The notes: a model not told the origin generated them from the sequence alone. A DNA stretch of 64,000 nt from Alphaproteobacteria bacterium (GCA_965237415.1 CBDEFM010000001.1:96001-160000); one strand, 5' to 3'; numbered from the stretch's first letter, positions 1 through 64,000 are shown. Numbers and translations: made by a program.

Positions 1-523
1 ATACGTGCCGACGCCATGCGCCGCCGGGCCGGGCGGCCGTCGCGGGGGATGTGCCCAGAGGTGCTGAGCGCGGCAGGCGACACGCTGGCACCGGCGGTGA
101 CGACGCTCCTCGTGCGGCGCGAGGCCGACTCCTTCGCGGCCGAGTTTCGCCATCTGATACGGCGCACCCACGATCCGCGGGATCGGCGCGAGGCGGCGCT
201 CGCGCTGCTGGCCGAGCGCTACTACCAGTATGCGCGCGGCTTCAGCGACCTGCTGACGGCGACCTTCGCGGCCGACTCAGCCCTTGCCGCCGATCTAGTG
301 CGGGAGGGCCGCTGCGTCCTGGCCTTCGATCAGGACAGTCAGCGCTACGCGCTACCGTGCTCGGTGGCCTTGCTCGAGACCGCCGATCCGCGCCGCGAGG
401 AGACCTGGTGGCACAACGCGCTGTTCAATCCGCAGCTCCCGCCGGAACGTGCCCGTCCTGGCCTTCGCCCCCCGCTGGCTGGAGGCTGTCGCCGACCCCG
501 CGCCTGACCGGGGGCGGTCATAG
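1..523 (+). CDS. Hypothetical protein, 5'-partial, probable frameshift near 445
   Basis: Frame 1 is open from the window start to TGA at 507. After ...WWHNALFNPQLPP the GC3-rich codon pattern moves to the +1 frame (NVPVLAFAPRWLEAVADPAPD..., TAG 521-523). Confidence 0.5.
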
Positions 524-604
524 CCGGAGTGGATTGCGGGCCGCGATCGAGCTATAAGGACTTTTGACTCAAAAGTTGGTCACTTGCATCCGGGAGGAAG
601 CCCG

Positions 605-1297
605 ATGGCCAGACTTCGAATGCGGGCGAACGATCCCCGAGAGCTTCCCGCCTACACAATCTCGGAGGCTGCCCACTATCTCGCCGTACCCGCAGCGACC
701 ATTCGCTACTGGTCGGTGGGCCGTGACGACTACGCGCCTCTGATCGAGGTGCCCGCGCACGTGCCGACGCTGCTCTCCTTCCTCAATCTGACGGAGCTTC
801 ACGTTCTCGCCGCCATTCGGCGCAAGCACGAAGTGAAGATGCCGAGCATTCGAAGGGCGATCCAGTACCTGGCGGCGCATGCTCGGCATGCGATGGACAA
901 GCGCCATCCGCTGATCAGCCGCGAGCTGGAAACGGACGGGCTGGACCTGTTCACCGAGCAATACGGGCAATTGATCAATATCAGCCAGGCGGGCCAGACG
1001 GCCATGCGGGAGATCATCAGCGCGGCGCTCCGCCGGATCGATCGCGACTCCGCCGGCGTCCCGATCAAGCTCTATCCATTTACCCGGACCGCCATGGACG
1101 AAACGCCCACGATGGTCGTCATCGACCCGAGGCTTTCCGCCGGACGCCCTGTCATCGCCGGCACCGGACTCGCCACCCAGCTCATCGCCGAACGCTACAA
1201 GGCGGGTGAATCCATCAGCGACCTGGCGCACGACTATGAGCGCGGGAATGAGGAAATCGAAGAAGCGATCCGGTGCGAGCTCCAAGCCGCAGCCTGA
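605..1297 (+). CDS. DUF433-domain antitoxin (VapB45-like)
   Basis: N-terminal HTH-like segment (YTISEAAHYLAVPAATIRYW); C-terminal DUF433 (IDPRLSAGRPVIAGTGL...IAERYKAGESISDLAHDY); GGAGG upstream of ATG 605. Confidence 0.85.
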   Translation: MARLRMRANDPRELPAYTISEAAHYLAVPAATIRYWSVGRDDYAPLIEVPAHVPTLLSFLNLTELHVLAAIRRKHEVKMPSIRRAIQYLAAHARHAMDKRHPLISRELETDGLDLFTEQYGQLINISQAGQTAMREIISAALRRIDRDSAGVPIKLYPFTRTAMDETPTMVVIDPRLSAGRPVIAGTGLATQLIAERYKAGESISDLAHDYERGNEEIEEAIRCELQAAA

Positions 1298-1682
1298 ACC
1301 GACGCTCTTCCTCGATCGCAACCTCGGAAGGCACATAATCGCGGACCGGCTTCGCGCCGACGGGGTGACGGTCGAGGTGCATGACGACCATCTCCCGCTT
1401 GACGCGCCGGACGAGGATTGGATCGCGCTCGTCGGACGCATGAGCTGGGTGGCGATCACGAAGGACAGGAACGTCCGTTATCGGGCCGCCGAGATCGAGG
1501 CAATCCGAAGGCATTCGGCGCGGGTCATCGTAATTCGGATGAAGAACGCGACCGGGCTGGACATCGCCGAGCTGCTGGTGAAGGGAAGGCGCCGGATCGC
1601 TCGCTTCGCGGCGAAGACACCCCCTCCGTTCGTCGCCGGCATCCATGGGAGCGGCACGGTCAAGGCTTACGAGATCGTCTGA
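1248..1682 (+). CDS. PIN-like toxin (VapC45 family)
   Basis: FLDRNLG, DEDWI and ITKDRNVR motifs; overlaps the 3' end of the antitoxin gene. Confidence 0.8.
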   Translation: MRKSKKRSGASSKPQPEPTLFLDRNLGRHIIADRLRADGVTVEVHDDHLPLDAPDEDWIALVGRMSWVAITKDRNVRYRAAEIEAIRRHSARVIVIRMKNATGLDIAELLVKGRRRIARFAAKTPPPFVAGIHGSGTVKAYEIV

Positions 1683-1708
1683 CGCTCGCCTCCGTCACCC
1701 CCTACGTC

Positions 1709-1740
1709 CCCTCTCCGCCCCTGGGGGCGGAGAGGGCCGG
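1709..1740. repeat. Partial palindromic REP-like repeat (CCCTCTCCGCCCC-T-GGGGGCGGAGAGGG hairpin)
   Basis: Identical to the internal hairpin of the repeats at 1833-1942 and 19321-19432. Confidence 0.85.
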
Positions 1741-1832
1741 CGGTAGAAACTGAAACTCGATCCACGCTGGCCGGATCGTATGCCGATGTCACGAACCCCC
1801 TCGTCGACACGCGCGGCTCAGCCCGCAGAAAT

Positions 1833-1942
1833 CCCACCTCCCCCTGTCCCCCTCCCCCGGAGGCGGAGGGGGAACGCAGGTGGCGCCGCCCGTTACTCCC
1901 TCTCCGCCCCTGGGGGCGGAGAGGGCCGGGGTGAGGTGGGGG
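1833..1942. repeat. ~110-bp cruciform intergenic repeat, copy 1
   Basis: CCCACCTC...GAGGTGGG termini enclosing two hairpins; near-identical copy at 19321-19432. Confidence 0.9.
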
Positions 1943-2039
1943 ATTTTATGTTGTAAAATAAGGGGCTACGCGAAATTGGGTTCGTTTTGTAATTTTTCCG
2001 TTTGCGCCGCCGACCCGCTGCTCCGGCGAGCCATCCGAG

Positions 2040-2432
2040 CTAAAACTTCCGATACACCCCGTTGAGGTCGGCCATGGGGTGGCGGGGCGACATCTGGAAC
2101 TTCACCAGCAGCTCGCGGGCGAGCATGTCGCGGTCCTGCTGATTGTCGGGCAGCTCCAGGTTCTCCGGCACCGAGACCCAGCCGTTGATATTGCGGTCGA
2201 ACACCGCCGGCCGGCCTTCCTCGTAGCCCATGTGGACGTCTTCCAGCCAGTTCAGGTCGGTCCAGCCCATGGTCTCGATATAGCGCTTGAGGAAGGGCGT
2301 GAGCCGCTGGTAATCCGGTACCAGGTTCACATCGTAGCGATAGCCGATGTGCTGGCCGATCTCCTTCTCGCGCTCGCTGTCGAGGCCGCTCTGGCTCAGG
2401 TAGTAGTCGACGTCGCCGGTCTTATCGCTCAT
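2040..2432 (-). CDS. Hypothetical protein (130 aa), last gene of the NMG-like operon
   Basis: ATG 2432 with GGAG upstream, 17 nt after the mgsC-like stop; GC3-rich codon usage. Confidence 0.75.
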   Translation of the reverse strand: MSDKTGDVDYYLSQSGLDSEREKEIGQHIGYRYDVNLVPDYQRLTPFLKRYIETMGWTDLNWLEDVHMGYEEGRPAVFDRNINGWVSVPENLELPDNQQDRDMLARELLVKFQMSPRHPMADLNGVYRKF

Positions 2433-2449
2433 GGCGCATCTCCGGGCTG

Positions 2450-3817
2450 CTAGTAGCGGTTCATGTCGGGGCGGCCGACGGTGTGCTGGGAGCCCGCGAG
2501 CGGCACCTGGGCCATGGCGGAGGCCTCCATGGTGAGCGCGGCGAGGTCCTCCGGCTCCAGGCTGTGGACATCGGTCTTGCCGCAGGCGCGCGCCATCATC
2601 TGGCACTCCAGCGTCAGCGTGTGGAGGAAGTTGTAGACACGCTCCGCCGCCTCGTCGGGGTCGAGCCTCTTGCGCAGCTCCGGGTCCTGAGTGGCGACGC
2701 CCACAGGGCAGCGCCCGGTGTGGCAGTGATAGCAGTAGCCGGCCTCGACCCCGATCTCGGACTCGTAGTCGGCCTCCGGAATGTCCTTGTTGCAGTTGAG
2801 CGCCATCATCACCGAATGCCCGATGGCGACCGCGTCGGCACCCAGCGCGAGCGCCTTGGCGATGTCGCCGCCGTTGCGGACCCCGCCGGCGTAGACGAGG
2901 CTGATGCTTCCGGTGGCGCCGAGGTCGTCCAGCGCCTTGCGCGCCTGGCGGATCGCCGCGATGCCGGGCACGCCGGTCTCTTCGGTCGCGAGATGCGGGC
3001 CGGCGCCGGTCGAGCCCTCCATCCCGTCGATGTAGATGCTGTCCGGGCCGGTCTTGATCGCCATGCGCACGTCGTCATAGACGCGCGCCGCGCCGAGCTT
3101 GAGCTGGATCGGAATCTCGCTGTTGGTTGCTTCGCGGATCTCGTTGATCTTGAGCGAGAGGTCGTCCGGCCCCAGCCAGTCGGGATGGCGCGCCGGCGAG
3201 CGCTGGTCGATGCCGGCCGGCAGCGAGCGCATCTCGGCCACCTGGTCGGTCACCTTCTGCCCCATCAGATGGCCGCCGAGCCCGACCTTGCAGCCCTGGC
3301 CGATGAAGAACTCGCACGCATCGGCGAGCCTCAGATGGTGAGGGTTGAAGCCGTAGCGGGACTGGATGCACTGGTAGAGCCACTTCTCGGAGTAGCGGCG
3401 CTCGTCGGGGATCATGCCGCCTTCGCCGGAGCACGTGGCGGTGCCGGCCATGGTGGCGCCGCGCGCGAGCGCGGTCTTGGCCTCATACGAGAGCGCGCCG
3501 AAGCTCATGCCGGTGACATAGACCGGGATGTCGAGCACCAGCGGGCGCTTGGCATTGGGCCCGATCACCGTCGTCGTTGTGCACTTCTCGCGGTAGCCCT
3601 CGATGACGAAGCGCGTGAGCGTGCCCGGCAGGAAGGTCAGATCGTCGAAGGTCGGGATGTTCTTGAAGAGCGAGAAGCCGCGCATCCGGTAGCGGCCGAG
3701 CTCCGCCTTGATGTGGATGTCGTCGATCACCTCGGGCGAAAAGATGCTGCTTCGCCCCAGAATATGCCGGTTGCGGCTGGGCCGGTTGGCGACGGCTTCG
3801 CGTCTGTCGCTGGCCAT
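2450..3817 (-). CDS. mgsC: FMN-binding glutamate synthase family subunit (N-methylglutamate synthase MgsC/GlxD-like)
   Basis: GMSFGALS, SGEGG, GQGCKVGLGGHL, IDGMEGSTGA and CYHCHTGRCPVGVATQD (3Fe-4S) motifs. Confidence 0.8.
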   Translation of the reverse strand: MASDRREAVANRPSRNRHILGRSSIFSPEVIDDIHIKAELGRYRMRGFSLFKNIPTFDDLTFLPGTLTRFVIEGYREKCTTTTVIGPNAKRPLVLDIPVYVTGMSFGALSYEAKTALARGATMAGTATCSGEGGMIPDERRYSEKWLYQCIQSRYGFNPHHLRLADACEFFIGQGCKVGLGGHLMGQKVTDQVAEMRSLPAGIDQRSPARHPDWLGPDDLSLKINEIREATNSEIPIQLKLGAARVYDDVRMAIKTGPDSIYIDGMEGSTGAGPHLATEETGVPGIAAIRQARKALDDLGATGSISLVYAGGVRNGGDIAKALALGADAVAIGHSVMMALNCNKDIPEADYESEIGVEAGYCYHCHTGRCPVGVATQDPELRKRLDPDEAAERVYNFLHTLTLECQMMARACGKTDVHSLEPEDLAALTMEASAMAQVPLAGSQHTVGRPDMNRY

Positions 3818-3855
3818 GGCGGACTCCTTGCAGGGTAGCGAGAGGCCGCGCTCGC

Positions 3856-4707
3856 TCAGAGCGCGATCTTCTTCTCGGCCGGCTCGAGGTTGTCGTAGTT
3901 CCAGAGCTGCTTGCCGGCGACGATCTTGGTCAGGTTGCCGACGCCGTTCGGCGCCTCCATCCCGTAGGCCGCGAGCTTTCGCTCGAGCCAGCCCGCCTCG
4001 ACATCGGTGATCTCGCCGGGCACGGCATCGACGCCGAGGGAGGCGATGGTGCCGCCGACGAAGATCGTGCCGTCATAGAGCGAATCGCCGAGGTTGGGGC
4101 CGGCGTTGCCGAGGATGACGATGCGTCCGCGCTGCATCATGAAGCCGGTGAATGCGCCAGCACGGCCGCCGATGAGGATGGTGCCGCCCTTCATGTCGAT
4201 GCCGGTGCGGGAGCCCACATCGCCCTTGCAGACGAGGTCGCCGCCGCGCAGTGCTGCGCCGAAGGTGGAGCCCGCGTTCTTCTCGATGACCACGACGCCC
4301 GCCATCATGTTCTCGGCGCAGGACCAGCCGACGCGGCCCTCGATGTGGACGTTGGGGCCGTCGATCAGCCCGCAGCCGAAGTAGCCGAGGCTGCCCTCGA
4401 AATCGAGCTTCAGCCGATTGAGGATGCCGACGCCGAGGGAATGCTTGGCCAGCGGGTTCTGGACCACGATGTGGCCGTAGCCCTCGCCCATCAGCTCTCG
4501 GATACGGAGGTTGACGGCGGGCCCCTCCATCTCCGCCGCGTCGATCGTCGCCTTCTTGGTGAAATCGACGTCGAAGCCTTCGGGATAGGTGTAGTTGTCG
4601 CCCTCTTCGGGGGAGAAGAAGACCTGCTGGGTGCGGCCGGCGAGCTGCTCCGCGTGCAGCCCCATGTCATGGGATTTGTGCCGGTCGGCGGGGCTCAGTT
4701 CTGCCAT
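3856..4707 (-). CDS. mgsB: GXGXG beta-helix GltB/FmdC C-terminal-type subunit (MgsB/GlxC-like)
   Basis: Repeated G-rich turns (GSLGYFGCG, GRVGWSCAENMMAG, GDVGSRTGIDMKGG). Confidence 0.8.
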   Translation of the reverse strand: MAELSPADRHKSHDMGLHAEQLAGRTQQVFFSPEEGDNYTYPEGFDVDFTKKATIDAAEMEGPAVNLRIRELMGEGYGHIVVQNPLAKHSLGVGILNRLKLDFEGSLGYFGCGLIDGPNVHIEGRVGWSCAENMMAGVVVIEKNAGSTFGAALRGGDLVCKGDVGSRTGIDMKGGTILIGGRAGAFTGFMMQRGRIVILGNAGPNLGDSLYDGTIFVGGTIASLGVDAVPGEITDVEAGWLERKLAAYGMEAPNGVGNLTKIVAGKQLWNYDNLEPAEKKIAL

Positions 4708-5651
4708 ACCTTGACCTCCCCCTCGTAGGGGTCCCAGGTGTCGATCTCGTCGGGCATGATGCCGCGAATGGCCACCTCCTCGGAGGCGAGGCCCACAAAA
4801 TCGTCGCTCTCGTAGAGCACCATGGGCTTGGCCGCCATCATGTCCTTGGCCATGCCCAGGCTATCCGCCGTCGCCACCAGATAGGTGAAGACGCCGTCGA
4901 GCTCGCTCACCGAGCGAACCATCGCCTCCTTGAGCATGTCGCCGTGTTCGATGCGGTCGGCGAGGTAGACGGCGATCAGCTCTGAATCGCAGTTCGACAT
5001 GAAGCGATGGCCCCGGTGCTCCAGCGCCCGGCGGAACTTCCAGTAATTCGTAAGCTGGCCGTTGTGGACCAAGGCGATATCGTTGAAGGGATAGGCCCAG
5101 TAGGGATGGGCCGAGCGGATATCGACGTCGGATTCCGTCGCCATCCGGGTGTGGCCGATGGCGTGGGTGCCCTGGAACCCGGCGAGGCTGTACTGCTCGC
5201 TCACGATGCTGGCGTCGCCGAGGTCCTTGATCAGCTCCAGCGCGTGGCCGAGGGAGAGGATCTCCGCCCCCTCGACATCCTCGATGTAGTCGGCGAAGCG
5301 CTTGAGCCGCTGCTGGCCGCCATCGTCGTCACCGGGGAAGCGCAGGCGGTAGCGGAACGCATATTCGGTGGCCGCGTCCTCGTCGAGGATCTCCACCTCC
5401 ATGCTGCGGATGCGCGCATCCACCTCCGCCTTGCGATCCTTGATCTGCTGGTGGATTTCGAAGCCTTTGCCGATGTCCTCCTGCTCCGCCACCTTGAAGC
5501 GCATCACATGGTTGTTCTCGACCGGAACGCCGTAGAAGGCGAAGCCGGTGGAATCCGGCCCCCGATGCTTCAGGGCCTGGAGCATCGTGGTCATCTCCGC
5601 CCCGATGTCGCCGCTCGATCCGCGGTGGATCAGTCCTGCTATCCCGCACAT
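4695..5651 (-). CDS. mgsA: Class II glutamine amidotransferase subunit (MgsA/GlxB-like)
   Basis: N-terminal MCGIAG, HRGPDSTG, GHTRMATES, HNGQLTNY, DSE. Confidence 0.8.
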   Translation of the reverse strand: MCGIAGLIHRGSSGDIGAEMTTMLQALKHRGPDSTGFAFYGVPVENNHVMRFKVAEQEDIGKGFEIHQQIKDRKAEVDARIRSMEVEILDEDAATEYAFRYRLRFPGDDDGGQQRLKRFADYIEDVEGAEILSLGHALELIKDLGDASIVSEQYSLAGFQGTHAIGHTRMATESDVDIRSAHPYWAYPFNDIALVHNGQLTNYWKFRRALEHRGHRFMSNCDSELIAVYLADRIEHGDMLKEAMVRSVSELDGVFTYLVATADSLGMAKDMMAAKPMVLYESDDFVGLASEEVAIRGIMPDEIDTWDPYEGEVKVWQN

Positions 5652-5674
5652 GGGCGCCTCGTCTTTCGATTTGG

Positions 5675-7144
5675 TTAGGGCAGGCAGTCGAGATAGGTCT
5701 CGACGTCCCACTCGGTGACGGTGGACATGAAGCGTTCCCACTCGTCGCGCTTGTAGTGCAAGAAGACGCGGAGCATCTCGTCCGGCAGCGCGGAGTTGAT
5801 CACCTCGTCTCTCTCCAGCGCGTCGAGCGCCTCGCCAAGCGACATCGGCAGCTTCTTCACCTGCTTGCCGGCCTCCATGGCCTGGTAGATATTGCGCTCC
5901 TCTGGCTCGCCTGGGTCCAGATTGCGCGTGATCCCGTCGTCGAAGGCCTTGAGAATCGTGCCGGCCATCAGGTACGGATTAACCATCGAATCGACCGAGC
6001 GGTACTCGAAGCGCCCCGGCGCCGAGACGCGCAAGGCGCAGGTCCGGTTCTGGTAGCCCCAGTCGGCGAAGACCGGCGCCCAGAAGCCGGTATCCCACAG
6101 CCGGCGGTAGGAGTTCACGGTCGACGAGCCGAGGGCGGTGAGAGCCGCAAGATGCTCCATCACCCCGCCGATGCAGTTGAGGCCGACCGGCCCGGGCTTG
6201 TGGGAGTCGAGGGACGGGTCCGGCATGAACAGGTTCTCGCCGCCCTTCCAATAGCTGAAGGTGTCGTCCATGCCGGCGACCGGGTCCTGATGGAGCGTGT
6301 TGACCCGCTGCTCGCCACCCTTCCAGAGCGAGACGTTGTGATGGCAGCCGCTCGCCGAGACCCCCATGAAGGGCTTCGACATGAAGCAGGCGATGACGCC
6401 GTGCTCGCGGGCCACCTGGGCGCAGATCTGGCGATAGGTGGTGAGCCGGTCGGCGGTCCTGAGCGCGTCGTCGAAGGTGAAGTTGAGCTCGAGCTGTCCG
6501 GGCGCGTCCTCGTGGTCGCCCTGAATCATGTCGAAGCCCATGGCCTGGGAATACTCGATCACCCGCATGAAGATCGGCCTGAGCTCCTCGAACTGGTCGA
6601 TGTGGTAGCAGTTGGGCTTGGTGACGCCGCCGTCGGTCTTGCCGTCCGCGCCGCGCTTGAGCCACATCATCTCGGGCTCGGTGCCGTGGCGCATCTGCAT
6701 CCCGTGCTTGGCCTGGAACTCCTCGTGAAGGATCCGCAGATTGCCGCGGCAATCGGAAGTCAGGTGCCCGCCCGGGTTCTCCCGCTCCTCCCGGTTGCGG
6801 AAGCAGGTGCAGAAGACGCGCGCGACGCGCTTGTCCCAGGGCAGCTGCACGAAGGTCTCGGGGTCGGGGATGCCGACCAGCTCGGATGCTTCCGGCCCGT
6901 AGCCGATGTAGTTGGAGTGGCGGTCGGTGAAGAGGTTGGCTGTCGAGCCGTAGACGAGCTGGAAGCCGCGCTCGGCGATCTGTTCCCAGTGATCGGCGGG
7001 GATGCCCTTGCCGACGATCCGCCCGGTGACGGAAACGAACTGATAGTAGATGTAGGTAACGCCGAGATCGTCGATCTTGGCGCGCACCTGCCGCACCAGC
7101 TCGTCGCGTCCCTCCCTGTTCACATGGGCTTCAAGATCGGTCAT
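5675..7144 (-). CDS. Glutamine synthetase-family ligase (putative gamma-glutamylmethylamide synthetase)
   Basis: EPEM, HEDAPGQLE, FMSKPF, SGCHHNVSL, NSYRRL, NRT, EYRSVD motifs; operon context with mgsABC-like genes. Confidence 0.8.
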   Translation of the reverse strand: MTDLEAHVNREGRDELVRQVRAKIDDLGVTYIYYQFVSVTGRIVGKGIPADHWEQIAERGFQLVYGSTANLFTDRHSNYIGYGPEASELVGIPDPETFVQLPWDKRVARVFCTCFRNREERENPGGHLTSDCRGNLRILHEEFQAKHGMQMRHGTEPEMMWLKRGADGKTDGGVTKPNCYHIDQFEELRPIFMRVIEYSQAMGFDMIQGDHEDAPGQLELNFTFDDALRTADRLTTYRQICAQVAREHGVIACFMSKPFMGVSASGCHHNVSLWKGGEQRVNTLHQDPVAGMDDTFSYWKGGENLFMPDPSLDSHKPGPVGLNCIGGVMEHLAALTALGSSTVNSYRRLWDTGFWAPVFADWGYQNRTCALRVSAPGRFEYRSVDSMVNPYLMAGTILKAFDDGITRNLDPGEPEERNIYQAMEAGKQVKKLPMSLGEALDALERDEVINSALPDEMLRVFLHYKRDEWERFMSTVTEWDVETYLDCLP

Positions 7145-7177
7145 CTCCGCATCCTCCCCGGCGATCGGCGGGTCTCG

Positions 7178-8521
7178 TCAGCTCCACGGGAAGGGGCTGT
7201 TGGAGACCGGGTGAAGGCGACCCTCCGCAAAGCGTGAGAAGCGGAAGGGCTCGAGCAGGGCGCTCTCGCGGCCCATCAGCTCGTCCGCAACCAGCTTGCC
7301 GACGGCGAGCATCTTGTAGCCGTGGTTCGAATCGGCGATCACGTAGCAGTTCTCGCGGAAGCGGTCGAACACGGGGAAGCTGTCGGCGGTGAACGCACCG
7401 ATTCCGCCGGAGGGCTCATCGAGCCAGCGCCCGATCTGACCCTTATAGCGGCTCTGGCAGAGGGCGAGCGCCGAGCACCACATCTCCCTGAACTCGTCGT
7501 CGACGACGAATTCCGGCGATTCCGGCCCGTAGGGGTCGATCGCCACGTCGGGCACCGGGGTCTCCACCTTGTAGGGGGCGGCACCGCCCTGGATGCCGCC
7601 GAAGTTGAAGTCCGGCTTGTAGTAGATGCCCCACATCTTGTCGGTGATCAGCCTGCCGTCCACGTCGGAGTAAAGCGGCTCGTCGGAATCGACGTGGATG
7701 ACCGGCGGCATCGACCCGTCGTCGGCCATGCCGAAGGAGGGCTCGACGGCGAGCGTGCCTTCCTGAAGGCACCAGAAACGCCACATATCGACATCGGGGT
7801 GGAGCGTGCCTTCCAGGTCCTTGACGTCGATCCGATCCGGCAGATCGAGCATGTCCCAGATGCGCGGCACCCAGGGGCCGGCCGCGACGACGACCTGATC
7901 GACGCCGATGCTTCCCTGGTCGGTCTCTACCGAGGTCACCGCCTTGGAGTTGGCGCCGAAGCCGAAGCCCTTGACCTCGACCCCGGTGAGGATGCGGACG
8001 CCGGCGCCCCTCGCCTTGTCCGCAAGGCCTAGCATCGAGGCCCGGTTGTTGGCGTATCCGCCCTTCTTCTCGTGCAGGATGGAGGTGATGCCCGGCGCCT
8101 GCCAGTCGCCGAACAGGCGCCGCATGTACGCCGTACAGTCGGCCTCGCCCTCGATGAATTCGGACTCGTAGCCGATCGCCCGCTGCTGCTGCGCGATCTC
8201 GGCGACATCGGCATGCATGCTCTCGGGGCTGATCTGCATGTAGCCCACGGAATGGTAGTGATAGGCCTTGGGATCGCTCTCCCAAGCCTCCACGCAGGCC
8301 GCCATCAGCTCGCGCATCGCCGGCTGGAAGTAGTTGTTGCGGACGACGCCGCAGGCGATGCCGGAGGCGCCGGCCGCGATGTCGCTCTTGTCCACAATCG
8401 CGATGTCGGCACCGCTGCCGTTGCCCTGCGCCTTCAGCCCAAGCGCGAGGTGGTAGGCGGTGCTGAGGCCGTGGATTCCGGCCCCGATGATCAGATATTT
8501 GACGTGCCCCGGAAGCGTCAT
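7178..8521 (-). CDS. FAD-dependent oxidoreductase, sarcosine oxidase beta / N-methylglutamate dehydrogenase MgdA-like
   Basis: IIGAGIHG Rossmann motif, GASGIACG, DSNHGYK; first gene of the operon. Confidence 0.75.
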   Translation of the reverse strand: MTLPGHVKYLIIGAGIHGLSTAYHLALGLKAQGNGSGADIAIVDKSDIAAGASGIACGVVRNNYFQPAMRELMAACVEAWESDPKAYHYHSVGYMQISPESMHADVAEIAQQQRAIGYESEFIEGEADCTAYMRRLFGDWQAPGITSILHEKKGGYANNRASMLGLADKARGAGVRILTGVEVKGFGFGANSKAVTSVETDQGSIGVDQVVVAAGPWVPRIWDMLDLPDRIDVKDLEGTLHPDVDMWRFWCLQEGTLAVEPSFGMADDGSMPPVIHVDSDEPLYSDVDGRLITDKMWGIYYKPDFNFGGIQGGAAPYKVETPVPDVAIDPYGPESPEFVVDDEFREMWCSALALCQSRYKGQIGRWLDEPSGGIGAFTADSFPVFDRFRENCYVIADSNHGYKMLAVGKLVADELMGRESALLEPFRFSRFAEGRLHPVSNSPFPWS

Positions 8522-8596
8522 CTGTGCGCTCTCTACCGCCGTAGATCGGCCGATTGTCGGGGGCGCACTCAAGCGGGCACCCTCACATTTGTCAAG

Positions 8597-8640
8597 CCAA
8601 TTATGGTCCGACCGGATCGACCAATTATGAACCAATATGA
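8597..8640. promoter_or_regulatory. Candidate FadR/GntR operator sites in the divergent promoter region
   Basis: TGGTCCGACC (FadR-box-like) plus three CCAAT(T)ATG repeats in an AT-rich intergenic patch next to a FadR-family gene. Confidence 0.45.
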
Positions 8641-8769
8641 ATGAATGGTTGAACGTTGCGTCGAAATTGATTAAAGCAATAAGGTCCACCGACCGGCTTC
8701 GTGACGTATGCCGTCGTTGCGAGGGCGATTGGGCCAGGGGTTGTCAGGCGGAGCGGAGTGGAGCGAAGC

Positions 8770-9510
8770 ATGCGACAGGCTGGCGCGATGGAGGCAGGAA
8801 GCATACGGCCCGGCGGCGAAAATATCGGTACGCCGCGGACAGCCGATTCGGCAGCAGACGCGATCACGGCCCAGCTCGCGCAACGAATCCTCGACGGCTC
8901 TTTCGCGATGGGCGACCGCCTGCCGCCGGAGCGGAGCCTCGCCGAATCCTTCTCGGCTTCACGCGGCACGGTGCGCGAGGCCCTGCGTTCGCTGTCGGCA
9001 CGCGGGCTGGTGGCGCGCCGGGTGGGTAGCGGCACCTTCGTCATCTACGAGCCGGACGTCGGTGAGACCGATGTCTCCGAAATCACCTCGCCGCTCGAGC
9101 TGGTCGAGGTCCGGGCCGCTATCGAACCGCAGATGGCCAGGCTTGCCGTGCTCAACGCCACGGCGCGCGACATGGCTGCACTGGAGCGCGCGGTCGCCGA
9201 GATGGAAGGCGTGGCGGACGCCGAGAGATTCTCGCTCGCCGACGAGATGTTCCACTTGCGGCTGGCGGAGGCCACCCACAATCCCCTGATCGTCGAAATC
9301 TATCACCGCATCAACCACGTCCGCGCCCACCAGCAGTGGGACTCGATCAAGGACAAGATCCTCACGCCCGCGCAGATCTCCGCCTACAACGCCGAGCATC
9401 GCGCCCTTCTCGCGGCGCTCTCCCGCCGCGATGCCGACCGTGCGGTGGAAGTCGTCTCCGCCCACATGGAGCGCGCCCGCGCCGATCTGCTGGCCAGCAC
9501 CGGCGGCTGA
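8770..9510 (+). CDS. GntR/FadR-family transcriptional regulator (FCD domain)
   Basis: GDRLPPERSLAESFSASRGTVREAL wHTH; DEMFH...ATHN FCD motif. Start may be 8770 or 8788. Confidence 0.9.
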   Translation: MRQAGAMEAGSIRPGGENIGTPRTADSAADAITAQLAQRILDGSFAMGDRLPPERSLAESFSASRGTVREALRSLSARGLVARRVGSGTFVIYEPDVGETDVSEITSPLELVEVRAAIEPQMARLAVLNATARDMAALERAVAEMEGVADAERFSLADEMFHLRLAEATHNPLIVEIYHRINHVRAHQQWDSIKDKILTPAQISAYNAEHRALLAALSRRDADRAVEVVSAHMERARADLLASTGG

Positions 9511-9714
9511 ACCGCCCCGCCAACAACGGGCGCGGATACTGCGGGGCATCCCCGGGCAATTTCGGGATGAGCCTTCGCGGCGATTGTGTTTAGATTGGCA
9601 GGATGATCGCCTCCGTAACGATTCGGAGAGCGCTTGGCGCGTCATGACCGTTAGTTGCCGCCTGCACGGGGCTGGACGCGGGCCCCACCGCGCGGCGCCA
9701 CAGGGGAGACGACC

Positions 9715-10908
9715 ATGAACGAGGACAAACTTCTCAAGCAGATGCTAAAGCGCGACCCGGTGCGCGGCGCGGCCGCCACCAGGCGTCAGGTGCTCCAGGG
9801 GATCGGCGCCGGCGCGCTCGCGCTGGGCGCGGGCAGCGCCCTCACGGGACGGGCGCAGGCTGCCGACAACCTCGCGATGCTGACCTGGGACGGCTACGTG
9901 GATCCGCGCGTGCTCGACGGCTTCACCGACCAGTACGGAACCGGCATCGACTACGAGCTGCACACCTCGGACCCGGATTCGGTCAACAAGCTCCGTGCCG
10001 GCGAGACCAAGATCTGGGACATCATCAACCTGAATAACCCGTGGGCGCGTGAGATTATGTGGCCGGAAGGGCTCATCATCGAGCTCGACCGCGCCCGCTT
10101 CGATCCCTACTTCGAGGCGATGCTGCCGATGTTCCAGCCGCCCTACAAATGGGCGATGAGCCTCGACAACGAGCATCTGCTGGGGGTCTGCCAGCGGGTC
10201 GACACCTTCGACTTCGTGGTCAACACCGATATCGTCTCGGCCGATATGGCGAAGGACGAGGGCTGGGATCTCTTCAACAATCCCGACATGGCCGGCCGCT
10301 ACGGCATCCTCGCCTACGACAACTGGAACATCATGCACATCTGCATGGCCGCCGGCCTGCATCCGTTCAAGGAGAAGACCGACGACCAGGTCGCCACCTT
10401 CGAGGAGGCGGCGCGGCGTCTCATCAACGGCGCGAAGATGATCTCGGACGATTTCGTCGCCGTGAACCTCGCCGTGGTCAACGGCGAGATCGACATGTAC
10501 TTCGGCGGCGGCACCTATTCGATCTCGTCAGCCCGGCTCGACGGGCTCACCAACCTCTACCACGTGGTGCCGAAGAGCGGCCCGGCCGACGGCAAGGGCG
10601 GGATCAACTGGATCGAGCTCAACTCGGTGGTTAACAATCCCGACCTTCATCCCCAGGCCATGGACTGGATGGAATACATCCTCCAGCCCGACACCTCCTA
10701 CGCGGTCGCGACCGCCGGCGGCTTCCTGCTCCCGGTGGGGCAGATGGCACAGCCGGAGCTGCTCGACAAGTTCTCGGCGGAGGAGCTCGACTCCTTCCAG
10801 TGGGACGAGTTCGACTACCGCATCTCGCACTCCGTCGAGTACGACGTGGTGCCGGACTACAACCGGCTCTACGACATCTACACGGCGGCGCGGCGCGAGA
10901 AGTCGTAA
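9715..10908 (+). CDS. PotD/PotF-family ABC substrate-binding protein with Tat signal
   Basis: RRQVLQG twin-arginine leader; LTWDGYVDP; operon with ATPase and two permeases. Confidence 0.85.
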   Translation: MNEDKLLKQMLKRDPVRGAAATRRQVLQGIGAGALALGAGSALTGRAQAADNLAMLTWDGYVDPRVLDGFTDQYGTGIDYELHTSDPDSVNKLRAGETKIWDIINLNNPWAREIMWPEGLIIELDRARFDPYFEAMLPMFQPPYKWAMSLDNEHLLGVCQRVDTFDFVVNTDIVSADMAKDEGWDLFNNPDMAGRYGILAYDNWNIMHICMAAGLHPFKEKTDDQVATFEEAARRLINGAKMISDDFVAVNLAVVNGEIDMYFGGGTYSISSARLDGLTNLYHVVPKSGPADGKGGINWIELNSVVNNPDLHPQAMDWMEYILQPDTSYAVATAGGFLLPVGQMAQPELLDKFSAEELDSFQWDEFDYRISHSVEYDVVPDYNRLYDIYTAARREKS

Positions 10909-11031
10909 GCCCTGCCGGCTGCGGCGGGGGCGCGCGGCGGCTGACGCAGCGCGCCCCCGCTACGACCGCACGCCCGGCCGGCCCCGGCCGGGCGTCAGCG
11001 CCCTTGAAAAGAGAGGATCGAAACGAGCGCC

Positions 11032-12099
11032 ATGGTGGATGCCGCGCCCATCCTGCGCATGGTCAACCTGACCAAGCAATTCGGCCGACTGGTCGCGGTG
11101 AACGACGTTTCCCTCGACATCCAAGAGGGCGAGTTCTTCACCATCGTCGGCCCGTCGGGGAGCGGCAAGACCACGCTGCTCCGCATGCTGGGGGGCCTGG
11201 AGAAGCCGACGGCGGGCGACATTTACTTGCGCGAGCAGCGGGTCAACGCGGTGCCCGCCAACCGGCGCCCGACCTGCATGGTCTTCCAGTCCCTCGCCCT
11301 CTTCAATCACAAGACGGTCGGCCAGAACATCGAGTTCTCGCTGAAGATGCGGGGCGAGAACCGCCGTGCCCGCCGCGAGCGCGGCCTCTCGCTCATGAAT
11401 GTGGTCCAGCTGCCGGAGGACTTTTACGACAAGTCCGTCACCAAGTGCTCGGGCGGTGAGCGCCAGCGCGTGGCGCTCGCCCGCGCGCTTGCCTCCGACC
11501 CCGAAATCCTGTTCTTCGACGAGCCGCTTTCCGCCATCGACTATCGCCTCCGCAAACTGCTGGAGGTCGAGCTCAAAGACCTCCACCGCACCACGGGCAA
11601 GACCTTCGTCTACATCACCCACTCGCTCGAAGAGGCGATGGTGATGAGCGACCGCATCGGGATCATGCAGGAGGGGCGCCTGATCCAGATCGGCTCGCCC
11701 AACGAGATCTACCTGCAACCGCGCAACAAGTTCGTCTCGGAGTTCATGGGCGAGGTGAACACGTTTGCCGTGCGCGTGGGCGCGGATGGCGGCATCGACT
11801 GCCCCCACTTCGAGCGCCGCTTCACCAGCCCGGCCCACCCGGATGGGTTTAGCGACGGCTATCTCGTGATCCGGCCCGAATCGATGCGTTTCCTGAACGA
11901 CGCCTCGGAGGCCGAGAACCATCTCGAGGGATCGCTCTTCAACGAATACGCGCTCGGCTCCCGGGTGCAATATCACGTGAGCGCCCGCGGCATGATGTTC
12001 GTCGTCGAGAAACTCCGCGAGCAGGCCTATCGGGGCGGGCTCAACGAGGACGTTCTGATCGGCTGGGACGCCAAGGACAGCGTGCTCGTGGCCGACTGA
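11032..12099 (+). CDS. Polyamine-type ABC transporter ATPase (PotA-like)
   Basis: Walker A GPSGSGKT, CSGGERQR, FFDEP, C-terminal TOBE-like domain. Confidence 0.92.
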   Translation: MVDAAPILRMVNLTKQFGRLVAVNDVSLDIQEGEFFTIVGPSGSGKTTLLRMLGGLEKPTAGDIYLREQRVNAVPANRRPTCMVFQSLALFNHKTVGQNIEFSLKMRGENRRARRERGLSLMNVVQLPEDFYDKSVTKCSGGERQRVALARALASDPEILFFDEPLSAIDYRLRKLLEVELKDLHRTTGKTFVYITHSLEEAMVMSDRIGIMQEGRLIQIGSPNEIYLQPRNKFVSEFMGEVNTFAVRVGADGGIDCPHFERRFTSPAHPDGFSDGYLVIRPESMRFLNDASEAENHLEGSLFNEYALGSRVQYHVSARGMMFVVEKLREQAYRGGLNEDVLIGWDAKDSVLVAD

Positions 12100-13010
12100 T
12101 GGCTGACCGCGCGGAGACGCCTGCGGCAATCATCCGGCAGCCGGGGGCCGGGTCGCTTCTGCTGGGCTGGCTGTGCTCGGCGGGCGTGCTCAGCGCGACC
12201 CCGGTGCTCGTCTTCTTCCTGATCGGCTTCGTCGGCCCGCTGGTGATCGTGCTGGCCTTCAGCTTCACCCCGGAGCGCACCTTCGACCTCGGCGCTGGCT
12301 TCACAACCGAGAACTACGAGCGCATCTTCACGGAGAGCTACTACATCTCCTTCATCTGGTCGTTTGCGCTGGCCGGCGTCACCGTCGCCTGCAACCTGCT
12401 GATCGGCTACCCGATCGCCTACGGCCTCACCAAGCTCTTCGGCCGCTGGGCGGCGCCGGTCATGCTGGTGCTCGTCATTCCCCTCTTCGTCTCCGAGAAC
12501 GTGCGGCTCTTCGGCTGGTATCTCTTCCTGATCAAGGGCGGCGGCATCCTGGCGGGTGGGCTCAAGACCTTCGGCATCGACACCGGCACGATGCTCTATA
12601 TGCCCGGCACCATCCTGATGGGCATGATCTACGTCTATCTGCCCTTCACCCTCTTCCCCATCGTGCTCGGGCTCTCCATGGTGCCGGGCGATCAGGTCGA
12701 GGCCTCGCGCGACCTCGGCGCGAACCGCTTTCAGATCTTCCGCGAGGTGGAACTCCCGATCGCCATGCCCGGCATCCTCATCGGCGCGCTGCTGACCTTC
12801 GTGCTGGCGGTGGGCGCGATCTCCGAAGCCAAGCTCCTCGGCGGCCAGAACACGCCGGTCATCGCCCAGGACATCCAGCACGAGTTCACCTACGCCCAGA
12901 ACTGGCCGCTGGGGTCCGCGATCTCGGTGCTGGCCATCGTCGTCACCGGCATCCTCGTGGTGGTGGTGATGCGCCGGCTCGACCTCGACCGGCTGCTCGG
13001 CCGACGATGA
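12099..13010 (+). CDS. ABC permease (PotB-like)
   Basis: Hydrophobic helices, EASRDLGA EAA loop. Confidence 0.9.
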   Translation: MADRAETPAAIIRQPGAGSLLLGWLCSAGVLSATPVLVFFLIGFVGPLVIVLAFSFTPERTFDLGAGFTTENYERIFTESYYISFIWSFALAGVTVACNLLIGYPIAYGLTKLFGRWAAPVMLVLVIPLFVSENVRLFGWYLFLIKGGGILAGGLKTFGIDTGTMLYMPGTILMGMIYVYLPFTLFPIVLGLSMVPGDQVEASRDLGANRFQIFREVELPIAMPGILIGALLTFVLAVGAISEAKLLGGQNTPVIAQDIQHEFTYAQNWPLGSAISVLAIVVTGILVVVVMRRLDLDRLLGRR

Positions 13011-13031
13011 CACGCATGGGCGGGCGCTGAG

Positions 13032-13838
13032 ATGGAGAACAAGCGCTGGGTCATAAGCCTGATCGCGGTCTGGACCGGCGCGGTCGCGCTCTTCCTCTAC
13101 ATCCCGATCTTCTCGGTCATCGTCACCTCCTTCGGCAAGTCCCGCTACTTCCGCTTTCCCGTGAAGGCCTGGAGCGACAAGTGGTACGACCAGACGCTCG
13201 GCGCCAACCTGACCACGGACCTCCACCTCACCTCGTTCTATGTCGCGGGCTGCGTCGCGCTCATTGCGGTCGTGCTGGGCTTCTTCGGCGCTTTGGCCTT
13301 CGCCCGCTACAACTGGCGCGGCCGCCAGTTCTATCAGCGCCTCATCATGCTGCCGATCTTCTTCCCGCAGGCCGTGCTCGGCCTCGCGCTCCTGCTCTGG
13401 TTCACTTTCGTAGGCGTGCTGCCGAGCTGGGAGGCGGCGGTCTTCGCCCATCTGGTCTGGATCGTGCCGATCGTGACCCTCGTGATCTCGATCCAGGTCT
13501 ACGGCTTCGACGTAGCCCAGGAGGAGGCGGCCTACGATCTCGGCGCCAACCGCTGGCAGGCCTTCCGCGAGATCACGCTGCCGGCGCTCGCACCCGGCCT
13601 CTTTTCCGGCGCGCTCTTCGCCTTCCTGCTCTCCTGGGGCAACTTCCCGCTCTCGACCTTCACCACAGGCGCCGACAGCACGGTGACCGAATGGCTCTAT
13701 ACCAAGATGGGCGGCGGCTACACGCCGATGATCCCGACCATGGGCGCGCTCTCGGTGTTCGGCGCCATCGCCATCCTCTTCGGCGGCTACATGTTCCTGA
13801 TCGTCCACCGGCGCCGCCGGCTGGAGCGCGGCGATTAG
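13032..13838 (+). CDS. ABC permease (PotC-like)
   Basis: Hydrophobic helices, EEAAYDLGA EAA loop. Confidence 0.9.
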   Translation: MENKRWVISLIAVWTGAVALFLYIPIFSVIVTSFGKSRYFRFPVKAWSDKWYDQTLGANLTTDLHLTSFYVAGCVALIAVVLGFFGALAFARYNWRGRQFYQRLIMLPIFFPQAVLGLALLLWFTFVGVLPSWEAAVFAHLVWIVPIVTLVISIQVYGFDVAQEEAAYDLGANRWQAFREITLPALAPGLFSGALFAFLLSWGNFPLSTFTTGADSTVTEWLYTKMGGGYTPMIPTMGALSVFGAIAILFGGYMFLIVHRRRRLERGD

Positions 13839-13925
13839 CCGGAGCCATGACGAACCAACGGGGGAGTTGTCTCGCCCCGCGCATCGCGCTCTAATCCCCC
13901 CGACTTAGCGCCACAGGAGCAACCG

Positions 13926-14228
13926 ATGGCCTACCAAGTCACGGAAAAGGACCTTTACGTCGTCGACGAGTTCATGGCCAAGCCGATTGGCCACCACAGC
14001 CCCAACTTGCAGCGGGTGCTCAATACGTTGAGGGGAGCGGACGTAAAGGGCAAGCACTGCCTCGTCTGCACCAAGCCCGGCCGCGAGTGGCGCCTGGCCC
14101 AGCTCTCCGGCGTGCGCGGCAAGCCGGTCAAGCTGCTCGACAAGACCTTCGACAATATCGAGGACGCCGAGCGCTACGTCTTCCGCCTGCGCTGGAAGCA
14201 GCACACCGGCAAGGCGTTGCCGAAATAA
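13926..14228 (+). CDS. dmfA1: N,N-dimethylformamidase small (alpha) subunit-like protein
   Basis: EF..KPIGHHSPNLQRVLN..R and EDAERYVFRLRW signature; directly upstream of the large subunit; AGGAG RBS. Confidence 0.75.
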   Translation: MAYQVTEKDLYVVDEFMAKPIGHHSPNLQRVLNTLRGADVKGKHCLVCTKPGREWRLAQLSGVRGKPVKLLDKTFDNIEDAERYVFRLRWKQHTGKALPK

Positions 14229-14290
14229 CCGCCGCGCGAGCGGCCCTCTTTACCACCGACAATCTACCGCCAGGCCCTGGGGAGCTACAC

Positions 14291-16543
14291 ATGACCAGAA
14301 TCGCGGGCTATGCCGACCGCGTCAGCGTGACGCCGGGAGAGACCATCAACTTCATGGTGAGTTGCGAAGCTCCCTCCTACAAATGCGACATCGTCCGCCT
14401 CGTCTGCGGCGACGAGAACCCCGACGGCCCCGGCGTCAAGGAGAAGGTGGTCAGGACCGGCGCGAGCGGCACCTACAAGGGGCGCCGCCAGGTCTGCTAC
14501 GACGGCTCCTTCATGGAAGTTCCGGCTCATCCCGCGATCCAGGGGCTGGAGAGCTTCACCATTCAGGCGTTCATCTGGCCGACGACGCCCGATCGCGGCA
14601 CCCAGGCGCTGATCTCCAACTGGCGCGATCGCGACAAGGCAGGTGCCGCGCTCATCATCACCAAGAAGGACGGCTCGCTCGCGCTCTGCCTCGGTGACGG
14701 TAAGGGCGAGATCGAGGTGATCGCCACCAACCGACCGCTGATCGCGCACCAGTGGTACTTCGTCGCCGCATCCTACGACGCCGAGTCGAAGCAGGTGACG
14801 CTGGTGCAGCAGCCGCTCAACGAATACCCCAATGTGGACCACGGCCGGACCTTGAGGAAAAAGTCTGCGCTGAGCGGGCCGGGCAAGCACGACGCACCAC
14901 TCACCATGGGCGGCCACTTCAAGCGCGTGGATAAGGGGTGCACCGTCTGCGGCGGCTTCTACAACGGGCGCATCGACAGCCCCCGCATCGCGAACCGCGT
15001 GCTGAGCCCGGCGGAGATGGAGCTTGCCAAGACCCCTCCCACGCACGGATCGCTCGCGACAGCCGTGATCGGCGCCTGGGACTTCTCCCAAGGCATCACG
15101 ACGACGACCGCGACCGATCTCACCGCCAACGCTTTGCACGGCAGCCTCGTCAACATGCCGACGCGCGCCGTCACCGGCTGGTGTTGGGACGGCAGCGAGA
15201 TGAACTGGCAGAGCGCGCCGGAGCAGTACGGCGCGATCCATTTCCACGAGGACGACGTCTACGACGCGCGCTGGGAGGTCGATTTCTCGCTCACCTGCCC
15301 CAAGCGGCTGAAGAGCGGCGTCTACGCCGCGAGGCTCCGGGGCGAAGGCGGCGGCGAGGAATACATCCCCTTCGCCGTCCGCGCCCCGCGCGGCGCGGCG
15401 ACCGCGAAGATCTGCTTCCTGCTCCCCACCGCGAGCTACATGGCCTACGCCAACACCAACATGTCCACCAACATGGGCGCGGCGCAGATTCTCGCCGGCC
15501 GGCTCACGGTGCTGAATGAGAAGAACCTGCAACGCAGCGAGCACCGGGAATACGGCACCTCGCTCTACGACAGCCACATCGACGGCAGCGGCATCTGCTA
15601 CTCCTCGCGGCTCAGGCCGATCCTGAACTTCCGCCCGAAGGCGCTGGAGTGGATCGGCGGCACCGAATCCACGCTCTGGCAGTTCAACGCCGACACGCAT
15701 CTGACCGAGTGGCTGGAAGCGCGGGGCTTCGAGTACGACGTCGTCACCGACGAGGACCTGCACTACGAAGGTCTGTCGGCGATCCAGGACTACACGGTCG
15801 TTCTCAGCGGCTCGCACCCCGAGTACCACTCGAAGGCGATGTGGGACGCGATGCAAGCCTATCAGCAGCGCGGCGGGCGGCTCATGTACATGGGCGCCAA
15901 CGGTTGGTACTGGCGCATCGCCTACCACAACGAGGTGCCGGGATGCATCGAGGTACGCCGCGCCGAGGACGGCATCCGTACCTGGATCGCCCGCCCCGGC
16001 GAGTACTATCACAGCTTCACCGGCGAATACGGCGGCCTCTGGCGGCGCAACGGGCGGCCGCCGCAGGTAATCGTCGGCACCGGCTTCAGCGCTCAGGGCT
16101 TCGACATCTCGTCCTACTACGTGCGCCAGCCGGACAGCTTCAAGCCGGAGGTCGCCTGGATCTTCGAAGGCATCGGCGAGGACGAGAAGATCGGCGATTT
16201 CGGGCTGATCGGCGGCGGCGCAGCAGGGCTGGAGCTCGACCGGGCCGACCCGCTGCTCGGCACGCCGCCCAACACCTACGTGCTCGCGAGCTCTGAAGGC
16301 CACACCGACCTCTACCTCGTGGTCTGCGAGGAGCTCGACGTGAACCGGCCCAATGCCGACGGCACGCAGGACCCGCTGGTGCGCGCCGACATCGTGTTTT
16401 ACGAGACCGCGAACGGCGGCGCGGTGTTCTCCACCAGCTCGATCGCCTGGTGCGGAAGCCTTGCCCACAACGACCACGACAACAACGTCTCGCGCATGAC
16501 CGAGAACGTCCTGCGCCGCTTCGCCGATCCGACCTCGTTCTGA
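14291..16543 (+). CDS. dmfA2: N,N-dimethylformamidase large (beta) subunit family protein
   Basis: GYADRVSV.PGE start, LamG-like middle, GAIHFHEDD, SGVYAARL, YMAYAN, SLYDSH and HPEY metal-site motifs, MYMGANGWYW. Confidence 0.88.
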   Translation: MTRIAGYADRVSVTPGETINFMVSCEAPSYKCDIVRLVCGDENPDGPGVKEKVVRTGASGTYKGRRQVCYDGSFMEVPAHPAIQGLESFTIQAFIWPTTPDRGTQALISNWRDRDKAGAALIITKKDGSLALCLGDGKGEIEVIATNRPLIAHQWYFVAASYDAESKQVTLVQQPLNEYPNVDHGRTLRKKSALSGPGKHDAPLTMGGHFKRVDKGCTVCGGFYNGRIDSPRIANRVLSPAEMELAKTPPTHGSLATAVIGAWDFSQGITTTTATDLTANALHGSLVNMPTRAVTGWCWDGSEMNWQSAPEQYGAIHFHEDDVYDARWEVDFSLTCPKRLKSGVYAARLRGEGGGEEYIPFAVRAPRGAATAKICFLLPTASYMAYANTNMSTNMGAAQILAGRLTVLNEKNLQRSEHREYGTSLYDSHIDGSGICYSSRLRPILNFRPKALEWIGGTESTLWQFNADTHLTEWLEARGFEYDVVTDEDLHYEGLSAIQDYTVVLSGSHPEYHSKAMWDAMQAYQQRGGRLMYMGANGWYWRIAYHNEVPGCIEVRRAEDGIRTWIARPGEYYHSFTGEYGGLWRRNGRPPQVIVGTGFSAQGFDISSYYVRQPDSFKPEVAWIFEGIGEDEKIGDFGLIGGGAAGLELDRADPLLGTPPNTYVLASSEGHTDLYLVVCEELDVNRPNADGTQDPLVRADIVFYETANGGAVFSTSSIAWCGSLAHNDHDNNVSRMTENVLRRFADPTSF

Positions 16544-16577
16544 GCGAGGCACGGCGCTTCCGCCACCGGGGGCCGCG

Positions 16578-17330
16578 ATGAGCGGCCCCGTACTTGAGGT
16601 CGAGGCCCTCACCAAGCGTTTCGGTCCGGTGACCGCCGTCGATGCGTTGAGCTTCACGGTCGCCCGGGGGACGACCGCCGCCCTGCTCGGCGCCAACGGC
16701 GCGGGCAAGACCACCACCATGGCGATGATCCTGGGCCTGCTGCTGCCGAGCGCCGGCACGGTGCGCATCTTCGGCCGCGACCTGGCTGCCCACCGCTATG
16801 CGCTGCTGCCCCGCATGAACTTCTCCTCGCCCTATACAGACCTGCCGCATCGGCTCACGGTGCGCGAGAACCTGACCGTCTACGCCAAGCTCTACGGCCT
16901 CGACGGCGTCAGGCGGCGGATCGAGCGGATGGTCGAGACCCTCGACCTCGGCGCGTTTCTGAAACGGCCGACGGGCAAGCTCTCGGCCGGGCAGCGCACG
17001 CGGGTCGCGCTCGCCAAGGCGCTGCTCAACGATCCGGAGCTGCTGCTGCTGGACGAGCCCTCGGCCTCGCTCGATCCCGACACGGCCGATTGGGTGCGGG
17101 GCGTCATCGAGCGCTACCGCACCGAGACCGGCGCCACCATCCTGCTCGCCTCCCACAACATGGCCGAGGTCGAGCGGCTCTGCGACGACGTGTTCGTGAT
17201 GAGCGGCGGGCGCATCGTTGAGAGCGGCACACCAGAGGCCATGATCGAGCGCCGCGGCCTGAGCACGCTGGAGGAGGTCTTCCTCGAAATCGTGCGGGGC
17301 ACGGCCGGCCTCGGCGAGGCAGCGCAGTGA
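16578..17330 (+). CDS. ABC-2 type exporter ATPase
   Basis: GANGAGKT, LSAGQ, LLLDEP, SHNM. Confidence 0.9.
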   Translation: MSGPVLEVEALTKRFGPVTAVDALSFTVARGTTAALLGANGAGKTTTMAMILGLLLPSAGTVRIFGRDLAAHRYALLPRMNFSSPYTDLPHRLTVRENLTVYAKLYGLDGVRRRIERMVETLDLGAFLKRPTGKLSAGQRTRVALAKALLNDPELLLLDEPSASLDPDTADWVRGVIERYRTETGATILLASHNMAEVERLCDDVFVMSGGRIVESGTPEAMIERRGLSTLEEVFLEIVRGTAGLGEAAQ

Positions 17331-18157
17331 CGGAGACCGGCGCCCTTTGGACCCCGCCGTGGCGAGGGTCGGCAGGGCGGATCGGCGCGCTGGTGCTGCG
17401 CCACACCTATCTGTTGCGGCGCTCCTGGCCGCGCCTGCTGGAGCTCATGTACTGGCCCACGGTGCAGATGATCATCTGGGGCCTCGTCACCATGTTCCTC
17501 GTCACCAACAGCTCGTGGGTGGCGCAGGCAGCCGGGGTCCTGCTCGCCGGCGTCATCCTGTGGGACGTGATGTTCCGCGGCCAGATCGGGCTCTCCCTGG
17601 TGTTCATCGAAGAGATGTGGTCGCGCAATCTCGGCCATCTTTTCGTGAGCCCCTTGCGCCCGTGGGAGCTGATTTTCGCGCTCATGCTCATCAGCCTGAT
17701 CCGCACGCTGATCGGCATGGCGGGCGCGGTGGGCTTTGCATACCTGCTCTACGCGTTCTCGATCTTCGATCTCGGCTTCGCGCTGATCGGCTTCTTCGTG
17801 AACCTGATCGTGATGGGCTGGGCCGTGGGCTTCTTCGTGGCCGGCCTGGTGTTGCGCTACGGCTTAGGTGCGGAGAGCCTTGCCTGGTTCCTGATCTTCG
17901 CGCTGGCGCCCTTCAGCTGCGTCTACTACCCGCTCTCGATCCTGCCGGATTGGCTGGAGCCGGTGGCCGGCGCCCTGCCCTCTGCCCACGTCTTCGAGGG
18001 CATGCGGGAGCTCCTGGTCGACGGCACCTTCAGCGGCGATCACATGATGCGCGCGAGCCTGCTCAACATCGGCTGGATCGCGGCAGGCATCGCCACATTT
18101 CTCGCCTTTCTGCGCAGCGCCCGCATCCGCGGCCTGCTGCATCAGATCGGGGAGTAA
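17327..18157 (+). CDS. ABC-2 type exporter permease
   Basis: Multi-TM protein overlapping the ATPase stop; EEMWSRNL, YYPLSILPDWL. Confidence 0.88.
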   Translation: MTETGALWTPPWRGSAGRIGALVLRHTYLLRRSWPRLLELMYWPTVQMIIWGLVTMFLVTNSSWVAQAAGVLLAGVILWDVMFRGQIGLSLVFIEEMWSRNLGHLFVSPLRPWELIFALMLISLIRTLIGMAGAVGFAYLLYAFSIFDLGFALIGFFVNLIVMGWAVGFFVAGLVLRYGLGAESLAWFLIFALAPFSCVYYPLSILPDWLEPVAGALPSAHVFEGMRELLVDGTFSGDHMMRASLLNIGWIAAGIATFLAFLRSARIRGLLHQIGE

Positions 18158-18275
18158 GGTTGAAGCGGGTCCGACTTTGTCGGACGCGCGACAGGCCGCG
18201 ACTGCGGCCCGCCGCTAATGCGGCGCCCTCGCGGAGGCGTCGGCCGGAGGCCGGCTGCCGTGAGCGATAAATGAC

Positions 18276-19304
18276 TCAGTCTGCGGGGCCGCTGACCCCG
18301 GCTGAGTCGAAGGTTGCCATGCCGTTGTGAGCGGCAATCGCCATGCGCACGAGGGCGGCAGCAAGGGCCGCGCCCGAGGCCTCGCCGAGGCGCAAGCCGA
18401 GGTCGAGCAGCGGTTCGAGTGCCAGCGCCTCCAGCAGCCGCCGATGCCCCGGTTCCGCCGAGCGGTGAGCGACCTGGGTGTGGTCGAGGCCGCCAGCGCG
18501 CAGCCGCGCCACGACGGCCGCGGCGGCGGTGCAGGCAAAGCCGTCGAGCAGCACGGGCACACGGCTCTCCCGCGCTTGGACGACGGCGCCCGCGATCGCC
18601 GCCAGCTCCCGGCCGCCGACGCAACTGAGCGCGGCAAGCGGATCGTGCCGGGCGCGGACATGGCGCGCGAGTGCCGCATCGACCACGGCCGCCTTGCGCG
18701 CGAGGCCTTCGGCATCGACGCCCGTCCCCGGCCCCACCCACGTTGCGCCGGCGCCGCCACAGAGAGCCGCCGCCAGCGCGGCTGCGGCGGTGGTGTTGCC
18801 GATTCCCATCTCGCCGAGGCAGAGCAGGTCGGCGCCCGCGTCCACCGCGGCCATTCCAGCCTCCAGCGCCGCGACGCAGTCCGCTTCGGCAAGCGCCGGC
18901 GCCTCGGTCATGTCCTCGGTGGGCGTCTCCAGATCGAGGGGCACCACCATCAACTCTGCGCCCAGCACGTCGCAGAGCTGGTTGATGGCGGCCCCGCCGG
19001 CCTCGAAATTGGCCACCATCTGTGCGGTCACCGTCGCGGGGTAGGCGGAGACACCGCGCGCCGTCACCCCGTGATTGCCGGCGAAGACCAGCACTTGGAT
19101 ACGCTCCGCGCGCGGCGGATGACGCCCCTGCCACGCGGCGGCCCATTGGGCGAGCGATTCGAGCCGCCCGAGCGCGCCTGCCGGCTTGGTGAGGTGCGCA
19201 TCGTGTGCCCTGGCCCGCTCGGCCGCCGCCTCGTCCGGCCCCGGCATGGCCGCAACGCGGTCGCAAAATGCGGTCAACGAACCGAGCCCGGACTCATCGG
19301 CCAT
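18276..19304 (-). CDS. cobT: Nicotinate-nucleotide:dimethylbenzimidazole phosphoribosyltransferase
   Basis: LTKPAGALGRLE, FAGNHGV, GEMGIGNTT, LDG, LRLGEASG, MATF. Confidence 0.95.
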   Translation of the reverse strand: MADESGLGSLTAFCDRVAAMPGPDEAAAERARAHDAHLTKPAGALGRLESLAQWAAAWQGRHPPRAERIQVLVFAGNHGVTARGVSAYPATVTAQMVANFEAGGAAINQLCDVLGAELMVVPLDLETPTEDMTEAPALAEADCVAALEAGMAAVDAGADLLCLGEMGIGNTTAAAALAAALCGGAGATWVGPGTGVDAEGLARKAAVVDAALARHVRARHDPLAALSCVGGRELAAIAGAVVQARESRVPVLLDGFACTAAAAVVARLRAGGLDHTQVAHRSAEPGHRRLLEALALEPLLDLGLRLGEASGAALAAALVRMAIAAHNGMATFDSAGVSGPAD

Positions 19305-19320
19305 GTCGCGGCCCGTTCAG

Positions 19321-19432
19321 CCCACCTCCCCCTGTCCCCCTCCCCCCGGCGGGCGGAGGGGGAACGTAGGTGGCGCCGCCCGTTACTCCCTCTCCGCCCC
19401 TGGGGGCGGAGAGGGCCGGGGTGAGGTGGGGG
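19321..19432. repeat. ~110-bp cruciform intergenic repeat, copy 2
   Basis: Near-identical to 1833-1942; lies in the cobT/cobS divergent region. Confidence 0.9.
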
Positions 19433-19603
19433 TGTTGACTCCGACCGTCAAGAAGACACGCGCGCGCCGAGCCTTCGCAAGAGGTCTGGAGCGAAATTTC
19501 GAACTGAGTCACTACCCTCTGCCGGGCTTTCTTGGCCACGACCGCGCCCTGGCCTATAAGGCTGAGGGAGGATGCCGGGCCGCGGCGGCTCGGACAAGGG
19601 CAC

Positions 19604-20410
19604 ATGCGTTACGACGACGGCGACGAGGCTCCCCTCCAACAGGCGGCGTACCGCACGGTGCGGGTCTGGCGGAGCGACCTCCGCACCACCCTTCTCTTCC
19701 TGACGCGCGTGCCGTTGAAGGCGGCACGGCCGGAGGGGGACACGCCGCCGCTCGGCCGCGCGGTTCGTGCCTTTCCCATCGTGGGCGCGCTCATCGGGCT
19801 CGTCGCCGGGATCGTCTACGGGATCGCCGCAGGGATCGGCCTGCCGGACATCGTGGCGGCGGTGCTCGCCGTCGGCGCCGGCGCGCTGGTCACCGGCGCG
19901 TTGCACGAGGACGGCCTTGCGGACATGGCCGACGGCTTCGGCGGCGGGCAAACGCGCGAGCGCAAGCTCGCGATCATGCGCGACAGCCGCATCGGCGCCT
20001 ACGGCGTGATCGCACTGGTGGTTGTGCTGGCGGCGAAGGCAGGCGCGATCGCGGACCTCGGCAGCACCGGCCTCGCGATCGCCGGCATGGTGGCCGCCGC
20101 GGCCGTCTCGCGCGCGGCGATGCCGGCGGTCATGCTGTGGACGGAGCCGGCACGGAGCGACGGCCTCGCGGCCGATGCGGGGAGGCCTCCGTCCGCCCAT
20201 GTGTGGACCGGCCTCGCGCTCGCGGCCGTGCTCGCCGTGGGTCTCCTGACCTGGAGCGGGCTCGTCGCCTTCCTCGTCGCGGGCGTCGGCGCTGCCGCAG
20301 TCGCCTGGCTTGCCGAGCGGCAAGTGGGCGGCCACACTGGGGATGTTCTGGGCGGCGTTCAACAGTTCTCAGAGGTCCTGTTCCTCCTCACCCTCGCGGC
20401 GGTTAGATGA
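19604..20410 (+). CDS. cobS: Adenosylcobinamide-GDP ribazoletransferase
   Basis: FLTRVP, TGALHEDGLADMADG, IMRDSRIGAYG, GGHTGDVLG. Confidence 0.93.
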   Translation: MRYDDGDEAPLQQAAYRTVRVWRSDLRTTLLFLTRVPLKAARPEGDTPPLGRAVRAFPIVGALIGLVAGIVYGIAAGIGLPDIVAAVLAVGAGALVTGALHEDGLADMADGFGGGQTRERKLAIMRDSRIGAYGVIALVVVLAAKAGAIADLGSTGLAIAGMVAAAAVSRAAMPAVMLWTEPARSDGLAADAGRPPSAHVWTGLALAAVLAVGLLTWSGLVAFLVAGVGAAAVAWLAERQVGGHTGDVLGGVQQFSEVLFLLTLAAVR

Positions 20411-21036
20411 ATTCTCGCACCATCGTGACCCGGTGGTGGTGGGTGCGCCACGCGCCCGTCACCGACCATGGCGGCCGGCTCTACGGCCGCACCAACGTGC
20501 TCGCCAACACCAGCGAGCGGCCGCCCTTCGAGGCGCTGGCCTGCGCGCTGCCCGAAGATGCCGTGTGGCTCACGAGCGACCTGCTGCGCACCCATCAGAC
20601 CGCCGACGCAATCGCCGAGGCCGGCCACGCGGTGCCGGCGAGGGCTATTGAGGCGGACCTGGACGAGCAGGATTTCGGTGCGTGGCAGGGGCTCACCTGG
20701 AACGAGGTCGCGACCGAGCGGGGCGGCCTCGCCCACAAGTACTGGGTTGCGCCGGCCCATGTGACCCCGCCGGAGGGCGAGAGCTTCGTCGACGTGATCG
20801 AGCGGGTCACCGCCGCCGTCACCCGCCGGACGACGCAGCACGCAGGCAGCGACATCGTTGCCGTGGCCCACGGGGGCTCGATCCGCGCCGCCCTCGCCCT
20901 CGCGCTCGGCCTCGATCCGGAACGCGCGCTGGCATTCAGCATCGACAACCTCTCGATCACCCGCATCGACCACGTGGAGGGACCCGCCAGGGGCGGCGCC
21001 TGGCGCGTCGCCGCGGTCAACCTGCCGGCGGTCTGA
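20407..21036 (+). CDS. cobC: Histidine phosphatase family protein (CobC-like alpha-ribazole phosphatase)
   Basis: VRHA, SDLLR, EQDFGAWQG, GES, AHGG; coupled to cobS. Confidence 0.75.
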   Translation: MNSRTIVTRWWWVRHAPVTDHGGRLYGRTNVLANTSERPPFEALACALPEDAVWLTSDLLRTHQTADAIAEAGHAVPARAIEADLDEQDFGAWQGLTWNEVATERGGLAHKYWVAPAHVTPPEGESFVDVIERVTAAVTRRTTQHAGSDIVAVAHGGSIRAALALALGLDPERALAFSIDNLSITRIDHVEGPARGGAWRVAAVNLPAV

Positions 21037-21113
21037 CGACGGGCCCAGGCACGCCAAGGGCCCGGACGCGCGGGCCGGCTGCGCAATACGGGCGGAGCGC
21101 GTAGACTCGCGCC

Positions 21114-22445
21114 ATGAAGCCCCAGGATGCGCCGAGCCTGTTCGAGGACGCAGCGCCGAGGCCGCTCGCCGACCGGTTGCGCCCGCGTGCGCTCGACGAG
21201 GTGGTGGGGCAGGATCACCTGCTGCGACCCGACGGCCCGCTCGGGCGGATGGTGGCGAGCGGCGCGCTGGCATCCACGATCCTCTGGGGGCCGCCCGGTT
21301 GCGGCAAGACCACGATTGCCCGCCTGCTCGCCGACCACACAGACATGTTGTTCGCGCCGCTCAGCGCGGTCTTCTCCGGCGTCGCCGAGCTGCGCAAGGT
21401 GTTCGCCGAAGCGCGCGACCGCCGTGTCGGCGGCATCGGCACGTTGCTTTTTGTCGACGAAATCCACCGCTTCAACCGGGCGCAGCAGGACGCCTTCCTG
21501 CCCGTGGTCGAGGACGGCACCGTCATCCTCGTCGGCGCCACCACCGAGAACCCCTCGTTCGAGCTTAACGGCGCCCTGCTCTCGCGCTGCGCGGTGCTGG
21601 TTCTCAACCGGCTCGGCGACAGCGCGCTGGAAACCCTGCTCGCGCGCGCCGAGGAGGCGGAGGGCCGCGCACTGCCGCTCAGCGCCGATGCCCGCCTCAT
21701 GCTGCGGGCCATGGCCGACGGCGACGGCCGCGCGCTCATCAACTTGGCCGAAGCGCTGTTCGCGGCCGGCGCCAGCACGCCGCTCGACGTGCCTCAGCTG
21801 ATGGAGACAGTGCAGCGCCGCGCGCCGCTCTACGACAAGTCGCAGGAGGGCCACTACAACCTGATCTCGGCCTTGCACAAGTCGCTGCGCGGCTCGGACA
21901 CCGACGCCGCGCTCTACTGGCTCGCCCGCATGCTCGCCGGCGGTGAGGACCCCCGCTATATCGCCCGCCGCCTCGTGCGTTTCGCGGTCGAGGATGTGGG
22001 GCTCGCCGACCCGGACGCGCTGCCGCAGGCGCTCGCCGGCTGGGAGGCTTATGAGCGGCTGGGATCGCCCGAAGGCGAGCTCGCCATCGCCCAGACCGTG
22101 ATCTATCTCGGCACGGCGGCGAAATCGAACGCGAGCTACCGTGCCCTCTCGCACGCCATGGCATCGGCCCGCGAGACCGGCTCGCTGATGCCGCCCAAGC
22201 ACATCCTCAACGCGCCGACGCGGCTGATGAAGGACCTCGGCTACGGCAAGGGCTATGTCTACGACCACGACACGGAGGAAGGATTCTCGGCCCAGAACTA
22301 TTTTCCCGAGGGGATGGCGCGGCGCAGCTTCTACGAGCCGTTGGCGCGCGGCTTCGAGCGCGAGGTGCTGAAGCGCCTCGCCTACTGGCAGAAGCTGCGC
22401 GAGGCCGCCGGCGACGACGGGGCGGACGCGGAGGACGACGGGTGA
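21114..22445 (+). CDS. rarA: Replication-associated recombination protein A (AAA+)
   Basis: PLADRLRP, GPPGCGKT, DEIHRFN, ATTENPSF, ISALHKSLRGSD. Confidence 0.95.
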   Translation: MKPQDAPSLFEDAAPRPLADRLRPRALDEVVGQDHLLRPDGPLGRMVASGALASTILWGPPGCGKTTIARLLADHTDMLFAPLSAVFSGVAELRKVFAEARDRRVGGIGTLLFVDEIHRFNRAQQDAFLPVVEDGTVILVGATTENPSFELNGALLSRCAVLVLNRLGDSALETLLARAEEAEGRALPLSADARLMLRAMADGDGRALINLAEALFAAGASTPLDVPQLMETVQRRAPLYDKSQEGHYNLISALHKSLRGSDTDAALYWLARMLAGGEDPRYIARRLVRFAVEDVGLADPDALPQALAGWEAYERLGSPEGELAIAQTVIYLGTAAKSNASYRALSHAMASARETGSLMPPKHILNAPTRLMKDLGYGKGYVYDHDTEEGFSAQNYFPEGMARRSFYEPLARGFEREVLKRLAYWQKLREAAGDDGADAEDDG

Positions 22446-22831
22446 AGATCGCGCTCGCCATCGCGCTGGGCGGCGCACTGGGTTCCGTCGGGCGATACTA
22501 CGTCATGGGCGCTGCCGAGCGCTGGCTCGCATCGCTCATCGGGGCGGGTTTCCCTTACGGCACCCTGACCGTCAACGTCGTGGGCTCCTTCATCCTCGGC
22601 GCGCTGGTGCAGGGGCTCGCGGTCTCCTTCGACGCGGGAGAGGTGGTGCAGCGTTTCCTCTTCGTGGGGCTTCTCGGTGGCTTCACCACCTTCTCCGCCT
22701 TCTCGGCGGACAGCATCGCCATGCTGGAGCGGGGCGATGTCGGCCGGGCGCTGCTCTATATCGCGCTCTCGGTCGTTCTCTCGGTCGGCGGCTTCTATTG
22801 CGGGCTCAAGCTGGTACGCGGGGTGCTCTGA
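22442..22831 (+). CDS. crcB: Fluoride efflux channel
   Basis: FPYGTLTVN, GLLGGFTTFSAFS. Confidence 0.95.
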   Translation: MKIALAIALGGALGSVGRYYVMGAAERWLASLIGAGFPYGTLTVNVVGSFILGALVQGLAVSFDAGEVVQRFLFVGLLGGFTTFSAFSADSIAMLERGDVGRALLYIALSVVLSVGGFYCGLKLVRGVL

Positions 22832-22832
22832 C

Positions 22833-23825
22833 GTGAGCGGCGTCGCCACCCTGGAGATCGCACCCGAGGACGGCGCTCAGCGGCTCGACCGCTGGTTCAA
22901 GCGGCACTACCCCGCCATCGGGCACGGGCGCCTGGAGAAGCTGCTGCGCACCGGCCAGATCCGCGTGAACGGCAAGCGCGCCCGCGCCGGCACCCGACTG
23001 GCGTCAGGCGACCGGGTCCGCGTGCCGCCGCTTCCCGAAGGCGGCGAGGACCGCGCGCCGCGCCGCGCCCTGCCGCCGATGGACGAGGCGGATGTCGACA
23101 TGGTGCAGGCGGCGGTCATCTACCGCGACGGCGATATGATCGCGCTCAACAAGCCGCCCGGCCTGCCGGTGCAGGGCGGCAGCCGCGTCGCCCGCCACCT
23201 CGACGCGATGCTCGACGCGCTCCGCTTCGACGCAGCGGATGCGCCACGTCTCGTCCACCGGCTCGACCGCGACACCAGCGGCGTTCTCCTGCTCGCCCGC
23301 CACGCGGCAGCGGCGCGAGAGCTCACCGCCCTCTTTCGCAGTCGGCAGTTGCAAAAACTCTATTGGGCACTGGTCGTTGGCGTGCCGAAGCCGACGCAGG
23401 GACGGATCGACGCGCCGCTCGCGAAGCGTCAGGTGGGCGCGGGCGAGCGGGTGATCGCGACCGCGAAGGGCGGCCAGCGCGCGATAACGGACTACGCACT
23501 GATCGATACGGCCGGACGGCGCCTCTCCTGGCTCGCGCTCATGCCGCGCACGGGCCGCACCCATCAGCTCCGCGCCCACACCGCGTCGGTCTTCGACCAC
23601 CCCGTCGTCGGCGACGGCAAGTACGGCGGCGAAGCGGCGTTCCCGGCCGGCTTCGAGCCCCGCTTGCACCTCCACGCCCGTGCGCTGGCGCTTCCCCGGC
23701 CCGGCGGCAAGGCGTTGGTTCTCACCGCGCCGCTGCCGGCGCACATGGCCGCCGCGTGGCGCTTTCTGGGCTTCGATCCGGAGCCTGCCGAAGACCATTT
23801 TGCGCTCTTCGAGGCCGCGCCGTGA
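22833..23825 (+). CDS. RluA/RluC-family pseudouridine synthase
   Basis: S4 domain (QRLDRW), HRLDRDTSG, TGRTHQLR, GDGKYG; GTG start. Confidence 0.93.
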   Translation: MSGVATLEIAPEDGAQRLDRWFKRHYPAIGHGRLEKLLRTGQIRVNGKRARAGTRLASGDRVRVPPLPEGGEDRAPRRALPPMDEADVDMVQAAVIYRDGDMIALNKPPGLPVQGGSRVARHLDAMLDALRFDAADAPRLVHRLDRDTSGVLLLARHAAAARELTALFRSRQLQKLYWALVVGVPKPTQGRIDAPLAKRQVGAGERVIATAKGGQRAITDYALIDTAGRRLSWLALMPRTGRTHQLRAHTASVFDHPVVGDGKYGGEAAFPAGFEPRLHLHARALALPRPGGKALVLTAPLPAHMAAAWRFLGFDPEPAEDHFALFEAAP

Positions 23826-24532
23826 GCGGAACCAAGCCGAAGCGCTTCTACGACACGGCAACGGCAGTGGAAGCCGCCGGCGGGCACGGGATCGCGCTCG
23901 ACGGCAAGCCGGTACGCACGCCTGCCGGCCGGCCGCTGGCAATGCCGGGCGCGGCGCTTGCGGGTGCGCTCGCTGAGGAATGGGACGCGCAGGGGGAGAC
24001 CATCGACCGCGAGACCATGCCGCTCACCCGCCTCGTCTGCACCGGGCTGGACTTGGTGCCTGAGAAGCGGACGGACATCGTGGCCGAGGTCGCGGCCTAT
24101 GCCGAGACAGACCTCGTCTGCTATCGCACCGACGAGCCGCCGACCCTCGCCCGGCGCCAGGCAGCCGCGTGGCAGCCGCTGGTGGCCTGGGCGGCGGAGC
24201 GGTACGGCGCCGACCTTGCGGTCACGACCTCGATTACCCCCATCTCGCAGACGCCGGACGCGTTAGCCGCGCTTCGTGACGCCGTCGAGGCGGAAAACGA
24301 CTTTGCGCTTGCTGCGCTAAGCCTTGCCGCCCGGAGCTTCGGCTCGGTGGTGATCGCGTTCGCCATGCGCGAGGCGCGGCTCGATGCAGAGGCCGCCGCC
24401 GACGCCTCGCTGATCGACGAGCGCTATCAGCTTGAGCGCTGGGGCGAGGACGCGGAGCTTGCCGCCCGCTGCGCCCGCGTCGCCCGCGACGCGGCGGACG
24501 CCGAGCGCCTGTTTCGCCTCCTCGCCGCCTGA
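23822..24532 (+). CDS. ATP12-family F1-ATPase chaperone
   Basis: KRFY, LDGKPVRTP, EW, MPLTRL, TDLVCYR, QLERWGED. Confidence 0.9.
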   Translation: MSGTKPKRFYDTATAVEAAGGHGIALDGKPVRTPAGRPLAMPGAALAGALAEEWDAQGETIDRETMPLTRLVCTGLDLVPEKRTDIVAEVAAYAETDLVCYRTDEPPTLARRQAAAWQPLVAWAAERYGADLAVTTSITPISQTPDALAALRDAVEAENDFALAALSLAARSFGSVVIAFAMREARLDAEAAADASLIDERYQLERWGEDAELAARCARVARDAADAERLFRLLAA

Positions 24533-24639
24533 CCGGACGCGTCGGATGGCGCGGTGGCGCTTGCATCGGACAGGGCCTGCGGATAGGGTGGCGCCACGGT
24601 GGGCGGGCGGCAGCCGGCTCACCATTAGGAGAATGACCC

Positions 24640-25026
24640 ATGGCGCGCGTGACGGTCGAAGATTGCGTTGGCATGGTGCCGAACCGGTTCGAGCTCGTGC
24701 TGCTCGCGGCGCGGCGCGCCCGCGACATCCGCTCGGGCGCCGAGCTTACGGTCGAGCGGGATAACGACAAGAACGCCGTCGTCGCGCTCCGCGAAATCGC
24801 GGAGGAGGCGATCGATCTCGAAACGCTCCGTTACGATCTCGAGCATGGGCGGGAAGTCGATACCGAGATCGACGAGCCGGACGAAGACACCATGGCGGTG
24901 TTGGCGGCCGAGGCTGCCTGGGCCGGCGTGACCGCCCAGACGACGACCGGCGAGGAGGCAGGCGCGCACGTCGACGAGGCCGACCCATCCGGACCGCCGG
25001 AGACCGCGGCGAAAGCCGAGGAGTAG
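24640..25026 (+). CDS. rpoZ: RNA polymerase omega subunit
   Basis: MARVTVEDC...NRFELV...[14 protein letters not shown]. Confidence 0.97.
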
Positions 25027-25117
25027 CGCCGGCCGGCGGCGCACTGGGCGCGGCGCGGCCGCTGCCCGCACCCCTGCGGAGGGCTTCCGCCGGCGCCGGC
25101 GGGGCATATCAGCGGCT

Positions 25118-27268
25118 GTGATCCGGCAATACGAACTCGTCGAGCGCGTCAAGAGCTACGAGCCCGCAGCGGACGAAGCTCTGCTCAACCGTGCCTACGT
25201 CTTCTCGATGAAGGCGCACGGCGCGCAGACCCGCGCCAGCGGCGACCCCTATTTCGCCCATCCGATCGAGGTCGCCGGCATCCTGACCGAGCTCAAGCTA
25301 GACAGCACGTCGATCGCGACCGCGCTGCTCCACGACACCGTGGAGGACACGGGCACCACAGTCGAGCAGATCGGCACGCTGTTCGGCGAGGAGACCGCGC
25401 GGCTCGTTGACGGCGTGACCAAGTTGAGCCGGCTGGAGCTGCAATCCGATCAGGCGCATCAGGCCGAGAACCTGCGTAAGTTCCTGCTCGCGCTGTCGGA
25501 AGACATCCGCGTTCTCCTTGTTAAGCTCGCCGACCGGCTGCACAACATGCGCACGCTCCATTACGTGCCGGACGAGCGAAAGCGGCAGCGGATCGCCAAG
25601 GAGACGATGGAGATATACGCGCCGCTCGCGGAGCGCATCGGCCTGCAGGCCTTCAAGGCGGAGCTCGAAGATCTCGCCTTCAAGGAGCTCAACCCCGACG
25701 GCTTCCACACCATGGAGACGCGGCTCAAGGCGCTCCGCGATCAGGCCGGCGGCATGGTCGAGCGGGTCACCGAGTCCCTTACCGCGACGCTCAGGAAGCA
25801 GCGGCTCCGGGCAACGGTCGCGGGCCGGGAAAAGCGGCCCTACTCCATTTGGGAAAAGATGCAGCGCAAGAAGCTCGCCTTCGAGCAGCTTACCGATATT
25901 GTGGGCTTCCGCGTCGTCACCGACAGCGAAGAGGATTGCTACCGGGCGCTCGGTATCGTGCACCGTGCCTATCCGATGGTGCCGGGCCGCTTCAAGGACT
26001 ACATCTCGACGCCCAAGCCCAACGGGTACCGCTCGCTCCACACCGCGGTGATCGGGCCCGAGCAGCGCCGCATCGAAATCCAGATTCGCACCCGCGACAT
26101 GCACGAAGAGGCCGAGTACGGCGTCGCGGCCCATTGGCTGTTCAAGCAGGCGGGCGACGTCCGCGACGTCCGTCAGCAGCGCTGGCTTCGCCCGTTGCTC
26201 GAAATCCTCGACAAGGCCTCGGGGCCCGAGGAGCTGCTCGAGCACACCAAGCTCGAGATGTTTCAGGACGAGGTGTTCTGCTTCTCGCCGCGCGGGGCGC
26301 TGATCTCGCTGCCGCGCGGCGCAACGCCGGTCGATTTCGCCTATGCGGTGCACACCGATGTGGGCGACACGACGGTCGGCGCCAAGGTCAACGGGCGCAT
26401 GGTGCCGCTCTGGACCCAGCTGGAGAACGGCGATCAGGTGGAGATCCTGCGCTCGCGGGTCCCCCAGCCGCAGCCGGCCTGGGAACGATTTGTGGTGACC
26501 GGCAAGGCGCGAACCTGCATCCGCCGCTTCACCCGGCTCCAGGAGCGGGAACAGTTCATCGCCCTCGGCCGGGCCGTCGCCGAAAAACTCTGCCGCGAGG
26601 CCGGCGCGGATTACTCCGAGGCGCTGCTGGAGGGTGCGCTCTCCCGCCTCAAGCAGCGCTCCGTGAGCGACCTGCTGGCCGCCCTCGGGCGCGGCGATCT
26701 CACCAGCGGCGAAGTCGCCGACGCCCTCTTCCCCGCCCGCAGTCTCCAGGGCATCGCGCGCCGCGCGCTCTCGGTCGCGCGCGGCCGGCGCGGCACCAAG
26801 GCCGGCGACCGCGGCATCCCCGTGCGCGGCCTGATTCCGGGCATGGCCGTGCATCTCGCCGAGTGCTGCAACCCGTTGCCCGGCGAGCGCATCGTCGGCA
26901 TCGTCACCACCGGCAAGGGTGTGACGATCCACACCATCGACTGCGACACGCTAGAGAGTTTTGGGGACACGCCCGAGCGTTGGCTCGATCTCGCCTGGGA
27001 AGGGGACGCGGAAGAAAAGGGAGTCCATGTCGGCCGTCTCAACCTGGTGGTCGCCAACGAAACCGGGAGCCTCAGCCAGTTGACCACCGCGATCGCCAAG
27101 AACAATGGCAACATCAGCAACCTCAAGATCACCAAACGCTCGCTGGATTTCTTCGAGATGCTGGTCGATATCGAGGTCAAGGACGCCAGACACCTGGGCA
27201 ACATCATGGCAGCCTTGCGGGCGGTAACGACAGTGAGCAGTGTGGAGCGCGAGCGGGCGCGCCATTAG
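25118..27268 (+). CDS. spoT: Bifunctional (p)ppGpp synthetase/hydrolase (Rsh)
   Basis: HD domain (LLHDTVED), [21 protein letters not shown] domains; follows rpoZ. Confidence 0.96.
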
Positions 27269-27414
27269 CCACTGAACCGAACCGAAGCCGCAAGGATTCG
27301 GCGCTGTGCCTGCGGGCGCCGCACCGAGCCAAATTGTGTAATTGCGGCTCTGGCCGTATATTCCACGCGCCCCAGCCGGAGACCGGCGCGGGGTCGAATA
27401 TGGAGGGAGACGGG

Positions 27415-28749
<1,335 letters not shown>

Positions 28750-28766
28750 CCATACGCCTGAGAGAC

Positions 28767-28842
28767 TGGCGTCCCCAGGGGGACTCGAACCCCCGTTTCC
28801 GGCGTGAGAGGCCGGTGTCCTAGGCCACTAGACGATGGGGAC
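28767..28842 (-). tRNA. tRNA-Glu (anticodon CTC)
   Basis: Reverse complement GTCCCCA...CCGGC CT CTC AC GCCGG...GGTTCGAGTCC...TGGGGAC G CCA; 76 nt cloverleaf. Confidence 0.96.
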
Positions 28843-28995
28843 GCGGCCCACCGGAGATAACCCAGAACGGCCGCGAACTCAACTGCCGGTCCGGACGGCC
28901 CTGTCAGCATCGCGGTCGGTCTTGCGCACCTTGGTTGAGGACGTTTTGGATTTCGTGGGCCCGGCGGCGGTGCGGCCGGGAGGAGGCGGTTCCCG

Positions 28996-30021
28996 ATGTT
29001 CGAGGAGCTGGGATTCGAGGAACTGACACCGATCACAGCCTCGGTCGTGCTGGGTCTGGTGCTCGGCTGCGCCTATGGCGCCTTGGCGCAGCGCAGTGCC
29101 TTCTGCCTGCGCCGCAGCCTGGTCGGCCAGTGGCGCGATTGTCTGCCGGCGCTGGGCGCCTGGGCGATGGCACTGGCGTGTGCGATTGCCGGAACCCGGC
29201 TGGCCGTTGCCACCGACCTGATCTCCTTCGAGGCGCACCGATTTCTCGCGTCCGACGTGCCGGTCGCTTCCGCGCTGTTGGGCGGCGCGCTATTCGGCGC
29301 CGGAATGGTGCTGACGGGAGGCTGCGTTTCGCGCCTTACGGTGCTGGTCGGCACAGGTAATTTGCGCGCCCTGTTCGTCCTGCTCGTCTTCGCCGTCACC
29401 GCCCATGCGGTGATGAAAGGTGCGTTGGCGCCAGTGCGTGAGGCGCTCGGCGCCGCAACCATTCATGGTGGAGAGGCAACAGCGCTCACGGTACTGCCCG
29501 GCGGCGAGGTCTGGCCGCTCGTCCTTGCGGCCGCAGCAGCAACTCTTGCCTTCTTCTCCGGCGCTCGAATCTCCCATCTGGCGATGGCTGGTGCGATCGG
29601 GCTGCTGGTGCCGCTCGGCTGGATCGGCACGGGGTTCGTGCTGCTGGACGATTTCGATCCGATCCCCGTGCAGTCGATGGGCTTCACGGGGCCGATGGCC
29701 GACACGCTGTTCTGGGCCGTGGCGGCGACATCGATTCCGGCAGGCTTCGGCACAGGCCTTGCGGCCGGCGTCTTGGTCGGCAGCCTGGTGGCGGCGCTGG
29801 CGGCCGGCGAGTTCCATTGGCAGAGCCTGGAAGGCCCGCGGCAGACCGGGCGTTACCTTGCCGGCGCCGTGATGATGGGTGTGGGCGGCGTGCTGGCGGG
29901 CGGCTGCACGGTCGGCGCCGGTCTTTCCGGCGTCTCGACGGCAAGCCTTGCCGCCCTGCTCGCGCTCGCCGCCATGGCAGCCTCGGCGAGGGCCGTAGGC
30001 GTGCTCCTCGCCGCCCGCTAG
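28996..30021 (+). CDS. YeeE/YedE-family sulfur-compound transporter (SoxT-like)
   Basis: RSAFCLR, GMVLTGGC, GGVLAGGC cysteine motifs; multi-TM. Confidence 0.88.
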   Translation: MFEELGFEELTPITASVVLGLVLGCAYGALAQRSAFCLRRSLVGQWRDCLPALGAWAMALACAIAGTRLAVATDLISFEAHRFLASDVPVASALLGGALFGAGMVLTGGCVSRLTVLVGTGNLRALFVLLVFAVTAHAVMKGALAPVREALGAATIHGGEATALTVLPGGEVWPLVLAAAAATLAFFSGARISHLAMAGAIGLLVPLGWIGTGFVLLDDFDPIPVQSMGFTGPMADTLFWAVAATSIPAGFGTGLAAGVLVGSLVAALAAGEFHWQSLEGPRQTGRYLAGAVMMGVGGVLAGGCTVGAGLSGVSTASLAALLALAAMAASARAVGVLLAAR

Positions 30022-30075
30022 CGCTCGGCAGCCGCTGCGGCGTTTCCGCTCGGAGCAGAAACGCCGCCAACAGGC

Positions 30076-31371
30076 TCAGCTGAACATGTCCCCGATGATG
30101 GCGGCGTACCAGCCGAGCGATTCTCCGTAGGTCGCCTTGCGCAGCTCCGCGCTTTCCCCGGTCTGGGAAATGAAGCCGTCGGTCTTGGCAATCTTCTCGT
30201 CGGTCGCTTCGTAGGAGGCACCGACCTTGACGCCGTCATCGGTGCCGATGAGCGACCAGCAGGTGTTGGAGTAGCGCGGCGGGAACACCGTGGACCCGGT
30301 GAGCGCCCCGCGCACCGCCATGGCACAGACCTTCGCCTGGCTGTTGGCCGAGAAGCCCGACTTCGGCATGTCGCCCTGCAGCGCGGCGTCGCCCAGCACA
30401 TGGATATTGTCGTCTGCCCGGCTCTGCATGGTGTGCGGCACGATCGGCGCCCAGCCGGACTCGTCGGTGATGTCCGCAAGCGCTGCGATGCGCCCCGCCT
30501 GCTGCGCGGGGATGACGTTGCAGACATCCACCTTCATCGCCTCGCCGTCCACCACCACTTCCATGGTGTCGGGCCGCACCTCGACCTTATCGCCGCCGAA
30601 GTCCGGCCCGATGCGCTCGACCATGCCAGCGTAGTGGCGCTGCCAGCCGTCCTCGAACAACCCCTGCTTGGAGAACTTCTCCTTGGGATCGACGATCAGG
30701 ATCTTCGCCGTCGGATTGGCGTGCTTCAGGACATGGGCCACCATCGAGATCCGCTCGTAGGGCCCCGGCGGGCAGCGGAACGGGTTCGGCGGGGCCACCA
30801 TGCAATAGGTGCCTCCCTGCGGCATGGCCTCGATCTGCGCCTTGAGAAGTTGGGTCTGCGAGCCCGCCTTGTAGGCGTGCGGCATGCGGTTCTGCTGCGA
30901 CAGGTCCCAGCCGGGAACGGACCCATCGCGGAAGTCGATGCCCGGCGAGAGCACGAGGCGGTCGTAGGCCAGGCTGCCCCCGCCCGCGAGCCCCACGCTG
31001 CGCTTGTCGCGGTCGATGGAGACCGCCCAGTCGTGCACCACGTTGATCCCGTGATTTGCGGCCAGCGCGCCGTAGCTGTGCCCGATCGACGTCCAGTCGC
31101 GGAAGCCGCCGATATAGAGGTTCGAGAAGAAGCAGGTGTAGTAGACGCGGCTCGGTTCCACGAGCGTTACATCCACAGCACCCTTCGAATCCTTGGCGAT
31201 GTAGCGCGCAGCCGTTGCACCGCCCGCGCCGCCGCCCACGACCACGACGCGGGGGCGGCCCTCGGCGAGCACCGCCGGCGCCGACAGCGCCGATACCGCC
31301 GTTGTCGCCGCGGCCGCGGATGCAAGGAATCCGCGGCGGCTCAGACCGCTCTTTCCGTTCTGTTTGCTCAT
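30076..31371 (-). CDS. soxF: Flavocytochrome c sulfide dehydrogenase flavoprotein subunit
   Basis: SRRGFL Tat signal, VVGGGAGG, YYTCFFSN, RCPPGPYER, NTCWS. Confidence 0.9.
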   Translation of the reverse strand: MSKQNGKSGLSRRGFLASAAAATTAVSALSAPAVLAEGRPRVVVVGGGAGGATAARYIAKDSKGAVDVTLVEPSRVYYTCFFSNLYIGGFRDWTSIGHSYGALAANHGINVVHDWAVSIDRDKRSVGLAGGGSLAYDRLVLSPGIDFRDGSVPGWDLSQQNRMPHAYKAGSQTQLLKAQIEAMPQGGTYCMVAPPNPFRCPPGPYERISMVAHVLKHANPTAKILIVDPKEKFSKQGLFEDGWQRHYAGMVERIGPDFGGDKVEVRPDTMEVVVDGEAMKVDVCNVIPAQQAGRIAALADITDESGWAPIVPHTMQSRADDNIHVLGDAALQGDMPKSGFSANSQAKVCAMAVRGALTGSTVFPPRYSNTCWSLIGTDDGVKVGASYEATDEKIAKTDGFISQTGESAELRKATYGESLGWYAAIIGDMFS

Positions 31372-31388
31372 CACGCGTTTCCCTTGGT

Positions 31389-32180
31389 TCACGGGTCGTC
31401 GTCCGCCCTGTGCAAATATGCAGCGAGAGCGGCGATCTCCTCGTCCGACAAGCGCCCGGCCACAAGCTGCATGACGGGATGGACCCTCTTTCCGCGCTTG
31501 TAGGCGTGCAAGGCTATCACGAAGTCATCGGGCGGCCATCCGGTTATCGAGGGGATGCCCTCGTCGGCTCCGTCCGTCCGGTGGCAGGTGGTGCATTCCC
31601 CTGCAAGATAGGCGCCGTATTCGGGGTCTCCCCGGATGGCGAGGATTTTCGGGTCGAGGCCGTATTCCTCGGGCGTGGCGGTCGGCTCCGCCGGCGGAAG
31701 ATCGGAGCGGTTACCGGAGAAGCCGCGTAGCCATGCCAGCAGGTACACCCTGTCGTCCGCTCCCGCCATGCCTGCAAAGCTCATGCGCGAGCTCGGCACG
31801 AGTGCGGGCGGGTCGGAGAGGAACGCATCCAGTGTCGCCTCGGTCCAGACCAGGCCGCCGGCACCGGCAGCCTTCATCGCCTGGGAGTAGCGAAAATCCG
31901 CGAGCGAGCCGGCCGCGCGGCCGAAGACATCGTTCAGGTGCGGGCCGATCCGATGCTCCGCGCCGCCGCCCACCTGATGGCAACGCTTGCATTGGCCGAA
32001 GAGCGCCTTGCCGCGACCGGCATCGGCCCCCCATGCGCCGGCGGCAGGGAGCACTAGCAGCCCTACGGCGAGCAGGCCGGAGGCGAGACATGCCGCAAGG
32101 CCGGTCGTCCAGGACCAGTGTCGCCCGAAGGCTCTAGCCGACCTCAATCCGTTTGCTAAGGCTGTACACGGAGCCGTCAT
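31389..32180 (-). CDS. soxE: Diheme cytochrome c (SoxE-like)
   Basis: Two CxxCH motifs (CKRCH, CTTCH) and a signal peptide; adjacent to soxF. Start uncertain. Confidence 0.8.
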   Translation of the reverse strand: MTAPCTALANGLRSARAFGRHWSWTTGLAACLASGLLAVGLLVLPAAGAWGADAGRGKALFGQCKRCHQVGGGAEHRIGPHLNDVFGRAAGSLADFRYSQAMKAAGAGGLVWTEATLDAFLSDPPALVPSSRMSFAGMAGADDRVYLLAWLRGFSGNRSDLPPAEPTATPEEYGLDPKILAIRGDPEYGAYLAGECTTCHRTDGADEGIPSITGWPPDDFVIALHAYKRGKRVHPVMQLVAGRLSDEEIAALAAYLHRADDDP

Positions 32181-32460
32181 CGTCGACCCATTGGAACTCC
32201 AGAAGGCCCGACTTCGGGACGGCCATCTCGAACTGGATGTAGGGATCGGCCGAGACCGCCGGTTCCAGATCGACGGAAATCGCCACCTCGCCGTTGTAGC
32301 TGACTACGAAGCGATTGATGATCTGGCGGGGCACGAGCTCGCCCTCGCTGTCGTGGCGCTCCCCCGTATGCATCGGATGGGTGATCCGGGTCTTGACCGT
32401 GAACGGGACGCCCGCCGCCACCGACTTAGGCAGCTTCACGCGCGGCTTGGGTTCCGCCAT
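32134..32460 (-). CDS. soxZ: Sulfur carrier complex protein SoxZ
   Basis: ITHPMHTG, VPRQII, SADPY..F, WVDDDG. Confidence 0.9.
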   Translation of the reverse strand: MAEPKPRVKLPKSVAAGVPFTVKTRITHPMHTGERHDSEGELVPRQIINRFVVSYNGEVAISVDLEPAVSADPYIQFEMAVPKSGLLEFQWVDDDGSVYSLSKRIEVG

Positions 32461-32470
32461 CGCCCGCTCC

Positions 32471-32893
32471 TCAGCCGCAGCCGCCGACCGTCACCGCGAT
32501 CTTCTGGGAGGCTTGGCGGAATGTGCCATCCGCCATCTCCGCCACCGCATACACGGTCTGGCTCCCGGCCAGCCGGATGCGGATCGTGGCTTCCGGCGGC
32601 ACCAGCCTCCCGAACGTGAAGACCGCGACGCCGGGATTCGGGTTTCCGTCGTTGAAGAGCGCGATGCGCCTCGCGCCCTCGGCGACGACCCGGATCGGCA
32701 CGGCGCCGCCGTTGTCGAAGATCTCCGGCGCATCGAGAAGCACACCGCCCTCCAGGCGGAAAGCGCCCCCAGTGAATTCATCGATGGCCTGGAAAATGCC
32801 GTTCGAGGCCTCGGCAACACCGGCGGGAAGCAGCGCGGCCGCGGCGGCGGAGGCGCTGAGCAGAAATACATCCCTGCGCGTCGGAGCCATCAT
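32471..32893 (-). CDS. soxY: Sulfur carrier protein SoxY
   Basis: TRRDVF Tat leader, APEIFDNG, NPNP, RIRLA, C-terminal VTVGGCG swinging arm. Confidence 0.9.
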   Translation of the reverse strand: MMAPTRRDVFLLSASAAAAALLPAGVAEASNGIFQAIDEFTGGAFRLEGGVLLDAPEIFDNGGAVPIRVVAEGARRIALFNDGNPNPGVAVFTFGRLVPPEATIRIRLAGSQTVYAVAEMADGTFRQASQKIAVTVGGCG

Positions 32894-33052
32894 GCAGCCT
32901 TCTTCCGCTCGCCGGGTCATAGGCGATATGGCGCCCCTTGGCGGCACCCGTCAAGCCCCTGGTGTGTGAGAGCCCCGCGCGCATTGACGCGCCGGCACCG
33001 ACGGGCGAGCATGACGGATTCTGCGACCACGGTTCTCAGGGAGGAACGGGAC

Positions 33053-34327
33053 ATGGCGCGCACCGTCTTCACCAATGTCAGCATCTATGACGGCAACGGC
33101 AAGAGGCCCTATCGGGGCGAGGTGTCGATCCAGGGCAACCGCATCGAGAAGGTCGCCAGAAACGGCCAGAAACTGTCGCGGCGGGGTGCTGCGGCGGTGG
33201 ACGGCAACGGCGCGACGCTGATGCCGGGGCTCGTGAACGCGCATTGCCACATGAGCTACACCGGGCCGCAGTCGATGTCCGAGATCCCGCCCGAGGAGCA
33301 CACGCTCATCACCATGTACAACGCGCGGACGATCATCGACCACGGCGTGACCGCGGCGGTCGGCGCGGGCGCGGCGAAGCCCCGCCTCGACATCGTGATC
33401 AGGAACGAGATCGACGCCGGCCGCATCCCCGGCCCGCGCTACCGGGCGTGTTCGCCGGAGATCACCGTCACCGGCGGCCTCGGCGACCAGCGCATGCTGC
33501 ACTACTACAGGAACGACCTCTCGCTCTTCGCGGACGGGCCGGAAGAAATCCGCCGCGCCTGCCGCGAAATGATCCGCGAGGGGGTGGACATCATCAAGCT
33601 CATGCCGTCGGGCGACCATCTGATCCCGGGCGCGTGCGATGCGACCCAGAGCGCGATGGACGAGGATGAGATCGCCGCCGGCGCACGGGTCGCGCACCAG
33701 CGCGGCCGCCGGCTCGCCGCCCACGCGCGCAACCCGGAATCGATCAGGCTCTGCATCAAGTACGGGATCGAGCTGATCTATCACGCGACCTACGCCGACG
33801 AGGAATCCCTCGATCTGCTCGAAGAGCACAAGGACAAGCACTGGGTGGTGCCCGCCATCGGCTTTACCCACGCGACCGCCTACGAGGCCGGCGACTTCGG
33901 CATCACGCCCGCCGAGGCAGAGGCCTGGGGCTTCCTCCGCGAGCTCGAGATCGGGGCCGAAACGCTGAAGAAGATGCACGCGCGTGGCATCAAGGTGCTG
34001 CCCTTCGGCGATTACGGCTTCCCCTGGACCCCCCACGGCCAGATGGCGCGGGACTTCGAGCATTTCACCAACTATCTCGGCATGAAGCCCTATGAGATCC
34101 TGCGCGCTGCGACCCAGTACGGTGCCGAGGCCTTCGATGCGCCGGGCGAGCTGGGGCGGATCAAGCCCGGCTACCTCGCCGACCTGCTGCTGATCGACGG
34201 CAATCCTCTCACGGACCTGACGCTCTTCCAGGACGAGGCGAACATCCTCATGGTCATGAAGGACGGCGCCTATCACAAGCCGCCGCATGCGCGGCAGAGG
34301 GTCGTGCAGCAGGCCGCGGCCGAATAG
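33053..34327 (+). CDS. Metal-dependent amidohydrolase (prolidase-like subfamily)
   Basis: LMPGLVNAHCH, IKL, AAHA, YHA, FGD, GYLADLLLIDGNPL. Confidence 0.88.
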   Translation: MARTVFTNVSIYDGNGKRPYRGEVSIQGNRIEKVARNGQKLSRRGAAAVDGNGATLMPGLVNAHCHMSYTGPQSMSEIPPEEHTLITMYNARTIIDHGVTAAVGAGAAKPRLDIVIRNEIDAGRIPGPRYRACSPEITVTGGLGDQRMLHYYRNDLSLFADGPEEIRRACREMIREGVDIIKLMPSGDHLIPGACDATQSAMDEDEIAAGARVAHQRGRRLAAHARNPESIRLCIKYGIELIYHATYADEESLDLLEEHKDKHWVVPAIGFTHATAYEAGDFGITPAEAEAWGFLRELEIGAETLKKMHARGIKVLPFGDYGFPWTPHGQMARDFEHFTNYLGMKPYEILRAATQYGAEAFDAPGELGRIKPGYLADLLLIDGNPLTDLTLFQDEANILMVMKDGAYHKPPHARQRVVQQAAAE

Positions 34328-34342
34328 CTTCCCGCGCCAACG

Positions 34343-35515
34343 ATGGGGGCGCTCGATCGGGAGACGCTGCTCGCACGTGCGGAAGCGCTGATCCCGACGC
34401 TGCGCGAGCGGGCCGCCGCGGCCGAGGAGCTGCGGCGTATCCCCGACGAGTCGATCGCCGATCTCGTAGACAGCGGCCTGATCCGCGCGACGTTGCCGGC
34501 CCGCTTCGGCGGTTCCGAGGTCGGCTACCGCACGATGATGGAGATCGTGACGCTGATCTCCCGCGGCTGCGCGTCCACCGGCTGGGTCTATTGCAACCTC
34601 GCAAGCTGCACCTTCAAGCTCGCGCTCTGGCCCAAGGAGGCACAGGACGAAATCTGGGAGGCGGACAAGGACGCGCTTCTCACCGGCAACCTGATCTTCC
34701 CCTGCGGCAAGGCGACGCGGGTCGACGGTGGCTATCGTCTCAGCGGGCGATGGCCGTTCGGCAGCGGCATCGACCACGCCTGCGCCAATTTTTTCGCCGC
34801 CATGGTGGTCGATAAGGAACCGCAGGAGTTCCGCCTCTTCCTGGTGCCGAAGGGCGAGTACACGATCCTCGACACCTGGCGCGCCTCTGGCCTGCGTGGC
34901 ACCGGCAGTAACGACGCGGCCGTCGAGGACCTGTTCGTCCCCGCGTACCGCACCATCGACGCGGCGGATACGCGCAACGGCGCCGCGCCGGGCAACGCGG
35001 TGAACACCGGCACGGTCTATCGGCTCCCGCTCTTCGCCATGTTCTTCACCTGGGTCGGCGCGGCCGTGCTCGGCATGGCGGAAGCGGCGGTGGAGGGCTA
35101 TGTCGAGGCCACGCGCACCCGCGCCGCGCACTATTCGGGCCAGAGGCTCGCCGAGCTCGGCACCATCCACGTCAAGATCGCCGAGGCCCGCGCCGCCGTG
35201 GCGGCCGCGCGGCGCATCTATCTCGGCAACTGCGACGAGGCGACGGCGATTGCGGAGGGAGGCGCGCTGCCGGACGCTGAGGCCCGCGCCCGCTACCGCG
35301 CTGAGGGCGCCTATGCCGCCAGGCTCTGCTGCCAGGCGGTCGATCTGATCACGGCGGCAAGCGGCGGCGGCGGAGTCTATGACAGGAACCCGCTGTCCCG
35401 CGCCTTCCGCGACATTCACGCGGGCACTGCCCACATCACCCAGACCTGGGATCCCAACGCCGTCACCTACGGCCGCCTCGCGCTCGGCCTGGAAACGGAC
35501 AACCCTCTCCTCTGA
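34343..35515 (+). CDS. Acyl-CoA-dehydrogenase-fold flavin monooxygenase (HsaA-like oxygenase component)
   Basis: ERAAAAEELRRIP, CASTGW, GRWPFGSG, W..SGLRGTGS, RAFRDIH. Confidence 0.82.
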   Translation: MGALDRETLLARAEALIPTLRERAAAAEELRRIPDESIADLVDSGLIRATLPARFGGSEVGYRTMMEIVTLISRGCASTGWVYCNLASCTFKLALWPKEAQDEIWEADKDALLTGNLIFPCGKATRVDGGYRLSGRWPFGSGIDHACANFFAAMVVDKEPQEFRLFLVPKGEYTILDTWRASGLRGTGSNDAAVEDLFVPAYRTIDAADTRNGAAPGNAVNTGTVYRLPLFAMFFTWVGAAVLGMAEAAVEGYVEATRTRAAHYSGQRLAELGTIHVKIAEARAAVAAARRIYLGNCDEATAIAEGGALPDAEARARYRAEGAYAARLCCQAVDLITAASGGGGVYDRNPLSRAFRDIHAGTAHITQTWDPNAVTYGRLALGLETDNPLL

Positions 35516-35557
35516 TACCCGCAGGGCCGTCGCTATCGGTCGCGTCGGGACGCTTCG

Positions 35558-36187
35558 TCAGTGCCGCTTGAGCGCCGGGACGCCGGGGTATTCCGAGGAG
35601 TGGTCCCCCGCATGGTTCGCCATGCCCGGTTTGGTGAGGCATCCCTTGGGCGGGACGTAGCTGTCGATGCGGCGGACCGGCTTCTCATGCCAGCGCAGGT
35701 TGAAGGCGGCGTACTTGGGGAAGAACATCATGTCCGAATACGGCAGGTGGTCGTGCACCCACCAGGCCAGGGCCTGCCACGGCGTCCCCGCCTCATAGCG
35801 CGGGACGAACCACGGGATGACAATGCAGGCGGTCGCCCCCATGAAGCCGTCGGCGTCCCGCCGGTCCCACACGTGGCGGCTGTGGTTCCAGGTCGTTTCG
35901 GCGCAGTTGTAGCCGTGGTCCCGCCGCTCCTGGCCGAAGTCGTTCACCCTGACGGAGCGGAACGCCGAGCGGATCGACACATGGCCGAAGGTGGCGTGAA
36001 GCGGCTCGAGCAGCTCTTCGCAGAGCCGCCTTCCCGCCGCGATGGCGAGGTCGGGATCGTCCGGCATGTTCGTAATGCCGTGAAAGCTCGCGATCTCGCT
36101 GTAAAACATCTCGCGCATGAAGAAGTGCTCCGACAACCGGACCCGGCCGAGCGTTTCGAGGGCCTTCATGGAAGCGGGCTTTTGCAT
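35558..36187 (-). CDS. Conserved hypothetical protein, peptidase M15-like N-terminus
   Basis: RLSEHFFMRE..YSE and LLEPL...G.VSIRSAFRS..VN resemble the M15A fold; GGAG RBS. Confidence 0.6.
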   Translation of the reverse strand: MQKPASMKALETLGRVRLSEHFFMREMFYSEIASFHGITNMPDDPDLAIAAGRRLCEELLEPLHATFGHVSIRSAFRSVRVNDFGQERRDHGYNCAETTWNHSRHVWDRRDADGFMGATACIVIPWFVPRYEAGTPWQALAWWVHDHLPYSDMMFFPKYAAFNLRWHEKPVRRIDSYVPPKGCLTKPGMANHAGDHSSEYPGVPALKRH

Positions 36188-36516
36188 GGCATGCTCCCTC
36201 CGAAATCGGTTTCCTTCAATCGTGCCCAGCCCGATCGGAGAATGGGACCGGGTGGATCGCAGGATACGAAAACAAGAAGCGGCGGCGACAGCCATCTGTC
36301 TTGGGGGGCGGCCGTCGGCGAGAGCCGCTTGGATGCCGTCGCGCGCGTGGCCGCTCGCCCGCTTGCCGTCGCTCCGCTAAGGCATCGGCCATGGCACCGG
36401 AGCGCCGCAACCGTGTATAGTATGGGGCGATGCGAGCGCCGAGGCCGTGCCACGGCAACGAGCGGCGGCCCGACGCGCTATGGCTCGACGTGATGGAAGG
36501 CAAGGGGAGGCTGAGC

Positions 36517-37710
36517 ATGAGCGAAAAGTGGGGTATTCCGGACATATCGCGCCGCGACGTGCTTAAGGGCACGGCGGCCACTGCGGCGGTGGCCGCCGCC
36601 GGTTCGTTAGGCGCGACCCGGGGAGTGCAGGCAGCGTCGACGACGGTCAAGGGCTACGGCGTCACCACGTCGCAGCTCAAGGACTGGTCCATCATGGAGA
36701 AAGCCATCGGCATCACGATGGAGTTCACCGGGACCAATGCCGACATCGGCACCTTCATGCGCGACGTCATCTCGAACGATCTCGGCGAGACGCACGATAT
36801 CTTCATCTTCGACGGCGGCACCGAGGACATTCTGGGGCCGCAGGGCTACTACTCCACGGTCATCGAGGACCATCCGAACCTCACGCTCTGGGAGCGGACC
36901 TCCGACGACTGGAAGCGCACCGACCTGCTGCAGGACTATGACGGCAACCAGTACGGCGTGCCCGTCATCGGTAATGCGGACAGCTTCGGCTACTTCCCCG
37001 AGGCGATCGGCGCCGATCCCAAGGGCCTCGACGAGATCCCCTGGAGCAAGATGTTAGAGGACGAAGACACCAAGGGCCGCGTCTCGCTCGACCGCAGCTG
37101 GCTGCTGTCGAGCCCCGAGGTCGCCCTCTACCTCAAGGCTAACGGCCGGGCGGAAATCGCCGATGTCGCCAACATGACCGGCGAGGAGGCCCGCGTGGTC
37201 GCGGACTTCGCGGCCGACCGCAAGCGCGCAGGCCAGTTCCGCTCGCTCCACGCGGCCTTCGAGGAGCAGGTGCAGCTTCTCAGCAACCGCGAGATCGACC
37301 TGATCAACTGCTGGGAGCCCGCGACCAAGGAGGCCAACAACATTCTCGGCCCCGGCACGGTGATCTACGCCTTCACGGTCGAGGGCTATTACAAATGGGG
37401 CCACGGCGCCTACATGCACACCAAGGCCGGCGAGCGCGACAACGTCGACAACATCTACAAGGTGCTCAACTACTACATGACCGGCGAGTATCGCGCCTAT
37501 CAGGGGATCCAGCGCGGCTACGCCGGCCCCAACATGGACCTCGGCGTCCAATTTGCGCAGGAGAGCGGCTGGCCAGAGGAGCAGGTCGAAGAGCTCAAGT
37601 GGACCGAGGTCAAGGTCAACAAGAAGTTCGAGAAGCCCTTCTTCGGCAAGCCCGCGGCGCCGAACTCCGACGTCATGGAAGAGGAGTGGCAGCGGTTCCT
37701 GAACGCCTGA
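36517..37710 (+). CDS. PotD/PotF-like ABC substrate-binding protein with Tat signal
   Basis: SRRDVLKG leader; GGAGG RBS; followed by two permeases. Confidence 0.82.
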   Translation: MSEKWGIPDISRRDVLKGTAATAAVAAAGSLGATRGVQAASTTVKGYGVTTSQLKDWSIMEKAIGITMEFTGTNADIGTFMRDVISNDLGETHDIFIFDGGTEDILGPQGYYSTVIEDHPNLTLWERTSDDWKRTDLLQDYDGNQYGVPVIGNADSFGYFPEAIGADPKGLDEIPWSKMLEDEDTKGRVSLDRSWLLSSPEVALYLKANGRAEIADVANMTGEEARVVADFAADRKRAGQFRSLHAAFEEQVQLLSNREIDLINCWEPATKEANNILGPGTVIYAFTVEGYYKWGHGAYMHTKAGERDNVDNIYKVLNYYMTGEYRAYQGIQRGYAGPNMDLGVQFAQESGWPEEQVEELKWTEVKVNKKFEKPFFGKPAAPNSDVMEEEWQRFLNA

Positions 37711-37799
37711 CCGCGCCACCCGTAATGTGACCAAGGCCCCGGTGCGCCCCGCGAACACCTTCGCACGGCGCCCCGGGGCTCTATCTTTGTTGGCGATCG

Positions 37800-38720
37800 A
37801 TGTCTGACACGGCGGGAAACGGCTTCGTCGGCGACCTCCGCGCCGGCTACACCCGGTTGTTCACGGGCGGCTGGGTGGTGCCGGTCTTCGTCGCGGCGTG
37901 GGTGGTCATCGTCATCCTGCCGCTGCTCGTCATGATCGCCCACTCGTTCTTCGAGATGAAGAACTACCAGGTGTCCTACGACGCCTCGTTCAAGACCTGG
38001 AATTCGCTGATCGATTCCGGGCGCTGGATCGCGGCGGTGCGCACGCTCCGCGTCGTGCTCATGATCACGGTCGTCGAGTTCCTGATCGCCTTCCCCTTCG
38101 CGCTGTGGCTCGCCAAGACCTGCAAGTCGAAGGTGACCAAGGCGGTCATCATCACCCTGCTCACCATCCCGTTCTTCGTCGACCCCTCGTCCCGCACCAT
38201 CATCTGGCGCGCCATCCTCGGCAAGAACGGCATCATCAACACCGTCCTCATGGAGCTCGGCATCATCGGCGAGCCGATGGAATGGATGCTGTTCTCGGAA
38301 TTCGCCGTCCATTTCGGGATGCTCGCGCCCTACTTCCCGACGATGGTGTTTCCCATCTTCCTGGTCGTGAGCCTCATCGACGACCACTATCTGGAGGCGA
38401 GCCGCGACCTCGGCGCGAGCAAGCTGCACACGCTCTTCTACATCATCCTGCCGCTTTCGCTGCCGGGCATCGTCGCCGGCGCTGTCTTCACCATGGTGCC
38501 GCTCATGGCGACCTGGGTGGAGCCGGAGATGCTGGGCGGCGGCTTCGTCAACCTGCTCGGACCATCGGTGGAAGCGGCGATCCGAAATCTGAAGTACCCG
38601 ACCGCGGCCGCGCTCTCGGTCTTCGTCGTCATTGTGCTCGCGCTGCTGCTGACGCTGCTGATCCTGGCGACGCGGCGGCTCGGCTCCATCGGCAACGTCT
38701 TCCAGACGCTGAGGCGGTGA
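37800..38720 (+). CDS. ABC permease (PotB-like)
   Basis: EASRDLGA loop, multi-TM. Confidence 0.88.
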   Translation: MSDTAGNGFVGDLRAGYTRLFTGGWVVPVFVAAWVVIVILPLLVMIAHSFFEMKNYQVSYDASFKTWNSLIDSGRWIAAVRTLRVVLMITVVEFLIAFPFALWLAKTCKSKVTKAVIITLLTIPFFVDPSSRTIIWRAILGKNGIINTVLMELGIIGEPMEWMLFSEFAVHFGMLAPYFPTMVFPIFLVVSLIDDHYLEASRDLGASKLHTLFYIILPLSLPGIVAGAVFTMVPLMATWVEPEMLGGGFVNLLGPSVEAAIRNLKYPTAAALSVFVVIVLALLLTLLILATRRLGSIGNVFQTLRR

Positions 38721-38732
38721 GGCGCTAGGACG

Positions 38733-39608
38733 ATGAGCGATCGGGCTCAGCACAGGATGGCGGCCACCATCGACGACCAGATCGGCCACGGCGGTGCGCT
38801 GTTGGCGCGCCGGGTCTCGGCCTGGCGGCTCTGGACCGTGATCGCCAAGTGGCTCGGGCTGATCGTCATCTTGCTGATGTACATCCCGCTCGTCTGGCTC
38901 GCTGTGATGTCGTTCAGCGGCAAGCCGCTCTCGGGCATCCCCTACCCGCTCACCATGGAGCACTACGACGAGCTCATGGGCGCGTTCAACAAGTGGGGCG
39001 AGCCGCTCTACGAGAGCATCGCCATGGGCGTGGTCGTCGGCATCGTCTGCATGATCGTGGCCACCGCCGTCGGCCGCACCATGCCCAGAATGAAGAAACC
39101 GGGCGGGGTGATCCTGATCGCCCTCATCCCGCTCTTCGTTCCGGGCCTCACCATGGGGGCGGCGCTCTTCATCTCCATCCGCTCCCTCCTCGACCTCCGG
39201 CTCGGGCTCTGGTCGATCTTCCTCGGCCATCTGGTGTGGTCGCTGCCGTTCTCGTTGCTGCTCGTGCTGATTATCGCGACCCGCTTCGACCATCGGTTGC
39301 TGGAGGCGGCACAGGATCTCGGCGCCACCTCCTGGCGGCGCTTCTGGGACATCGAGTTCCCGATCCTGCGCCCCGGCATCATCGGCGCCGGCATCTTCGG
39401 CTTCCTGCTCTCCTTCAATGAGCTCCTGCGCTCGATCTTCCTGCGGGGCTCGGAGACGACGATGCCGATCTACAACTGGACCATGACGGCATCGCACCAG
39501 TCGCAGGTGCCAATCATCTTCTCGCTGTCGACGATCATTCTGGGCGTCACGCTGCCGATTCTCGGCGGCTTCTTCTGGCTGCTCTTCGCCAAGCTGGACC
39601 GCAGCTGA
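38733..39608 (+). CDS. ABC permease (PotC-like)
   Basis: EAAQDLGA loop, FLLSFNE. Confidence 0.88.
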   Translation: MSDRAQHRMAATIDDQIGHGGALLARRVSAWRLWTVIAKWLGLIVILLMYIPLVWLAVMSFSGKPLSGIPYPLTMEHYDELMGAFNKWGEPLYESIAMGVVVGIVCMIVATAVGRTMPRMKKPGGVILIALIPLFVPGLTMGAALFISIRSLLDLRLGLWSIFLGHLVWSLPFSLLLVLIIATRFDHRLLEAAQDLGATSWRRFWDIEFPILRPGIIGAGIFGFLLSFNELLRSIFLRGSETTMPIYNWTMTASHQSQVPIIFSLSTIILGVTLPILGGFFWLLFAKLDRS

Positions 39609-39712
39609 TCCCCCGACGCACTACCAAGCGCCGCCCCTGCGGCACCCTTGCGACCCTGGGGCGATTTGGATAGGGTCCGCCGCGTGGCCGGCGCCGGGCG
39701 CCGCGCCCGTGC

Positions 39713-39789
39713 GCGCTCGTAGCTCAGCTGGATAGAGCACCAGACTACGAATCTGGGGGTCGGGGGTTCGAATCCCTCCGAGCGCGCCA
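39713..39789 (+). tRNA. tRNA-Arg (anticodon ACG)
   Basis: GCGCTCG TAGCTCAGCTGGATAGAGC...CAGA CT ACG AA TCTG...GGTTCGAATCC...CGAGCGC G CCA. Confidence 0.96.
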
Positions 39790-39848
39790 TCTAAATCCCA
39801 TAGAGTCAATGGCTTGCCGGCCTGCGGCCGGTGCCTGCCGCGAGGGCG

Positions 39849-40479
39849 TCAGGCGAAGTGGCAGGCGCCGTGATGGCCGGGCGCCAGCTCCCGAAAGGCC
39901 GGCTTCTCCTGGCGGCAGATCGCCTCGGCGCGCGGGCAGCGCGGGTGGAAACGGCAGCCGGAGGGCGGGTCGATGGGGCTCGAGATCTCGCCCTCGATCG
40001 GCACCATCGTGCGCAGGCGCCGGGTCGTAGGCTCGGGGATCGCCGCCAGCAGCGCCTGCGTATAGGGATGGCGTGGCTCGCGGAAGAGGACCGCGGTCTC
40101 CGCCAGCTCCACCATCTCGCCCAGGTACATCACGCCCACCCGGTCGCAGACGAAGCGGACGACGGAGAGGTCGTGCGAAATGAAGAGGATGCTGAGCGCG
40201 TAGCGCCGCTGGATCGCGCGCAGCATGTTGAGGATCTGGGCCTGGACCGACACGTCGAGTGCGGACACCGGCTCGTCGGCGACCAGCAGCTTGGGGTCGA
40301 GCGCGAGCGCCCGCGCGAGACCGATGCGCTGGCGCTGCCCGCCACTGAACTGGTGGGGGTAGCGCTGCGCGTGGCTGGGATCGAGACCGACCGCGTCGAG
40401 CAGCTCGCTCACCCGCTGCCTGAGCGCCCGCCTCGGCACCACACGGTGCGTGACGAGCGGCTCGGCGACGATGTGGAAC
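39849..40479 (-). pseudogene. 3' half of an OppF/DppF peptide ABC ATPase (no Walker A)
   Basis: Starts abruptly at FHIVAEPL; has [29 protein letters not shown] but lacks the P-loop half. Confidence 0.85.
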
Positions 40480-41350
40480 ATAGTTGATCGCCTGGCGGAC
40501 GCGCACGTCGTCCATCGGCGCCATCTTCTGGTTCATCATCGCGAAGAAGACGCCGACGGCCGGGCGGCTGTAGGTCTTGTAGCCCGGCGTCGCCTCGATC
40601 TGGCGCAGCTTGTCGACCGGTACCGCGTCGGTACCCGAGATGCAGTCCACGTCACCGCTGAGCAGCGCGGCGAGGCGGGTCGCGTCCTCAGGTATTACCA
40701 CATACTCGACGCGCTCGAGGTAGGCGTTCCCCTCGTTGCTGTACCAGGGCGTGGCCCAGTTGTGCTCGTCGTTGCGCACGAGCTCGATGCCCTGGTCCGG
40801 GTCCCAGCGAACGAACTTGAACGGCCCGGTGCCGCTCGGGTTGCGGCCGAAGGCATCGCCCTGCGCCTCGACCGCGGCCTTACTGATGGGCGCGCAGTAG
40901 GAATAGCCGAGCCCCACCCAGAGCGGCACGAAGGGATCGCTGTAGTGATAGGCGATGGTCATGTCGTCGATCACCTCGGTGCCGGCGATCGGGCCCAGCA
41001 TCCACGAGGTGGGCGAGGCCGTGGTGTCGGCGAGGTGGCGTTCCACGGTCCAACGGACGACCTCGGCGTTGAACGGCGAGCCGTCGTGGAAGTTGACGCC
41101 CTCCCGCAGCGTGAAGGTGACCGTCTTGCCCTCGTTCGAGAACTCCCATCTGGTGGCGAGGCCCGGATAGACCGTGCCCTTCTCGTCGAGATAGACCAGC
41201 GAGTCGTAGACCTGCCACATGATCTCGTGGGCGACGAGCAGCGTGGTCTTCTGCGGGTCGAGGGTGTCGGACTCCTGCCCGCGGGCGATGCGCAGCGTGC
41301 CGCCCGGCTTGGCCGCGTGCGCGCGCGGCACTTGCGCGAGCCCGGCAGAT
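40480..41350 (-). pseudogene. Truncated OppA/DppA-family substrate-binding protein fragment
   Basis: GGTLRIA, LDP, YDSLV, LATRW, FHDG, GTGPFKF, ending at VRQAINY; only the tail of a signal peptide (GLAQVPRAHA) remains, with an in-frame TGA just upstream. Confidence 0.82.
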
Positions 41351-41374
41351 CACGACATTGATGAGATTTCGGAG

Positions 41375-42484
41375 CTAAACCTCCACCCGCACGGCACCCG
41401 CCGCGAGCGGCGCGAGCCGTGCCGGATCGAAGGGCTCGAGGTCCACGGTCTTGGCCGCTCCGTCGGCGATCAATTCTGCGACCGCCTCGCCCGTGGCCGG
41501 GCTGTTCAGCATTCCCCACACAGAATGACCCGTCGCCACATAGGCACCCTCTACGCCGGGGACGGCACCGATGAGCGGCAGCCCGTCTTCGGCGACGGGG
41601 CGATAGCAGGCCTGCTCGGCCAGCACCTCGGCACCGCCCAGAGCCGGCGCGAATTGCGCCGTCATGGCGCGGAGCCGGGCCGCGCCGCCCTCGTCCGGCA
41701 CCACGGCGGCGGGGTCCACCGGTAGCGGCGCCTCGCTGGAGAGGCCGCAGACGTAGGTCGTGCCGTCGGGCCGGGGAAACACTTCCGGCGAGGCGAGAGC
41801 GCCGCCCTCGGTCTCGAGCTCCACGAAGAGCGCGTGGGGCACCGGCGTCGGCGCATAGCGGAAGACCAGGCTGTGGCCCTTCAAGCCATAGACCGCCGGC
41901 AAGGGCAGCCATTGGCTGGCTAGAACCGACCATGGGCCCATGGCGATGACGACCGCATCGCCGGCGATCTCCTGCCCGTCCACCACGATGCCTTGCACGG
42001 CACCGTCGGCGCCTTGCACCAGGCCGGTGACGGTGCCGATCGTCAATCGCGCACCCGCGGCGAGCGCCGCCCGCATCATGGCACCGGTGAAGGCGGCGGG
42101 ATTTACCTGGGCCGTGGTCTCGGCGGTGCCAAGACGGGCATGCACCGCCGCGTCGCCCGCGAGCCAGTCGGGCGCCGCCAACTTGCGGTAGAAGCCCACG
42201 TCGCGGCGCGCGCTGGTCACGACGCCGAGCGTATCGAGCCGGCGGTATCCCCACTCGTCGTCGATCCTCTGAGCGAGCTCGGCGTGCAGGTCGAAGCTGC
42301 GCCGTGCCAACGCCTCGACGGGAGAGCCATCGCACCAGTCGAGCGCGAGGAACCCTCCCGACTTGCCCGAGGCCGCGTTGGCGATACCGGTGCGCTCGAT
42401 CACCACGGCCTCGATGCCGCGCTGGCTGAGGAAGTAGGCGATCGACGCGCCGATCACGCCGCCCCCGCAGATCAACACGCGCAT
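41375..42484 (-). CDS. FAD-dependent oxidoreductase, D-amino acid/glycine oxidase family
   Basis: ICGGGVIG, ASGKSGGFLA, QACYRP, GHSVWG. Confidence 0.88.
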   Translation of the reverse strand: MRVLICGGGVIGASIAYFLSQRGIEAVVIERTGIANAASGKSGGFLALDWCDGSPVEALARRSFDLHAELAQRIDDEWGYRRLDTLGVVTSARRDVGFYRKLAAPDWLAGDAAVHARLGTAETTAQVNPAAFTGAMMRAALAAGARLTIGTVTGLVQGADGAVQGIVVDGQEIAGDAVVIAMGPWSVLASQWLPLPAVYGLKGHSLVFRYAPTPVPHALFVELETEGGALASPEVFPRPDGTTYVCGLSSEAPLPVDPAAVVPDEGGAARLRAMTAQFAPALGGAEVLAEQACYRPVAEDGLPLIGAVPGVEGAYVATGHSVWGMLNSPATGEAVAELIADGAAKTVDLEPFDPARLAPLAAGAVRVEV

Positions 42485-42513
42485 GCGCGCCTCGCGACGG
42501 CCATTCTTGACCG

Positions 42514-42537
42514 CATAGTGATCGACATAGTGATCGA
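42514..42537. repeat. 12-bp tandem duplication (CATAGTGATCGA x2)
   Basis: Read directly in the divergent intergenic region. Confidence 0.7.
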
Positions 42538-42655
42538 CACGGCTTCTCCAATCGGGCCAGCGAAGCTCAGCCTAGCGCCGCCCCCGTCGCAGTTGCAAAG
42601 GCGGGGCCGTCCGCTACAGTCGGCGCCCTTTTGATCCACCGATGGACGGACGCTC

Positions 42656-43039
42656 ATGCTCAGCTGCGGGGAACTGATCGCACTCGTCGAGGACGCCTAC
42701 TTTTCCAATGTCGACAACAAGAACCTGGAGCCTGCGGTCGCTTGTTTCGCGGAGGATGCCGAACTCCGCATCCAATCTGCGCACGTGAGCCATGTCGGTC
42801 ACGATCAGATCAGGCGCATGTTCCGCGACTTCATGGGCACGACCAAGATCATCTATCACGGCGATTTCACCCACGTCGTCGACGTAGAGAACCAATGGAT
42901 CGCCTCGCAGTTCGTCGCCCGCAACGACTATGACGACGGCCGCCATGTGGAGATGCGCAACTGCAACTTCTTCCAGATCGTAGACGGCCGCTTCAAGCGC
43001 GTAACCATCTACATGACCGACGAGAACCCGCTGGTCTGA
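42656..43039 (+). CDS. NTF2/SnoaL-like domain protein
   Basis: YF..VD, CFAEDA, GHDQIR, NFFQIVDGRF..V.IY. Confidence 0.8.
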   Translation: MLSCGELIALVEDAYFSNVDNKNLEPAVACFAEDAELRIQSAHVSHVGHDQIRRMFRDFMGTTKIIYHGDFTHVVDVENQWIASQFVARNDYDDGRHVEMRNCNFFQIVDGRFKRVTIYMTDENPLV

Positions 43040-43118
43040 CCGCGGTAATGCCGGGCGGCGCCTTGCGGCGTCCGGCGCTATTCGCCAGACTCGCGGCCGA
43101 AATCGCAAAGGGAAAGGC

Positions 43119-44129
43119 ATGAGCGCTCGCCCGCAGATCGACCCACCCTATCTGCTCTTCCTCGGCGATGCGCGGGACGACCTCGCCGCCAAGACCGCGC
43201 GCGGGGTGTTCGTCTTTCGGCCGGAGTGGTGCCTCGGCCAGCTCAGGCTGCCGGGGTGCAACGCCCGCCTCGACCTGCCCGAGATGACGTTGGAGGAGGC
43301 GGCGGCAAAGGGCGCAAAAAGCCTCATCGTCGGCGTCGCCAACGCTGGCGGGGTGGTTAGCGAAAGCTGGATCGCCACCCTGGTGGCGGCGCTGGAAACG
43401 GGCCTCGACGTGGCCAGCGGGCTTCATGTGCGCCTCAGCGACCTTCCGGCGGTGCGCGATGCTGCCGAGACGTACGGCAGGCATCTCTTCGACGTGCGCC
43501 ATCCGTCGCATGAATTCAAGGTGGGGACGGGCGTCCGCAGAGCCGGCAAGCGCCTGCTCACGGTGGGCACCGATGCCTCGGTCGGCAAGATGTACACTAC
43601 GCTCGCGCTGGAAGCCGAATGGCGCCGGCGGGGCGCCCCCTGCACCTTCCGCGCGACCGGGCAGACCGGCATCTTCGTCGCCGGCCGCGGGGTCTCGGTC
43701 GATGCGGTCGTAGCCGACTTCATCTCCGGTGCCACCGAGTGGCTCACGCCCGCGAACGACCCGAATCACTGGGACCTCGTCGAGGGGCAGGGCTCGCTCT
43801 TCCACCCCTCCTATGCCGGTGTGACGCTGGGTCTGATCCACGGCGCCCAGCCAGACGCGATCGTGGTCTGCCACGAGCCGACGCGGACCCATATGCGGGG
43901 CCTGCCGGGCTGGCCGCTGCCCGAGCTCGGCGCCTGTATCGAGGCCAACCTGCAGGCTGCGCGGCTCACCAATCCGGAAGTCGTCTGCGCCGGCATCTGC
44001 GTCAACACCGAGGCGCTCGGCGATGCCGAGGCGCAAGAGGTGCTAGCCGAGCTGGGCAAGGCGCACGGCCTCCCCTGCGTCGATCCCATCCGCACCGGCG
44101 CGGGCCCGATCGCCAACCGCGTGCTGTAA
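43119..44129 (+). CDS. dgcN: D-glutamate N-acetyltransferase (DUF1611 family)
   Basis: PYLLFLGDA, AKTA.G, SGLH, VGTDASVGKM, ATGQTG, VEGQGSL.HP. Confidence 0.88.
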   Translation: MSARPQIDPPYLLFLGDARDDLAAKTARGVFVFRPEWCLGQLRLPGCNARLDLPEMTLEEAAAKGAKSLIVGVANAGGVVSESWIATLVAALETGLDVASGLHVRLSDLPAVRDAAETYGRHLFDVRHPSHEFKVGTGVRRAGKRLLTVGTDASVGKMYTTLALEAEWRRRGAPCTFRATGQTGIFVAGRGVSVDAVVADFISGATEWLTPANDPNHWDLVEGQGSLFHPSYAGVTLGLIHGAQPDAIVVCHEPTRTHMRGLPGWPLPELGACIEANLQAARLTNPEVVCAGICVNTEALGDAEAQEVLAELGKAHGLPCVDPIRTGAGPIANRVL

Positions 44130-44141
44130 GGGGCCGGTTCC

Positions 44142-45125
44142 GTGAGGCGGCGTCTCACCGTGCGCCTCGAAACGTGGCCGCTCAAGGGCGCCTTCCGCAT
44201 CTCCCGCGGGTCGAAGACGGAGGCGCACGTCGTCGTCGCCGAGGTCGCCGACGGCCCCCACACGGGCCGTGGCGAGGCCGTCCCCTATCCCCGCTACGAC
44301 GAGACACCGGCGCGAACGCGCGCGGAGATCGAGGACGCGCGCGAGGCTGTGGAGGGCGGGCTTACCCGCGAAGGCCTGCTGGAGGCACTGCCGGCCGGCG
44401 CCGCTCGCAACGCGCTCGACTGCGCGCTCTGGGACCTGGAAGCGAAGCAGGCGGGCCGCCCGGCCTGGTCGCTGGCGGGGCTGAAGTCGCCAGAGCCCTG
44501 CGTCACCGCCGTCACACTCGGCCTCGATACACCCGAGAATATGGGTGAGGCTGCGGCCCGGCACGCGCACCTCCCTCTGCTCAAGCTCAAGGTCACCGGC
44601 GAGGGCGACCTCGCGCGCATCCAGGCGGTCCGCGCCAACGCGCCCGAGGCGAGGCTGATCGTGGATGCGAACGAGGGCTGGTCGCCGCCGATGCTGGATG
44701 AGCTGCTGCCGGCTCTCGCCGCGCTCGGAGTCGAGATGGTGGAACAGCCGCTGCCGGCGGCAGACGATGTGGCGCTCGAAGGCCGCAGCTTCGCGCTCCC
44801 GCTCTGTGCCGACGAGAGCTGCCACACACGCGCCGACCTGCCTGGGCTCGCCGGCCGCTACCCCATGGTCAACATCAAGCTGGACAAGACCGGGGGCCTC
44901 ACGGAGGCGCTCGCGCTCGCGGCCGAAGCGCAGGCCATGGGCTTTCGCATCATGGTGGGCAGCATGGTCGGCACCTCGCTCGCCATGGCGCCGGCTGCCC
45001 TGCTCGCCGGCTTCGCCGACTACGTCGACCTCGACGGCCCGCTGCTGCTGGCCCGCGACCGCTCGCCTGGGCTCAGCTACGACGGCGCGATGATGTCACC
45101 GCCGGAACCCGCGCTCTGGGGGTAG
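44142..45125 (+). CDS. dgcA: N-acetyl-D-glutamate racemase / L-Ala-D/L-Glu epimerase
   Basis: F.ISRG, KLK, DANEGW, EQP, ADES, NIKLDKTGG, DLDGP; follows dgcN. Confidence 0.88.
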   Translation: MRRRLTVRLETWPLKGAFRISRGSKTEAHVVVAEVADGPHTGRGEAVPYPRYDETPARTRAEIEDAREAVEGGLTREGLLEALPAGAARNALDCALWDLEAKQAGRPAWSLAGLKSPEPCVTAVTLGLDTPENMGEAAARHAHLPLLKLKVTGEGDLARIQAVRANAPEARLIVDANEGWSPPMLDELLPALAALGVEMVEQPLPAADDVALEGRSFALPLCADESCHTRADLPGLAGRYPMVNIKLDKTGGLTEALALAAEAQAMGFRIMVGSMVGTSLAMAPAALLAGFADYVDLDGPLLLARDRSPGLSYDGAMMSPPEPALWG

Positions 45126-45211
45126 CCCGCTTTAGATTCTTTACAAATTGAGTCTGGGTAAAGACTGAGATAGTGTTCGCCCGAATTGGACATGCCTGAA
45201 AGGACGTTGTC

Positions 45212-45439
45212 ATGCCGCGCGTGAGCGCCAAGCGCCAGATTACGCTGCCCATCGATCAGTGCAGAGAAGTCGGGATCGGGCCGGGGGACGAGTACCGCAG
45301 CTTCGTTGCCGATGGCCGTATCACCATCGTGCGAAAGACCGCTGGCGCGACCAAGGGATTCCTGCGTCATGTAGCCGGCGACCCCGCCGTTGGCGACGAA
45401 GAGTCCCTGCAGGACGCTCTGGACGAGTCGAAGCCTTGA
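45212..45439 (+). CDS. AbrB/MazE-type antitoxin
   Basis: VSAKRQITLP...GIGPGD. Confidence 0.85.
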   Translation: MPRVSAKRQITLPIDQCREVGIGPGDEYRSFVADGRITIVRKTAGATKGFLRHVAGDPAVGDEESLQDALDESKP

Positions 45440-45870
45440 TCGCCGTCGACACCAGTGTCTTGCTCCGGTATCTGCTGCACGACGATGAGGCCCAGGCAGC
45501 GCGGGCGGAGGCTGTTTTCGGTGCTGCCGAGACCGTTTTGATCACAGACGTTGTGCTTGCGGAAACCGTATGGACGCTCTCCGGCCGCAAGTACCGACTG
45601 GCCAAGGTCGAACTGGTGGCCGTCCTCGAACGGCTGTTCAGCGAGCCGAATGTCCGTTTCGAGGACGATCAGGCGGTTTGGCGCGCCCTGCAAGCGTACC
45701 GCAGCACCGCGCCGGCGGACGAGGCCGGGTCGGAGAAGGGTGCCGGCTTCGCCGATGCGCTGATCGTGTTCAAGGCGCAGCGTGCCGCATCGGACTCTGA
45801 CGAGACGCTGAACGGCGTCTACACCTTCGACGCGGCCATGGGGCGGCTGCCACACACCGTATCGCTCTGA
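45436..45870 (+). CDS. vapC: VapC PIN-domain toxin
   Basis: IAVDTSVLLR, VLAE..W, FADALI, TFD; TTG start overlapping the antitoxin stop. Confidence 0.85.
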   Translation: MIAVDTSVLLRYLLHDDEAQAARAEAVFGAAETVLITDVVLAETVWTLSGRKYRLAKVELVAVLERLFSEPNVRFEDDQAVWRALQAYRSTAPADEAGSEKGAGFADALIVFKAQRAASDSDETLNGVYTFDAAMGRLPHTVSL

Positions 45871-46115
45871 AAGCAATCCGACGTAGGCTGCAGCCAGCCC
45901 GCCGCGCCAATCGGACGGTTCTCGACATCGGCATGGGGAGTCCACCACAAACTTTGCCGCCGGCCTCGCAACTGTGGCGGCGCGTATCGTAGGTGCGGGT
46001 CGCTACCATTTCCATTTGCCTGGGTCGCGGCCTTGTCTCCCTTCGTCCGATCTGAAATTCTGGCGGTGTGATAAGAAGGACCGGCTGGCACCGGACCGGC
46101 GCAGAGAGAGGGGCG

Positions 46116-46769
46116 ATGGGCCGTCTGCTGGAACTCGGGGAGCGGATGGAGCTCGTCTCCATGGACCCGCATTTCCACGACATCAGCATCTCCCTCTACC
46201 GCAGCAGCGGAGAGGGCGGCGCGTCGGGATTTCTCGCCCACAGCTACAGTGCGAAGGAGGGTGCTGAGGAGCGGCTTGGCTTCGTGATGCGGGCGATGGC
46301 GGTCATGGGCGGCATGGGGCCGGCGCCGGGTCAGCCCGATCGCCTGGCTTTCGCCTGCGGGGCCGCGCACAAGGCGGCGGTGAAGCGGCTCTTTCTCGAA
46401 GCCTGCAAGCGGGCGACGGGCGCCGAGGTTGCGGCGCAGCCCATGCGCGTCTACGACAAGAAGAACGATCTCACGATCGACGCGACAGCCGTCGGCGACG
46501 GGCGCTACCGGATCGCGGCCGCAGGCAGCGAGGGCAACGACAAGGCGGCGCAGCGCGTGGACGGCGTGACCAGGGGGTTGATCAAGCTCGCCGAGCTGGA
46601 GCCGGGTGCCGAGCCGGGCGAGGTTCGCTTCCCCTGCGGCCATGCCCATGACGCGCTGGTGGGCCTCCTGATCGGCCGGGCGCTCAACGTCCGTGCCGCC
46701 ATGCGCGAGGCGGAGGCGGCGGCGACGCGGGGCATTCTCGCCGCGCCGAGCGCGCAACAGCAGACCTGA
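46116..46769 (+). CDS. Hypothetical protein with duplicated F-x-C-G-x-x-H motif; first gene of the corrinoid methyltransferase operon
   Basis: ATG 46116 after GAGGGG; LAFACGAAH and VRFPCGHAH; 18 nt to the next gene. Confidence 0.75.
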   Translation: MGRLLELGERMELVSMDPHFHDISISLYRSSGEGGASGFLAHSYSAKEGAEERLGFVMRAMAVMGGMGPAPGQPDRLAFACGAAHKAAVKRLFLEACKRATGAEVAAQPMRVYDKKNDLTIDATAVGDGRYRIAAAGSEGNDKAAQRVDGVTRGLIKLAELEPGAEPGEVRFPCGHAHDALVGLLIGRALNVRAAMREAEAAATRGILAAPSAQQQT

Positions 46770-46787
46770 GGGTCGGGAGCGGAGACG

Positions 46788-47831
46788 ATGACGACAGTAC
46801 CCTCCATGACCAGCCGCGAGCGGGTGATGGCGGCGCTCCGGCGCGAGCCGGTGGACCGGACGCCCATATGCAACCCGACCTCGGTCGCGACCGTGGAGCT
46901 GATGGACCTGGTGGACGCCAACTTCCCGCTGGCGAACCGCGACCCCGAGCTGATGGCACGCCTCGCCGCGACCGGCCATACCGAATTGGGTTTCGACAGC
47001 ATCATGCCGGTCTTCTCGATCATCCAGGAATCGTCGGCGCTCGGCTGCAACATGCAGTGGGAGCAGAAGGACAATTGGCCGACGGTGCGCATGCGCGAGC
47101 CGATCTGGGAGGACGTGGACGACATCCGCATCCCCAACGACTTCCTCATGCACCCGGACATGCACTGCGTGATCGAGGCTATCCGCATCCTGCGGCGCGA
47201 GTTCGGCAACGAAGTGGCGATCATCGGCAAGACCATGGGGCCGTGGACGCTGGGCTATCACTGCTTCGGAGTGGAGCCCTTCCTGCTCATGTCGCTCGAC
47301 GATCCGGGCAAGACCAAGCTCGCGCTCGATCGCATGAAGGAGGCGACCATCCAGTTCGGCATGGCCCAGATCGAGGCCGGTGCCGATGCACTGACGGTCC
47401 CCGATCACGCCACCGGAGACCTGGTGAGCGCGGATTACTACAAGCGCTATCTCAAGGACCTGCACATCGAGTTCGTGGAGCGCCTGCCGGTGCCGCTCAT
47501 CCTCCATATCTGCGGACGCACGGTGGACCGCATGGGCTATATCGCCGAGACCGGGATCGCCGCGTTCCACTTCGATTCCAAGAACGATCCGGCCGAATCG
47601 ATGGCGGTGATGGACGACCGCGTGTCGCTGGTCGGCAACATCAACAATCCCGAGACGCTGTTCGCCAAGGGGCCGGAGGACGTGCGCAGGGAGGTCTATG
47701 CCAATCTCGACGCCGGCGTGCAGGCGGTGGGCCCGGAATGTGCCATCCCGCTCCAGACCTCGGTCGAGAACCTGCGCGAGATTCCGCTGGCGGTGCGCGA
47801 TTGGCACGCCGAGCGCGACCGCCCCCACTAA
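46788..47831 (+). CDS. MtaA/CmuA-family (URO-D fold) Zn-dependent corrinoid methyltransferase
   Basis: MTSRERVMAAL, GPWTL, QIEAGAD, LHICG and distal PECAIP (H-x-C...C zinc ligands), LVGNI. Confidence 0.88.
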   Translation: MTTVPSMTSRERVMAALRREPVDRTPICNPTSVATVELMDLVDANFPLANRDPELMARLAATGHTELGFDSIMPVFSIIQESSALGCNMQWEQKDNWPTVRMREPIWEDVDDIRIPNDFLMHPDMHCVIEAIRILRREFGNEVAIIGKTMGPWTLGYHCFGVEPFLLMSLDDPGKTKLALDRMKEATIQFGMAQIEAGADALTVPDHATGDLVSADYYKRYLKDLHIEFVERLPVPLILHICGRTVDRMGYIAETGIAAFHFDSKNDPAESMAVMDDRVSLVGNINNPETLFAKGPEDVRREVYANLDAGVQAVGPECAIPLQTSVENLREIPLAVRDWHAERDRPH

Positions 47832-47887
47832 GGCCCGCTAACGCCCGCCTCCCGTGACACCTCATCGCTCCCACCACTGAGTCCCCG

Positions 47888-48637
47888 ATGGCCGAGCTTT
47901 CCGACATCGCCAACGCGGTGATCCGCGACGAGATCGAGGAGTTCCTCGAGCGGCCCGACGAGATTGAGCGCAACGTCGCGCTATTCGCGCGGGTGCGGCC
48001 CGAGATGCAGGAGATCACCGCAGCCCTGATCGAGGGCGACAATCACACCGTGGACGCGCTGACCGTCAAGGCACTGGAGGAGGGCACGGAAGCGCTCGAG
48101 ATCATGGACGACGGGCTCATCGCCGGCATGGGCATCGTCGGCATCAAGTTCCGCGAGAACTTCATTTTCGTGCCCGAGGTGCTGGCCTGCGCGCGGGCGA
48201 TGAAGGCGGGCATGGCCCATATCGAGCCGATCCTGTCTGCCGCCGGCGTCGAGCCCATCGGCACCGTCATCATGGGCACGGTCAAGGGCGACCTGCACGA
48301 CATAGGCAAGAACCTCTGCATCATGATGCTGGGCGGCGCCGGCTTCGAGGTGGTGGACCTCGGCGTGGACACCTCCGAGGACGAGTTCATCGCAGCACTC
48401 GAGGAGCACAAGGCGCCGATCATGGGCATGTCGGCGTTGCTCACCACGACGATGCCGAACATGGGCAGGACCATCGAGGCGCTGATCGACGCCGACCTCC
48501 GCGACGACGTGATGGTGATGGTGGGCGGCGCCCCGGTGACCCAGGAGTTCGCCGACGACATGGGCGCCGACGGCTACGGCAAGGACGCGCTCTCCTGCGT
48601 GGCGCTCGCCAAGAAGCTCATGGAAGAGCGCGGATAG
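47888..48637 (+). CDS. Corrinoid (B12-binding) protein, MtaC/MttC-like
   Basis: Cap domain (GLIAGM...IFVPEVL..A.AM) plus KGDLHDIGKN, GMSALLTTT, VMVGGA. Confidence 0.93.
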   Translation: MAELSDIANAVIRDEIEEFLERPDEIERNVALFARVRPEMQEITAALIEGDNHTVDALTVKALEEGTEALEIMDDGLIAGMGIVGIKFRENFIFVPEVLACARAMKAGMAHIEPILSAAGVEPIGTVIMGTVKGDLHDIGKNLCIMMLGGAGFEVVDLGVDTSEDEFIAALEEHKAPIMGMSALLTTTMPNMGRTIEALIDADLRDDVMVMVGGAPVTQEFADDMGADGYGKDALSCVALAKKLMEERG

Positions 48638-48646
48638 GCCGGGCCG

Positions 48647-50641
48647 TTGCCGAAAATCAGCCAGCAGGACTATCAGCAGCGGCTCGACCGGCTCACCGAG
48701 ATTTTTTCGGACATCGTAAGCCACGCCGACGTGCAGGCGACGCAGCGCTGCCCCTACCGCGACGCGCGCGACCGCTGCACGGCCGCCTTCTCCTGCGGCA
48801 ACCAGATCGCCGCCGTGGAGAAGGGCGAGCCCGCGACCTGCGGCCATGACGGCACCTTCGACTACAGCCTCGCGTGGGAAACCGACCCCGCCACCCGCGA
48901 GCGCGCCCGTAAGCGCCTCGGTCTAATCAAGCAGAGCGCCGCGGCGCGCCGCGAAGGCGGAGCGCTGCCGGTCGGGCCGGGCACCGTCTCCCACGACGGC
49001 AAGATTCAGCCGCTCGCCATCGGTATGACGCTCTTCGACTGCGCCGACGAGCTTGCCGTCGAGGTGCCGACATCGTGCCTCCGCAACGGCCGCTGCCACG
49101 AGTGCGTGGTCGAGGTGACCGGTGGCAAGGATGCGCTCTGCGCACGCACCGAGGCGGAGAGCTTTCTGCGGCCTCCCTACCGCCTCGCCTGCCAGGCGGT
49201 GGTCGAGCGGGACGATATCGATGTCACCTTCGCGCCGCTTCGCCGCCGCCCGCGCATTCTGGTCCGCGCCCATGCCGATGCAGCCGGTGCGCCTGAGACC
49301 CTCGACCCTCTCGTTACGCGGCGGGGCGCCGACGTGCTCTACGACGGCCGCGTGGTAGACCGCTACCGGGGGCACATGCTCGGGCTCGCGGTCGATCTCG
49401 GCACCACGACGGTGGTCCTCGACTTCGTCGATCTGGAGACCGGGAAGAGCGTGCACAGCGCCGCCTTCGAGAACCCGCAGGCCTTCGGCGGCAGCGACGT
49501 GATGCACCGCATCTCCTTCGACCGCGACGACAAGGCGGGCGAGCTGCAGAAGGCCGCCGCGACCGCCATCAGCCGCGCCATTATGGACGGCTGCGCGCGG
49601 CTGGGGCTGGGCCGCGAGACAATCTACGAGATCGTGGTCGCGGCCAACCCGACCATGCGCGATATCCTGTTCAAGCTCGACGTGCAAGGGATCGGCCAGA
49701 AGCCTTACAAGTCTTCCATCGAGCACGCCTTCCTCGCGGGCGAGCGCGCCGACACGGCGCTCACGGCGCTGGCCCGGCGCCTGGGTCTCCGCGCCAACCG
49801 CGAGGCGCGGGTGTATGGGCTCCCGCTGATCGCGAGCCACGTGGGCGGCGATGCGGCGGCTGCACTGGTGGCGCTGGAACAGGGGTTCGCGGACGCAGAG
49901 ACGGCGATGCTCGTGGACATGGGCACCAATACCGAGGTCGTGCTCAAGCACCGGGGCCGCCTGCTCGCCGCCTCCTGCCCGGCGGGGCCTGCGTTCGAGG
50001 GGGGACTGGTGCGCTACGGCATGCCGGCCTGCGACGGCGCCATCGAGACGGTGCGCCTCGGCGCGGACGGCGAGGCAATCTACGAGACCATCGGCGGGGC
50101 AGCGCCAGTGGGCCTCTGCGGCTCCGGCCTGATCGACCTGCTGGCGGAGCTTCGGCGGGGTGAATGGCTCACGGCCAAGGGCGTCTTCGCCGCCGACCGC
50201 AAGCAGATGGAAATGACGGTGGTGCCGGCGCACGGGATCACCTTCTCGAAGGAAGACGCCAGCAATCTCGGCCAGGCCAAGGCCGCCAACTATTGCGGCC
50301 AGTACATCGTCATGCGCGCGCTCGGCGTCGATCCCGCCGGGATCGAGAGGCTCTATCTCGCCGGCGGCTTCGCCAACTATGTGAATGTGCGCAACGCCGT
50401 CTCCATCGGCCTGCTGGCGCCGGTGCCGGAAGAACGCATCGTCAAGGCCGGCAACGCGGCGGCGCAGGGCGCCCGGGCGATCCTGCTGTCCGCCACCCGG
50501 CGCCGGGCGCTGGAGCGCGAGGTCCAGGCCATCGAGCATATCGAGCTCGAGACCACGCCCGATTTCTTCGATCTCTTCGTCGATGGCTGCCAGTTCAAGC
50601 CGATGCCATCGCACCTCGGGCCAGCAGGGACCGCCGCATGA
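48647..50641 (+). CDS. ATP-dependent reductive activator of corrinoid proteins (RACE/RamA-like, ASKHA) with 2Fe-2S domain
   Basis: CLRNGRCHEC...RLACQ ferredoxin; VDLGTTT, NPQ..G.DV..RI, DMGTNTE, AGPAFEG, GLCGSG, LAGGF, GNAA..GA. Confidence 0.9.
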   Translation: MPKISQQDYQQRLDRLTEIFSDIVSHADVQATQRCPYRDARDRCTAAFSCGNQIAAVEKGEPATCGHDGTFDYSLAWETDPATRERARKRLGLIKQSAAARREGGALPVGPGTVSHDGKIQPLAIGMTLFDCADELAVEVPTSCLRNGRCHECVVEVTGGKDALCARTEAESFLRPPYRLACQAVVERDDIDVTFAPLRRRPRILVRAHADAAGAPETLDPLVTRRGADVLYDGRVVDRYRGHMLGLAVDLGTTTVVLDFVDLETGKSVHSAAFENPQAFGGSDVMHRISFDRDDKAGELQKAAATAISRAIMDGCARLGLGRETIYEIVVAANPTMRDILFKLDVQGIGQKPYKSSIEHAFLAGERADTALTALARRLGLRANREARVYGLPLIASHVGGDAAAALVALEQGFADAETAMLVDMGTNTEVVLKHRGRLLAASCPAGPAFEGGLVRYGMPACDGAIETVRLGADGEAIYETIGGAAPVGLCGSGLIDLLAELRRGEWLTAKGVFAADRKQMEMTVVPAHGITFSKEDASNLGQAKAANYCGQYIVMRALGVDPAGIERLYLAGGFANYVNVRNAVSIGLLAPVPEERIVKAGNAAAQGARAILLSATRRRALEREVQAIEHIELETTPDFFDLFVDGCQFKPMPSHLGPAGTAA

Positions 50642-51717
50642 CCGTCTCGCCGACCACCGGGCCGTCTCTCACCGTCATCGGCGAGAACATCCACTGCACG
50701 CGCGTCGCGCTGCGCAAGGGCAAGCGCATCGCCGAGCGCGATGGCGCCGAGACGATCCTCTACCGCACGGCCGAGGGGGAGGAGCGCGCGCTCCCGGTCA
50801 CTGAGGAGTCCAAGCGAACCAAGGACTACGAGGAGGGGCGGGTCAAGCACGTCCAGGTCGCGATCGAGACCGCGATGGAGACGGCGGCGAGCGATCCGCC
50901 GGGCGATCCGGCCGAGGGCCTGCGCTATATCGAGGCTCTGGTGCGCCATCAGGAGCTGGCGGGCGCCGCATTCCTCGACCTCAACGTGGACGAGATCTCG
51001 CCCAAGCTCGCGGTGCAGACCGGCGCCATGACCTGGCTCGCCGCGACTGTCCAGGGGATGACGGCGCTGCCGATCTCCGTCGATTCCTCCAGCGTCGACG
51101 TGATTCGCGCGGGGCTGGAGGCGATTGCGCCGGCGCAGGCGCGCCCGATGCTCAACTCCGCCTCGCTGGAGCGGCTGGAGGCCCTCGACCTCGCACGGGC
51201 GCACGACTGCCGCGTGGTGGTGACCGCCGCCGGCGAGCGGGGCATGCCGAATGGCGCCGAGGAGCGGGTGGCGAACGCCTCGCGGATGGTCGAGGCTGCG
51301 CTCTCCAAGGGCTTTGCCATCGGCGATCTCTACATCGACCCGCTGGTCTTCCCCATCTCGGTCGATTCCCGCTTCGGCCACCACTGCCTCGATGCGATCC
51401 GGAGCTTACGCGCCCGCTTCGGCGCGGGCATCCACATCACCGGCGGCATGAGCAACGTCTCCTTCGGCTTGCCGGCCCGCAAGCTGCTCAACGAGCTGTT
51501 CGTCCTGCTCGCGGTGGAAGCCGGCGCCGACGGCGGCATCCTGGACCCGGTGGCGAGCCCGCCGGAGGCGATCCTCGCCATCGACCGCGAAGACCCCCGC
51601 TACCAGCTCGCCGAGGACGTGATGCTGGGGCGCGACGAGCACTGCAGGGCCTATATCCGCGCCTGGCGGAAGGGCCGGCTCGCGGCCGGTCGCGCCGACA
51701 GGCGCGCGGCCGATTGA
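50638..51717 (+). CDS. Methyltetrahydrofolate:corrinoid methyltransferase (AcsE/MT2, pterin-binding)
   Basis: IGENIH, LDLN, ISVDS, MLNS, IDPL, GMSNVSFGLPARKLLN; ATGA overlap with the activator gene. Confidence 0.88.
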   Translation: MTVSPTTGPSLTVIGENIHCTRVALRKGKRIAERDGAETILYRTAEGEERALPVTEESKRTKDYEEGRVKHVQVAIETAMETAASDPPGDPAEGLRYIEALVRHQELAGAAFLDLNVDEISPKLAVQTGAMTWLAATVQGMTALPISVDSSSVDVIRAGLEAIAPAQARPMLNSASLERLEALDLARAHDCRVVVTAAGERGMPNGAEERVANASRMVEAALSKGFAIGDLYIDPLVFPISVDSRFGHHCLDAIRSLRARFGAGIHITGGMSNVSFGLPARKLLNELFVLLAVEAGADGGILDPVASPPEAILAIDREDPRYQLAEDVMLGRDEHCRAYIRAWRKGRLAAGRADRRAAD

Positions 51718-51736
51718 GGGAGAGGAAACCCGCGCC

Positions 51737-52138
51737 ATGACCGAGACCGACCGGCCACCGCAAGACGAGCCTGCGCTCCGCACGCTGGCCATGCCCGCCG
51801 ACGCCAACCCCAACGGCGACATCTTCGGCGGCTGGGTGCTGGCGCAGATGGACCTCGCCGGCGGCGTTGTGGCGGCGCGGCGCGCCGGCGGGCGCATGGT
51901 TACGGTTGCGGTCGAGGCGATGCGCTTCCACGCGCCGATCGCCATCGGCGACCTTGTGACCTGCTACGCCCGGGTAACGAAGACCGGGCGGACCTCGATC
52001 ACCGTCGCCATCGAGACCTGGGCGCGCCGGCGGCGCGGTCCTAAGGAGGTGAGGGTGACCGAGGGCACCTTCATCTATGTCGCGATCGACGAAGAGGGCC
52101 GCCCCCGCCCCCTCCCCGACGAGACCGCGGAGGGCTGA
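51737..52138 (+). CDS. Acyl-CoA thioesterase (YciA-like hotdog fold)
   Basis: MPADANPNGDIFGGW.L.QMD, GRTSI, YVAID. Confidence 0.92.
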   Translation: MTETDRPPQDEPALRTLAMPADANPNGDIFGGWVLAQMDLAGGVVAARRAGGRMVTVAVEAMRFHAPIAIGDLVTCYARVTKTGRTSITVAIETWARRRRGPKEVRVTEGTFIYVAIDEEGRPRPLPDETAEG

Positions 52139-52171
52139 CGGCGGAGCTTGCTGTCGCCGCAATCCTTCGCG

Positions 52172-53617
52172 TCAGGAGGGGATGCTGGCGGCGGGATCGT
52201 GGGCCGGGTCGAGGCCGCGAATGACGACGCAGGGCATGGGCGCAGCGCGAAGCACCTTGCACGCCCGCTTGGCGTCGCTCTTGTAGAGCCCCAGGAATCG
52301 CGCCCGATAGAGGGTGCCGGGGCCCACCGCACTGGATTCGAGCATCGCTGCTGCGCCGTTGAGGGAGGGCGCGCGTGCCGTCGCCCGGCGCATGGCGATT
52401 TGAGCTGCCGTGATCGACTCGTAGGCGCCCACCTGAATGCCCCAGGGGCGGGCGGTCACCGAGTCTGCCTCGAACGTGTTGGCCGGCGATTTGGTCCCGG
52501 ACGCAACCGTCGCCCTCGCGACCGTCGGCGCCACAACCCCGGGCTTGGAGGGCGGAGGCGGCGGGCCCGAAGCGACATCGGCCTGCACCGCCTCGGCACT
52601 CTCGATCGGCTCGGCCGGAGGCGCCGCGGCACCTTCGGCCAGTTCGGGCGGCTGGGCCGCCGCAACCAGGATTGCTGCAGGCTTGAAGCGCGCGGTCGGC
52701 GCGGCCAAGCCGGAGCCTGCCGGTGGCCGCGGAATGCCCGCATAACGGACGCGGCCACGCGCGGCGTCGCGCTCGGCGATCCGCGTGAAGCCGAGGTCGA
52801 GAAGATTGGCCATGTGACTGTTGCGCGAGCTCGCGGTCTTGCCGCCAAAGACCACCGCGATGACGCGCCGGCTGTCGCGCTCCGCCGACGCCACGAGGTT
52901 GAACCCCGAGGCGCGAATGTAGCCGGTCTTTATGCCGTCCATGCCGCGGTAACGACCCAGCAGCCTGTTCGGCGTGCGATGCTCCCTCCCCCTGTAGCCG
53001 AAGCGCTCGTCGTCGAAATAGTGGTAGCGGTGCGGGAAATCCCGCATCAGGGCGCGCGCGAGCTGCGCCATGTCCCGCGCCGTGCTGCGCTGCTTCCGGT
53101 TCGGCAAGCCGGACGCATTGCGGAAGGTGGTTCGAGTCATACCCAACGTCCGGGCCTTGCTGGTCATCTTCTGGGCAAACTTGACCTCCGTTCCGCCCAA
53201 CGCCTCGGCGACCACCACGGCGATATCGTTGGCCGACTTGACCACCAACGCCCTGATCGCGTCCTCGACGCGGATCGTCGAGCCGGCGCTAGGCCCGAGC
53301 TTCGACGGCGGCTGCCCCGCCGCCCGCTTGGAGACCTTCAGCTTGGAGTCGAGGCTGAGCCGCCCCTGGTCGATCGCCTCGAAGAACAAGTAGAGGGTCA
53401 TCATCTTGGTCAGCGACGCCGGATACCTGCGTATATCGGCGTTGCGGGAGCGCAAGACCTCGCCTGTTTCGGCGTCGATGACGATGGACGCGTAACGCGC
53501 CTGCGCCGTCTCGGCGGCGAAGACTTGAGACAATGCCAGGACGCAGAGTGAGAGCACGAGGGCGAGCACGATGGAGCCCGGCCGTGAGATTCTTCTTCTT
53601 TTTCGCCGCGCTTCCAC
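52172..53617 (-). CDS. D-alanyl-D-alanine carboxypeptidase (S11) with C-terminal SPOR domain
   Basis: ASLTK, KSAND, IKTGY; WGIQVGAY...LYRARF. Confidence 0.92.
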   Translation of the reverse strand: MEARRKRRRISRPGSIVLALVLSLCVLALSQVFAAETAQARYASIVIDAETGEVLRSRNADIRRYPASLTKMMTLYLFFEAIDQGRLSLDSKLKVSKRAAGQPPSKLGPSAGSTIRVEDAIRALVVKSANDIAVVVAEALGGTEVKFAQKMTSKARTLGMTRTTFRNASGLPNRKQRSTARDMAQLARALMRDFPHRYHYFDDERFGYRGREHRTPNRLLGRYRGMDGIKTGYIRASGFNLVASAERDSRRVIAVVFGGKTASSRNSHMANLLDLGFTRIAERDAARGRVRYAGIPRPPAGSGLAAPTARFKPAAILVAAAQPPELAEGAAAPPAEPIESAEAVQADVASGPPPPPSKPGVVAPTVARATVASGTKSPANTFEADSVTARPWGIQVGAYESITAAQIAMRRATARAPSLNGAAAMLESSAVGPGTLYRARFLGLYKSDAKRACKVLRAAPMPCVVIRGLDPAHDPAASIPS

Positions 53618-53752
53618 GTCCGCCCCGCCCCGCCGCCGACTCGATACGGCGTTCCATATGGGTTCAAAGCGGGGCGCCCGTCAAGAAAAGCCTGTGGAAG
53701 ATGGTTTGGAAGTCGTTGATTCGGCGCCATCTCTGGCCAAGATCGGCCACTC

Positions 53753-55147
53753 TCAGAAGTCGGGCGGATCGACGCCACTCGACCGGAGTTGCACGACGAG
53801 ATCGTCCTTCAAGCGCCGCAAGGCGGCATCGTCCGCAGCCTCGCAACGAGCCACCAACATGGGCTGGGTGTTGGATGCGCGCAGCAGCCACCAGCCGTCC
53901 GCGCTTTCGGCCCTGACACCGTCGATGGCGGTGAACGCCGCACCGGCGGCGCTGAGCCGCGCGCGGACCTCGTCGGCGACCTGGAACTTACGCTCATCCG
54001 GGCAGGGGAAGCGGACCTCGGGCGTGCTCACCTGGCGCGGCAGGTCGGCCCTGAGCGCTGCGAGCGAGCGCCCCTCGCCGGCGATCAGCCGCAGCAGCCG
54101 GAGGGCGGCATAGAGCGCATCGTCGAATCCGTAGTAGCGATCGGCGAAGAAGATGTGGCCGCTCATCTCGCCTGCGAGCGGTGCGCCCACCTCCGCCATC
54201 TTCGCCTTGATCGGCGCGTGGCCCGATCGCCACATCAGGGGCGTGCCGCCGAGACGGGCGATTTCGTCGAACAGGACCCGGCTCGCCTTGACGTCGCCGA
54301 TGACGGTGGCACCCGGGCGTTCGCGCAGCACCTCGCGGGCGAGCAAGGCCACGAGCTGATCGCCCCAGAGAATGTCGCCGGCTCCGTCCACGACTCCGAT
54401 ACGGTCGCCATCGCCATCGAAGGCGATGCCGAGATCGCAGCGCTCGGCCCGCACGGTATCGATCAATTGAGACAGGTTCTCCGCCACCGTGGGATCCGGG
54501 TGGTGGGCGGGAAAAGTCCCGTCGACCGCAGCGTTCAGCAGGATATGACGACCCGGGAGACCGTCCGTGAGCGCGCCGAGCACCGCGCCAGCGGCGCCGT
54601 TGCCGGCATCCCACGCCACGGTGAACGATCCCTCGCCTGCCTCGACGAGAAGGCGCGCGACATACGGCCCGGCAAGATCGGCTCCCGTCGCCCTGCCCGT
54701 GCTGCCCGCCAAGGCGTCGCCGGCGGCGACGGTCTGCGCCAGTTCCTCGATGTCCGGACCGAAGAACGGACGGCCGCCCAGCACCATCTTGACGCCGTTG
54801 TAGGCCGGTGGGTTGTGCGAACCCGTGATCATCATGCCGCCGTCGCTCTGACGCTCGTGGACGGCGAAGTAGAGCATCGGGGTCGGGCCAACGCCGATAC
54901 GGAGCACGTCGGCGCCGGCGGCGGTGAGTCCCTCGATCAGATGGGCCTCCAAGTCCGGCGAGCTCAGCCTGCCGTCGCGACCCACACAGATGAGCGGCGG
55001 CCGACCGGTGGCTGACCGGCGCCGCGCGATGGTGGCGAAGCCCCGGCCGATGGCGGCCATGTCGGCCCCGGTCAGCGTCTCGCCGACGATCCCCCTGATG
55101 TCGTACGCGCCGAGGATCGCCGGGTTGAGCGCATGACCTGCGCTCAT
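53753..55147 (-). CDS. Phosphomannomutase/phosphoglucomutase
   Basis: YDIRG, TGSHNP, FDGDGDR, GEMSGH, RASNTQP. Confidence 0.95.
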   Translation of the reverse strand: MSAGHALNPAILGAYDIRGIVGETLTGADMAAIGRGFATIARRRSATGRPPLICVGRDGRLSSPDLEAHLIEGLTAAGADVLRIGVGPTPMLYFAVHERQSDGGMMITGSHNPPAYNGVKMVLGGRPFFGPDIEELAQTVAAGDALAGSTGRATGADLAGPYVARLLVEAGEGSFTVAWDAGNGAAGAVLGALTDGLPGRHILLNAAVDGTFPAHHPDPTVAENLSQLIDTVRAERCDLGIAFDGDGDRIGVVDGAGDILWGDQLVALLAREVLRERPGATVIGDVKASRVLFDEIARLGGTPLMWRSGHAPIKAKMAEVGAPLAGEMSGHIFFADRYYGFDDALYAALRLLRLIAGEGRSLAALRADLPRQVSTPEVRFPCPDERKFQVADEVRARLSAAGAAFTAIDGVRAESADGWWLLRASNTQPMLVARCEAADDAALRRLKDDLVVQLRSSGVDPPDF

Positions 55148-56460
55148 GGAGAGGCCGCCGGCCGGCCGACGCTCACGTAGCGAATGCCGGCGTCGGCCAC
55201 CTCACTCGGCTCGTAGATGTTGCGGAGATCGATCATAAGCGGCGTCTTGAGCAGCCCCCGCACGCGGTCAAGGTCGAGCGCCCTGAACTCGTTCCACTCG
55301 GTGAGGATGACCAGCGCATCGGCGCCTGCCATCGCGTCGTAGGAGTCCCGGCACCAGACGACGCCGTCGAGAACCTGCCGGGCCTCCGCCATGCCGGCGG
55401 GATCGAAGGCCCGGATCGTTGCCCCTTGCGCCATGAGCCCCGGCACGATCACGAGGCTCGGGCTCTCCCTCACATCGTCGGTGTTGGGCTTGAACGTGAC
55501 GCCGAGCACGGCGATGGTCTTGCCAGCGACGGAGTCGCCGCAGGCCTGCACGATCTTGTCGACCATCGCTGCCTTACGCTCGCTATTCTTGCGCAGCACG
55601 GCCTCAACGATGCCGCTGGGCGCGCCCGCTTCCTCGGCGATACGCACGAAGGCCGCCGCATCCTTGGGGAAGCAGGAGCCGCCGAAGCCGGGGCCTGCGT
55701 GCAGGAAGTACCGCCCGATGCGGCCGTCGAGGCCGATGCCCTTGGCTACGTCCTGAACGTCGGCGCCCAGCCGCTCGCACAGGTCGGCAATCTCGTTGAT
55801 GAAGGTGATCTTGGTCGCCAGGAAGCAGTTGGCGGCGTACTTTATGAGTTCAGCCGTCTCGAGCGTGGTGAAGAGCACCGGCGTCTCGGCGAGGAACAGA
55901 GGCCTGTAGAGCGCCCGCATGACCGCCTGCGCCCGTTCGGACTCGACACCGACGACGACCCGGTCGGGGCGCATAAAGTCGCCGATCGCGGAGCCCTCGC
56001 GCAGGAACTCCGGATTCGAGACCGCATCGAACGAAGCGTCAGGCCGTCGCTCCCGAATGATGCGCGCGATCTCGCGCCCGGTGCCGACGGGCACCGTCGA
56101 TTTCGTCGCGACGACGGTGTAGCCGTCGAGGGCGTCCGCGACCTGGCGCGCCGCCTCATGGATATGGGTAAGGTCGGCGTGGCCATCGCCGCGCCGGCTC
56201 GGCGTGCCGACGGCCAGCATCACCACATCGGCCGCCGGTACGGCGGCGGCCAAGTCCTCGGTAAAGGAGAGGCGTCCGGCGGCAACATTTGCCGCGAGCA
56301 GCGGCTCCAGCCCCGGCTCGTAGATCGGCACCCGCCCGGCGCGGAGCGCCGCAATCCTCTCCGACTCGGAATCGACGCAGGACACGGTTAGCCCGAATTC
56401 CGAGAAACAGGCCGCCGACACCAGGCCGACATACCCGGCACCAATCATCGCAACGCGCAT
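55144..56460 (-). CDS. ugd: UDP-glucose 6-dehydrogenase
   Basis: GAGYVG, KSTVP, NPEFLREG, GFGGSCFPKD, FKPNTDD.R. Confidence 0.95.
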   Translation of the reverse strand: MRVAMIGAGYVGLVSAACFSEFGLTVSCVDSESERIAALRAGRVPIYEPGLEPLLAANVAAGRLSFTEDLAAAVPAADVVMLAVGTPSRRGDGHADLTHIHEAARQVADALDGYTVVATKSTVPVGTGREIARIIRERRPDASFDAVSNPEFLREGSAIGDFMRPDRVVVGVESERAQAVMRALYRPLFLAETPVLFTTLETAELIKYAANCFLATKITFINEIADLCERLGADVQDVAKGIGLDGRIGRYFLHAGPGFGGSCFPKDAAAFVRIAEEAGAPSGIVEAVLRKNSERKAAMVDKIVQACGDSVAGKTIAVLGVTFKPNTDDVRESPSLVIVPGLMAQGATIRAFDPAGMAEARQVLDGVVWCRDSYDAMAGADALVILTEWNEFRALDLDRVRGLLKTPLMIDLRNIYEPSEVADAGIRYVSVGRPAASP

Positions 56461-56502
56461 GGCGGTGCTCCCCGATCAAGGTCCCGCGTGCTACGTGCCG
56501 CC

Positions 56503-57381
56503 CTACGAGGCCGGCACGATCTCACGCAGAAAAGGCAAAAGATCCTGCTTCAGCGCCGGCCTCTCCAGGGCGCACGCGATCGTCGCTTGCAGAAATCCAG
56601 CCGGGCTCCCGCAATCGAAACGTCGGCCGGTGAAGCGTACGCCGTGAAACGGCTCTTCCCGCACCATCGAGGCCATGGCGTCGGTCAGCTGAATCTCCCC
56701 GCCTGCGCCCGGCCCCTGCGCGGCAAGCCGCGTGAAGACGCCCGGTTGCAGAACATAGCGGCCGATGAGCGCGAGCCGCGACGGCGCGCGGTCGGGGTCC
56801 GGCTTCTCCACCATGCCCGAAAGGGTGACGGTGCGCCCATCCTCGGCTGCAACCTCGACGATCCCGTATCGGCAGGTCTCGGCCTGCGCCACCTCGGCTA
56901 GCGCCACCACGCTCCCCCCTGTCCGGCGGTGAACCTCGACGAGCTCCGCGAGACAGGGCGGGTCCGCCACGAGCAGTTCGTCCGGAAGCAGCACCGCAAA
57001 CGGTTCGTCGCCAACGAGATGCCGCGCACAAAGGACGGCATGGCCCAAGCCCAGCGGCTTCTCTTGCTGCGTGAACGCAGCGGTGCCGGGCGCGAGGACC
57101 GCGCTCGCTGCGAGCGCCAGGGCCGTGTCGTCTTTGCGTTCCGCAAGATACGCGTCGAGCTCCTCGTCGCGATCGAAATGATTCCTGATCGCCGCTTCTC
57201 CCCGGCCGGTGACGAAGATGATCTCCTCGATCCCCGCCGCCCGCGCCTCCTCCACCGCGTATTGGATGAGCGGCTTGTCGACCACCGGCAGCATTACCTT
57301 GGGCACCGCCTTGCTCGCAGGCAGGAACCGCGTGGCCATGCCGGCGACCGGGAGCACGGCCTTCCTCACCGATGTTGCCAT
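56503..57381 (-). CDS. galU: UTP--glucose-1-phosphate uridylyltransferase
   Basis: PVAGMATRFLPASK, LGLGHAV, VEKP, GEIQLTDA. Confidence 0.93.
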   Translation of the reverse strand: MATSVRKAVLPVAGMATRFLPASKAVPKVMLPVVDKPLIQYAVEEARAAGIEEIIFVTGRGEAAIRNHFDRDEELDAYLAERKDDTALALAASAVLAPGTAAFTQQEKPLGLGHAVLCARHLVGDEPFAVLLPDELLVADPPCLAELVEVHRRTGGSVVALAEVAQAETCRYGIVEVAAEDGRTVTLSGMVEKPDPDRAPSRLALIGRYVLQPGVFTRLAAQGPGAGGEIQLTDAMASMVREEPFHGVRFTGRRFDCGSPAGFLQATIACALERPALKQDLLPFLREIVPAS

Positions 57382-57462
57382 TCCGAGGGCCTCGCCCCGC
57401 TGACCGACAGCGAACAGGGCGGAGATGTGCCACGGCGTCCGCAGCGCGGCAAGCCGCGCAAC

Positions 57463-58209
57463 TCAGCTGCCGAGCAGCAGCTCCTTCGCCTGATTGATCT
57501 TCGCCGCGAGATAGTTGGAGCCGCCGTGATCCGGATGGAGCTTACGCATCAAGGTGCGGTGCGCCTCCTTGATCTCCTCCGTACCGGCGCCGGGCGAGAG
57601 GCCCAGGATCTCGTAAGCCTCCTCGCGAGTCATCGGCGTGCGCCCGGTACTCTTGCTCCTGCGGCCCCAGCCTTGGCCCGTGCCGCCGGCAGCGCCGCGC
57701 TCGCGTTCGGCCTCTGCCTCGGCGCGCTCGCGCCAATCAGGGCCGAGGCTGCGGTCGAGATAGGCCTCCAACAGTCGCCGGCCCTCGTCGTCCCTCGAGC
57801 TGCACTCGTCGAAGAGGTCCAGAAGCTCGTGCTCCGAAAGCTCGTCGAGCCGGCGCCCGGCATGGCGCCCCTGTAGTACCGTGCCTTCCATCTCGCCGCT
57901 GTCATGGTCCAGCGTCATGCGGAAATAGGGAGTCTCGACATCGGAGCGCTGGCCGGCCGTGGGATGCGGATTCATCCGCCCCGCAGCCATGCGGCTCATG
58001 AACCAGGGCAGCCCGGTGAGCGCGAGAGGAAGAAGGGCGAGATGCGCCTTGCCGGTCACGCCGAGGAAGATCGTGGCCGCCGCCCCTGCGGCGATAAAGA
58101 CCCGCTTGACCCACTTCGCGAGGTTCGACGGGTTGGCCGTGGCGAACCAGCGGCTGAGCAGCACGACCAGCACCAGGAGCGCGAGCCCGAGAAGGACGTA
58201 GGCGACCAT
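57463..58209 (-). CDS. Membrane-anchored protein with C-terminal J domain
   Basis: N-terminal TM helices; EAYEILGL...[14 protein letters not shown]. Confidence 0.88.
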
Positions 58210-58259
58210 CGCAAGAGCAGTCTAGCGGATCGGGCGGCGTGTGCAGCGGCGGAGCGTGC

Positions 58260-58970
58260 TCATTTGATCTGATGGGCGATCTGCAACACCGCCTCGCCGC
58301 GCTGGCGGCTGTAATCCTTGAGCGCCTTGCGTCCGCCGGCGGCATAGACCGCAACCGCGCCCAGCAGCTCCTTGAGCTGGCGCGCGCTCGACGCATCGAA
58401 GCGCAGATAGGCGCCGTTGGTGAGCCGCGCAATCTGGCGAAAGGCCAATGCTGCTGCCGGATCCGGCCCTTCGTGGAACATGAAGGCGGGAACCCCGCGC
58501 AGGCCGAGCTCTCCGGCGATGGCGCAGAGCTCGTCCACGTCCTCTTCCATGCTGTCGCCGACGAAGACGAGCGCGTGGACCCGCTGTGCCTGGGTTTCAT
58601 CTAGGGCGTGGCGCAGCACCTTGCGAATCTGGGTGTGGCCGCCGAGGCAGTGCACGGCTGTCATGGCCCGCACCAGGGCGCGCGATTCCTCCACCCAGCG
58701 GCTCGCCCGGCACTCGCCGAAGCCGCGATAGTAAACGAGCTGCACCGAGAGCCCGCCGAGCGCGGCCGTCGCGTCGAACATCTCCCCCTGGATCTGGCAG
58801 GCGCGGTCCCACGTCGGCTCCCGACTCGCCGTCGCGTCCATGGCGAAGATGAGACGTCCGGTCTCGCCATGCTTCACCGGCGCAGGAGTCGCCGCGACAC
58901 GGCGCAGGAAGGCATCGACATCCGCGCTGTCGTTACTGCCCTCAGTCGGTAGTTTCTTGTCGCGACTCAT
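58260..58970 (-). CDS. vWA-domain protein
   Basis: FAMDATASRE MIDAS-like motif, GGHTQI, FVGDSMEE. Confidence 0.82.
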   Translation of the reverse strand: MSRDKKLPTEGSNDSADVDAFLRRVAATPAPVKHGETGRLIFAMDATASREPTWDRACQIQGEMFDATAALGGLSVQLVYYRGFGECRASRWVEESRALVRAMTAVHCLGGHTQIRKVLRHALDETQAQRVHALVFVGDSMEEDVDELCAIAGELGLRGVPAFMFHEGPDPAAALAFRQIARLTNGAYLRFDASSARQLKELLGAVAVYAAGGRKALKDYSRQRGEAVLQIAHQIK

Positions 58971-58986
58971 GGCTTCCCCGTCCCCC

Positions 58987-59934
58987 CTATATGGGGACGA
59001 CCGGCAGCCGCGCCAGGCGCTCGGTCAGCATGGCGAAGAATCCTTCGGCATCGACCCGCTGCAGGACGCGGGCGTTGGCAGCGGCACCGGTGCGGCCGTG
59101 AACGTCGCAGACCGTCCGCCCGAAGCAGTGGCCGTCGTCGAGCTCGACATCGACCCGCATGGTGCGGCTCTCGAAGAGGTCGGGCGCCAGCAGGTAGGCG
59201 ATGACGCAGGGGTCGTGCATGGGCGCGCCGTGGTGGTAGGCCTCGACGTTGTTCGCGCCATAAAGGTCGAGCATCCCGCAGACGGCAGCCGACGGCGCTG
59301 TCCCGAGCGCGCGGATCGCCTCCAGCCTGGGCGGAGTCGCAATCGCCTGATGGGTGACGTCCAGCCCGATCATGGTGAGCGGCACGCCCGCCTCGAACAC
59401 CACATGCGCCGCGTGGGGATCGGCGTGGATGTTGAACTCGGCCGCCGGCGTGACGTTGCCGAGGCCGATCGCGCCCCCCATGGTCACGATCTCGCGCACG
59501 TTGGCGAGGATCGCCGGGTTCTTGACGATGGCCAGCGCGACATTGGTAAGGGGCCCAAGGGTCGCCAGCGTGATGGGTTCCGTCGCTGCCGTGAGCGTGT
59601 CCACCAGGAAATCCACCGCATGGGCCGCTTCCGCCGGTCGGCTCGGCTCGAGCAGGTCGGCGCCGTCGATCCCCGTCGGCCCGTGGATGTATTCGGCGGT
59701 CTCCGGCTCGCGCACCATGGGTCTCGGGCAGCCGGCATAGACCGGCACCTCGGGCCGGCCTGCCAGATCCCTGATCCGGCGGGCATTGTTCTCGGTCCGG
59801 GCCAGCGGCACGTTGCCCGCGACGGCGGTGATGCCGAGCAGATCGAATTCTTCGGCCGAGGCGAACGCGAGCAGGAGGGCGACGGCGTCGTCCTGGCCAG
59901 GGTCGCAGTCGATGATCAGCGGTCGTGCACTCAT
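58987..59934 (-). CDS. Nucleoside hydrolase (IU-NH/Rih family)
   Basis: DCDPGQDDA, AGN, HG, LGPLTN, MGG, AEFN, HDP. Confidence 0.94.
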   Translation of the reverse strand: MSARPLIIDCDPGQDDAVALLLAFASAEEFDLLGITAVAGNVPLARTENNARRIRDLAGRPEVPVYAGCPRPMVREPETAEYIHGPTGIDGADLLEPSRPAEAAHAVDFLVDTLTAATEPITLATLGPLTNVALAIVKNPAILANVREIVTMGGAIGLGNVTPAAEFNIHADPHAAHVVFEAGVPLTMIGLDVTHQAIATPPRLEAIRALGTAPSAAVCGMLDLYGANNVEAYHHGAPMHDPCVIAYLLAPDLFESRTMRVDVELDDGHCFGRTVCDVHGRTGAAANARVLQRVDAEGFFAMLTERLARLPVVPI

Positions 59935-60041
59935 GGCGATCCTGAATCATACCTAGCCGCGGGGGCGTCGGGTAGTGCCTCATAACGTAATAGCGGGCCT
60001 GGTTCCGTCAGCACGGAATACTCACCAATGTCACGGCCCGC

Positions 60042-60112
60042 GTCGCGCGGAACGCGCGCGGTGCCTTAGGTCGCGCGGAACGCGCGCGGTGAATTAGATC
60101 GCGCGGGACGCG
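60042..60112. repeat. 28-bp tandem repeat, about 2.5 copies
   Basis: GTCGCGCGGAACGCGCGCGGTGCCTTAG / GTCGCGCGGAACGCGCGCGGTGAATTAG / ATCGCGCGGGACGCG. Confidence 0.75.
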
Positions 60113-60134
60113 CTCGCCGCACTCTGGCCGCCAC

Positions 60135-61112
60135 TCATCGATCGTGACCGTCTGCTATGGCTGTTACCGGCGGTTCGGGTACCGCCGTGCCTTGGTCGTC
60201 ACCCTTTGGACGGCTGTGCCGGTGTGTTTCATCCGGAGGAGCGTGCTGGAGGCGAGCGCCGGCCTCGTCGCCATCGGCCTTGCCGTCGACGCCTTGCAGA
60301 TCGACCGAGTCGGCCGGGCTAAGATCGAACTGATTGCCGTGGGTGTTGCGACTGCCGCAGTCACCGCCCCTCCCCCAGGCTTCAGACGCTTCACGCACGG
60401 CGCCCCAGTCCAGCTCGAAGCTCAGTCCTGGCCCGTCGAGGACGGGCAGCCCGCCGCGCCGCAACGTCAGGTCGGGCTGCTTGACGATGTCCCACGCCAG
60501 AAAATTGTTCATGTACTGGTTGCCATCTTCCAGGTTGGGGGTCACCGCCGCCGCATGGGTCGCCGCCACCGTGGTAATTCCCGTCTCGTGCAATCCGTGG
60601 ATGCAAACGTCGATGTTGGCCGCCTCTGCGATATGCGCCACCTTGCAGAAGCGTAGCAGTCCGCCGGTCTCGTGCAGGCCGACAACCAACAGGTCGGCGG
60701 CGTGCAAGCGACAAACGTCGAAGGCGCCGCCCAGCAGAGCATGAACGGGGCGGCCCGCCGCCTTGCCCATGGCGTCCCACAGCGCCATCTCGAGCCCCGC
60801 GAGCGTCTTGCCTGCGAATGTGGGGGCTCTGCAAGCCTCCTCACGCCCGAACAGCGCCTGGTAGGCCTCGCCAATCAAGCGGGCATTCTCGAAAGGACTG
60901 CGCCCGATGCAAAAATCCGCCGCGAGCGAGAGATGGGCGCGGACGGCCTCGGCCGATGGCGGCGCAATCGACTCGCCATAGCCGACCACGCCCTCGTCGG
61001 TGTGGACCTCGACCAAGATCACCTCGGCGCCGTGGGTGACGCCCTGGGACCAGTGAAAGGGCTGCTCGTAGGGGATCCAGAGCGGCGTCGTGACGATCTC
61101 GCTAATCTTCAT
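60135..61112 (-). pseudogene. Mandelate racemase/muconate lactonizing enzyme family gene with in-frame internal deletion
   Basis: Capping domain through ALWDAMGKAAGRPVHALLGGA joins directly to FDVCRLHAADLLVV...GG; barrel motifs (KxK, DxN, EQP, DE) are absent; reads through into a non-homologous tail after ~60375. Confidence 0.75.
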
Positions 61113-61287
61113 GTCCTCTCCTCCGGCGCTCGGCGCCTTCGGTCGCCTCAACGCAGCCTAAGGAGCCAAGCGCCCCACCCTGCCCTCTAAATTGGGAGAT
61201 TATATACGAAGGTCACAACGACTTGGACGCAGTCAGTGACGTGCACGGCGTTGACCGAGGACCACCCGGGGCGATACACTATCCTCT

Positions 61288-61521
61288 ATGACCGAGGAAG
61301 AGCGGAAGATATTCAACGGCCTCGTCGCCGAAGTTTTGGTCCTGAAACTCGCTTTACTCGATCTGTACCGACACGTTCACCGAGACGGAGCCCGGGACCG
61401 ACTGGCCGCACTTTTTGCAGATGCCTTCCCCGATGCGTCGGGGGATCCAGAAGAGATCGAAAAACTCACTGCGTATTCGGGAGCAGCCAAAAGACTCTTG
61501 GATGACATCCGGGACTACTGA
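61288..61521 (+). CDS. Small hypothetical protein (77 aa), IS passenger
   Basis: Helical-looking ORF in the low-GC segment. Confidence 0.5.
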   Translation: MTEEERKIFNGLVAEVLVLKLALLDLYRHVHRDGARDRLAALFADAFPDASGDPEEIEKLTAYSGAAKRLLDDIRDY

Positions 61522-61577
61522 TTCTCGTTCCATGTCTGGTACTTAGGAAGAACGCCGCAGAATATAATTGGCCGGGG

Positions 61578-61808
61578 TCACGTCTCCGGGTTCTCTGGTA
61601 TGGGCAATCTTTCTCGTAGAATGTCGGCTATTGAGTCGATTCCGAGGTAAAGAAGATCGAGACGTTGATTCACTCCGTCGAAATGGTCATCAAGATCCTT
61701 TCTCAGGGATTCTATCTGTTTGACGACCGCGTCCATTCTGACCTCAAGGCGTCCCATTCGCTCTTCGAGTTTACTTAGACGTTCAGCGGGGGGTTTCTCG
61801 TCGCTCAT
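61578..61808 (-). CDS. Small coiled-coil hypothetical protein (76 aa), IS passenger
   Basis: Heptad pattern LSKLEERMGRLEVRMDAV; GGAG upstream. Confidence 0.55.
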   Translation of the reverse strand: MSDEKPPAERLSKLEERMGRLEVRMDAVVKQIESLRKDLDDHFDGVNQRLDLLYLGIDSIADILRERLPIPENPET

Positions 61809-61841
61809 GCGGGAGAGTGTATCTCCCGGAGTGAATCGGGG

Positions 61842-62027
61842 TCAAGCCTCCGGATCCCTAACCACCTTTACCGGTCGCAGCACCGCCCGCGCCAACTCTT
61901 CCGGAGTGGCGTCGATACTTACATCCTCCCGTAATTCGGCTCGGGTCGGCTGGTAGGTATGGGGTTTGACGCGGATCGTGGGCCGCGTCGACTTCCGCTT
62001 CGGCTGGGGCTTCGGTCGACTCGTCAC
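61842..62027 (-). CDS. Small hypothetical protein (61 aa), IS passenger
   Basis: Basic N-terminus then YQPTRAELREDVSIDATPEELARAVLR. Confidence 0.55.
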   Translation of the reverse strand: MTSRPKPQPKRKSTRPTIRVKPHTYQPTRAELREDVSIDATPEELARAVLRPVKVVRDPEA

Positions 62028-62167
62028 CCCGGCACGGTGCCATCGGTTCGTTTCTCAGTCCACTCCTTTCGTGACCCCTTGACCCCCGATCCCCGATCCG
62101 CCTACGCTCGTCCCCGTCAACGTCATGGGTACCCGCAGGTCGGGTCGCCCGCCGAATACAATAGCCT

Positions 62168-62300
62168 CTAGTCACCTGACACTGAAGTTGAGATCATTTT
62201 CAATTGGCAGTGTCGTCACACTAAGTCGCTCTATTGTCGAAGAATGTGGTCGTGCAATATAGTTAGCTTTATGTGGCGAACTTCAGATTCAGGTGACTAG
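62168..62300. mobile_element. 133-bp MITE, copy A (CTAG-bounded, ~22-bp imperfect terminal inverted repeats)
   Basis: CTAGTCACCTGACACTGAAGTT...AACTTCAGATTCAGGTGACTAG; inverted copy at 63107-63239. Confidence 0.85.
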
Positions 62301-62416
62301 CCCGGCGCCGGGTAGCTCCCGACGCTTAGGCGAATAGGCGGGGCATCACGCAACCCGTGACGTTGACAACGGCCCGGCACCAGCGCCGGGACCGGGACGG
62401 CTCAGCGGGGTGTGAG

Positions 62417-62929
62417 ATGAGATGGACGATGATAATGGTCACGGCATTCTTGGTGACGACCGGGGCCGTTGCGCAAGATAATGATGCGTTCCAGCAGTTG
62501 TCCAACTACCTGACGACGGGGGACCCCCTCCAGGAGGCCAACGGAATCGCCACCGCTCGCATCTATGACCGAACGGGGTGCGTCTCTGGGATGGACGACA
62601 GTCAAGGCGGTTACGTGCGGATCTTCTGGAATAACGTCGACCCCGCCGCCATTGAGGTCAAGTACCACTATATTCCAGGGGATGAATATCTTGGGACCAC
62701 GGGCGATAGAATCCTGGTGCTGATTCTTGCGGGAGATGAGACCGTCGTGGACGCCCAAGCGAAAAACGGGCTGCTCTACCTCAGTCTCGTCATGACCGGG
62801 GTTACACCGGGCCGTCACTCTCGGGTTATGCTACCGGTGTACAACTTGGACCCAGATCGACTGCGGCGGGCACTGGACATTCTGTACGCTCGGCATTGTA
62901 CCGGGACGAAGAGTGCCGCCGCGTTCTAG
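62417..62929 (+). CDS. Hypothetical secreted protein (170 aa), IS passenger
   Basis: Sec-type signal MRWTMIMVTAFLVTTGAVA-QD; two Cys in the mature part. Confidence 0.65.
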   Translation: MRWTMIMVTAFLVTTGAVAQDNDAFQQLSNYLTTGDPLQEANGIATARIYDRTGCVSGMDDSQGGYVRIFWNNVDPAAIEVKYHYIPGDEYLGTTGDRILVLILAGDETVVDAQAKNGLLYLSLVMTGVTPGRHSRVMLPVYNLDPDRLRRALDILYARHCTGTKSAAAF

Positions 62930-62955
62930 ACCAAACCATCAAAACGGGAGGGTGT

Positions 62956-63378
62956 GTGGTGAGTGAACACGATTCGTATGACCCCAAAACCGTCGATTTT
63001 TTATTGAGGGCGTTGGTGAATTACGTGAGAAGTCTCCATGGACTTGACCTCACCGAGGAGGATTACCTGTTCAAGGCACTCGATGGTACCATCAAAGGCA
63101 TGATGCCTAGTCACCTGAATCTGAAGTTCACCACATAAAGCTAACTATGTTGAACGACTAAATTCTTCGACAATAGAGCGACTTAGTGTGGCAGCACTGC
63201 TAATCTATAACGATCTCAACTTCAGTGCCAGATGACTAGCTTGAACAATCCGAAGGGTCTTGACGTCAAAAAGGCCGAAGAAATCCGGGTTGATCTTGAA
63301 ACCATCTGTACCATTCTGCAAAGGCTTCAACATGAGACTCACGATCAAGATAGTCTTCCGATTTCGGTGGATCTCTAA
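62956..63378 (+). pseudogene. Small hypothetical gene (~97 aa) interrupted by MITE copy B
   Basis: GGGAGGG RBS then GTG; deleting the MITE plus one CTAG gives an open frame ...IKGMMP-SLNNPKGLDVKKAEEIRVDLETIC...ISVDL-TAA. Confidence 0.75.
63107..63239. mobile_element. 133-bp MITE, copy B (inverted relative to copy A)
   Basis: Reverse complement aligns without gaps to 62168-62300, 15 mismatches by manual count (~89%). Confidence 0.85.
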
Positions 63379-63411
63379 CTTCGGGGTAAACGGCGTTCTC
63401 TTCCATAACAA

Positions 63412-64000
63412 CTATTTAGTCGGCTTCGCCCCCGACTCAAGTCCGTTATCCGCGATCAGGTCTGCGTAACGCAGCCGTTCCCCCATCAGCCCCGTCACAA
63501 TGCTAGCCATCTGGTCGATGGTATCCGCGTTCCGGGCGTTGTGACGGCCTGCAAACTCGGTCACGTAACGGTCGAGGTGCTTCGGGCTCATCTTGTGGTA
63601 AGTGACCACGTATCCCCGCTTCATCAATGACCAGAAGCTCTCCAGGCCGTTGGTGTGCGCTTGGTCCCTAACATACTCCCCGACCGAATGCCGGACGGTC
63701 TCGTGCGTATAGGGGATGCCTTTGTAGGCTGAAGCCTCGTCGGTATAAACGGTGCCCCCAACGGCGACGTGGTCGCTCACAAACGCCTGTATCGTCCGCC
63801 TTGTCGTATCCTCCACCACCCGCGCATGAATACGATTGGTGTCCCGGTCCTTGAGGCCAGCGACGATGGACTTACCGGCGCCTCCGGTACCAACATGCTT
63901 CCGGTTTTTGACGTGCTTATTTTTCTCCAAACCGCCGATGAAGGTCTCGTCCGCCTCTACGGGACCGGTAAAACCTGTGCGGTCCTGCACGAACGATTGC
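63412..64000 (-). CDS. IS1595-family DDE transposase, 5'-partial
   Basis: GPVEADETFIGG, VYTDE, HTNGLESFWSLMKRG, SPKHLDRYV.EF..RHN. Confidence 0.93.
   Translation of the reverse strand, partial: QSFVQDRTGFTGPVEADETFIGGLEKNKHVKNRKHVGTGGAGKSIVAGLKDRDTNRIHARVVEDTTRRTIQAFVSDHVAVGGTVYTDEASAYKGIPYTHETVRHSVGEYVRDQAHTNGLESFWSLMKRGYVVTYHKMSPKHLDRYVTEFAGRHNARNADTIDQMASIVTGLMGERLRYADLIADNGLESGAKPTK

Follow-up and report, generated by a model that had tools for sequence, protein, structure and literature searches.

An alphaproteobacterial corrinoid methyl-transfer operon with a predicted MtaA-type zinc methyltransferase and an undescribed partner protein

Organization of the operon

The window analyzed here, a 64,000-nt stretch of DNA from an alphaproteobacterium, contains five co-directional genes on the plus strand (46116..51717; g1 to g5). 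Their coordinates bear out the tight coupling put forward in the original prediction, with gaps of 18 nt between g1 and g2, 56 nt between g2 and g3 and 9 nt between g3 and g4, and an ATGA overlap joining g4 and g5. Third-position GC content is 0.88-0.92 in g1, g2 and g5. The lead gene, g1 (46116..46769), has an ATG start preceded by GAGAGAGGGG and encodes a 217-aa protein without known family. It is followed by g2 (46788..47831), encoding a 347-aa MtaA/CmuA-family zinc methyltransferase with the URO-D fold (Pfam, NCBIfam); g3 (47888..48637), a 249-aa stand-alone corrinoid protein with cap and Rossmann B12 domains and a DxHxxG motif (PF02607, PF02310); g4 (48647..50641), a RACo/RamA-type reductive activase with a TTG start (Fer2, Raco_middle, RACo_C_ter); and g5 (50638..51717), a pterin-binding methyl-THF:corrinoid methyltransferase resembling MtgD and MeTr (PF00809). 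Pfam, NCBIfam and alignment results agree with the initial assignment of g1 as unknown, g2 as an MtaA/CmuA protein with an H-x-C...C motif, g3 as a DxHxxG corrinoid protein and g4 as a RACE/RamA-type activator.

A YciA-like acyl-CoA thioesterase gene (51737..52138, plus strand; 4HBT, 8e-21; NF007970, 149.9 bits against a cut-off of 162) begins 19 nt behind g5 and is possibly a sixth, though lineage-specific, operon gene: it is found in only 10 of 80 related loci, all from close alphaproteobacterial relatives, and in one of them (L031) it does not adjoin g5. The ORF at 52148..53551 (plus strand) was rejected as a downstream gene because its third-position GC content is low (0.65), it matches no family and the opposite strand encodes a Peptidase_S11/SPOR protein. 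Scanning for promoters and terminators was uninformative, yielding no promoter-like elements and four terminator-like elements, all on the minus strand, against 1.8 expected.

The corrinoid hub

At the domain level, the operon supports the proposal of a split, self-reactivating corrinoid system operating between THF and a zinc-type methyltransferase, in which, judging from sequence, g3 is the cobalamin carrier, g4 a RACo/RamA-type activase and g5 a pterin-binding methyltransferase. The g3 product combines B12-binding_2 (PF02607) and B12-binding (PF02310) domains, carries the motif GDLHDIG and has corrin_MtgC_2 as its top NCBIfam model (202.5 bits, below the cut-off of 370). In g4, PF00111, PF17651 and PF14574 delineate 2Fe-2S ferredoxin, middle and ASKHA ATPase domains, with scores below cut-off for both the AcsV (267.8 bits against 800) and RamA (102.4 against 500) models. 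The first ~80 residues of g4 constitute a four-cysteine module with an invariant RCPY..C..C..C pattern that is found in 75 of the 80 loci and is encoded by a separate ORF of 80-120 aa in other phyla; its predicted model is poor (pLDDT 64, pTM 0.29).

The description of g5 as AcsE-type holds at the superfamily level and fails for the CODH/ACS methyltransferase model NF040758 (AcsE/MeTr; 101.6 bits, cut-off 370). The protein also scores below the cut-off of the generic methyl-THF:corrinoid model NF005719 (189.2 bits against 259), matching only the Pterin_bind superfamily. Its barrel begins at residue ~10, and what might be taken for an N-terminal extension is instead a conserved internal insertion of ~70 residues (residues ~22-95). 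Identity to an Acidobacteriota homologue is 59% over 340 residues, insertion included.

The g1-g2 pair

The undescribed part of the operon is the g1-g2 pair. The g2 product matches URO-D in Pfam (1e-65) and exceeds the cut-offs of the mtaA_cmuA subfamily model TIGR01463 (252.5 bits against 235.4) and of NF004889 (251.1 against 244), scoring below those of the MtaA (NF040654, 230.9 against 400) and MtbA (NF041608, 200.7 against 600) equivalogs. Its top PDB match is MtaA 4ay7 (1e-53), whose LHICG and P-G-C segments align with the predicted zinc ligands H240-x-C242 and C318 of g2, which are invariant across 27 aligned homologues. On these alignments, g2 is an MtaA-type methyltransferase with an intact predicted zinc site. 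In line with the original prediction, g2 falls in no characterized clade that could be labelled in a phylogeny of 46788..47831, labelled without named CmuA, MtsA, MtpA or O-demethylase (MtvB, OdmB, MtoB, CdmB) sequences; it belongs to a separate clade (support 100/100) that excludes the four tree representatives passing the MtaA cut-off.

The TIGR01463 model also covers CmuA, and excerpts of PMC13222342 give ethers and haloalkanes as substrates of URO-D-fold MT I enzymes, so g2 and g1 might instead constitute a methyl-halide (CmuA-like), methanol, O-methyl or N-methyl:corrinoid methyltransferase. Across loci, no transporter or substrate-specific catabolic gene is kept beside the cassette, and the absence of a conserved transporter would fit a small diffusible substrate. 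Nonetheless, we deem a non-sulfur substrate unlikely. The zinc triad is present in 27 of 27 g2 sequences, whereas the same excerpts of PMC13222342 describe the Cdm enzyme and some O-demethylases as needing no zinc. Moreover, g2 lacks the corrinoid domain that is fused to the methyltransferase in CmuA, and the single methyltransferase-corrinoid fusion near g2 in the tree (P0262) lies outside the g2 clade. A tblastn search of a plasmid collection with g2 returned 29 records, mostly hemE and none reaching 30% identity, with no cmu-like relative among them.

Gene adjacency, on which any binding between the two proteins would rest, makes g1 the constant partner of g2: it is present in 76 of the 80 loci and lies directly upstream of a g2 in 74 of them, with three loci (L095, L098, L099) carrying g2 without g1. 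We identified 651 g1 homologues of similar length, annotated as "hypothetical" wherever named; even at E<=10, neither Pfam nor NCBIfam offered a match. An AF2 model of g1 is confident (pLDDT 88.4, pTM 0.82), and a Foldseek search with it against the PDB gave no matches at E<=0.001. A wide VIA-align search returned no chains at Z>=8 and a top Z of 6.9, restricted to the C-terminal half, a magnitude that, according to the notes of the tool, may mean merely a common arrangement. Each half of the protein shows a faint resemblance (Z of only 4-7) to small ligand-binding alpha/beta domains, ACT-like ones among them. A PDB profile search produced a single match at chance level (E 0.31), ESM Atlas look-ups gave no usable match, and the g1 alignment contains no invariant Cys or His. 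The only longer protein found in a search for g1 fusions, P0425 (509 aa), was discarded, since no family matches its first 300 residues, which have the look of a start called too far upstream. Literature searches retrieved no paper on an MtaA-like gene with a g1-type partner in aerobic bacteria. Whatever the substrate, the g1 family is widespread and confidently modelled, with neither a recognizable fold nor an annotation.

Distribution and conservation of the cassette

The search for synteny with the five-gene order located the cassette, arranged as g1-g2-g3-(Cys module)-g4-g5, in 80 loci bearing the labels of eight phyla; by record names, the groups include SAR202, Acidobacteriota, Latescibacterota and Poribacteria. 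The activase gene g4 was found in 70 of the 80 loci, the figure of 41/65 from a neighbor survey being an undercount due to its coverage and identity filter. Between Pseudomonadota and Acidobacteriota, identity is ~80% for g2 and g3 and 45-60% for g1, g4 and g5. In Acidobacteriota, 18 of 20 loci have a GntR/FCD regulator upstream. D-2-hydroxyacid dehydrogenases (33/65 loci) and SDRs (30/65) also recur, neither attaining an equivalog cut-off; a simple methylthiol model leaves them unexplained.

The lack of invariant Cys or His residues in g1 and its faint likeness to ligand-binding domains would also fit a g1-g2 pair with no catalytic role, acting as a regulatory or assembly accessory of a methionine-synthesis hub or persisting as a decaying remnant. 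Such a scenario appears highly improbable: g2, with its active site intact, is the most conserved protein of the cassette, and reading frames are unbroken in the 80 loci. RNA-library contigs that are 90-99% alike, drawn from three studies, cover both g1 and g2 and span 30, 30, 28 and 18 of 30 bins in the four runs concerned; as such contigs cannot exclude DNA, this evidence is weak.

Links to folate and methionine metabolism

MetF/MetV belong to the cassette in 17 of the 20 loci from Acidobacteriota and 14 of the 22 from Chloroflexota. Of the latter 22, 21 contain a MetH-type homocysteine module and 14 two copies of g2. The cassette provides the sole MetH-type pterin module in all six Acidobacteriota genomes (6/6). 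Full-length MetH was detected in 3 of 16 cassette genomes and not found in the other 13, and full-length MetE in none of 17. In the host, MetH survives only as a remnant made up of Hcy 1-196, the cap and B12 1-90, with activation domain 2-54 lying in another frame. Three stand-alone homocysteine modules (PF02574) are encoded outside the operon, which itself contains no homocysteine module, MttB-family protein or DUF1638. A second hub, accompanied by an MttB gene and DUF1638, resides on host contig C2. Identities to these MttB-linked counterparts (52% for g3, 30% for g4 and 34% for g5) mark the products of g3-g5 as paralogues, rather than copies, of the C2 set.

It had been claimed that the operon is not simply a split methionine synthase, on the grounds that it has no homocysteine module. 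This stands for g1-g2 and gives way in part for g3-g5, which would partly correspond to one in view of the homocysteine modules in Chloroflexota, the sole pterin modules in Acidobacteriota, the missing MetH and the stand-alone modules of the host. The whole operon might even run in the biosynthetic direction, with methyl-THF from MetF passing its methyl group through g5 to g3, and g2 and g1 then methylating a thiol acceptor. At its strongest, this reading would cast g2 as an MtaA-type homocysteine methylase and the operon as another kind of cobalamin-dependent methionine synthase; a more modest version would have it produce some other methylthio metabolite. The prevalence of MetF/MetV and the scarcity of full-length MetH and MetE would be consistent with biosynthesis, as would the invariant zinc triad and the fact that MtaA, the nearest solved relative, moves the methyl group of methyl-cobalamin to a thiol. 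We nevertheless find this direction improbable. In Chloroflexota cassettes, g2, often present in duplicate, is accompanied by a homocysteine module and is therefore not simply its replacement; the host, likewise, already possesses three such modules. The presence of g1 in only 8 of 401 sampled genomes of the host's class is patchy for a housekeeping enzyme. Finally, neither the window nor seven cassette loci yielded a SAM or B12 riboswitch, which together with the GntR/FCD regulators suggests a catabolic flavor.

Proposed function

Our favored interpretation, to which we assign roughly even chances, is that the host has, in this operon, a second and self-contained version of the aerobic corrinoid methyl-transfer hub, equipped with an uncharacterized methyl-sulfur spoke that feeds folate and methionine. 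In this scheme, g4 would draw on ATP and on its 2Fe-2S and four-cysteine modules to bring oxidized Co(II) back to Co(I), g5, like MtgD, would carry the methyl group both ways between methyl-THF and cobalt, and g2 with g1 would exchange it between cobalt and the substrate of the pair, probably a small sulfur compound. The likeliest direction would see the methyl group stripped from a methylated thiol or sulfonium (methanethiol, dimethylsulfide, methylmercaptopropionate or DMSP-type compounds) and conveyed by g5 to THF, followed by oxidation through MetF or transfer to homocysteine by a stand-alone homocysteine module. A sulfur substrate would be in keeping with the invariant H-x-C...C motif and with the methylation of a thiol, CoM, by MtaA; in addition, no SBP56 methanethiol oxidase was found in the host genome, which is 96% complete.

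Against this interpretation, the characterized MtaA reaction proceeds from methyl-cobalt to thiol, opposite to sulfur demethylation, and it is thermodynamically uphill for a thioether to give its methyl group to THF. With an MttB-type hub already present, the host would have no obvious need for another complete one. The loci with g2 but not g1, the recurrent dehydrogenases and SDRs, and the lack of a conserved transporter or substrate-specific catabolic gene likewise count against it.

More tentatively, g1-g2 could be the long-postulated cobalamin-dependent demethylase for dimethylsulfide, methanethiol or methylmercaptopropionate in aerobes, comprising two proteins, one of them a new-fold partner, and channeling methyl-sulfur directly to folate and methionine in Alphaproteobacteria, SAR202, Poribacteria and sponge-associated Acidobacteriota. 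In the available excerpts of a 2019 Methylophaga study, the cobalamin-dependent dimethylsulfide methyltransferase of aerobes is described as "as yet unidentified" (PMC6548844). Should the spoke act on methylated sulfur, genes could be named for a step proposed decades ago, revealing a second entry, beside glycine betaine, into the methionine-making cobalamin hub of many marine bacteria devoid of MetH. Since the cassette occurs in abundant uncultured groups, such a function would matter for cobalamin demand and for the cycling of sulfur and methyl groups in the sea.

Comparison with known systems

The g2 protein shares the TIGR01463 subfamily, the fold and the zinc triad with the methanogen methylcobamide:CoM methyltransferases MtaA/MtbA and the methylthiol enzymes MtsA/MtpA. 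Unlike these enzymes, g2 has a bacterial, aerobic-type host, THF as the other partner of the system and an obligate 217-aa partner protein; CoM would not be expected in cassette hosts.

Anaerobic O-demethylase and Cdm systems, as outlined in parts of PMC13222342, divide the work among four components as the operon does: the MT I has the URO-D fold, the MT II is of pterin type, and a corrinoid protein and a RACo-type activator complete the set. According to the same parts of that source, CdmB contains no zinc, its cavity being free of metal, and neither does the Moorella O-demethylase, but the veratrole and vanillate O-demethylases do. The operon differs in the thiol-type triad of g2 and in g1, of which no homologue is described there, and the hosts of those systems are strict anaerobes.

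Chloromethane utilization through CmuA/CmuB likewise involves aerobic, alphaproteobacterial corrinoid methyl transfer to THF and an MtaA-like domain. Compared by architecture, CmuA fuses its methyltransferase and corrinoid domains, as stated in the excerpts of PMC13222342, whereas the operon encodes them in separate genes, g2 and g3, and includes a dedicated activase and g1.

The original prediction had depicted the operon as anaerobe-style, with Cmu as its main aerobic analogue. The closest known system is instead the aerobic MtgBCDE/RamA/MetF2 hub of Ruegeria and Phaeobacter, of which contig C2 encodes an example. In the portions available, PMC12478193 describes the Ruegeria pomeroyi hub (MtgBCDE/MetF2/RamA/DUF1638), in which MtgC and MtgD serve glycine-betaine demethylation and methionine synthesis alike, and PMC5764234 a three-part split methionine synthase in Phaeobacter inhibens; the terms "MtaA" and "uroporphyrinogen" are absent from the main text of PMC12478193. 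Based on these portions of both sources, the Mtg hub and the operon share an aerobic host and a core in which the corrinoid protein stands alone, the pterin-binding methyltransferase works both ways in the Mtg hub and probably in the operon, and a RamA/RACo-type activase substitutes for the reactivation domain of MetH; MetF is linked in relatives, and classical MetH is often lost. Homocysteine modules encoded apart may be a further common trait. This likeness of g3-g5 to the Mtg hub and to split methionine synthases is at the domain-family level only. The operon departs from the Mtg hub in having no DUF1638, in the extra four-cysteine module of its activase and in its spoke, formed by an MtaA/URO-D-fold zinc enzyme and g1 instead of an MttB-family protein (PF06253). 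Its core is of a kind already known from aerobic marine bacteria; alongside that core it encodes a methanogen-type zinc enzyme and an undescribed partner.

Operon structure and gene products

The five co-directional genes of the original prediction are found on the forward strand at the positions proposed for them, with intergenic gaps of 18, 56 and 9 nt and an ATGA overlap joining the last two. The first, g1 (46116-46769), encodes a protein with no Pfam or NCBIfam match. It is followed by g2 (46788-47831), a URO-D protein (1e-65) scoring 252.5 bits against the MtaA/CmuA subfamily (cut-off 235.4); g3 (47888-48637), a corrinoid protein with B12 cap and Rossmann domains and the motif GDLHDIG; g4 (48647-50641), an activase with Fer2, Raco_middle and RACo_C_ter domains; and g5 (50638-51717), a Pterin_bind methyltransferase. 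These Pfam and NCBIfam matches agree with the initial MtaA/CmuA-family, corrinoid and RACE/RamA-type assignments. Because their third-position GC reaches 0.88-0.92, in a genome of 67% GC, g1, g2 and g5 can be taken as real coding frames. The zinc ligands of g2, initially described as intact, are invariant as H240-x-C242...C318 in 27 homologs from several phyla, and in an alignment with the solved structure of MtaA, 4ay7 (match E 1e-53), the triad falls on the corresponding residues.

The first ~80 residues of g4 constitute a module with four invariant cysteines, present in 75 of the 80 loci analyzed, that in other phyla has its own ORF of 80-120 aa, located between the corrinoid gene and the activase gene. 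The module follows the motif RCPY...C..T..F.C.NQ...C...DY..AW and is fused to the activase at 48647-48890 in the window, with free-standing examples at L048:11830-12072 and L088:6322-6657 in other genomes. It matched no Pfam family and its predicted structure is poor (pLDDT 64); it may provide an additional metal site through which electrons enter. The barrel of g5 begins at residue ~10 and contains a conserved insertion of ~70 residues; an N-terminal extension was rejected, since the extra residues are internal.

Several flanking features were also observed. A YciA-like thioesterase gene lies 3′ of g5 (51737-52138) only in the ten closest loci, and a 467-aa ORF downstream of the operon was discarded as a wrong-frame artifact, the opposite strand coding for a D-Ala-D-Ala carboxypeptidase. 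Just 5′ of the operon, a PIN-domain ORF (4e-10; 45259-45870, forward strand) overlaps a minus-strand ORF without family; it is seen in some close relatives only and is possibly a toxin-antitoxin remnant. The 'up193' matches sit on the opposite strand. Further upstream, a pair of genes for a DUF1611 protein and an enolase-superfamily (MR_MLE) protein (43119-45125, forward strand) is the only flank common across phyla, occurring near the same gene set in an Actinomycetota locus (L094) with 38-39% identity, which is probably a coincidence.

The g1 product has 651 relatives of similar length, the named ones all designated 'hypothetical protein'; the sole longer protein is probably an over-extended ORF, and no fused form was otherwise found. 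Invariant positions in its alignment are G8, L13, D114, K116, R147, G154, F172, N191 and G206, together with a conserved RG.L.APSAQ tail, and none of the invariant residues could act as a metal ligand or nucleophile. An AlphaFold2 model built from 25 sequences (pLDDT 88.4, pTM 0.82) consists of two alpha/beta halves that resemble each other (roughly residues 8-100 and 108-195) and a C-terminal helix whose end is flexible. Foldseek returned zero matches to this model in the PDB at E<=0.001, and the best exhaustive structural alignment (Z 6.9) covers the second half only, under the level at which the tool indicates more than a common arrangement. The lack of an invariant Cys or His in g1 would fit a role of g1-g2 as a non-catalytic accessory, whereas the invariant zinc triad of g2 speaks against it; we consider such a role very improbable.

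Phylogenetic placement of the methyltransferase

When 1.84 billion representatives were searched exhaustively without a profile, g2 had 2437 matches at E<=0.001, the nearest full-length clusters outside its family being only 38-50% identical. Of 83 full-length representatives scanned with NCBIfam, four exceeded the MtaA equivalog cut-off and one the MtbA cut-off, and nine were fused to corrinoid domains. A tree was inferred from 27 g2-family sequences and 81 of these representatives, excluding P0267 (an AroB fusion) and P0279 (a truncated match), with the organism's own HemE as outgroup. The g2 family, including both paralogs of SAR202 genomes, forms a single clade (ultrafast bootstrap 100, SH-aLRT 100) recovered in 200 of 200 bootstrap trees, in a bootstrap that had not fully settled. 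In a quick tree the clade has a stem 0.42 long and falls within a larger group (SH-aLRT 99) of its 38-50% identical neighbors, the named ones coming from Bacillota genomes and labeled only 'MtaA/CmuA family methyltransferase'. Of the families that the original prediction proposed for comparison, the tree covers the MtaA and MtbA equivalogs and places g2 outside both; our claim is 'outside MtaA and MtbA' rather than outside every characterized clade. A protein search of a plasmid collection gave no g2 match above 30% identity.

Distribution and genomic context of the cassette

Among 8000 scored candidates, 5062 are g2 relatives at E<=0.001; identity is 80-96% for the 120 listed, among which the named ones derive from Acidobacteria, Bryobacteraceae, Poribacteria and Latescibacteria. 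Scanning one genome per species yielded 393 encoding stretches. We retained the best 80 loci; according to record titles, every one comes from an uncultured, metagenome-assembled or single-cell genome. The taxonomy attached to them gives Pseudomonadota (25), Acidobacteriota (24), Chloroflexota (24), Gemmatimonadota (2) and Planctomycetota (2), with one each from Latescibacterota, Spirochaetota and Actinomycetota. The five-gene order anticipated for such a cassette, g1-g2-g3-g4-g5, is kept across loci. A profile search detected g1 in 76 of the 80, directly 5′ of a g2 in 74 and about 1 kb from it in L089 and L108; it is absent from L095, L098 and L099, and L087, which begins inside the cassette, could not be scored. 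Identity between the Pseudomonadota and Acidobacteriota versions is ~80% for g2 and g3 but only 45-60% for g1, g4 and g5. Within the window's class the cassette is rare: g1 occurs in 8 of 401 sampled genomes, comprising the window's genome, all three others of its family and two each in two further families.

Neighboring genes were counted in 65 loci extending at least 7 kb beyond g2, including 19 from Pseudomonadota, 20 from Acidobacteriota and 22 from Chloroflexota. The methylene-THF reductase MetF, with a MetV-type partner, accompanies the cassette in 1, 17 and 14 of these, respectively. Stand-alone homocysteine S-methyltransferase modules (0, 0 and 21) and tandem g2 paralogs (0, 0 and 14) were counted only in Chloroflexota among these three phyla, the former being present also in the single Gemmatimonadota and single Latescibacterota loci, and an upstream GntR/FCD regulator only in Acidobacteriota (0, 18 and 0). 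A ~105-aa PF13769 protein ('Virulence_fact'; for instance L043:16745-17056, L045:16591-16902 and L095:17530-17910) occurs in 0, 19 and 20 loci and is not in the window's genome. D-2-hydroxyacid dehydrogenases recur in 33 of the 65 loci and SDRs in 30, and no transporter is recurrent. The tandem paralogs lie behind one g1 in Chloroflexota/SAR202 loci (L067, L068, L071, L072, L074-L076, L078, L080-L084 and L087), where the gene order is g1, g2′, g2, pterin module, corrinoid protein, MetV, MetF, cysteine module and activase.

Regulation and expression

SAM and cobalamin riboswitches are common 5′ of methionine genes. No Rfam family was detected at E<=1 in the window between 44500 and 53000, and the sole match in seven other loci (147 kb) was a group II intron, so neither kind of riboswitch accompanies the cassette in the loci scanned. 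The intron domain (RF02003, 123 bits) lies at L048:7648-7784, ~1.5 kb 5′ of the cassette in a Bryobacterales genome. A simple promoter and terminator scan was uninformative. Contigs from four RNA libraries in three studies, 90-99% alike, cover 30, 30, 28 and 18 of 30 bins across 45200-52700; one of the four sources, X19, is labeled sponge metagenome. Such contigs, silent on strand, level and DNA carry-over, are a weak sign that the cassette is transcribed in relatives.

Relation to split methionine synthesis

Price et al. (PMC5764234) showed that methionine synthesis in Phaeobacter uses a MetH split into three parts, together with a RamA-like DUF4445 protein and DUF1638. Mausz et al. (PMC12478193) assign two roles to the corrinoid protein MtgC and pterin protein MtgD of Ruegeria pomeroyi, namely glycine-betaine demethylation via the MttB-family MtgB and methionine synthesis via the homocysteine module MtgE, with methyl-THF oxidized by MetF2 and MetH missing from ~70% of MtgBCD genomes. 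A second hub, of this published type, is present on another contig (C2) of the window's genome (G000:C2:1729500-1736000; locus L009 7509-13954), containing an MttB-family gene, a RACo with linker domain, a pterin module, DUF1638 and a corrinoid protein; an AraC/DJ-1 regulator and a formamidase-like gene adjoin it.

The genome also carries three stand-alone homocysteine modules. Its own MetH, outside the window, is reduced to fragments (G000:C2:3799262-3800616; locus L012 7260-9149) retaining positions 1-196 of 283 of the Hcy domain, the B12 cap, positions 1-90 of the B12 domain and, in another frame, positions 2-54 of the activation domain, with no pterin domain left; the gene appears to be in decay, with the organism relying on split modules instead. 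Full-length MetH exceeds the cut-off in 3 of 16 cassette genomes, all alphaproteobacterial by title, and full-length MetE in none of 17. Single-domain MetE-like ORFs occur in 13 of the 17; these relatives of the MetE C-terminal half (~350-420 aa; C2:949810-950835 and C2:2924121-2925125 in the window's genome, with similar ORFs in 12 more cassette genomes) might make methionine without folate. In all six Acidobacteriota cassette genomes g5 is the sole MetH-type pterin module, with the homocysteine module elsewhere, and in all five Dehalococcoidia genomes homocysteine, corrinoid and pterin modules lie inside the cassette. Given this module layout, the scarcity of MetH and the organism's own split set, the most fitting interpretation of g3-g5 is a hub of the type seen in split methionine synthases. 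The original prediction judged the operon to be not simply a split methionine synthase, as it encodes no homocysteine-binding domain; that argument fails, because such modules are found elsewhere in the genome and inside Chloroflexota cassettes.

Proposed function

In the mechanism we put forward, g4 would keep the cobalt of g3 reduced as Co(I), g5 would equilibrate the methyl group between cobalt and THF, and g2, with g1, would couple cobalt to a substrate activated at the zinc-thiolate site. Methyl groups would flow from a methyl-S compound through g2/g1, g3 and g5 to methyl-THF, and from there to oxidation by MetF or, via a homocysteine module, to methionine.

We favor, in an evenly balanced judgment, g1-g2 as a catabolic spoke for a methyl-S compound, on the basis of the MtgB precedent, the linkage to MetF, the GntR/FCD regulators, the absence of riboswitches and the Chloroflexota cassettes in which g2 occurs alongside a genuine homocysteine module. 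A search of the window's genome for the known family of methanethiol oxidases found none, which also favors this reading; a halide, ether or amine as the g2 substrate appears unlikely. Counting against a catabolic spoke, moving a methyl group from a thioether onto THF is thermodynamically unfavorable, and MtaA runs in the opposite direction to the flow proposed for g2. We regard a biosynthetic direction of transfer as rather doubtful. A further counter-argument to the catabolic spoke is that it does not account for the recurrent 2-hydroxyacid dehydrogenases; these reached no equivalog cut-off and might be of hydroxypyruvate reductase type, serving serine-cycle assimilation.

Comparison with known systems

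Background on methyl-sulfur metabolism includes the methylthiol enzymes MtsA and MtpA and the MMPA-to-mercaptopropionate route. A 2019 paper (PMC6548844), citing Visscher and Taylor 1993 and Boden et al. 2010 as older papers, calls the cobalamin-dependent DMS methyltransferase of aerobic bacteria 'as yet unidentified'. We found no description of an MtaA-type spoke with a constant partner in the literature searched or in the available text of the hub papers PMC12478193 and PMC5764234, and the words MtaA and uroporphyrinogen have zero occurrences in the main text of the former. The four-part corrinoid logic itself is already known in an aerobe, and g3, g4 and g5 are paralogs of the organism's own Mtg-type hub on C2, with 52%, 30% and 34% identity, respectively.
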